Part shown: one piece after another, positions 1 to 24,000 of the stretch
How positions within the stretch are numbered: position 1 is the first letter of the stretch
How the letters are laid out: each line of letters opens with the position of its first letter
Assembly (NCBI GenBank): GCA_036260075.1
Contig: DATAAM010000223.1
Span: 1,489-25,488, forward strand
Direction of reading: 5' to 3'
Origin: Acidimicrobiales bacterium
GTDB taxonomy: Bacteria > Actinomycetota > Acidimicrobiia > Acidimicrobiales > JAHWLA01
DNA: 24,000 bases
Position numbers and translations under genes: made by a program
The notes under the pieces: model-generated
The model's database searches: none
What the model was told of the DNA's origin: nothing
Seen by the model: only the letters and a program-made list of their open reading frames with translations

Positions 1-728
1 CCGCCCTGCGACAGCTGCTCGACGACGTGCGGTCGGGGGCCCTGTCGGCCGACGAGGCGGTGGCCCGGCTGCGCCGGCTGCCGTTCGCCGACCTCGGGTT
101 CGCCCGAGTCGACCATCACCGCGCCCTGCGCCAGCGCCTGCCCGAGGCGGTCTACGCGCCGGGCAAGACGGCCGAGCAGTGCGCTGCCATCGTGGCCGAG
201 CTGCTGGCCGAGCCGGCAGCCGGGCCGGTGCTGCTCACCCGGGCGTCCGACGAGCAGGCCGACGCCGCGCTCGCCGCCAACGCGGGCGGCGTCCGGACGG
301 GCCACACGGTCTCGTGGCGGCACGCGCCCGAGCGAACCGGTCGCATCGCCGTGGTCACCGCGGGCACCGCCGACCTCCCGGTGGCCGAGGAGTGCGTGGC
401 CACGTTGACGGCGTTCGGGTTCCGCCCCCAGCTCGTGGCCGACTGCGGCGTGGCGGGCGTGCACCGCCTGCTCGGTTCGCTCGACGATCTGGCCGAGGCC
501 GACGCCGTGGTCGTGGTGGCGGGGATGGAGGGCGCGCTGGCCAGCGTGGTGGGCGGCATCACGCCCGCGCCCGTGGTCGCCGTGCCCACCAGCGTGGGGT
601 ACGGCGCCGCGCTCGAAGGCGTCACCGCCCTGCTGGCCATGCTGTCGTCGTGCGCCGCGGGCGTCACCGTCGTGGGCATCGACAACGGCTTCGGTGCCGC
701 CTGCGCGGTCGCCCGCCTCCTTCCATGA
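1..728 (+). CDS. larB: LarB-type nickel-pincer cofactor biosynthesis protein (PurE/AIR-carboxylase-like). The 5' end is probably outside the window.
   Basis: Translation carries LarB/PurE-like blocks: IAVVTAGTADLPVAEEC, VVVAGMEGALASVVGG, PVVAVPTSVGYG, VTVVGIDNGFGAA. The frame is open from nt 3 (ALRQLLDDV...). The first in-window start is GTG 27. The stop overlaps the larC start as ATGA at 725-728. Confidence 0.8.
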   Translation, partial: ALRQLLDDVRSGALSADEAVARLRRLPFADLGFARVDHHRALRQRLPEAVYAPGKTAEQCAAIVAELLAEPAAGPVLLTRASDEQADAALAANAGGVRTGHTVSWRHAPERTGRIAVVTAGTADLPVAEECVATLTAFGFRPQLVADCGVAGVHRLLGSLDDLAEADAVVVVAGMEGALASVVGGITPAPVVAVPTSVGYGAALEGVTALLAMLSSCAAGVTVVGIDNGFGAACAVARLLP

Positions 729-1927
729 CGAACGTCGCCTGGTTCCACTGCTTCGCCGGCATCGCGGGCGACATGGCCCTCGGGTCGCTTCTCGACGCGG
801 GAGCCGACGTGGAGGAGGTGGCCCGCCTGCTCGACCGCCTGCCGGTGTCGGGATGGTCGCTGGAGACCCGCCCGGTGCAGCGAAGCGGGATCGCCGCCAC
901 CCGCGTGGAGGTACGGGCGCGCGAGACGGGCGTGGTGCGCACGCACGCGCACATCGTGGGGCTGGTGGAGGAAGCGCGCCTGCCCGACCGGGTGCGCGAC
1001 CGGGCGATCGCCGTCTTCGGTGCCTTGGCCGAGGTGGAGGGGCGGCTGCACCGCCGCCATCCCTCACAGGTGCACTTCCACGAAGTCGGCGGGCTCGACG
1101 CGATCGTCGACGTGGTCGGCTCGTGCGCGGCGCTCGAGGTGCTCGACGTCGACCGTGTCGAGGCCAGCCCGGTGGCGACCGGCACAGGGATGGTGCGGAC
1201 CGCCCACGGCGTGCTGCCCAACCCGGCGCCCGCGGTGGTGGAGCTGTTGCAGGGCGCACCCACCTACGGCCGCGACGTGACGACCGAGCTCACCACGCCC
1301 ACCGGCGCCGCCCTCCTCGCCGCGCTGGCATCGGGCTTCGGACCCCTGCCGCCGATGACGATCTCCTCCACCGGGTTCGGCGCGGGCAGCCGCGAGCTCG
1401 ACGGGCTGCCCAACCTCACCCAGGTCGTGCTGGGCACGGCGGCCGACGATCCGGAGGCGTCGACGGGCGCGGGCCAGCCGGTCGTGGAGCTCTCGGCCAA
1501 CGTCGACGACGCCACCGGGGAGACCCTGGCGCACGCGGTCGGCGCGCTGCTGGAGGCGGGTGCCCACGACGCCTGGGTGGTGCCCGCGCTGATGAAGAAG
1601 GGGCGGCCCGGCCACGTCGTGCACGCGCTGTGCGACGTGGCCCTCGTGGAGCAGGTGGCCCGGGCGCTCACGCGGGAGACGGGGTCGCTCGGCGTGCGGG
1701 GCCACGTGCTCGAGCGGTGGCCGTCCTCCCGGCGCACCGACGAGGTGGACGTGGAGGGCTTCCCCGTGCGGGTGAAGGTGAGCCCCGGGCGGGTGAAGGC
1801 CGAGCACGACGACGCCGCTCGGGTCGCCCGTCGCACCGGCCTCCCCCTGCGGGAGGTGGCGTTCCGGGCCGAGACGGCCTACCGCCGCCTCCATCCGCTG
1901 CCCGGCCCGGGCGACGAAGCCGGCTGA
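725..1927 (+). CDS. larC: LarC-type nickel insertion protein (DUF111 family)
   Basis: ATG 725 lies inside ORF 179..1927. N-terminus is MTNVAWFHCFAGIAGDM. The HFHEVGGLDAIVDVVG block is typical of DUF111/LarC. About 400 aa, translationally coupled to larB. Confidence 0.8.
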   Translation: MTNVAWFHCFAGIAGDMALGSLLDAGADVEEVARLLDRLPVSGWSLETRPVQRSGIAATRVEVRARETGVVRTHAHIVGLVEEARLPDRVRDRAIAVFGALAEVEGRLHRRHPSQVHFHEVGGLDAIVDVVGSCAALEVLDVDRVEASPVATGTGMVRTAHGVLPNPAPAVVELLQGAPTYGRDVTTELTTPTGAALLAALASGFGPLPPMTISSTGFGAGSRELDGLPNLTQVVLGTAADDPEASTGAGQPVVELSANVDDATGETLAHAVGALLEAGAHDAWVVPALMKKGRPGHVVHALCDVALVEQVARALTRETGSLGVRGHVLERWPSSRRTDEVDVEGFPVRVKVSPGRVKAEHDDAARVARRTGLPLREVAFRAETAYRRLHPLPGPGDEAG

Positions 1928-1929
1928 CA

Positions 1930-1991
1930 CCCTCGTTTTCTTCGCAGATCGCGGTCCTCCCACGCCTGCGTTTGCGGAGAAAACGCGAGGG
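1930..1991. terminator. Long imperfect hairpin between convergent larC and the 2003..2986 gene
   Basis: ccctcgttttcttcgca (1930-1946) pairs with tgcggagaaaacgcgaggg (1973-1991), about 17 bp with a 2-nt bulge. It lies between two convergent stop codons. There is no clear U-tract. Confidence 0.4.
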
Positions 1992-2002
1992 GGGGGGTTG
2001 GG

Positions 2003-2986
2003 TCAGCGGAAGACGAGGGGCATGGGCAGGGTGTTGTCCTCCAAGCGGGCCTCGCCCTCGACGGGCCCGATCGTGACCGACAGGGTGCTGGCCGCTCCCG
2101 CCACCGGCCGCAGCCCGCCGAGCACCACGGTGGCCCGTTGGCCGGGTGCGAGATCCACGAAGTCGCGGGCACTGTCGCTCACCCCGTCGGCGGTGAGCGT
2201 GGCCACCACCGGCACCCGCTTCTCGGCTTCGTTGCCGACGTTGGCCACCACGATCTGCAACCGCAGCGACCGCACGGCGGGCAGCACGGAGGTGGCTCCC
2301 TCGCTGCCCACGGCCGCCGGGTCGGTGGTGACGAGGGCCACGGCGAGGTCGTGCACCGGAGCCAGCGACGCGCTCGCCCGCAGGGAGTGCACGAACGCGG
2401 CCAGCTCCCCGCCCGTCCAGCCCAGGCCCCCCGGCACCCACTCGGAGGGCGGCATCGCTCCCGCGGGCTTGCCGTCGACGCGGGGGATCGAGTCGAGGAA
2501 CACCACGTACGTGCCGTCGCCGGTGGCGAGGTCGCGCCCGGCGCGCACGAGCGCGTCGACCGCCGGTTCCGGTGGATCGGTGCCAAGGGCGCGCGTGAGC
2601 GCCTCACGCACCTGCTCCGCCGCCCGCGCCCGGATGGCCATGGTGGCCACGAGGAGGTTGTGCGAGGTCTCCAACGACTCCGGCGGGTCGGCCTCGCGCA
2701 CGAGGCGCAGCACCGAGCGGGCCTCGGCGGCAACCCGCTGCAGCCGCCGCCCCACGGCGGCGCGGCCCAGGCGGGCGGCCTCGTCGCGCACCCGCACGAG
2801 GTCGGCCCCCTGCTCGGTGGAGCGTTCGACGGCGGGCCGCACGCGGTCGAGGTAGGCGAGCTGGGCCAGGCGGACGGAGGGGCCGTCGGAGCCGCCGGAA
2901 GCGGCGTTGACCGCCAGGACGAGGAGCGTCAGGAGCGCGCCGAGCAGCAGCCAGCGGGGTCGCCGACGGCGAGGGGCGCGAGCCAT
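2003..2986 (-). CDS. Hypothetical secreted or membrane-anchored protein
   Basis: N-terminus MARAPRRRRPRWLLLGALLTLLVLAVNAA looks like a signal or anchor sequence. High GC3 coding frame. Starts 23 nt downstream of the histidine kinase stop on the same strand. No family recognised. Confidence 0.6.
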   Translation of the reverse strand: MARAPRRRRPRWLLLGALLTLLVLAVNAASGGSDGPSVRLAQLAYLDRVRPAVERSTEQGADLVRVRDEAARLGRAAVGRRLQRVAAEARSVLRLVREADPPESLETSHNLLVATMAIRARAAEQVREALTRALGTDPPEPAVDALVRAGRDLATGDGTYVVFLDSIPRVDGKPAGAMPPSEWVPGGLGWTGGELAAFVHSLRASASLAPVHDLAVALVTTDPAAVGSEGATSVLPAVRSLRLQIVVANVGNEAEKRVPVVATLTADGVSDSARDFVDLAPGQRATVVLGGLRPVAGAASTLSVTIGPVEGEARLEDNTLPMPLVFR

Positions 2987-3008
2987 CGGCGCCCGACGCT
3001 AGCGAACG

Positions 3009-4676
3009 TCACCGCCGCCGACGCCGGGGCCCGTAGCCATCGCCCGCCGCCGGCAGGCTCATCGCGAACGCCGCCCCGCCTCCCGGGTTGTCCGCGACCC
3101 ACAGGTCGCCGCCCTGCTCGCGCATGAGCCGCGAGGCCACGTACAGCCCGAGTCCCGAGCCCTCGGTGCCCGCCGACGTGGATCCCCGACGGGCGCGCTC
3201 GAAGACGGTCCGCCGTTCGGCGACGGGCACGCCCGGGCCTTTGTCGGCCACCGTCACGACCACCCAGTCGTCGCGGACCTCCCCCCGCACCTCGACGGGG
3301 GTGCCGGGCGCGTAGCGGGCTGCGTTGTCGAGGAGGTTGCGCAGCACCTGCACCGTCTCGGTGGGCCGGCCGACGGCCACGAGGCGGTCGTCGACGTCGA
3401 GCGTGACATCGTGGCCGCTTGAGCGTTCGAGGAGCACGACCGGCTCGATCACCTCGCACACCGGGAACGGCCGCGGCTCCTCCCGCTCCCGCGCGGCCAC
3501 CAGCTCCTGCAGCCGGCTGACCTCGGCTCCGAGCGCGTGCGTCAGCGCGTCGACCGTGCCCGCGTCGAGCTCGTCGTGGCTCCGACCGAGCAGGTCGGCC
3601 ACGCCGCCTATGGCGAACAGAGCGGAGCGCACGTCGTGCTGTCGCTCTTCGAGCGCTTGGCGCTCCGCCTCGCGCTGTGCCTCGATGCTGCGCACGCGGG
3701 CCTGCGAGCGCCGGAGCGCGGTGGCCTGGCGAGCGTGCTGCTCGTGCAGGTCGCGGTTGACGCCCATGAGGGCGAACAGCACGCCTTCGAAGCGGAGGAT
3801 GCGACTGGCGGCCAGCCACAGCGACCCCGCCGGGTAGGTGACGGCCAGGGCCATCCGGGCTTCGCCGAGGCCGAGCAGCATGAGCGCCAGCCACGCGTAG
3901 AGCGGGCGGTCGCGTGCGTCGGCGCACACCCAGAAGCGGACGGCGAGGAGCAGCACCACCCCGGCCACGAGCGCGTGTGCCACCGCCTGCCCCGCCGACG
4001 GCACCGTGCCCTCGCGCCGTCCGGCCAGGATCTCGGCGGTGGCGGGTGAGAGCACGAGCACCGTCGTGAGAACGGCCAACCCGAAGAGGGCCATCACCCC
4101 GGCGCGCGCCGGGGGGACCGTGCGCAGCCGGTCGCGCAGGCGTCCCGGAAGCGGGAAGACGGGCAGGGCCAGGACGAGCAGGCCGACCACGAAGCCGAGC
4201 GGCGGGACGAGCTCAACGAGTGTGTCGTCGCGCGCCCCCACGGGCAGGCGGGGGAGGACGAGCTCGTCGAAGCCCACGAACACGGCCCCGAGGATCACGA
4301 GGCCCACCCCGACGGCGATGTCGCGCCGTTCGCCCAGGAGCCGCCAGCGCAGCAGCACCAGCGCACCGACGACGACCGCGATCACCGTGGTCGAGGTGTC
4401 GAGGATGTCGTTCACGGAGGCCATGGCCTCGGTCGCCCCGTAGCCGCCCGCGTCGAGGGCTGCGAACACTCCCCAGGTCAGCCCGGTTATGGCCAGCGCC
4501 AAGAGCAGCGGCCCCGTGAACGGCCGGCGATCCGAGCCGCGCGGCCCGTCGGCTGCCTGGGCGCCGCCACCGCGCGCCGGGCGCGCCCACCGAGACCCCC
4601 CTTCCTCCGCTGCCATGCGGGCCCGCCACGGTCGTCCGAGCGGGACGCTTCCGCCCGCTGCTGAACCCATGTGCAC
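3009..4676 (-). CDS. Sensor histidine kinase with a multi-TM N-terminal domain. No response regulator is adjacent.
   Basis: H-box-like ERQHDVRSALFAIGG. ATPase boxes LRNLLDNAARYA, DKGPGV, GSGLGLYV. Several hydrophobic helices in the N-terminal half. The start is uncertain (4676 or the internal Met near 4616). Confidence 0.85.
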   Translation of the reverse strand: MHMGSAAGGSVPLGRPWRARMAAEEGGSRWARPARGGGAQAADGPRGSDRRPFTGPLLLALAITGLTWGVFAALDAGGYGATEAMASVNDILDTSTTVIAVVVGALVLLRWRLLGERRDIAVGVGLVILGAVFVGFDELVLPRLPVGARDDTLVELVPPLGFVVGLLVLALPVFPLPGRLRDRLRTVPPARAGVMALFGLAVLTTVLVLSPATAEILAGRREGTVPSAGQAVAHALVAGVVLLLAVRFWVCADARDRPLYAWLALMLLGLGEARMALAVTYPAGSLWLAASRILRFEGVLFALMGVNRDLHEQHARQATALRRSQARVRSIEAQREAERQALEERQHDVRSALFAIGGVADLLGRSHDELDAGTVDALTHALGAEVSRLQELVAAREREEPRPFPVCEVIEPVVLLERSSGHDVTLDVDDRLVAVGRPTETVQVLRNLLDNAARYAPGTPVEVRGEVRDDWVVVTVADKGPGVPVAERRTVFERARRGSTSAGTEGSGLGLYVASRLMREQGGDLWVADNPGGGAAFAMSLPAAGDGYGPRRRRR

Positions 4677-4703
4677 GTCCTCGCGATCTCGGTCGCTGTC
4701 GGT

Positions 4704-4720
4704 GACGAGTCTTACTCGTC
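4704..4720. promoter_or_regulatory. Palindrome immediately upstream of ATG 4721, in the divergent histidine kinase / PRTase intergenic region
   Basis: gacgagt-ctt-actcgtc: 7-bp perfect arms with a 3-nt spacer. Confidence 0.25.
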
Positions 4721-5332
4721 ATGAGCGCCTTCGAGTTGAGGACCCGGTGCTACGGTCGCCGCTCGATGACCGTCGACGAGGCCCGAGAACGCCTGGTTTC
4801 GGTCCTGTCGCGAGGGATGAGCACGGCGGTCGGCGAGCCGTTCACGCTCAGCTCCGGAGCCCGCAGTTGGGTCGTGTTCGACTGCGCCGACGCCATCTGC
4901 GACGACGACACCCTCGGCTTCGTCGTCTCCTACCTGCTCGACCACGTCGACGTGGACTGCGACGCGGTGGGCGGGCCCGCCCTCGGTGCCGGGCCCCTCG
5001 TCTACGGCGCGGGCGCGGTGGCGGGACGGCGTTGCTTCCTGGTGCGAGAGGCGCAGAAGGGGCACGGGGTCGGAGGCTGGTTCAAAGGGCACTTCCGACC
5101 GGGCGACCGGGTGCTGGTGGTGGAGGACGTGGTGACCACCGGCGACTCGCTGCTCAAGGCCATGCGCGTGGTGCGCGACCAGGGCGGGGTCGTGGTCGGT
5201 GCGGCCACGCTGATCGACCGGGGCGATATCACCGCCGCCAAGGTCGCCGAGGAGTTCGGCGTGCCCTACGTGCCGATGACGACGTACCGCGACTACGGCG
5301 TGGACCCCGTGGAAGCGGTGCCGTCGGCCTGA
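4721..5332 (+). CDS. Orotate phosphoribosyltransferase-like type I PRTase (PyrE family), chromosomal
   Basis: FTLSSG block, flexible-loop-like REAQKGHGVGGWFKG, PRPP loop VLVVEDVVTTGDS, LIDRG. Possible alternative start at ATG 4766 (MTVDEARERL). GC content matches the flanking core. Confidence 0.65.
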   Translation: MSAFELRTRCYGRRSMTVDEARERLVSVLSRGMSTAVGEPFTLSSGARSWVVFDCADAICDDDTLGFVVSYLLDHVDVDCDAVGGPALGAGPLVYGAGAVAGRRCFLVREAQKGHGVGGWFKGHFRPGDRVLVVEDVVTTGDSLLKAMRVVRDQGGVVVGAATLIDRGDITAAKVAEEFGVPYVPMTTYRDYGVDPVEAVPSA

Positions 5333-5338
5333 GCCGAG

Positions 5339-5343
5339 GCGGT
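5339..5343. repeat. Left copy of the 5-bp target-site duplication GCGGT
   Basis: gcggt directly abuts IR-L. An identical gcggt directly abuts IR-R at 12641-12645. Confidence 0.7.
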
Positions 5344-5359
5344 GGGCTACCGACAGAAC
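5344..5359. repeat. Left terminal inverted repeat (IR-L)
   Basis: gggctaccgacagaac. The reverse complement of 12625-12640 is gggctaccgacacaac. 15/16 identical, with the first 12 perfect. Confidence 0.75.
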
Positions 5360-5365
5360 TGTCCT

Positions 5366-5387
5366 GACGTGGGGTTACCCCAGCGTC
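5366..5387 (-). terminator. Hairpin downstream of the PRTase cassette
   Basis: gacgtgggg-tta-ccccagcgtc: a 9-bp stem with one bulge, located between the stop at 5428 and IR-L. No U-tract. Confidence 0.3.
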
Positions 5388-5427
5388 TTGCGGATCGGTT
5401 CCCCCCTCTGCTGGGTCGCGTTCCCAA

Positions 5428-6282
5428 CTACCCGCCGGGAACGGCTGCCTGGCGAGCCTTGGACTCAAGAGCTGCGAAGTCAGCATCACCGAGTTTGAGT
5501 ACCGCGTTCAGGTTCAAACGGTGCTCATCGAGCTTCGTTCGTGCAGACCCTTCGCTTCGCTCAACGAAGACGAACGCTTCACGAACGATGAAGCCTGCCT
5601 CCCGCGCTCGACTCGCGGTCTCCACTAGAAGCTCTCCATCAGTTCCGACGTCGTCCAGCAAGAGTCCTCGGCCGTGGGTAACGGCCGACTCGACGTATTG
5701 GCCGTCGAGGGGCGAATCACGAATAACCACCGAAGGCAGCTTCAAGATCTGGGCAACGGTCAGTCCGAGGATGGGGTTACCGGATTTCGGCAAGATAAGA
5801 GCGTGGTAATTTTTGACGATAATGTTCTCATTAATACTTTCAGCCAGGATCTCGGCTAGTACCTTAAGATGTGCTTCTGTCAGTACCGCTTCTCTGAGAT
5901 CTAGGGAGTAGCTAGCTTTTACAGCTCCACTTTTGCCCAACGTTTGAGGAGTGTCAGACTTCTTTAGATGAAGAAACATTACCCATTCAATGGGGCTCAC
6001 TTCGTTTGGTGTGGGGAAACCTTCCTTTGCAACCTGTTCTGGCGCGACATCTACGAAGTGCGATTTCTTCTCCGCCGGTGATTCCTCGGCTGCTTCGACC
6101 GCAGGTGGAGACACATCGCCGGTCCTGCGTCCCTGCAGGACCCCGTATAGAAATGCCAGAGCCCCCAACAACAACGAACCGCCCGCTAGCAACGGTTGAT
6201 CCTTGAGCATCACTGCGCCCAGGATCCCGCCGAGCGCGACGGGGAACGGGCCTCGCACCTTCTGCAACCATTGCCAGTCCAT
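5428..6282 (-). CDS. 2TM membrane-anchored protein with a divergent PRTase-fold C-terminal domain
   Basis: ATG 6282 is preceded by GAGGAA about 6 nt upstream; the track ORF begins at TTG 6348. Two hydrophobic helices: FPVALGGILGAVML and LLAGGSLLLGALAFLYGVL. PRTase core: ALILPKSGNPILGLTVAQILKLPSVVIR ... GLLLDDVGTDGELL ... FVFVERSEG. Confidence 0.7.
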   Translation of the reverse strand: MDWQWLQKVRGPFPVALGGILGAVMLKDQPLLAGGSLLLGALAFLYGVLQGRRTGDVSPPAVEAAEESPAEKKSHFVDVAPEQVAKEGFPTPNEVSPIEWVMFLHLKKSDTPQTLGKSGAVKASYSLDLREAVLTEAHLKVLAEILAESINENIIVKNYHALILPKSGNPILGLTVAQILKLPSVVIRDSPLDGQYVESAVTHGRGLLLDDVGTDGELLVETASRAREAGFIVREAFVFVERSEGSARTKLDEHRLNLNAVLKLGDADFAALESKARQAAVPGG

Positions 6283-6374
6283 GGGGGTTCCTCGTTCTGC
6301 GCGACCTGCGGCGGTACGGAGGAAGTCTAGACGGCCGAGTGCTAGCAAAGGTGACCAGTGGGGGGGCGGATATG

Positions 6375-6752
6375 CTAAATCTGATTCTCAGGTCTCGAAA
6401 GGACCTCGTAAATTTCTTCTCGCAGAAGGCGAGCCAGTCCAGCGCCCTCTTGGGCCGTGTTTGCCTCAAGCACCGCTTGCAGATGGCGCCTGAAAACTTC
6501 ATTCAGACTTGTAATTGCACCTTGTGGCAACGCCCCATGGCTGTCCCAGACGTCGCTGATGACGGCAAGCGCACGTGCAATCCCACTGTACCGAGCATCG
6601 CCAGAGTTGTCAGCTGCGTCCCAGCAGTAATTCTCCAGCTCCTGAACGGCCGGAGCAGACAGCAGGCCGTCAGTTATCAGTCGTTCAAGCGATGACGCGT
6701 CCATCCGGTACCGGTTCGATGCCCAAATCATCGTAGGTGATAAGTGGCTCAT
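6375..6752 (-). CDS. Hypothetical 125-aa protein, the middle gene of the PRTase cassette
   Basis: ORF in the low-GC segment, co-directional with and overlapping the 3' end of the upstream OPRT-like gene. Candidate starts are 6752 (GAGGGG upstream), 6731 and 6704. No family recognised. Confidence 0.5.
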   Translation of the reverse strand: MSHLSPTMIWASNRYRMDASSLERLITDGLLSAPAVQELENYCWDAADNSGDARYSGIARALAVISDVWDSHGALPQGAITSLNEVFRRHLQAVLEANTAQEGAGLARLLREEIYEVLSRPENQI

Positions 6753-7347
6753 AGACGCGAACCCCTCGTTCGCGCAGACGTTGACGGGTCGTTTCTCCGC
6801 GGTCGACCAGCGTGACTGCCATGACTACGTCGACTTGGAACGGTTCAAGAGCATCAAGCGCGTCGAGAATCGAGCGACCAGTCGTAGCAACGTCATCAAG
6901 GAGCAGTACTGGAAGACCGGGCGTGAGCGTCGCGCCCACGATGCGCTGACGCTTTCCGTGTAGCTTCTCGTCCTTCAGCACGGAGAACCAGAGCTTCTGA
7001 GCTGTAAAGGCAACAGCGTGCGCCAACGGATCCGCTCCGAGGGTCATGCCTCCAGCTGCGTCGAACTCCACGCCAGCCTGCTGGGTGAGCTCAAGGATCG
7101 CCTCGCCAACTCGCTGAAGGCAAGTGCCGTGAGCGAGAGCGCGTTTGGCATCGACGTAGTCGTGACTGAGATAGCCGGACGATAGTTCGAACGGCTCTGC
7201 TCGTCGCTCGTACCCCCACTTCGCCACCATGGCGATGATCGAATCTCGCAACTCGGACACGCGACTCAACTCCCGAGGCCCGCTCGGGCCACGGCGATCA
7301 GTGTAGGAGTTCTCCGGTTCGGTGTGGACACCGCTGAATCCTTGCAC
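6685..7347 (-). CDS. Orotate phosphoribosyltransferase-like type I PRTase (PyrE family), transposon-borne
   Basis: FELSSGYLSHDYVD, loop LKDEKLHGKRQRIVG, PRPP loop VLLLDDVATTGRS, LVDRG, C-terminus TYDDLGIEPV. The likely true start is GTG 7260 (GGGAG 9 nt upstream); the track start is GTG 7347. Confidence 0.75.
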   Translation of the reverse strand: MQGFSGVHTEPENSYTDRRGPSGPRELSRVSELRDSIIAMVAKWGYERRAEPFELSSGYLSHDYVDAKRALAHGTCLQRVGEAILELTQQAGVEFDAAGGMTLGADPLAHAVAFTAQKLWFSVLKDEKLHGKRQRIVGATLTPGLPVLLLDDVATTGRSILDALDALEPFQVDVVMAVTLVDRGETTRQRLRERGVRVYEPLITYDDLGIEPVPDGRVIA

Positions 7348-7402
7348 AGTCCGCGCCTTCCTTCTCGGGCAGGGCCCGCCAGTTCGGACTCTCAGGTCCT
7401 TG

Positions 7403-7447
7403 ACTCTGAACTCCAGACTTCAGAATCCGAAGTTCGAAGTTCAGAGT
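7403..7447. promoter_or_regulatory. Operator-like repeat cluster between the PRTase cassette and the wHTH gene
   Basis: 9-bp inverted repeat actctgaac (7403-7411) / gttcagagt (7439-7447). TTCAGA half-sites at 7419-7424 and 7440-7445, 21 bp apart. Tandem gaagttc x2 at 7429-7442. Confidence 0.5.
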
Positions 7448-7474
7448 ACGCTGGGCCCTGAGGAGGGAGGGTGG

Positions 7475-7789
7475 ATGGTCGGAGCGAAGAGCCGGGACCA
7501 AGTCCAAGCTCTTTCGAAGAGCGCTTTGGGCCGCGACCATCGATTGACCCTTGCGCGTGCGATCCTCGCCAGGGGCGACGACCTTTTCGATCTTGCCACG
7601 CTCGAAGAAGCAACGGGGGTGCCAGACGCGACCGTCTTCAGGGAGGTGGCCGAACTTCACGATCTTGGAGTTCTGAACAGGGTTGAGGATCGGAATCGAG
7701 TCTTCTACCACAGAGTGGACAGTCCCTTCTGGGCCTGGTGCCAAGAACTCCTCGACCGTGTTACTGGAGCCGACTCGTCGGTTCGCTGA
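7475..7789 (+). CDS. Small winged-helix (ArsR/MarR-like) transcriptional regulator
   Basis: ATG 7475 with AGGAGGGAGG at 7461-7470. HTH-like segment LATLEEATGVPDATVFREVAELHDLGVLNRVEDRNRVFYH. Divergent from the PRTase cassette. Confidence 0.65.
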   Translation: MVGAKSRDQVQALSKSALGRDHRLTLARAILARGDDLFDLATLEEATGVPDATVFREVAELHDLGVLNRVEDRNRVFYHRVDSPFWAWCQELLDRVTGADSSVR

Positions 7790-7822
7790 GTACATTGCAC
7801 TTGGCGATGCCTGTCCCGCCAC

Positions 7823-8026
7823 TCAACCGGCGTTTCGCTCTGCCCAGCGCACGATCTCCGAACGCAGCCAGAGCCTCGTACGACCGCCCCCACGCTCGAC
7901 GACCGGGCGGGGCATGTCGGCGTAGCGCTTTTGGTACGTGGAGACGCTGTTGCGGTGCGACAGACCGAGGAGCTCAGCGACCTCTTGCGCGTCGATCAGG
8001 TCCTCCGTGTTCACCTTCGGCGCCAC
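7823..8026 (-). CDS. Excisionase/AlpA/MerR-type small HTH DNA-binding protein
   Basis: LIDAQEVAELLGLSHRNSVSTYQKR ... RLWLRSEIVRWAE matches the Xis-family HTH pattern. GTG start at 8026, 6 nt after a TAGACT -10-like hexamer on the minus strand, which suggests a leaderless transcript. Confidence 0.65.
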   Translation of the reverse strand: MAPKVNTEDLIDAQEVAELLGLSHRNSVSTYQKRYADMPRPVVERGGGRTRLWLRSEIVRWAERNAG

Positions 8027-8044
8027 GCGGCCAGTCTACGAGCG

Positions 8045-8073
8045 TTGACAAACCTCGGGTGGATCCCTAGTCT
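8045..8073 (+). promoter_or_regulatory. Sigma-70/HrdB-like promoter for the 8154.. operon
   Basis: TTGACA (8045-8050), 17-nt spacer, TAGTCT (8068-8073). Confidence 0.45.
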
Positions 8074-8085
8074 ACGAACGTAGAC
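8070..8085. promoter_or_regulatory. Perfect 16-bp palindrome overlapping the -10 hexamer; probable operator
   Basis: gtctacgaacgtagac. The 9-mer agtctacga also occurs at 8033-8041 and 8069-8077. Confidence 0.45.
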
Positions 8086-8153
8086 ATACCAGGTGGCCGG
8101 GGCGCTGCGCGAACAGCCCCCGGCCTGGCCGATTCCTGCAAGGAGGAACCGAC

Positions 8154-8423
8154 GTGGCCGAGGCTACGACAGCGAAGGCACCGTCCCACGCGACCCGCAA
8201 GACGATCGTGCATGCGACCGACAGGGGACTGGAGCTCGAACAGGAAGTGGAGGCGTTCGCCGTCCACGCCAGTGAGGCGTTGGAGGCGTTCACCGAGGAC
8301 GTAGGACCGCTCAACCTCTCCGACAAGCGGTACGAGCTGGTCGCGGCTGCGTCCGGCCTGGCGGGCCTGTTCAACCTCGTGGAACGCATGAGGGAGACGC
8401 TGGACGGGGTGACGGCGGCATGA
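8154..8423 (+). CDS. Hypothetical 89-aa protein
   Basis: GTG 8154 with AGGAGG at 8141-8146. ATGA overlap with the next gene. Confidence 0.55.
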   Translation: MAEATTAKAPSHATRKTIVHATDRGLELEQEVEAFAVHASEALEAFTEDVGPLNLSDKRYELVAAASGLAGLFNLVERMRETLDGVTAA

Positions 8424-8647
8424 CGAGGTATCCCGGCATCCACGTCTTCACCGCTCGCATGCCCGTCGGCGAGTACGAGGCACTGAAGGCATTCGCCTAC
8501 TTCACCCGACGTCCGATCAACGACGTCGTCCTGACGGCTGTTCGGTCCTACCTGCGGCAGCAGGTGGCCGAGGACCACCTGAACGAAATGGTGGAGCAAC
8601 TGCGAGCGACGCTCCACGAGACGTTCGAAGCCCTCGGAGAGCGGTGA
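8420..8647 (+). CDS. Ribbon-helix-helix (CopG/Arc-like) protein
   Basis: ARMPVGEYEALKAFAYFTRRPINDVVLTAVRSYL fits the RHH strand-helix-helix pattern. About 40% identical over 40 aa (hand alignment) to the chromosomal ORF 20191..20421. Confidence 0.6.
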   Translation: MTRYPGIHVFTARMPVGEYEALKAFAYFTRRPINDVVLTAVRSYLRQQVAEDHLNEMVEQLRATLHETFEALGER

Positions 8648-8904
8648 TGGCACGCGCCGCATCGCCAAGGTTGCCGATCGACCCCCTGCTCCGGCTCTGC
8701 GACGGCAACGTCGGTCTTCTTGCAGAGGCGCTCCGGCGACCTCGTCGGGTCATCACGCGGTGGAAGACCCTCGGGTTGCCGCTCGTCCAAGCGGACAGAT
8801 GCGCCGTGGCGGTCGGGCACCACCCGGTCGATCTCTGGCCCGACTGGTACGAAGCGACCGAGGCTTGGGCCACACACCGGAGTCGACGGTGTCGGGCCGC
8901 GTAG
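8644..8904 (+). CDS. Small putative DNA-binding protein
   Basis: GTGATG overlap with the RHH stop. The segment VITRWKTLGLPLVQADRCAVAVGHHPVDLWPDW resembles small HTH proteins of actinobacterial mobile elements (from memory). Confidence 0.45.
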   Translation: MMARAASPRLPIDPLLRLCDGNVGLLAEALRRPRRVITRWKTLGLPLVQADRCAVAVGHHPVDLWPDWYEATEAWATHRSRRCRAA

Positions 8905-9015
8905 TTCGGGGCGAGATCCCGAGGGCGTTCGCTCGACGAGCAGCGCGATCTGCTGGTCGGCCTCCGCGCCCTGCGGAACTACGGGCCTGAAGCCGCCGAG
9001 GCGGTCGAGGCTGTC

Positions 9016-9204
9016 ATGGAGCTGGGTCTGATCCGGCGCCTGCTGCTGTCCTGGGAGTTGGCCGTCGAGCTGGCCGAGGCCGAGGGCAGGGATGGGCGGC
9101 AGGCCATGGTCGACCTGCTCGGTGCCGATGATGCCGAACTCATCGAGGCAGCGCTGTTCGACCCGGTTCCCCGGCTCGTCTGTCTCGACGGCGGGGCCGG
9201 ATGA
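9016..9204 (+). CDS. Hypothetical small acidic protein. Same frame as 8644..8904, separated only by a TAG at 8902-8904.
   Basis: The frame is open from 8905 and coding-like (SLDEQRDLLVGLRALRNYGPEAAEAV...), but the first canonical start is ATG 9016. Confidence 0.35.
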   Translation: MELGLIRRLLLSWELAVELAEAEGRDGRQAMVDLLGADDAELIEAALFDPVPRLVCLDGGAG

Positions 9205-9209
9205 CCCGC

Positions 9210-9338
9210 TCAGGCGACTCTGTGCTCGGCGAGGAACCGCTTGGCGGCGACGCGCAGGATGCCGACGATCGTGCGGTCCTCCGCCTCGGCGACAGCCCGA
9301 AGCTGGTCGTGCAGGTCGGCAGGCAGCCGAATAGTCAT
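9210..9338 (-). CDS. 42-aa ribbon-helix-helix protein
   Basis: MTIRLPADLHDQLRAVAEAEDRTIVGILRVAAKRFLAEHRVA is the C-terminal part of track ORF 9210..10433. It shows the RHH pattern and shares RLPAD with the other two RHH ORFs. The RBS is weak. Confidence 0.45.
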   Translation of the reverse strand: MTIRLPADLHDQLRAVAEAEDRTIVGILRVAAKRFLAEHRVA

Positions 9339-9818
9339 GGCTCGATCGGCTTGGTTCTTCTTCACCAATCGCGACGGTATCGCCGAGGCCCTACGGCAAC
9401 GCGGATCCGCCACATGGCTCGTACCTGCCCGGCACCATGTGGTTGCCCGCGGTACCGCAGTCGTCTGCGAGGGTCGGAAAGCAGTAGGGGGCCGCCCGCT
9501 CCGGAGGTATCCGGAGAAAATGGCCAGGACCGGGATGGCGACGACGTCCCCGGGAGCTCGGGAGCCCCGCTCCTGCGCGACGGAACGTGTGAGTTGGTTT
9601 CGTCGCGCAGGAGGATCAGGTTGGCTTCGCAGATCGAGCAGTTGGTTCTCGAGGTGGAGAACCCGAGCCGATGCCCGCATCCATCCGCTGTCACATGCCG
9701 GGACCGGCATGGCGTCCGACTGTGGAGTCGTGTCCTTGGAAGCGCGACAGGCGCGTTTGCTCGCGATCGCAGTTCTCCGCGTTGGGATGCGGGAGAGCCG
9801 TGGCGGGACCGAGACACT

Positions 9819-10723
9819 GTGACACGCCGGATCAGCCGGTTCGTGCCGAGCAGTGTGCCGCCCGACGTCTGGGAGCGAATCGCTCCGTCCGTCCGACGAG
9901 CGGCCGAACGAGCCGGCTCTACGCCCTACAGCGCCACCGCTCTGGCTTCGGTCACCGCCCAGCTCCTCCACTGGTGCGACCGGGAGGGGCTCCCGCTGCG
10001 CGATGAGGTCGTGCTGCACCCCGACACGGTCGACCGCTTCATTGCGGCTGGGTGCGGTCATCTCCGGCACGGGACTCGCCTCAACTATCAGAGCCAGCTT
10101 CGCCGAGTGGGCGAGCTTCTCGTCGGTCCTCCGCTCTATCCGACCCGCAGATATTCGACCGGCTCCTCCGACCCGATCGCTCCGTACACGGAGGAGGAGG
10201 TCGCCGCCCTCCTCGGGTGGGCACGCGGGCTGAGCACGGCCCGCATGCGGCAGAACTCGCTCGTCCTCCTCTCCTTCGGACTCGGTGTGGGCCTGACCAG
10301 CCGGGAACTGAATGCGCTCGTCGGCACCGACGTCGCCTCGGACGATGACGGAGTCCTGGTGCACGTCGTCACAGGGCGTCGCCGCCGTGTCGTTCGCGTG
10401 CTTCGCAGGTGGGAAGAGCATGTCCACACGCACGCCGAACGAGTCGGCGGGAAGGGGTATTCCTGCCGGGCCGTGATCGTGTCGGCCGCAAGGACATCAG
10501 CCGCTTCGTGGAGGGTTGTCCTCGGTCGGATGCCCCGAAGCTGAGCGTCCAGCGTCTTCGAGTCACTTGGATCGTCGGCCATCTGTTGGCGGGTACGCCG
10601 TTGCCGGTTCTCGAAGCCGCGGCCGGGGCCACGGCGTCGCAACTGGCCGCCTACGCGGCGTACATCCCCGAACCCGACGAGGCCACGGCGAACCACTGGT
10701 TGCGGGAGGCGACCTCGCCGTGA
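9819..10723 (+). pseudogene. Tyrosine-recombinase (phage-integrase fold)-like gene, apparently frameshifted
   Basis: Frame 0 gives YTEEEVAALLGWA...GLGVGLTSRELNALVGTDV...VLVHVVTGRRRRVV. The homology-like sequence then continues in frame 2: VFLPGRDRVGRKDISRFVEG...LSVQRLRVTWIVGHLLAGTPLPVLEAAAG...YAAYI. The switch lies at the G-run 10454-10457. The proposed start at GTG 9819 is uncertain. Confidence 0.5.
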
Positions 10724-12480
10724 CCTTGCCCACCCTCGCGCCCATGGCAATGCCCTCGTACGAGGACTTGCCTCGGCGCGGCGGGTGGACATTCGACGAC
10801 GACACCGTCCGTTGGGCGATGCGAGTGATCGACCGTTCTGGCTTGGTCGAGCAGTTGGACACATGGGCGGCTGACGCACGCCGGGGACCGGGAGGCCGAC
10901 CTGAGACGTTTCCACGGCGGGCCTTGCTCGTTGCCATAGCACTGGCCGCTCGGGAAGGACTGGCGATGCAGGCATTGGTGTTCTGCAACGTCCTCTTCCG
11001 TCACATCGGGCCGACCATGCGCGCCGAGTTGCGGGTTCCCAATCCGCCGTCGGAATCCGATGGGCATGGCTGGAAGGCCGTGTATCGCAACGTCAGGACG
11101 CGCCTTCATGGGATCCTCGAACTGGTCGACCCTTCGCCGTACCCCAAGAACCGCCGACTGGACGCAGCGGCGTTCGCAGAGCGCACGAAGGATCTTTCGG
11201 CCGACGAGATCGCGGAGCGCATCGAGAAGCTCACGTGGCTGGCGAACCGGATCATCGAGGCAAGCCTGCGAGAGTGCCCGGCGGAGATCCTCGACAACTG
11301 GGACGGCTCGATCGGACTGGATGCCACCCCGATCCGACTGTACGCCCGTCCTGAGAGGAGAGCCCGCGGTCGGCGAGGCAAGCAGCTGGTGGAGGTTCAT
11401 TCGTCCGATCCCGATGGGGCCTGGTACATGCGCGAGCACGATCACCGGGATCCCGATACGCAGCCCGACACGGGAGCGAAGAAGGGGAAGCAGGTCGCCA
11501 AGGCGTTCTGGGCGCAGGAGGCCACGATCGCCACGGCCAGTTCGAGCGATCCGCGAGCCAAGAGGAGCTTCCCCAAGCTGGCTGTCGGCATGGCTTCGCT
11601 TCACAAGCCGGGCCACCATCCCGACGAACACGGCATCCGTGCCTTGGCGAGCATCAAACAGCGCGGCCACCCCAGCGGCCTCCTTGCCGCCGATCGGGCC
11701 TACACCAACTCGAAGCCCGAGAACTTCCAACTGCCGGCTCGGGCCATGGGATACCGCCTGGTCCTCGACTACCGCGAGGATCAGCTCGGCATCCAGGGCT
11801 CGCATGCCGGAGCGCTCCAGATCGAAGGCGGATGGTCCTGTCCGTGCTTGCCGGAAGCGCTGGTGGATGCAACGGCCGACTTCCGTGCTGGTGGCATCAC
11901 CGAAGACGTGTGGCGTCAACGGCTCAGGGCACGGACGGCGTACCGGCTCCGGGAGAAGGAGCGACCCGACGCTGAAGGTCACGTTCGCCTCCAGTGTCCT
12001 GCCGCGGGACCGGCACCTACCTGCCGCTGCCCGTTGAAGCCCGCGTCCGTCTCCGATGCCACGGCCGGCAAGCCCCTCGTCCTCGTCACCGACGACGTGG
12101 CCCAGAACCCGCCTGCCATCTGTCGGCAGCAATCGGTGACCTTCCCCCCGGACGCCGGTGCCAAGTACCTCCAAGCGCTGGAATACGAGTCGCCCGACTG
12201 GCGCCGGGCCTACCCGACCCTGAGGAACTCCATCGAGGGCACGAGCGGCACGGCCAAGGACGGGGCCTACGAAGCTCTCGGCATCGCCGACAGGCGACGG
12301 ATCCGTGGCCAAGCGGCCCAAACCCTGTTCGTCGCCTTCCTGTTGTTCGGGACGAACCTGCGCATGATCGACAGCTTTCGGGCCCAGGCAAAGGCGGAGG
12401 AGGACGGCGTCATGCGCTTGCCCCGAAAGCGGCGACGGAAGACCCGGCCTCTGTCCGACCACCTGCCGACGACGATCTGA
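10720..12480 (+). CDS. DDE transposase, IS4-superfamily-like (IS4/IS1634/IS1380-type)
   Basis: GTG 10720 overlaps the upstream stop as GTGA. N-terminal GRPETFPRRALLVAIALA (InsH-N-like). Candidate catalytic residues are the D in IGLDATPI (aa ~201), the D in LLAADRAYT (aa ~325) and the E in YPTLRNSIEGTSGTAKD (aa ~506, a Y-R-E-K-like signature), followed by FLLFGTNLRMI. Confidence 0.75.
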   Translation: MTLPTLAPMAMPSYEDLPRRGGWTFDDDTVRWAMRVIDRSGLVEQLDTWAADARRGPGGRPETFPRRALLVAIALAAREGLAMQALVFCNVLFRHIGPTMRAELRVPNPPSESDGHGWKAVYRNVRTRLHGILELVDPSPYPKNRRLDAAAFAERTKDLSADEIAERIEKLTWLANRIIEASLRECPAEILDNWDGSIGLDATPIRLYARPERRARGRRGKQLVEVHSSDPDGAWYMREHDHRDPDTQPDTGAKKGKQVAKAFWAQEATIATASSSDPRAKRSFPKLAVGMASLHKPGHHPDEHGIRALASIKQRGHPSGLLAADRAYTNSKPENFQLPARAMGYRLVLDYREDQLGIQGSHAGALQIEGGWSCPCLPEALVDATADFRAGGITEDVWRQRLRARTAYRLREKERPDAEGHVRLQCPAAGPAPTCRCPLKPASVSDATAGKPLVLVTDDVAQNPPAICRQQSVTFPPDAGAKYLQALEYESPDWRRAYPTLRNSIEGTSGTAKDGAYEALGIADRRRIRGQAAQTLFVAFLLFGTNLRMIDSFRAQAKAEEDGVMRLPRKRRRKTRPLSDHLPTTI

Positions 12481-12624
12481 GCCTCACGAGCCGAGGTACC
12501 GGCCTTCAGAGGCGTCCTGTCGAGCAGGTCAGAACGGCCTTGAAGGTGCCTCTGGGCATCCTCCGACCAGATCAGGGGCCTGCTGGCCACCGATTCTCCG
12601 GGTTTTGTCGGCGGGAGCCGCCCG

Positions 12625-12640
12625 GTTGTGTCGGTAGCCC
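12625..12640. repeat. Right terminal inverted repeat (IR-R)
   Basis: gttgtgtcggtagccc is the reverse complement of IR-L with one mismatch. Confidence 0.75.
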
Positions 12641-12644
12641 GCGG

Positions 12645-12645
<1 letters not shown>
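12641..12645. repeat. Right copy of the 5-bp target-site duplication GCGGT; overlaps the tRNA 3' terminus
   Basis: gcggt is identical to 5339-5343. On the minus strand it reads ACCGC, i.e. the discriminator A plus CC of the tRNA and 2 further nt. Confidence 0.7.
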
Positions 12646-12728
<83 letters not shown>

Positions 12729-12817
12729 GTGGAGCAAGAGAGAGTAGCCGAACTGCGGCCTCCGCCCGTCCGTCGAACCGGGGCGGGCCGGACCCGTGGG
12801 TAAGGTACGGCCCGACC

Positions 12818-13474
12818 ATGGGACTCCAGCAGTTCGAGCGGCGCCTCGAACGCCTCGTCGAGGGCGTCTTCGCCAAGGCCTTTCGCAGCGGGCTCCAGCC
12901 CGTGGAGGTGGGTCGCCGTCTGACTCGGGAGATGGACCTGCACCGCACGGTCGGCGTGCGCGGCGTGCTCGTGCCCAACTGGTTCGAGATCGCGCTCGCC
13001 CCCGCCGACCACGAGCGGTTCGCCCCCTTCGAGGAGAGCCTGCTGCGCGACCTGGCCGACATGGCCCGCCAGCACGCCCGCGACGAGGGCTACTCGTTCG
13101 TCGGGCCCGTCGAGATCGCGCTCGAGCCGGATCCCTCGCTCACGCCCGGCATGTTCCTCGTCTCCTCCGAGGTGCGGGAGGGGGCGGGCGGCGGCGAGCC
13201 CGGGTCCCTCGTGCTGCCCGACGGCACCCGCGTGGAGGTCACCGGCGACCCCGTCACCATCGGCCGCCTGCCCGACTGCGACATCGTGCTCGACGACCGC
13301 AACGTGAGCCGTCGCCACGCCGAGGTGCGCCGCACGCCCAACGGCTTCACCGTGGTCGACCTCGACTCCACCAACGGCACGCGGGTCAACGGAGCGGGCG
13401 TCAAGGAGCGCCGCCTGGCCGACGGCGACAGCATCACGGTCGGGACCACCACCATTCGGTTCGAAGCCTCCTAG
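12818..13474 (+). CDS. fhaA: FhaA-like protein (DUF3662 N-terminal domain plus C-terminal FHA domain)
   Basis: MGLQQFERRLERLVEGVFAKAF N-terminus. FHA block VTIGRLPDCDIVLDDRNVSRRHAEV...STNGTRVNG. Synteny with fhaB-pstP-rodA-pbpA-pknB. Confidence 0.85.
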   Translation: MGLQQFERRLERLVEGVFAKAFRSGLQPVEVGRRLTREMDLHRTVGVRGVLVPNWFEIALAPADHERFAPFEESLLRDLADMARQHARDEGYSFVGPVEIALEPDPSLTPGMFLVSSEVREGAGGGEPGSLVLPDGTRVEVTGDPVTIGRLPDCDIVLDDRNVSRRHAEVRRTPNGFTVVDLDSTNGTRVNGAGVKERRLADGDSITVGTTTIRFEAS

Positions 13475-13484
13475 AGGGAGCGCG

Positions 13485-13922
13485 ATGCCCGAGTCGCTGC
13501 TCACGATCCTGAAGTTCCTCTTCCTGGCCCTGGTGTGGCTGTTCTTCGCCCGCGTGCTGCGGGCGGTGTGGGCCGAGCTCTCGCCCGCCGCCGAGCCCGC
13601 CCCCGCCGTCGGCGGCGGCCGTGGCGGAGTGGCCCGCCTGAAGGTGGTCGAGCCCGCCGACAAGCGGGGCCTCGCCTTCGACGTGGGCGACGAGCTCACG
13701 GTGGGCCGGGCGGGTGGCTGCCAGATCGCGCTGGAGGACGACAAGACCGTCTCCCAGCTCCACGCCCGCGTCTTCAGGGGGGCGGAGGGGCGCGTCTACG
13801 TCGAGGATCTCGGGTCGACCAACGGCACCTACCTCAACGCCAAGAAGCTCACCGGTCCCGCCGCCCTCCACCGAGGCGACCGCCTCCAGGTCGGCCGCAC
13901 GGTGCTGGAGGCCACCAAGTGA
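13485..13922 (+). CDS. fhaB: FhaB/FipA-like membrane-anchored FHA-domain protein
   Basis: N-terminal TM helix LLTILKFLFLALVWLFFA. FHA block LTVGRAGGCQIALEDDKTVSQLHARV...STNGTYLN. RBS agagggag. Confidence 0.85.
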   Translation: MPESLLTILKFLFLALVWLFFARVLRAVWAELSPAAEPAPAVGGGRGGVARLKVVEPADKRGLAFDVGDELTVGRAGGCQIALEDDKTVSQLHARVFRGAEGRVYVEDLGSTNGTYLNAKKLTGPAALHRGDRLQVGRTVLEATK

Positions 13923-15094
13923 CCCGCCTGCGCGCCGGCGCCGCCACCGACGTGGGGCGCGTGCGGAAGAACAACGAGGACAGCCTGCTCGTCTCCTCGC
14001 CGCTGTTCGCCGTCGCCGACGGCATGGGCGGCCATGCCGCGGGCGAGGTGGCCTCGAACATCGCGGTCGAGACGTTGGCCCAGCGCTTCGAGGCCGACCA
14101 CAGCGCCAATGGCCTGGCCGAGGCCGTGCGCGCCGCCAACCGTGCGGTGTGGGAGCGGGCACAGGCCGACCACGGCCTTCGCGGCATGGGCACCACGATC
14201 ACGGCCGTGGCGCTGGTGGAGGACGGCGACGACGAGGTGCTGGCCGTCGTCAACGTGGGCGACTCCCGCGCCTACCGCCTCCAGAACGGCGAGCTCGAAC
14301 AGCTCACCGAAGACCACAGCCTCGTCGAGGAGCTGCGCCGCAGCGGCCGCATCACCGACGACGAGGCCCGGTCCCACCCGCAGAAGCACGTCGTGACTCG
14401 CGCGCTCGGCATCGAGCCCGACGTCGACGTCGACTGCTTCCGAGTCCTGCCCTACAAGGGCGACCGCTTCCTCCTGGCCAGCGACGGCCTGTTCGACGAG
14501 GTGGACGACCCCGCCATCGCGTCCACCCTGCGGCGCGTGGCCGATCCCGACGAAGCGGCCCGCACGCTCGTCGACATGGCCAAGTCGGCCGGGGGCTCCG
14601 ACAACATCACCGTGGTGGTCGTCGACGTCACCGACGACGGCGACCGCGCCGCCAAGGCCTCGGCAGCCATCGAGGACGAGGACACACCGGCCGTCGTGCG
14701 GGCGTTGGCCCAGCGGGCCCGCGCCGTGAAGCGGCCCAGGCGGCTCACGCTCCGCGTGGCGCTCTTCGTCAGCGTCGTCCTGCTCGTGCTCCTCGGCGCC
14801 GTGGCCGCCGTGGGCGTGTTCGCCCGAGGCGCCTACTTCGTCGGCCTCGACGGCGACGAGGTGGTGATCTTCCGCGGTCGCCCCGGCGGGCTGCTGTGGT
14901 TCGACCCCACCGTGGAGGTGCGCACCGGCATCCCGGTCGAAGACGTGCCCGCCGCCCGCGTCGACGCCGTCCGGGCGGGCAAGGAGGAGCCCAGCCTGGG
15001 CGCCGCCCGGCGCTACGTCGAGAACCTGCAGGAACAGGCCCCCACGGCCACGACGACGACGTCGTCCACCGCACCCCCCACGTCGGCACCGTGA
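13919..15094 (+). CDS. pstP: PP2C-family Ser/Thr phosphatase with a C-terminal TM and extracellular segment
   Basis: GTG 13919 overlaps the fhaB stop as GTGA. RVRKNNEDS, ADGMGGHAAGEVAS, GSDNITVVVV. TM helix LRVALFVSVVLLVLLGAVAAVGVFA. Confidence 0.9.
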   Translation: MTRLRAGAATDVGRVRKNNEDSLLVSSPLFAVADGMGGHAAGEVASNIAVETLAQRFEADHSANGLAEAVRAANRAVWERAQADHGLRGMGTTITAVALVEDGDDEVLAVVNVGDSRAYRLQNGELEQLTEDHSLVEELRRSGRITDDEARSHPQKHVVTRALGIEPDVDVDCFRVLPYKGDRFLLASDGLFDEVDDPAIASTLRRVADPDEAARTLVDMAKSAGGSDNITVVVVDVTDDGDRAAKASAAIEDEDTPAVVRALAQRARAVKRPRRLTLRVALFVSVVLLVLLGAVAAVGVFARGAYFVGLDGDEVVIFRGRPGGLLWFDPTVEVRTGIPVEDVPAARVDAVRAGKEEPSLGAARRYVENLQEQAPTATTTTSSTAPPTSAP

Positions 15095-16392
15095 GGCGCG
15101 CCGCCCGTCGCGACACCGAGCTGGGGCTGCTCGTGATGGTCGCGCTCGTGACGGTGGGCGCCTACGCCCTGGCCAGCCTGGGCAAGAGCGCCTCCCTCCC
15201 GGTCGACATCGGTCCGTTCCTCGCCGTCATCCTCGGCCTCCTCCTGGCCGCCCACGTGGCCGTGCGCAGGCTGGCGCCGGGCGCCGACGCCGTGCTTCTG
15301 CCGCTGGCCGGGCTCCTCAACGGCATCGGCTATGTGTTCATCGCCCGCCTCGACAACGACCTCGCAGGCCTCCAGGCCACGTGGACCGCCCTGTCGGTGG
15401 TCGCGTTCGTCGGCACCCTGGTCGTGGTCCGGCGCGTGCGCGACCTGGAGCCGTACCGCTACACGTTCATGCTCCTGGGCATCGGCCTGCTGCTGCTCCC
15501 GCTGGCGCCCGGCATCGGCCGCGTCATCAACGGGGCCCGCCTGTGGGTGAGCCTCGGTCCGATCACCTTCCAGCCCGGCGAGCTCGCCAAGGTGGCGCTC
15601 GCCGTCTTCTTCGCCGCCTACCTGGTGGAGAAGCGGGAGCTGCTGGCCGAGCTGCGCCTGACCCGAGGCCGCCTCCCCAGCGTGCGCATCATCGGCCCGC
15701 TGCTCCTGGCGTGGGGCTTCTCGCTGCTCGTCATGACTGCCGAGCGCGACCTCGGCTCGTCGCTCCTCTTCTTCGCCCTGTTCATCGGGATGGTGTGGAT
15801 CGCCACCGCCCGGGGCGAGTACCTGGCGCTCGGCGTGGTGCTCTTCGGGCTCGGGGCCACGTTCGCCTACACATCCTTCGGCCACGTGGCTGCCCGCGTG
15901 CAGGTGTGGATCGACCCGTGGTCCCGGGCCGCGGGCGCGGGCTACCAGCTCACGCAGAGCCTGTTCGCGCTCGGCACCGGCGGCTTCGGCGGCACCGGCA
16001 TCGGCCTCGGCAGCCCGGGCCGCATCCCCGCCGCCACCACCGACTTCATCTTCGCCGCGGTCGGAGAAGAGCTCGGCTTCCTCGGCACCGCCGCGATGAT
16101 CACCGCCTACCTGTTGATGGTGGGCGTGGGGCTGCGCATCGCCGTCCGCTCCGACCAGCCGTTCGAGAAGCTGCTCGCGGCCGGGCTCACCACCATCCTC
16201 GGCGTGCAGACGTTCATCATCGTGGGCGGCGTCACCCGCCTGGTCCCGCTGACCGGCATCACGCTGCCGTTCGTGTCCTACGGCGGCTCGTCGCTGGTGG
16301 CCAACTACGTGCTGCTGGCGCTGTTGCTGCGCATCTCCGACGACACCGCCCGCCGGGCCGTCAACCGGGCCACGGCCGAGGCGACGGCCTGA
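15091..16392 (+). CDS. rodA: SEDS-family peptidoglycan polymerase (FtsW/RodA)
   Basis: GTG 15091 overlaps the pstP stop. Polytopic membrane protein with FtsW/RodA-like blocks: INGARLWVSLGPITFQPGELAKV, TDFIFAAVGEELG, PLTGITLPFVSYGGSS. Confidence 0.9.
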   Translation: MRRAARRDTELGLLVMVALVTVGAYALASLGKSASLPVDIGPFLAVILGLLLAAHVAVRRLAPGADAVLLPLAGLLNGIGYVFIARLDNDLAGLQATWTALSVVAFVGTLVVVRRVRDLEPYRYTFMLLGIGLLLLPLAPGIGRVINGARLWVSLGPITFQPGELAKVALAVFFAAYLVEKRELLAELRLTRGRLPSVRIIGPLLLAWGFSLLVMTAERDLGSSLLFFALFIGMVWIATARGEYLALGVVLFGLGATFAYTSFGHVAARVQVWIDPWSRAAGAGYQLTQSLFALGTGGFGGTGIGLGSPGRIPAATTDFIFAAVGEELGFLGTAAMITAYLLMVGVGLRIAVRSDQPFEKLLAAGLTTILGVQTFIIVGGVTRLVPLTGITLPFVSYGGSSLVANYVLLALLLRISDDTARRAVNRATAEATA

Positions 16393-17840
16393 TGGACCCC
16401 CAGATCCGCCGCCTGGGCATCGTGCTGATGGCGCTGTTCGTGGCCCTCTTCATCCAGCTCAACAACATCCAGGTGCTGCAGGCCGACAAGCTGGCCGACG
16501 ACCCCCGCAACACGCGCAACGCCACCCGCGACTTCAGCCGCGACCGGGGCCAGGTCCTCAGCGCCGACGGAGCCGTGCTGGCCCGGTCGGTGCCCACCGA
16601 CGGGCCCTTCGAGCGCCTGCGCCAGTACCCCGAGCACGACCTGTTCGCGCACGTCACCGGGTACTTCTCGTTCACCTTCGGCAGCGACGGCGTGGAGCGC
16701 ACGTACAACAACGTGCTGGCCGGCCGCGACATGGAGATCCGCCGCCTGCGCGACATCCTCACAGACAGGGTGATCGTCAACGACGTCACACTGACGATCA
16801 CCAAGCGCGTGCAGCAGGTCGCCCGCGACGCGCTGGGCGACCGCAAGGGCGCCGTCGTCGCCCTCGACCCGACCACGGGCGCCGTGCTGGCGCTGTGGAG
16901 CTTCCCCTCGTACGACCCCGAACGGCTGTCGGCCCACGACCAGCAGGCGGTGCAGCAGGCCTGGGACGAGCTCACTGCCGACCCCGACCGGCCGATGCTG
17001 CCCCGCACGTACCGGCGGGCCTATCCGCCGGGATCGACCTTCAAGGTGGTCACGTCGGCCGCCGCGCTCGAGCGGGCGCCGGAGCTGGTGACCAAGGACT
17101 ACCCGCGCCTGCGCGCCCTCGACCTGCCGCAGACGAACAAGGACCTGCCCAACTTCGGCGGCTCGACCTGCGGCGGCCCCCTGCCCCAGCTCCTGCGGGT
17201 GTCGTGCAACACGGGATACGCGCAGATGGGCCTCGACCTCGGTGCCGACAAGCTCTCCGGCGAGGCCCACGAGTTCGGCTTCGGGCAGCGGCCGCCGTTC
17301 GACCTGCCCGCGGTGGCGAGGTCGGTCTTCCCGGAGGCGGAGGAGTTCGAGCGCGACCTCCCCGGCCTGGCCCAGTCGGCCATCGGCCAGCAGAACGTGG
17401 CCGCCACCCCGCTCGAGATGGCGCTGGTGGCGGCGGGCGTGGCCAACGGCGGCAAGATCATGAAGCCGCACGTGCTGGCCGACGTGCGCGACAGCGAGGG
17501 CAACGTGGTGCGCACCGCGCAGCCGGGCGAGTGGCTCACGGCCACGTCGCCGGAGGCCGCCGCCGCTCTGCGCGACATGATGGTCGCCGTCGTCAACGGC
17601 GGCACCGCCACCCGGGCCGCCGTGCCCGGCGTGCAGGTGGCGGCCAAGACCGGCACCGCCCAGACCACAGGCGACAACTCCCACGCGTGGATCGTGGCGT
17701 TCGCGCCCGCGGAGGCGCCGCGGGTGGCCGTCGCCGTCATCGTCGAGAGCCAGCCGGGCCTCGGCGACACCGTCACCGGCGGCCGCATCGCCGCCCCGAT
17801 CGCCCGGGCCGTCATCCAAGCGGCACTGGCCGGCCCGTAG
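16392..17840 (+). CDS. pbpA: Class B penicillin-binding protein (transpeptidase)
   Basis: ATG 16392 overlaps the rodA stop by 1 nt. N-terminal anchor. STFK (PGSTFKV), SCN, KTGT motifs. Confidence 0.9.
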   Translation: MDPQIRRLGIVLMALFVALFIQLNNIQVLQADKLADDPRNTRNATRDFSRDRGQVLSADGAVLARSVPTDGPFERLRQYPEHDLFAHVTGYFSFTFGSDGVERTYNNVLAGRDMEIRRLRDILTDRVIVNDVTLTITKRVQQVARDALGDRKGAVVALDPTTGAVLALWSFPSYDPERLSAHDQQAVQQAWDELTADPDRPMLPRTYRRAYPPGSTFKVVTSAAALERAPELVTKDYPRLRALDLPQTNKDLPNFGGSTCGGPLPQLLRVSCNTGYAQMGLDLGADKLSGEAHEFGFGQRPPFDLPAVARSVFPEAEEFERDLPGLAQSAIGQQNVAATPLEMALVAAGVANGGKIMKPHVLADVRDSEGNVVRTAQPGEWLTATSPEAAAALRDMMVAVVNGGTATRAAVPGVQVAAKTGTAQTTGDNSHAWIVAFAPAEAPRVAVAVIVESQPGLGDTVTGGRIAAPIARAVIQAALAGP

Positions 17841-17855
17841 GCTGGTCGGAGGCCC

Positions 17856-19730
17856 ATGGCACAACGCGCGCACGTCTTCAACGGCCGGTACGAGATCGTT
17901 CGACCCATCGCCCGAGGCGGCATGGCCGACGTGTTCCTCGCACGCGACCAGCTCCTCGACCGCCCGGTGGCGCTGAAGGTCCTGTTCCCCGAGCTGTCGG
18001 TCGACCGCTCGTTCGTGGAGCGGTTCCGGCGGGAGGCGCAGGCCGCCGCCAACCTCACGCACCCCAACGTGGTGTCCGTCTACGACTTCGGCGAGGAGGA
18101 CGGCACCAGCTTCATCGTCATGGAGTACATCGACGGCCGCACCCTCACGTCGATCGTCCGGGCCGAGGGACCGCTGCTGGCCGATCGGGCCGCCGCCATC
18201 GGGGCCGACGTGGCCGCCGCGCTGGCCTTCGCCCATCGGCAGGGCGTCGTGCACCGCGACGTGAAGCCGGGCAACGTGCTGATCGACGGGTCGGGCCACG
18301 TGCGCGTCACCGACTTCGGCATCGCCCGCGCCGCCAACACCGAGGAGAACCTGACCCAGGCGGGCGCGGTGATGGGCACGGCGACGTACTTCTCGCCCGA
18401 GCAGGCCCAGGGCCACCGGGTCGACGGGCGGTCCGACGTCTACAGCCTCGGGGTGGTGCTCTACGAGATGGTCACCGGGCACCCGCCCTTCGCCGGCGAC
18501 AACCCTGTCTCCATCGCCTACAAGCACGTGCGGGAGGATCCGCCCCTGCCGCGGTCGGTCAACCCGGCCGTGCCGCCCGCCTTCGAGGCGATCGTCATGC
18601 AGGCGATGGCCAAGGACCCGGCCCTGCGCTACCAGAGCGCCGACGACCTTCGGGCCGACCTGTTGCGGTTCCGCCAGGGTCGCGGCGTCATGGCGGGCCC
18701 GCCCACCCAGTCCGTGGCGGCCACCACCGTGCAACCCTCGGTGGCCGCCGACCGCACCCGCATGGTGAGCGCCACCGAGGTGGCACCCCCGCCCACGTCG
18801 CCCCGCCGCACCGGCGCCTACATCGCCCTGCTGTTCGTCATGCTGGCGGCGCTGGCGGTGCTGCTGTTCCTGCTGGGCCGCACACTGGGCCTGTTCGGCG
18901 GCGACTCGGCCCCGAAGCAGGTCGACGTGCCCAGCGTCATCGGCAAGACGGCCGACGAGGCCGACTCCGTCCTCACCGACCTGGGCCTGGTCGTCGAGCG
19001 CCAGTTCGAGAACAACGAGGCCGACGCCAACGTGGTGTTCGCCCAGGACCCGACGGCGGGCGAGCGGGTCGACACCGGCAGTCGCGTGATCATCAAGGTG
19101 AGCCAGGGCGAGGCGCCCGTGCGCGTGCCCAGCGTGGTGGGCGAGGACGTGGAGGAGGCCGTCGACACCTTGCGGGCCGCGGGCTTCGAGGTGCAGCAGA
19201 CGAGCCAGGCCGACCCGGAGGCGCCCGAGGGGCGCGTGCTGTCGCAGGACCCGCGCGGAGGGCAGGAGGCACCCAAGGCCTCGGTGGTGCGCATCGTGGT
19301 GTCGAGCGGCAAGCCCAAGGTGGCGGTGCCCAACGTGGTCGGGAAGGACGAGACGCCGGCCAAGGACGAGATCCTCAACGCCGGGCTGAAGGTGCGCACC
19401 GTGGAGGAGGCGTCGACCACCGTGGCCGAGGGCAAGGTCATCCGCACCGACCCGCCCGGCGGCACCGAGGTCGACCAAGGCTCGACCGTGACGGTGGTGG
19501 TGTCGTCCGGCGTGGAGCGGCTGGAGGTGCCCGACGTGACCGGCCGCACGCAGGAGGACGCCGTCAACATCCTGCGCAACGCCGGGTTCCAGGTGCAGGT
19601 GCAGACGGAGAACGTGCAGGACGACGCCCAGGACGGCCGGGTGCTGCGCCAGACGCCGACCGGGGGCAGCTCGGCCGACCGGGGCTCGGTGGTCACCATC
19701 ACGGTGGGCCGGAAGCGGGGGAACAGCTAG
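17856..19730 (+). CDS. pknB: Ser/Thr protein kinase with TM helix and four PASTA repeats
   Basis: VALKVL, HRDVKPGNVL, DFGIA, SPEQ. TM helix YIALLFVMLAALAVLLFLLG. Four repeats begin VPSVIG, VPSVVG, VPNVVG, VPDVTG. Confidence 0.95.
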   Translation: MAQRAHVFNGRYEIVRPIARGGMADVFLARDQLLDRPVALKVLFPELSVDRSFVERFRREAQAAANLTHPNVVSVYDFGEEDGTSFIVMEYIDGRTLTSIVRAEGPLLADRAAAIGADVAAALAFAHRQGVVHRDVKPGNVLIDGSGHVRVTDFGIARAANTEENLTQAGAVMGTATYFSPEQAQGHRVDGRSDVYSLGVVLYEMVTGHPPFAGDNPVSIAYKHVREDPPLPRSVNPAVPPAFEAIVMQAMAKDPALRYQSADDLRADLLRFRQGRGVMAGPPTQSVAATTVQPSVAADRTRMVSATEVAPPPTSPRRTGAYIALLFVMLAALAVLLFLLGRTLGLFGGDSAPKQVDVPSVIGKTADEADSVLTDLGLVVERQFENNEADANVVFAQDPTAGERVDTGSRVIIKVSQGEAPVRVPSVVGEDVEEAVDTLRAAGFEVQQTSQADPEAPEGRVLSQDPRGGQEAPKASVVRIVVSSGKPKVAVPNVVGKDETPAKDEILNAGLKVRTVEEASTTVAEGKVIRTDPPGGTEVDQGSTVTVVVSSGVERLEVPDVTGRTQEDAVNILRNAGFQVQVQTENVQDDAQDGRVLRQTPTGGSSADRGSVVTITVGRKRGNS

Positions 19731-20119
19731 GAGTCGAGGCGGCGGGCGTGCCGGGCGAGCACGGCGGCGCCCGCGAACGTGGCTGCGTGCCCGGTGCCCA
19801 TGTCGGCGATGAGGCGGGCGATCTCGGTGCTGTCGGCGAGCACCCAGCCGTTCACCTCGTAGAACCGGCCCACGGCCCGGCGGGCGATCTCCTCGTTGTC
19901 GAGGGCGAACGGGTGGAACGCCAGCAGCCCCTCGAGCAGCGCGGCAGCCAGCTGGTGGATGTTCGCCTCGAGGGTGCCGGGCTCGGCCTCGGCTGTGCGG
20001 CGCAGCGCCAGGTAGAGCGCCTCGCGGTCGACGTTGTCGACGCGGCCGAGCACATCGTGGGCGACGCGCAACACGTCGGTCGCAGACAAGTAGCGTACGG
20101 GGAAGTGAGCGCCACTCAT
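19727..20119 (-). CDS. Doc/Fic-fold-like protein with a degenerate active-site motif
   Basis: The layout resembles Doc (YLSATDVLRVAHDVL ... FHPFALDNEEIARRA ... NGWVL). However the Fic motif HxFx(D/E)(G/A)N(G/K)R reads HPFALDNEE here. The stop overlaps the pknB stop as CTAG. Confidence 0.5.
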   Translation of the reverse strand: MSGAHFPVRYLSATDVLRVAHDVLGRVDNVDREALYLALRRTAEAEPGTLEANIHQLAAALLEGLLAFHPFALDNEEIARRAVGRFYEVNGWVLADSTEIARLIADMGTGHAATFAGAAVLARHARRLDS

Positions 20120-20190
20120 TGACTGCGGACATCATGACATCATTCACACACTATGAGTGGTGATGCTCATAGGCAGCTAGGATCTCGCCC

Positions 20191-20421
20191 ATGGCCCTCG
20201 ACGACCACGCGTTCAAGGCGCGGCTCCCCGCCGACGTGTGGAGCGAGCTGCGCACCTACGCCTACCTCTCGAAGCTGAGCGTCAACGAGGTGGTGGTGAA
20301 GGCCGTCCGCTCGTTCCTGGCGCAGGAGGCGACGGCCCCCGAGGTGCGCGCCATGATCGAAGCCGAGGCGGCACGGTTGCGGCGCCTGCTCGAGGAGGAG
20401 GGCCGCGCGGGCGACCGCTAG
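20191..20421 (+). CDS. Ribbon-helix-helix protein, divergent from the Doc-like gene
   Basis: [41 protein letters not shown] -10-like hexamer lies 7 nt upstream of the ATG, suggesting a leaderless transcript. The stop overlaps the trpG stop as CTAG. Confidence 0.6.
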
Positions 20422-21008
20422 GCCGGCAGCAGGCCGGCGGTGGCGAGGAAGTTGCGCAGGAGCGGCTTGCCCACCGACGTGAGGATCGACTCGGGGTGGA
20501 ACTGGACGCCTTCCACCGGCAGCCCCCGGTGCCGCACCGCCATGATCACGCCGTCGGCGGTGGTCGCCGTGACCTCCAGCTCGTCGGGCACGGACGCGGG
20601 GTCGATCACCAGCGAGTGGTAGCGGGTGGCCTCGAAGGGATCGGGCAGCCCGGCCAGTACGCCGTCGCCCCGGTGGTGCACCGGCGAGGTCTTGCCGTGC
20701 ATGATCTCAGGCGCCCGCACGATGCGAGCGCCGAACACCTGGCCGATGCACTGGTGCCCGAGGCACACGCCGAGCACGGGCACGCCCGCCCGGCCGAAGC
20801 GCTCCACCACCTCGTTGCTGATGCCCGCGTCCTCGGGCCGCCCGGGGCCGGGAGAGACGAGCACGGCGTCGGGCCGCAGCGCCTCCGCCTGGTCGACGGT
20901 GACGGCGTCGTTGCGGTGCACGACGGGCTCGGCGCCCAGCTCGCCCAGGTACTGCACGAGGTTGTAGACGAACGAGTCGTAGTTGTCGACGACGAGCACG
21001 CGGGGCAC
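20418..21008 (-). CDS. trpG: Glutamine amidotransferase component II of anthranilate/aminodeoxychorismate synthase
   Basis: [40 protein letters not shown]. The GTG 21008 start is preferred because the track start (21089) would overlap the upstream gene by 70 nt. Confidence 0.85.
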
Positions 21009-21018
21009 GGGGTCGAGG

Positions 21019-21723
21019 TTACGAGGACTGCCGCGCGTACTGCAGGTCGATTGCGCCCTTGTAGGCGGGCACCTCCACTGTCGACTCACGGGAGACGGAG
21101 AAGCGCAGCCCGAACGACTCGGCGTCGTCGTGCAGCCGGCGTACGAGCTTGTCGGCCTCGAAGCGGTCGCGGCCCGCGCCCACCGCCACCACTGTGTACG
21201 GCGGCGAGTGCACGGTGCCGTTGAGCAGGAGGGTGTTGCCGACGCAGAGCACGGCGCTGGTGCCCACCAGGCGCTGGCCGTTGATGGCGATCGCCTCGGC
21301 GCCCGCCCGCCACAGCGCGTTGACCACGGCCTGCACGTCCTGGGAGTGGACGACCAAGTCGTTGACGTTGCCGGACGCGGGCTCCTCCTCCTCGGAGTCG
21401 TCGAGGACGACGCGCAGCCCCGGGCCCCGCACCGCCACCAGCCCGGCGGCCAGCGTGGCGTCCCGCAGCTCCTCCTCCCGGGCGCCTGCGCCTTGGAGGA
21501 AGCCGGTTCGAGTGGTGCGCAGCCGGCTCACGCGGTTGCGCAGGTCGGCCACCTCGCTGCGGAGGGCGGCGGCCGTCCGCTGCTCGCGCTCGATGAGATC
21601 CGCGAGCCGGTAGCGCTGGGTCAGGCGGGCCTCGGGGTCGGCGGGCCGGGCGCGCAGGGCCGTGGCGAGGACGAAGCCGATGCCGAGGCAGGCCAGGACG
21701 AGCAGCGTGCGCGACCGTCGCAT
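21019..21723 (-). CDS. DUF881-family membrane protein
   Basis: ATG 21723 gives [23 protein letters not shown] (anchor), then a coiled segment, then [30 protein letters not shown], typical of DUF881. Position between trpG and crgA as in other actinobacteria (from memory). Confidence 0.65.
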
Positions 21724-21738
21724 GGCTATCCTCCCCGC

Positions 21739-22059
21739 ATGCCCATTCTGGGACGACGCTCGAAGGGGGCCGAGGCGGAGGCCGGCGAGGGCAAGGCCAA
21801 GCGGTCCGGCAGCGGCCGCGTGACGCCCAAAGGCACGGCCGGCGGCCGGTACACGCCGCCCACGCCCAAGGAGTACAAGGTCAGCCCGCGCTGGGTGCCC
21901 GTGCTCATGCTGGCGCTGCTGGTGAGCGGGATGCTGGTGATCATCAGCAACTACCTTCCCGACGCGGGCATCCTGCCCGGCGACACCAGCAACATCTGGC
22001 TGCTCGTGGGGCTCGGCCTCATCACCGGCGGCTTCATCACCGCCACCCGCTACCGCTGA
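21739..22059 (+). CDS. crgA: Cell division protein CrgA
   Basis: MPILGRRSK..., RYTPPTPKEYKVSPRWVPVLMLALLVSGMLVII, and a second TM helix IWLLVGLGLITGGFI. Size and topology are typical of CrgA. Confidence 0.8.
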   Translation: MPILGRRSKGAEAEAGEGKAKRSGSGRVTPKGTAGGRYTPPTPKEYKVSPRWVPVLMLALLVSGMLVIISNYLPDAGILPGDTSNIWLLVGLGLITGGFITATRYR

Positions 22060-22066
22060 CCCCTCC

Positions 22067-22115
22067 GTTTTGGGCACGGTTTCCTGCGCTATAGGCAGAA
22101 AAACGTGCCCAAAAC
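22067..22115. terminator. Long hairpin downstream of crgA
   Basis: gttttgggcacg (22067-22078) pairs perfectly with cgtgcccaaaac (22104-22115). The loop contains further partial pairing (tttcctgc / gcagaaaa). Confidence 0.45.
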
Positions 22116-22185
22116 CGGCCAAGGGGTGGGCGGGAAGTTACAGGGCTGTAACTCTCCCCAGGGTCGTCCACAGGGTGGGGAGAAG

Positions 22186-22431
22186 TCATTCGACGGGGGC
22201 CACCAGCTGCATGTCCTCCATGCAGTGCCGGGGGGCCTCCGGGTCCTCCTCGGGGGCGGCCGTGACGCGCAGCTCGACCCCGCACACGGTGCAGCGGTAG
22301 CGCAGGTTGACCTTGCGCAGCTCGCCAGGCGGCGGCGGGGGCGGCACCGGGCGGGCCAGCGCCCGCAGCACGGCGATCCCCAGCCGCAGGATCACCAGGA
22401 AGAGCAGCACGCTCACGACGACCTTCAGCAC
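22186..22431 (-). CDS. Small membrane protein with a Cys/His-containing C-terminal tail
   Basis: GTG start. TM helix VVVSVLLFLVILRLGIAVL, a proline run, then CTVCG...PRHC. High GC3. Lies downstream of the thiolase on the same strand. Confidence 0.45.
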   Translation of the reverse strand: MLKVVVSVLLFLVILRLGIAVLRALARPVPPPPPPGELRKVNLRYRCTVCGVELRVTAAPEEDPEAPRHCMEDMQLVAPVE

Positions 22432-22519
22432 CGGCGCCAGGCTAGGCCAGGCCCCGCCGTCCGGCTTTTGTTCCCCGGCAGCGCACTGTGGTGCGCCCCC
22501 GGGGAAACGAACGTCGTGA

Positions 22520-23707
22520 CTACAGGCGCTCGATGACGGTGGCGTTGGCCATGCCGCCGCCCTCGCACATCGTGAGCAGGCCGTAGCGGCCGCCGGTGCG
22601 CTCCAACTCGTTGAGCAGCGTGGCCAACAGCTTGGTGCCCGAGGCGCCCAGCGGGTGACCGAGCGCGATGGCGCCGCCGTTCACGTTGACCTTGGCCATG
22701 TCGGGGTGGAGCTCCTTCTCCCACGCCAGGACGACCGAGGCGAAGGCCTCGTTGATCTCGACCAGGTCGATGTCGTCCATCGACAGCTTGGCCCGCTCCA
22801 GCGCCTTCTCGGTGGCGGGGATGGGGCCGGTCAGCATGAAGATGGGGTCGACGCCCGCCAGCGCGAACGTGTGGAACCGGGCCCGCGGCTTGAGCCCCAG
22901 CTCGGCCGCCTTCTCCTCGCTCATGATCAGCGCGGCCGAGGCGCCGTCGGTGATCTGCGACGAGTTGCCCGCGGTGATCACGCCGTCGGGCTTGAAGGCG
23001 GGCTTGAGGTTGCCCAGCGTCTCCACCGTGGTGCCGGGGCGGATGCCCTCGTCGTGCTCCACCAGCGCGTCGCTCTCGATGACCTTGCCGGTCTCGCGGT
23101 CGAGCTTGCGCTCCCGCACCGGGACGATCTCGTTCTCGAAGCGGCCCTCGGCGTCGGCCTGCTCGGCCAGTGTCTGGCTGCGGGCGCCGTAGGCGTCGAC
23201 GTCCTCCCGGCTGAGGTTCCACTTCTCGGCGATGAGCTCGGCCGAGATGCCCTGCGGGACCAGGCCGCCGCGCTCGGCGTAGCGCTCCATGACCTTGGGG
23301 CCGAAGGGGATCGAGCCCGGCGTCACCGACGCGCCCATCGGGGTGGTGGTCATCACCTCGACGCCGCCGGCGACCACGATGTCGTAGGCGCCTGCGATGA
23401 CGCCTTGGGCCGCGAAGTGGGCCGACTGCTGCGACGAGCCGCACTGGCGGTCGACGGTGGTGGCGGGCACCGACTCGGGCCAGCCCGCGGCGAGCACGGC
23501 GTTGCGGCCGATGTTGATGCTCTGGTGGCCGACCTGCATGACGCAGCCCATGATCACGTCCTCGACGAGCGCGGGGTCGAGGTCGTTGCGCTCGGCGAGG
23601 GCCTTCAGCACCTCGCCGGCCAGGTCGGCCGGGTGCCAGCCCGACAGGCGTCCGTTGCGCTTGCCGCCCGCGGTGCGGATGGCGTCGACGATCACGGCGG
23701 TGGGCAT
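22520..23707 (-). CDS. Acetyl-CoA acetyltransferase (thiolase)
   Basis: ATG 23707 preceded by GAAAGAGGAG. VDRQCGSSQQS (active-site Cys), NVNGGAIALGHPLGASG, CEGGGMANA. Confidence 0.9.
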   Translation of the reverse strand: MPTAVIVDAIRTAGGKRNGRLSGWHPADLAGEVLKALAERNDLDPALVEDVIMGCVMQVGHQSINIGRNAVLAAGWPESVPATTVDRQCGSSQQSAHFAAQGVIAGAYDIVVAGGVEVMTTTPMGASVTPGSIPFGPKVMERYAERGGLVPQGISAELIAEKWNLSREDVDAYGARSQTLAEQADAEGRFENEIVPVRERKLDRETGKVIESDALVEHDEGIRPGTTVETLGNLKPAFKPDGVITAGNSSQITDGASAALIMSEEKAAELGLKPRARFHTFALAGVDPIFMLTGPIPATEKALERAKLSMDDIDLVEINEAFASVVLAWEKELHPDMAKVNVNGGAIALGHPLGASGTKLLATLLNELERTGGRYGLLTMCEGGGMANATVIERL

Positions 23708-23802
23708 CGCAGCTCCTCTTTCAGTTCTGGACCGGTCGGTCAAGTTTTCACCGGGGGCCGTGCTTGCTGCAACCCGGCGCCCGCCCGGTAGCTTCCCGGC
23801 CC

Positions 23803-24000
23803 ATGAAGGACATGGACCGGTGGCTGGGCGACGGGGGCATGGCGATCATCGCCGCCATCGGCGCCGCGTTCGGGTCGTACGGCGACGGCTGGGTGGAGGG
23901 GTCGTGGGAGCCCACCCCCCTCGCCTGCAACCCGCACGGCACCGTGCAGGCGGGCGTGCACGCCGTGGTGCTCGACGCCGCCATGAACTTCGCCATCAAC
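23803..24000 (+). CDS. PaaI/hotdog-fold thioesterase, 3' end outside the window
   Basis: ATG 23803; the frame stays open to the window edge and is not in the ORF track. MKDMDRWLGDGG...CNPHGTVQAGVHAVVLDAAMNFAIN matches the PaaI-family pattern. Confidence 0.6.
   Translation, partial: MKDMDRWLGDGGMAIIAAIGAAFGSYGDGWVEGSWEPTPLACNPHGTVQAGVHAVVLDAAMNFAIN

Follow-up and report, generated by a model that had tools for sequence, protein, structure and literature searches.

The 24,000-nucleotide stretch of an Acidimicrobiales bacterium contig analysed here, hereafter the window, carries three genes, g1, g2 and g3, which form a real, horizontally mobile and co-inherited set whose invariant unit outside this genome is g1 overlapping g2. 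The first encodes a soluble OPRT-like phosphoribosyltransferase (PRTase), the second a protein of five helices from an orphan family in which a G-D-A-R motif is invariant, and the third a membrane-anchored OPRT-fold protein without the catalytic loop. It is plausible that this cassette is, as the original prediction had it, a new nucleotide-based conflict module, and a search of the literature for this gene combination returned nothing. Our own reading, which we advance tentatively and consider almost as probable as not, is that of a mobile, repressor-controlled conflict module built on the OPRT fold and serving phage defence, abortive infection or the addiction of the host to the element.

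The cassette and its carrier

The three co-directional ORFs are found on the minus strand where they had been called, overlapping or closely spaced, and an ORF check of the window indicates that the genes are real and conserved; only their starts were refined, to 7260, 6704 and 6282. The start of g1 (6685-7260, minus strand, 191 aa) is placed at 7260, as in the NCBI gene model (P0003), and the homologue alignments begin there, with an alternative GTG further upstream at 7347. For g2 (6375-6704, minus strand, 109 aa, P0272), 6704 is the most likely start and makes the gene overlap the g1 stop by 20 nt, while an alternative ATG at 6752 would extend the protein to 125 aa. The last gene, g3 (5428-6282, minus strand, P0001), starts at 6282 and encodes 284 aa.

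The cassette lies within a 7.3-kb insertion beside a tRNA-Leu gene. This insertion is bounded by 16-nt inverted repeats (5344-5359 on the left and 12625-12640 on the right), which match at 15 of 16 positions, and flanked on both sides by the 5-bp target duplication GCGGT (5339-5343 and 12641-12645, the latter abutting the 3' end of the tRNA-Leu), exactly at the step in GC content; with terminal inverted repeats and a target-site duplication, the carrier is a transposon by structure. The cassette had been singled out as the most AT-rich part of this element, and indeed its GC content is 56-60%, compared to 67% for the rest of the insertion and 72-75% for the host. Two other proteins of the insertion, of 447 and 654 aa, match nothing in Pfam, PHROG, PADLOC, NCBIfam or the PDB, and those of their homologues that lie on Streptomyces plasmids bear the annotation hypothetical. 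Next to the cassette, at 4721-5332, there is a further OPRT-like gene of native GC content, which scores 98.3 bits with the TIGR00336 (pyrE) model and whose product is also a weak NCBIfam match to GfcR.

Divergently from g1 runs a gene for a winged helix-turn-helix (wHTH) regulator (7475-7789, plus strand), which probably starts at 7475 with a conserved MVGA and would then encode about 104 aa, the longest ORF beginning at 7322. Its product shows weak matches to the MarR_2, IclR and TrmB HTH models and is 53% identical to that of the divergent gene of a homologous locus (L001); analogous genes for wHTH proteins of about 100 aa are found upstream in two others (L004 and L026). Between g1 and the regulator we find an operator-like imperfect palindrome of 45 nt (7403-7447), with 22-nt arms complementary at 18 of 22 positions, a level reached by none of 500 shuffles of the intergenic region, and a palindrome occupies the equivalent position in L001 (3288-3323). 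While the regulator and its putative operator thus stand as originally described, the hairpin said to follow the last gene does not: we found no terminator-like site after g3, where the fold z-score is -1.1 and 30 of 200 shuffles fold as well.

An OPRT-like enzyme that retains the catalytic motifs

Both g1 and g3 have the type I phosphoribosyltransferase fold, with a DD motif in each. The match of g1 to PF00156 in Pfam reaches 31.1 bits (cutoff 26.3), and its closest sequence matches in the PDB are the actinobacterial OPRTs 2p1z and 5hkf. We could recover all OPRT hallmarks that had been attributed to g1, the motifs FELSSG, KDEKLHGKRQRIVG and LLLDDVATTGRS, which align with the hood, the flexible loop and the PRPP loop of OPRTs. 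In this alignment, where E. coli OPRT serves as the loop reference, g1 retains K96, K99, H101 and G102 of the flexible loop, so that the catalytic K-x-x-K-x-H-G of PyrE is present as KDEKLHG, as well as D122 and D123 of the PRPP loop. With TIGR00336, the NCBIfam model for pyrE, g1 scores 91.3 bits, below the curated equivalog cutoff of 106.8, but this cutoff does not separate the g1 family cleanly, since scores elsewhere in it range from 98 to 122. We also dropped the cutoff as a divider between solitary and partnered members of the family, all of which score around it.

About 300 homologues of g1, at 43-63% sequence identity, share the family signature S-H-D-Y-[IV]-D, while the identity of g1 to annotated actinobacterial PyrE genes is only about 32-38%. 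The signature does not establish a changed base specificity, and the stacking aromatic residue is kept. In phage and plasmid collections, the only matches to g1 are distant pyrE-like genes, and these belong to large actinobacterial replicons. There is, in addition, a large sister clade of g1-like enzymes with the signature SSGGTSHDY; the two members that we examined stand alone, without g2 or g3, in ordinary chromosomal settings, and a g1-type activity is therefore not obviously toxic.

Such an enzyme could simply be metabolic cargo, with g1 acting as an alternative OPRT or nucleobase-salvage enzyme, g2 as its regulatory subunit and g3 as a membrane-tethered paralogue for base uptake or analogue resistance. 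The presence of all OPRT catalytic residues, the scores of g1 and its whole family near the pyrE cutoff and the unremarkable setting of the solitary members all favour this reading, and the closeness of g1 to OPRT (91 bits, where the cutoff is 106.8) leaves room for ordinary OMP synthesis. On the other hand, an OPRT-like gene of native GC content is already present next door, and g3 lacks the catalytic loop. The genomic neighbourhoods, discussed below, speak against it as well, and overall we regard metabolic cargo as unlikely.

A small helical partner from an orphan family

The original prediction could not place g2 in any family, and our searches agree, with no match among Pfam, NCBIfam, PADLOC and PHROG families and, for its confidently predicted AlphaFold model (pLDDT 95.6; all-helical, five helices), no PDB or BFVD (viral) fold match at E<0.6. 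We collected 34 homologues, none of which has a Pfam domain; within the family, GDAR is invariant and the motifs WC..D and LARLLRE are conserved. In 16 of 18 distinct g2 loci, including those of Mycobacterium sp. 1100029.7 and of a Ca. Limnocylindria MAG, g1 is found directly upstream of g2 and usually overlaps it, by 10-50 nt in the window, L004, L007, L010, L013 and L015. As two small, overlapping and jointly mobile genes, g1 and g2 are organised like a toxin-antitoxin pair. A SLOG-domain gene replaces the PRTase as the partner of the g2 family once, and a distant g2 homologue clusters with genes for a NovG-like regulator, a DegT aminotransferase, and PRPP-synthetase-like and thymidylate-kinase-like proteins, a context that would also suit a metabolic role.

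A membrane-anchored OPRT fold without the catalytic loop

In the AlphaFold model of g3 (pLDDT 89.7), two helices (residues 13-25 and 30-55) are followed by a disordered linker and then by an alpha/beta domain (residues 96-284), in agreement with the earlier description of two N-terminal TM helices joined to a PRTase core. The two hydrophobic helices of the N-terminal hairpin (about residues 12-51; 6130-6249, minus strand) are delineated by the model and by hydropathy, which marks N-terminal hydrophobic segments in homologues too, and basic residues at both ends of the hairpin suggest that the OPRT domain is cytoplasmic. Profile, model, Foldseek and alignment all delineate this domain (5431-5997, minus strand). 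The top Foldseek matches of the model are almost all OPRTs, with E-values down to 5e-13, so that the structure-based check foreseen for g3 returns a PRTase and specifically an OPRT fold, and a profile of its close homologues (alignment A3) matches the OPRT 2yzk at 2e-12. At the sequence level, g3 has a TIGR00336 score of 27.4 bits (2.5e-6; cutoff 106.8) and no direct match to PF00156, to which 42 of 65 g3-family members do match. A word-index search with g3 returned one homologue only, and it was an exhaustive profile search that reached the family.

A 4-residue deletion in the flexible loop of g3 removes both lysines and the histidine, and with them the K-x-x-K-x-H-G motif, while D210, D211, K166 and R242 of the pocket are conserved among homologues. 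The loss of the catalytic loop from a protein that keeps the ligand pocket fits a sensor or pseudoenzyme role. The two OPRT folds of the cassette come from different lineages (PPi loop GGxTxGADP vs PKxGN), which makes it less likely that they heterodimerise with ease. Domains related to that of g3 occur in fusion with patatin, NUDIX and viperin-like radical SAM domains. They also share operons with genes for dCTP deaminase, HD, HIT and P-loop kinase proteins, and belong to plain enzyme operons that contain NUDIX, NT5C, HD and DCD genes, in one case next to a terminase gene.

From the architecture of g3, the original prediction derived a CBASS- or Pycsar-like logic, in which g1 produces or depletes a phosphoribosyl compound, g3 binds this compound as a sensor-effector and permeabilises the membrane, and g2 is an adaptor, an immunity factor or a trigger-sensing factor. 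The part that concerns g3 is compatible with our results, given the conserved pocket, the missing loop and the membrane hairpin, the fusion of its relatives to patatin, a classic signal-activated effector, and the presence of a wHTH gene in each of the four loci with g3 for which the upstream side is covered, as expected for a dangerous effector. The hierarchy, however, is the opposite of the one proposed: the invariant core is g1 with g2, whereas 6 of 12 informative loci lack g3, so that killing by g3 cannot be the general mechanism. In addition, no nucleotide cyclase or oligomerising sensor is present, an OMP-type monophosphate is an abundant metabolite and would make a poor alarm signal, and the occurrence of g3-domain relatives in plain enzyme operons suggests that the domain can function as an enzyme instead of a sensor. 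We thus consider this logic unlikely.

Distribution and genomic neighbourhood

In line with what was expected of a functional unit, the three families co-occur in five independent loci, these being the 5 of the 12 informative loci in which g3 is intact, and in one of them the gene order is changed to g1-g3-g2. The g1 proteins of the g3-bearing loci form one clade.

The neighbours of the homologous cassettes are 1) a type II REase, a type IIG methyltransferase and DUF2637 in L001, 2) AbiEii and IS21 in L003, 3) a TrwC relaxase and a Gp49/HTH pair in L006, 4) HigB, HEPN-MNT, PIN-Phd, UvrD-PDDEXK and a methyltransferase in L010, 5) a SacI RM system plus Vsr in L013, and 6) a relaxase in L016 and an integrase in L026. 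The association of the module with defence islands is thus a matter of about ten loci and not of statistics. Placement in a conserved pyrimidine-salvage operon had been named as an observation that would refute the conflict reading, and in none of the loci surveyed did we find pyr genes near the cassette homologues, their neighbours being RM, TA, Abi, integrase and relaxase genes. That neither pyr nor uptake genes accompany any locus, and that transposon, integrase and relaxase elements carry the cassette amid RM and TA genes, argues against the metabolic reading, as do the mycobacteria with g1-g2, which presumably carry a canonical pyrE as well.

Searches of 50,697 phage records, 72,556 plasmids and IMG/VR returned neither g2 nor g3, and g2 is carried by only 4 species-level genomes, from which we conclude that the module is rare; a locus scan of species-representative genomes with a g3 alignment (A4) returned no relative. 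Carriage by mobile elements would also be expected if the cassette served counter-defence or the maintenance of nucleotide pools for the element, its enzymes rebuilding or protecting nucleotides depleted by immunity or destroying an immune signal. A phage-encoded, PRPP-dependent counter-defence that reconstitutes NAD+ provides a precedent (bioRxiv 10.1101/2024.02.11.579819), and the g3-domain relatives beside the terminase gene, with NUDIX and NT5C genes, point in the same direction. Yet the absence of g2 and g3 from the phage, plasmid and viral collections does not fit such a role, dedicated wHTH repression and a membrane anchor are unexpected for a pool-restoring enzyme, and these loci show no link to any known defence that releases pyrimidine bases, which makes such a role very improbable in our judgement.

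A possible mechanism

PRTase-fold proteins are toxins or effectors in ShosTA, PsyrTA, type III retrons and Ophion. Next to these systems, the cassette presents a different and simpler case. Published cases of PRTases as defence toxins or effectors include those of ShosTA (PMC11961720), type III retrons (PMC7736814) and Ophion (bioRxiv 10.1101/2025.09.30.679545).

In the conflict module that we infer, where all activities, the toxicity, the contacts of g1 with g2 and with g3, and the trigger are putative, the core would be a catalytically intact OPRT-like enzyme, g1, translationally coupled to g2. Freed from the hold of g2, g1 may disturb the PRPP or pyrimidine-nucleotide pool or make an OMP-like nucleotide, by analogy to PRTase toxins such as ShosT. 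One clade, to which the window belongs, would have gained two further parts, g3 and a wHTH repressor with a palindromic operator. There, g3 could be an optional membrane-bound sensor or dimer partner of g1, reading its activity either through its substrate or product, which g3 would bind, or by dimerising with it across the OPRT dimer interface, and would pass the response on to the membrane. The idea of pairing comes from the OPRT dimer, each active site of which is normally completed by the loop of the partner subunit; the OPRT flexible loop works in trans (title of PDB 1oro).

A more specific version of this conflict module, which we find quite doubtful, is a new immune or addiction circuit assembled from the OPRT-like g1, an orphan-fold g2 that holds it and a loop-deleted g3, in which freed g1 would make an OMP-like or PRPP-derived ligand or lend its loop in trans, and g3 would answer with membrane damage or growth arrest; the wider g3 family, with its patatin, NUDIX, viperin-like, dCTP deaminase and HIT partners, would in that case represent a sensor or enzyme module that has gone unrecognised although many nucleotide-centred conflict systems share it.

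Should the cassette serve defence or addiction, nucleotide-centred immunity would gain an OPRT-based branch, and the module would contribute two new protein families, the helical GDAR-motif protein g2 and the loop-less OPRT domain of g3, and suggest a function for roughly 185 uncharacterised g3 relatives, with their fusions to patatin, NUDIX and viperin-like domains. Should it be plain metabolism, it would be a curiosity of actinobacterial mobile elements. As g1 has barely diverged from a housekeeping enzyme, it is easy to assay.

Comparison with known systems

None of g1, g2 and g3 matched a PADLOC model. The closest enzyme is PyrE, with which g1 shares the fold and the catalytic motifs, and OPRTs are the best structural and sequence matches of both g1 and g3. 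The M. tuberculosis PyrE, however, has ADYYVD where g1 has SHDY[IV]D, and g1 differs from PyrE by scoring below the pyrE cutoff and by being mobile, partnered and, as predicted, repressor-controlled, while g3 lacks the catalytic loop and carries an added membrane hairpin. In PyrR, PurR and haloarchaeal GfcR, the PRTase fold is kept mainly for the binding of PRPP or a nucleotide, as we propose for g3; these proteins are transcription or RNA regulators, whereas g3 carries a membrane hairpin and lacks any domain for binding DNA or RNA.

The small TM effectors of CBASS and Pycsar and the 2TM effector of retron Ec48 resemble g3 in combining short N-terminal TM helices with a cytoplasmic domain that could gate membrane damage. 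In g3, for which such damage is purely conjectural, this domain has an OPRT fold and is not a SAVED, CARF or cNMP-binding domain, and no CD-NTase or cyclase was matched by PADLOC or Pfam among the proteins of the cassette and the insertion. Type III retrons likewise place a PRTase-fold and a winged-helix protein in a mobile defence locus (PMC7736814, PMC12746101), but there the winged helix is a C-terminal fusion or a downstream auxiliary protein, while the wHTH of the cassette is encoded by a divergent, repressor-like gene of about 100 aa. The PRTase_III-A model matches neither g1 nor g3 and, as had already been noted from the sequence, a reverse transcriptase is missing: we found no RT domain in the insertion ORFs searched, and Rfam detects tRNA only and no ncRNA.

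Ophion (radical SAM + PHP + PRTase), a gammaproteobacterial system against jumbo phages, is a validated defence that needs its PRTase active site together with nucleotide-modifying enzymes. Radical SAM and PHP genes are missing from the cassette; viperin-like radical SAM genes are, however, found fused or adjacent to g3-domain relatives.

Finally, ShosT differs from g1 in being APRT-like and fused to a pyrophosphatase domain, where g1 is OPRT-like and single-domain, and the partner in ShosTA is DprA-like, where g2 is a helical protein of 109 aa; ShosTA also has no membrane paralogue comparable to g3. The ShosT model of PADLOC reaches only E=0.066 on g1, which matches no model of a known defence PRTase, and does not match g3, and no DprA or SLOG gene is found in the window, for which reason we did not assign the cassette to ShosTA or PsyrTA. 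Nevertheless, both ShosTA and the cassette are small operons with a PRTase-fold protein proposed to disturb nucleotide metabolism, both pair it with a non-enzymatic partner, and both are found in defence islands or mobile elements (PMC11961720, PMC12961424). The single pairing of the g2 family with a SLOG-domain gene adds to this likeness, DprA being a member of the SLOG superfamily.

Organization of the cassette

The three minus-strand open reading frames of the original prediction are all present; judged by database gene models and by alignment with homologues, translation probably begins at 7260 for g1, the OPRT-like gene (6685-7260, 191 aa), at 6704 for g2, which encodes a small helical protein and overlaps the g1 stop by 20 nt (6375-6704, 109 aa), and at 6282 for g3, which encodes a membrane-anchored OPRT-fold protein (5428-6282, 284 aa). 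The divergent gene upstream of g1 (probably 7475-7789, +) indeed encodes a small winged-helix (wHTH) protein, and the 45-nt imperfect palindrome between the two (7403-7447) beats all 500 shuffles; a hairpin placed 3' of g3 is the sole sequence-level claim to fail. The wHTH gene weakly matches the PADLOC candidate PDC-M05A, and a small HTH_17/excisionase-like gene convergent with it (7823-8026, minus strand) weakly matches the candidate PDC-M06B; in loci L003 and L016 the cassette likewise has a similar HTH_17 gene nearby.

The g1 protein scores above threshold on Pfam Pribosyltran, has actinobacterial OPRTs as its closest solved relatives and retains the hallmarks first noted in it, K-x-x-K-x-H-G in the flexible loop and DD in the PRPP loop; on the pyrE equivalog model it reaches 91 bits, under the 106.8 cutoff. 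That g2 belongs to no recognisable family holds across Pfam, NCBIfam, PADLOC and PHROGs, none of which gave a match. Its model, built from an alignment of 32 homologues, is a five-helix bundle (pLDDT 95.6) for which Foldseek returned no similar fold from the PDB or from viral models.

Distribution of the module

The same gene set recurs in loci retrieved from other genomes and metagenomes, as expected if the three families co-occur outside this genome. The order is g1-g2-g3 in L003-L005, L016 (a Ca. Limnocylindria MAG) and L026; in L001/L002 a wHTH gene stands divergent from g1-g3-g2, where g2 is uncalled and has changed position; and L006 carries g1-g2 with a decayed g3 adjoining an integrase fragment, together with a putative tRNA gene read from translation alone. 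A word-index search returned one g3 homologue, and an exhaustive profile search 185 relatives at E ≤ 1e-3. The g2-family search gave 34 proteins, 4 species-level genomes and 10 metagenome loci. With duplicates collapsed, there are 18 distinct g2 loci, and in 16 of them g1 lies directly upstream of g2, mostly overlapping it. One exception is a distant g2 clustered with a NovG-like regulator and a DegT aminotransferase; the other, in Umezawaea sp. (L014, 5989-7761), has, downstream and in place of a PRTase gene, an MBL-fold hydrolase gene overlapping a SLOG cluster-4 gene, an arrangement suggesting a general role for g2 as a partner of nucleotide-acting enzymes.

Across the 12 loci with sufficient flanks, g3 is intact in five, a remnant in one and absent from six. 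A rough neighbour-joining tree of g1, computed without support values, places the g1 of two-gene loci (g1-g2 without g3) basally and gathers that of g3-bearing loci in one clade, whose sister is a large clade with the signature SSGGTSHDY; both members examined of the latter are solitary. Each of the four g3-bearing loci with sequence available upstream also carries the wHTH gene; queried by tblastn with the window's regulator, the two-gene loci gave no match. We tentatively read the cassette, which is rare and mostly metagenomic, as a mobile conflict module in which g1-g2 is the core and g3 with the repressor an optional addition.

The g3 protein and its wider domain family

In agreement with the prediction of two N-terminal helices fused to a PRTase core, the g3 model (pLDDT 89.7) has helices at residues 13-25 and 30-55 that a disordered acidic linker joins to an alpha/beta domain, and nearly all of the best structural matches to this domain are OPRTs (E down to 5e-13); OPRTs likewise come first among the sequence matches of a profile of close g3 homologues. 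When both proteins are aligned to a manually entered E. coli OPRT sequence as the reference, the catalytic loop is conserved in g1 and carries in g3 a four-residue deletion, with both lysines and the histidine gone. The g3 protein keeps the PRPP-loop acidic pair D210 and D211, the PPi-loop lysine (PKSGN) and R242, the equivalent of the base-binding arginine R156, and its pocket residues are invariant or nearly so among its homologues. Each active site of an OPRT dimer is closed by the flexible loop of the opposite subunit (title of PDB 1oro). Because this loop is lost, the pocket is kept and OPRT loops act across subunits, g3 has the appearance of a pseudoenzyme that binds a ligand, or of a subunit that would depend on a partner's loop. 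The PPi loops differ in type, PKxGN in g3 and the actinobacterial GGxTxGADP in g1, and the two proteins are therefore not recent duplicates.

Among 65 relatives of the g3 domain, 42 match Pfam Pribosyltran. The domain occurs alone (~190 aa), behind one or two N-terminal transmembrane helices, and in fusions with patatin, NUDIX and TM-domain-radical-SAM (pVip-like) proteins. Sampled operons combine a patatin fusion with P-loop kinase and radical SAM genes (L008, 1154-4335), a TM-PRTase-like gene with dCTP deaminase and HIT genes (L034, 253-2526) or with two HD genes and a ThyA-like gene (L033, 1135-6134), and a PRTase-like gene with AdoHcy-hydrolase-like, NUDIX and NT5C genes adjoining a terminase (L020, 1770-4592). 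Nucleotide-centred operons on phages and in defence loci thus use the domain repeatedly, in contexts that are compatible with either sensing or catalysis and do not settle between them.

Carrier insertion and genomic neighbourhood

The contig is high-GC and actinobacterial, and a hypothetical protein from an Acidimicrobiales MAG matches g3 at 100% identity. GC content is 72-78% on either side and 52-69% from about 5.4 to 12.6 kb; this low-GC stretch is a discrete insertion of 7.3 kb (5339-12645), with 16-nt inverted repeats (5344-5359 and 12625-12640, matching at 15/16 positions) and, outside each repeat, a 5-bp target duplication, GCGGT (5339-5343 and 12641-12645). The cassette is, as proposed, its lowest-GC part (56-60% versus 67% in the remainder). 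No recognisable transposase or integrase was found inside the insertion. Two large overlapping genes, 9201-10544 (+, 447 aa) and 10516-12480 (+, 654 aa), have no match among protein families or solved structures and may form an undescribed transposition module; seven Streptomyces plasmids encode homologues of the 654-aa protein (~31% identity, annotated 'hypothetical'), and in the one plasmid region examined (L035, 3760-6575) a ~330-aa overlapping gene and an HTH gene again precede the homologue.

The right end adjoins the 3' end of tRNA-Leu(CAG), past which lie fhaA (FhaA_N + FHA) and an FtsW/RodA-family gene (12796-16392, +), a host flank resembling what we take to be a conserved actinobacterial cell-division/signalling cluster by tRNA-Leu in mycobacteria. 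The g1-g2 pair of a Mycobacterium MAG (L029) has protein-kinase, cyclophilin and DUF881 genes in its vicinity; such genes, too, lie close to the origin in mycobacteria. The left end lies 6 nt beyond the stop of an OPRT-like gene of native GC (4721-5332, +), which is 34% identical to g1 and scores 98 bits on the pyrE model, likewise under the cutoff. Three OPRT-fold genes therefore fall within 2.6 kb, only one of them native, which is probably a coincidence.

Plain metabolism is an unlikely explanation of the cassette, and no locus has the pyrimidine-pathway neighbours of a salvage operon; this reading stays alive because g1 is so strongly OPRT-like and has solitary relatives. Neighbours of the loci include a type II restriction enzyme, a type IIG methyltransferase and DUF2637 (L001), AbiEii and IS21 (L003), a TrwC relaxase, a Gp49/HTH pair and the integrase fragment (L006), HigB, HEPN-MNT, two PIN-Phd pairs, UvrD-PDDEXK and a methyltransferase (L010), SacI RM with Vsr (L013), a relaxase (L016), a tyrosine integrase adjoining gyrA (L026) and also a GHKL ATPase. 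These are the typical company of defence and addiction genes, in a sample of about ten loci that is so small as to be descriptive, not statistical. A counter-defence role is possible, if weakly supported. Divergent from g1-g2 in L006 (4292-7434, minus strand), a 508-aa protein with an N-terminal PRTase domain and then a 581-aa protein are encoded, neither with a PADLOC match; the pair may be another PRTase-based two-gene system.

Proposed mechanism and relation to known systems

In the original model, g1 makes or depletes a signal that the membrane protein g3 senses in order to arrest or kill the cell, with g2 as an accessory. The g3 pocket, kept without its loop, fits such a sensor, but with g3 dispensable in half of the informative loci, the strict form of the model loses support. 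Within a conflict module, g2 would be a candidate restraint or trigger sensor, and g3, being ligand-competent, loop-less, membrane-bound and accompanied by a dedicated repressor, a candidate output in the clade that bears it. We infer these activities, contacts and phenotypes for a module that is well delimited, conserved and assayable.

The module is not in PADLOC 2.0, and a literature search found no paper describing it. PRTase-containing conflict systems are already known, such as ShosTA, whose PRTase binds PRPP and has a toxic activity (PMC11961720); the invariant overlapping g1-g2 pair resembles such PRTase toxin systems. Three features here appear not to have been described before: an enzyme derived from OPRT, the orphan-fold protein that is its obligate partner, and an OPRT paralogue that is membrane-anchored and loop-less.

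Follow-up and report, generated by a model that had tools for sequence, protein, structure and literature searches.

The window analysed here, a stretch of 24,000 nucleotides of Acidimicrobiales DNA, contains a cassette in which three genes on the minus strand, for an OPRT-like phosphoribosyltransferase (PRTase), a small helical protein and a 2TM protein with a degenerate PRTase domain, stand opposite a divergent winged-HTH (wHTH) gene. The 2TM gene, the target of this study, occupies 5428-6282 and codes for 284 aa; its ATG lies at 6282 with GAGGA 6 nt upstream, and its stop codon at 5428-5430. The product is identical to HEX2040722.1 at NCBI, a 'hypothetical protein' from an Acidimicrobiales MAG. 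Homologues with the same architecture and 31-44% identity occur in at least seven independent loci, which argues against a chance reading frame, and the gene is real. A TTG start at 6348 was dropped for the ATG at 6282 because of the ribosome-binding site and the N-termini of the homologues; the open reading frames 5342-5809 (plus strand) and 7298-7822 (minus strand) were each dismissed as the opposite-strand shadow of a conserved gene.

A single-protein word-index homology search with the target recovered only itself and one relative, and the wider set of homologues came from a full HMMER scan. All close homologues are 'hypothetical' or auto-named, the nearest being called 'orotate phosphoribosyltransferase' in one source, and none is a characterised salvage enzyme. 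Searches of Pfam (E <= 0.1), PHROGs and PADLOC with the target gave no match.

Upstream lies a conserved gene for an all-helical protein of about 105-109 aa (6375-6704, minus strand), the first 20 nt of which overlap the end of the OPRT-like gene in the window. It is matched by tblastn at 31-50% identity in all cassette loci, and its family comprises at least 92 database clusters, all hypothetical. The AlphaFold model has five helices at pLDDT 95.9; Foldseek against PDB and BFVD found nothing below E 0.7, the protein has no known relative by family or fold, and PADLOC gave no match.

The first gene of the operon codes for an intact OPRT-like PRTase (6685-7347, minus strand, with its start between 7260 and 7347). 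It matches Pfam Pribosyltran at E 1.7e-7, PDB OPRTs at E 3e-19 and TIGR00336 at E 9e-26, the last with 90.6 bits, under the cutoff of 106.8. The protein retains the TTG, K-x-x-K-x-H-G and DRGE motifs, with a catalytic loop of the form K-DE-K-L-H-G, and is 54-60% identical across the cassette loci. The preliminary description credited two OPRT-like paralogues in the window with TTG loops, and both loops are there: LLLDDVATTGRS in the operon gene and VVEDVVTTGDS in a further PRTase gene at 4721-5332 on the plus strand. Of these two genes, the first is an obligate operon partner of the 2TM gene and the second a gene of host composition lying outside the island. A metagenome scan with an alignment of the partner returned 80 loci, mostly with a chromosomal OPRT-like paralogue of about 49% identity and no cassette; by itself, therefore, the OPRT-like partner does not mark the system.

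The divergent gene (7475-7789, plus strand) encodes a MarR-like wHTH protein that matches Pfam MarR_2 at E 0.004, below the gathering score. Homologues hold the same divergent position in loci L001 (53%) and L017 (47%) and, weakly, in L016, and the gene is probably the regulator of the cassette. A repeat search of the divergent promoter region found an imperfect inverted repeat at 7403-7447, with two arms of 22 nt that are 82% complementary and 1 nt apart, which is a candidate operator. Both this regulator and the small helical gene, absent from the preliminary description, are part of the unit.

Members of the target subfamily are always found in this one cassette of divergent wHTH, intact OPRT-like, small helical and 2TM genes. 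The last three occur together in seven complete independent loci from Actinomycetota and Chloroflexota, with a permuted gene order in one of them (L001). Locus L099 lacks the 2TM gene but has the OPRT-like and the small one, so the 2TM protein may be accessory. In the window, the cassette has a GC content of 0.59-0.62 against 0.73-0.76 in the flanks and sits in a low-GC island adjoining a tRNA-Leu and a Xis-like gene; a direct repeat of the tRNA-Leu 3' end was sought at the opposite end of the low-GC stretch and not found. Neighbours elsewhere include a type II RM pair (L001), AbiLi/AbiLii (L099), a TrwC relaxase with HTH_17 (L013), an integrase (L016) and a PRTase-DAC fusion (L012). No DprA or RT domain occurs among the neighbours scanned, namely those in the window and the called genes of six other loci. 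Judging by these neighbours, the cassette is carried on putative integrative or conjugative islands. A tblastn search of PLSDB plasmids gave no match, the cassette did not turn up in IMG/VR when scanned with alignments of the partner and of the small protein, and PADLOC has no model that matches a cassette protein. A role in defence is suggested by association in this handful of loci, and the cassette is a candidate conflict or anti-phage module of a new type.

The target protein opens with two hydrophobic helices that may form a membrane hairpin. Helix 2 (aa 31-49, LLAGGSLLLGALAFLYGVL, 6136-6192, minus strand) is clearly hydrophobic, with a Kyte-Doolittle value of 2.06 over 19 residues, and spans aa 30-54 in the AlphaFold model. 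Helix 1, the first arm of the predicted hairpin (aa 12-26, PFPVALGGILGAVML, 6205-6249, minus strand), is marginal: it has a Kyte-Doolittle value of 1.88 over 15 residues and a Hessa sum of +6.9, and contains two Pro and four Gly. It is modelled at pLDDT of about 87-94 (aa 12-25; both helices, 87-95), and the first helices of homologues aligned to it are strongly hydrophobic. The two TM helices predicted earlier are thereby upheld in that both segments are helical in the model and the putative two-helix hairpin is conserved among the homologues, helix 1 remaining the marginal one. An RR pair follows helix 2, a position which, on a positive-inside reading, would be consistent with an N-in/C-in topology and makes a cytoplasmic PRTase domain plausible. 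The predicted layout of N-terminal hydrophobic helices and C-terminal domain resembles that of 2TM effectors, again with a marginal helix 1.

Between hairpin and domain lies a disordered, net-acidic, Pro-rich linker (aa 55-95, 5998-6120, minus strand), with pLDDT of 47-67 in the AlphaFold model and below 50 at residues 62-75; its length and sequence differ between homologues. It had been described as an acidic linker of about 60 aa. The acidic character holds (10 D/E vs 5 K/R in residues 51-100), and the length comes down to about 40 aa.

The rest of the protein (aa 96-284, 5431-5997, minus strand) is an OPRT-derived type I PRTase-fold domain of what we call the 'S-D-G' clade, as judged by AlphaFold, Foldseek and a family profile. 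The AlphaFold model of the protein has a mean pLDDT of 89.8, with core residues 97-280 at 97 or above, and contains the five-stranded parallel sheet of the PRTase core. The top 50 Foldseek matches in PDB are all OPRTs or APRTs, the best being OPRTs at E 4e-13 with TM to target of up to 0.86. The structure model thus bears out the PRTase fold that had been proposed from the letters of the gene. At the sequence level, the family profile matches PDB OPRT sequences at E 2e-17, while the matches of the target by itself are weak (TIGR00336, E 3e-6; human OPRT 2wns, E 4e-5). Its TIGR00336 score of 27.1 bits lies below the 106.8-bit cutoff for PyrE, and the PF00156 gathering threshold is not reached.

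Residues 205-219 of the target read GRGLLLDDVGTDGELL, and within them DDVGTDGELL (aa 210-219, 5626-5655, minus strand) has an intact acidic pair followed by an altered 5-phosphate loop, just as the preliminary description claimed. The hydrophobic LLLDD is present, and the loop is T-D-G-E-L rather than the canonical T-[TAS]-G-x-[ST], with Asp for the second Thr/Ala and Leu for the final Ser/Thr/Ala of the PRPP motif. Alignment with what we take to be the E. coli PyrE sequence (its numbering is self-consistent, and K100/K103/H105 lie in its flexible catalytic loop) agrees: D124/D125, T128 and R156 are retained, and A129 is replaced by D215, T131 by E and A132 by L. The counterpart of R156, the base-binding Arg of the D-R-x-E motif, is R242 in the sequence VERSEG and is nearly invariant in the clade. 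Catalysis by OPRTs depends on Lys and His residues of the flexible loop. In the target, the counterpart of the PyrE R99-G109 loop reads IRDSPL---DGQ, three residues shorter and without K103 and H105.

The altered loop is not confined to this gene, a point that the preliminary description missed. It is common to a whole unannotated clade with 150 or more cluster representatives, which has the signature DD[VI][SA]S[DE]G at the PRPP-loop site and D or E at the altered position in 84 of 150 representatives. The motifs PKxGN, W-x-EG and DRxEGD are specific to the clade and invariant in it, and the polar residues K166, N169, D210, D211, D215, R242 and E244 are invariant too. The altered loop is a family signature and not the product of decay. 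PF00156 is matched at E <= 0.001 by 54 of 120 clade members, and PRTase-CE (PF24390) by one of the 120 (E 1.4e-4).

One or two N-terminal TM segments precede the domain in about half of the clade representatives. In six members the domain is instead C-terminal to a patatin that matches PADLOC models of CBASS phospholipase effectors (E 3e-17), and other fusions join it to viperin-like radical-SAM, NUDIX and IMPase domains. HD phosphohydrolases adjoin the members P0011, P0016 and P0075; pVip-like radical SAM enzymes are fused to or adjoin some others, and behind one TM-domain gene lie pVip (E 3e-30) and a gene of the AIRS family. Stand-alone members occur in a conserved operon of SAH-hydrolase-like, NUDIX, domain and IMPase genes, the type to which all six loci from a narrower-alignment genome scan belong. 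The partners of these other clade members are nucleotide-processing enzymes of unrelated folds, and what they share is therefore a small molecule of nucleotide type and not a PRTase heterodimer. In the literature on PRTases with 2TM, patatin, pVip or PRTase-CE we found no account of the 'S-D-G' clade; the target, its clade and the cassette are not covered by any PADLOC model, Pfam family or publication that we found.

What, then, could such a domain do? It derives from orotate phosphoribosyltransferase, and the elements needed for phosphoribosyl transfer, the 5-phosphate loop and the Lys/His loop that acts in trans, have been lost. The DD pair that binds ribose and the Arg that binds the base remain, and a conserved acidic signature has arisen in the loop. 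This combination points to a small-molecule-binding domain, receptor or regulatory, rather than a transferase. The earlier suggestion that the domain may bind a different ligand, or act as a sensor rather than an enzyme, gains strength from the clade-wide loop, the lost Lys/His loop and the fusions to effectors; standing C-terminal to TM segments or to a CBASS-like patatin, the domain would behave as a sensor module.

We tentatively favour, with somewhat less than even confidence, the reading that the target is no transferase but works at the membrane, gated by a ligand, as part of a new conflict or defence module. The OPRT-like partner would make or consume a ribosyl compound from PRPP, and the degenerate domain would bind that compound or a derivative, the ligand probably having no normal 5'-phosphate. 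Ligand occupancy would then govern the Gly/Ala-rich N-terminal hairpin, for example through oligomerisation and membrane permeabilisation, much as in the 2TM effectors of CBASS, Pycsar and type II Thoeris, and the small helical protein might serve as trigger sensor, adaptor or inhibitor. Several findings sit awkwardly with this scheme. An OPRT-like enzyme would be expected to yield a nucleoside 5'-monophosphate, and the target has lost precisely its 5-phosphate loop, so that it could be a simple product sensor only if the product were first processed further. The NUDIX, IMPase and pVip fusions and the biosynthetic-looking operon would suit catalysis on an unusual substrate equally well. Moreover, PADLOC does not match the cassette, the 2TM gene is missing in L099 and helix 1 is marginal.

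A bolder form of the favoured reading, which we hold to be conceivable though doubtful, makes the 'S-D-G' domain an unrecognised receptor for a ribosyl- or nucleotide-derived second messenger, analogous to SAVED, CARF or Macro domains. The cassette would then be a new signalling immune system in which the PRTase makes the messenger from PRPP and a base or other nucleophile and the 2TM receptor kills or arrests the cell; in sister systems, the receptor would gate a CBASS-like patatin or couple to viperin-like enzymes.

We consider each of two other explanations unlikely. Perhaps the OPRT-like partner is itself a toxic effector that depletes PRPP or nucleotides, as documented for PRTase effectors such as ShosT and that of Retron-Eco11 (PMC11961720, PMC12746101), and the 2TM protein, as a catalytically dead paralogue, forms a heterodimer with it and holds it inactive at the membrane until a trigger arrives, with the small protein as antitoxin or adaptor. 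OPRTs are obligate dimers with a catalytic loop that acts in trans, and a heterodimer with a protein missing that loop, as the degenerate domain is, would therefore keep the partner inactive. The strict pairing with an intact OPRT-like gene in the target subfamily fits this idea, and the OPRT-like and small genes of L099, without the 2TM gene, resemble a toxin-antitoxin core. However, the degenerate domain is no recent duplicate of the partner: it belongs to a separate clade, and their alignment shares little beyond the DD pair and the Arg. Clade members that pair with HD, NUDIX or radical-SAM proteins could not form a PRTase heterodimer at all, the nearest wider relatives of the partner (about 49% identity) are ordinary chromosomal genes with no signs of toxicity control, and the PADLOC ShosT model matches the partner only at E 0.066. 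The target could, just as improbably, be catalytically active on a non-canonical substrate that has no normal 5-phosphate, either as a nucleosidase or as a transferase of the ribosyl or base-exchange kind; together with the OPRT-like enzyme it would yield a modified nucleoside or nucleotide that may be an antiviral analogue, and the TM helices would only localise it. The many invariant, active-site-like polar residues of the clade, the Rosetta-stone fusions to NUDIX, IMPase and viperin-like radical SAM, the conserved and biosynthetic-looking stand-alone operon and the TM-domain gene followed by pVip and an AIRS-family gene all speak for an enzyme. The Lys/His loop for pyrophosphate chemistry is gone, however, fusions to patatin or TM segments with no other catalytic domain typify effector-sensors over pathway enzymes, and the target cassette has no transporter or tailoring-enzyme context.

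Two further proposals strike us as highly improbable. With three PRTase-fold genes lying within 2.6 kb of one another in the window, one of them of host composition, and with the auto-naming of its nearest homologue, the target might be taken for a membrane-tethered regulator or isozyme of host pyrimidine or nucleobase salvage. This is difficult to reconcile with the foreign composition of the cassette, its spread across phyla on islands that also carry integrase, relaxase or excisionase genes, the other cassette loci where no host PRTase gene adjoins, and a score far under the PyrE cutoff. By analogy with the ComFC-type PRTase-fold proteins of membrane DNA uptake, the target could also control DNA entry (entry exclusion or uptake) for a mobile element, and the cassette is indeed cargo of integrative or conjugative elements; yet the domain is OPRT-derived rather than ComFC-like, with OPRTs as its top fold and sequence matches throughout, and a helicase or DprA partner is found in none of the loci scanned.

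If the favoured reading is true, bacterial immune signalling would gain a new sensor fold, an enzyme-derived PRTase domain, and a new signal chemistry based on phosphoribosyl transfer from PRPP as opposed to nucleotide cyclisation or NAD cleavage. One uncharacterised domain joins three well-established antiviral themes (membrane effectors of the 2TM or patatin type, viperin-like radical-SAM enzymes, and nucleotide hydrolases of the NUDIX or HD type), and the identification of one ligand could therefore inform several orphan systems. Even if the defence role is wrong, the analysis defines an unannotated clade with 150 or more cluster representatives, a small helical family of at least 92 clusters for which no fold relative is known, and a four-gene cassette that is compact and tractable in experiments.

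How does the cassette compare with systems already described? With PyrE (PF00156, TIGR00336), the target shares the fold, the hydrophobic strand followed by DD, the Arg equivalent to R156 and the phosphate-loop Gly. Unlike PyrE, it has no Pfam match and scores 27 bits against a cutoff of 106.8, its shortened flexible loop contains no Lys or His, its phosphate loop is T-D-G-E-L, and it begins with a hydrophobic hairpin of two helices, which a disordered linker follows. PRTase-CE (PF24390), which reportedly stems from a comparative-genomic study of nucleotide-centric conflict systems, is likewise a PRTase-fold family tied to such systems; the target does not match it and only the single clade member mentioned above does so weakly, and it is a different family.

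PRTase-fold proteins with roles in phage defence include ShosT of ShosTA (PMC11961720, PMC12961424) and the effector of the type III-A3 retron Retron-Eco11 (PMC12746101), both of which require an intact PRPP motif; its mutation abolishes defence by Retron-Eco11 (PMC12746101). The resemblance lies in the use of a PRTase fold in abortive-infection-type defence, and the apparently active PRTase of the cassette could also drain PRPP. In contrast, those effectors are soluble and paired with the DprA-like ShosA or with an RT and ncRNA, whereas the target is predicted to be membrane-anchored, has a non-canonical loop and neighbours that include neither ShosA nor an RT, and matches neither the ShosT nor the PRTase_III-A model of PADLOC.

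Membrane effectors with two TM helices are found in several nucleotide-signalling defence systems, among them the 2TM-SAVED proteins of CBASS, the 2TM effectors of Pycsar and the 2TM-Macro ThsA of type II Thoeris. The target differs from them in that its putative sensor has a PRTase fold instead of a SAVED, CARF, cNMP-binding or Macro domain, its neighbour is an OPRT-like PRTase and not a CD-NTase, cyclase or TIR protein, and its cassette has an additional small helical protein and no PADLOC model. The similarities are these: N-terminal TM helices, here predicted, precede a C-terminal, presumably cytoplasmic domain of a nucleotide-binding fold, the gene stands beside one for a nucleotide-metabolising enzyme on mobile or defence islands, and sister proteins of the target carry a CBASS-like patatin where its TM segments stand.

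The target gene, on the minus strand, extends from 6282 to 5428, where a low-GC stretch has its left edge, and begins with an ATG that has GAGGA upstream; translation could also start further upstream at a TTG (6348), but nothing supports this, and the ATG is preferred. The gene encodes 284 aa, a sequence that NCBI carries unchanged as HEX2040722.1, annotated 'hypothetical protein' and derived from an Acidimicrobiales MAG. A Pfam scan returned no family at E ≤ 0.1, and the NCBIfam pyrE model matched weakly (27 bits vs a cutoff of 106.8). Against PDB sequences, phmmer found human OPRT at E 4e-5, and a 69-member family profile matched OPRT at E 2e-17. The AlphaFold2 model, built from the family alignment, has a mean pLDDT of 89.8, with residues 97-280 at ≥97, and a Foldseek comparison of this model with the PDB returned OPRTs, then APRTs, and nothing else (best E 4e-13; TM 0.76-0.86 for human, M. 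tuberculosis and A. pernix OPRT). The PRTase fold assigned in the preliminary description is therefore confirmed.

That description had also placed two TM helices and an acidic linker of about 60 aa ahead of the domain. Both segments are helical in the model (residues 12-25 and 30-54, pLDDT 87-95), and the second, LLAGGSLLLGALAFLYGVL, is clearly hydrophobic; on the Kyte-Doolittle and Hessa scales the first, PFPVALGGILGAVML, is marginally so, and the aligned first helix of the homologues is strongly hydrophobic. The linker is net acidic, but its length is ~40 aa, and residues 62-75 are disordered (pLDDT below 50). Basic residues ahead of helix 1 (K8/R10) and past helix 2 (R52/R53) would fit an N-in/C-in hairpin with the domain in the cytoplasm.

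Is the active site of this domain still that of an OPRT? In OPRT, residues 128-132 hold the 5-phosphate of PRPP, and the flexible loop works in trans across the dimer, its lysines being needed for catalysis. We aligned the target with E. coli PyrE and the two canonical paralogues in the window; the numbering of the PyrE sequence used reproduces the published K26, F34/F35, Y72/K73, K103, D124/D125 and R156. The altered loop reported earlier is present in residues 204-219 of the target, GRGLLLDDVGTDGELL, while the two other PRTase-type genes read DDVATTGRS (6685-7347, minus strand) and EDVVTTGDS (4721-5332, plus strand). Relative to PyrE, the target retains D124/D125 (D210/D211), T128 (T214), G130 (G216) and R156 (R242); A129, T131 and A132 are replaced by Asp (D215), Glu and Leu, respectively. 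The equivalent of the flexible loop (PyrE R99-G109) is three residues shorter and lacks both K103 and H105. The OPRT-like partner encoded in the same cassette (6685-7347) retains K-x-x-K-x-H-G, TTG and DRGE. From these changes and the roles of the OPRT residues, the target domain appears to have kept its ribose and base contacts and to have lost the elements for pyrophosphate chemistry and 5-phosphate binding.

The altered loop is far from peculiar to the target. A HMMER scan of 1.84 billion cluster representatives with a two-sequence profile gave 185 proteins at E ≤ 1e-3 and 72 at E ≤ 1e-10, TTG-type canonical proteins being confined to the weak end of the match list. In the resulting 'S-D-G' clade the loop follows the pattern DD[VI][SA]S[DE]G[EA]-hydrophobic, and F-x-DLLSA, PKxGN, F-G-x-W-x-EG and DRxEGD are clade-specific invariant motifs. 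The earlier suggestion that the loop marks a different ligand is strengthened by this clade-wide signature, with D or E at the position of D215 in 84 of 150 representatives. Because the signature is conserved, it argues for a functional site, presumably of altered specificity, rather than for decay.

The profile search, of the kind proposed in the preliminary description, also uncovered other TM-PRTase fusions: about half of the clade representatives carry one or two N-terminal hydrophobic segments. Six members (P0060, P0069, P0075, P0097, P0099 and P0119; loci L003, 4396-8328, and L019, 296-2401) are fused instead to patatin, and their patatin parts match PADLOC models of CBASS phospholipase effectors at E 3e-17. 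A radical-SAM gene and a Vut_1 transporter gene (vitamin or queuosine-precursor-type) lie on either side of one patatin fusion, an HD_3/YfbR-like phosphohydrolase gene lies ahead of another, and HD phosphohydrolases are paired with the 2TM members P0011 and P0016 as well as with P0075. In three proteins of ~626 aa (P0065, P0080 and P0087) a TM segment and the domain are joined to a radical-SAM part that matches prokaryotic viperin models (PADLOC pVip) at E 2e-15; at L020 (1358-4080) the parts are separate, with pVip (E 3e-30) and an AIRS-family gene downstream of a gene for the domain with one TM segment. The searchable literature yielded no account of prokaryotic viperins having a PRTase-like partner. 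There are also two NUDIX fusions and a single IMPase fusion. Stand-alone members lie in an operon of SAH-hydrolase-like (AdoHcyase_NAD), NUDIX, domain and IMPase genes (L006, 1103-3334; L009, 5258-8292; L007, 5229-8248; L008, 5253-8119), within regions of atypical composition in Pseudomonadota, Cyanobium and Actinomycetota genomes. It has NUDIX-domain and domain-IMPase fusion variants, and at L007 two tandem PRTase-like genes and an adjoining Ser/Thr kinase. The operon has the look of a nucleoside- or nucleotide-modifying system that is still uncharacterised.

Examination of homologue neighbourhoods, as proposed at the outset, revealed a recurrent gene set. All six of the closest relatives examined (P0002, P0003, P0005, P0006, P0007 and P0009; 31-44% identity) share their locus with an intact Pribosyltran gene, at 54-60% identity to window 6685-7347, and with a ~105-aa gene, often uncalled, at 31-50% identity to window 6375-6704. 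The partner, small and 2TM genes occur together in seven independent loci (the window, L001, L012, L013, L016, L017 and L101), from sources that include Acidimicrobiales, Streptosporangiaceae and Ca. Limnocylindria (Chloroflexota). At L001 the small gene comes after, instead of before, the 2TM gene, a rearrangement that preserves the three-gene association. Three further metagenome contigs end just past the small gene, and L099 has the partner and small genes without a 2TM gene, with AbiLi/AbiLii adjoining. In the window, the partner and small genes overlap by 20 nt, from the ATG of the small gene (6704) to the stop of the partner (6685). At the window locus (7475-7789), at L001 and L017 and, weakly, at L016, a winged-HTH gene diverges from the operon; in the window, the divergent promoter region between this gene and the OPRT-like gene holds an imperfect inverted repeat (7403-7447; 22 + 22 nt; 82% complementarity, internal palindromes) that is a candidate operator.

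The small protein belongs to a family of at least 92 clusters, none of which has a name or a Pfam domain. Invariant in it are G-D-A-R-Y and, within a C-terminal LARLLREE helix, two arginines. AlphaFold predicts a confident five-helix bundle (pLDDT 95.9), for which Foldseek found no significant match in either the PDB or BFVD. The OPRT-like enzyme of the cassette probably descends from a widespread chromosomal paralogue (L036, 3893-4516, and ~60 other metagenome loci within L025-L100), which is OPRT-like but distinct from actinobacterial PyrE, has the signature SHDY[IV]DGK … WFSVRKE and is ~49% identical to the partner.

Window GC is 0.70-0.76 except at 5.3-12.6 kb (0.59-0.68), and the cassette is of foreign composition. 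The low-GC stretch (5340-12640; flanks 0.73-0.76) ends at a tRNA-Leu(CAG) gene (12643-12728, minus strand) and looks like an integrated island; a search of its far side for an att site, in the form of a repeat in direct orientation of the 3' end of the tRNA, found none. A step in GC from ~0.60 to ~0.67 near 8 kb may reflect a mosaic built from two insertions. The cassette lies between the host-composition OPRT-like gene at 4721-5332 (plus strand; GC3 0.91; TIGR00336 98 bits, just under cutoff; 34% identical to the partner) and a stretch containing a 67-aa HTH_17/excisionase-like gene (7823-8026, minus strand; Pfam E 4.6e-4; PHROG 'DNA binding protein' E 6e-13; PADLOC PDC-M06B E 1.7e-6). Since the other cassette loci have no comparable OPRT-like neighbour, the adjacency of 4721-5332 is probably coincidental. 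Plus-strand island ORFs of 447 and 654 aa (9201-10723 and 10516-12480) gave no Pfam or PHROG match; by eye, the 447-aa ORF and an overlapping 104-aa ORF (10409-10723) have tyrosine recombinase-like motifs (…GLTSRELNALVGTDV…, …LRVTWIVGHLLAGTPLPVL…) and could be a divergent or frameshifted integrase. Ordinary host flanks comprise a multi-TM histidine kinase (3009-4676, minus strand; HATPase_c E 1e-24) and, past the tRNA, the conserved FhaA/FhaB FHA-domain pair (12818-13474 and 13485-13922, plus strand); the listed FhaA start, 12644, falls within the tRNA gene, and the true start is probably further downstream.

Elsewhere, the cassette neighbours a type II MTase and REase and DUF2637 (L001), a TrwC relaxase and HTH_17 gene (L013), a tyrosine integrase (L016) and DUF2637 (L101). 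Given these neighbours, the AbiLi/AbiLii genes at L099 and its absence from IMG/VR and PLSDB in the searches run, the cassette is carried by integrative or conjugative islands, frequently next to defence genes. At L012 a 605-aa PRTase-DAC fusion (2726-4543, minus strand; N-terminal PRTase-like part, Pfam E 1e-4; C-terminal DisA-type diadenylate cyclase, E 8e-7) directly adjoins the cassette, followed by two unannotated genes, and may be a separate nucleotide-signalling system.

What might the degenerate domain do? A receptor or regulatory role appears to fit best, because binding residues are kept while catalytic ones are lost and the new loop is conserved, because the domain follows TM or patatin effector modules at the C-terminus, where a 'sensor' would sit, and because its neighbours are always nucleotide-processing enzymes, yet of unrelated folds. 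The OPRT-like enzyme would make or remove a PRPP-derived compound, the 2TM protein would sense it and then act on the membrane, the small helical protein would serve as trigger sensor or inhibitor, and the wHTH protein would control transcription of the cassette. The expected product, an NMP, carries a 5'-phosphate that such a receptor could presumably no longer bind, and L099, which lacks the 2TM gene, is a weak point for a membrane effector. Enzyme fusions in the clade fit catalysis on an odd substrate equally well, and the altered domain might then be an active enzyme in a modified-nucleoside pathway; set against the lost catalytic residues, we consider this unlikely. Just as improbable in our judgement is that the 2TM protein is a dead-subunit inhibitor of a PRPP-depleting toxin, for which the comparison is with ShosT (PMC11961720) and Retron-Eco11 (PMC12746101).

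The target is derived from OPRT by fold and descent, but its score, phosphate loop and catalytic loop set it outside PyrE and the Pfam PRTase family. Nor is it ShosTA, a retron effector or PRTase-CE, a Pfam family that a single clade member matches, weakly. Nearest by architecture are the 2TM effectors of CBASS, Pycsar and Thoeris II, of which the target is not a member because the cassette has no cognate synthase and matched no model. Pfam, NCBIfam, PHROGs and PADLOC v2 contain no models for the clade or the cassette, and no description of either was found in the searchable literature. That the cassette combines a new signalling chemistry with a new receptor fold is unlikely, though not remote; we rate it as a putative nucleotide-enzyme-plus-membrane-effector conflict module.
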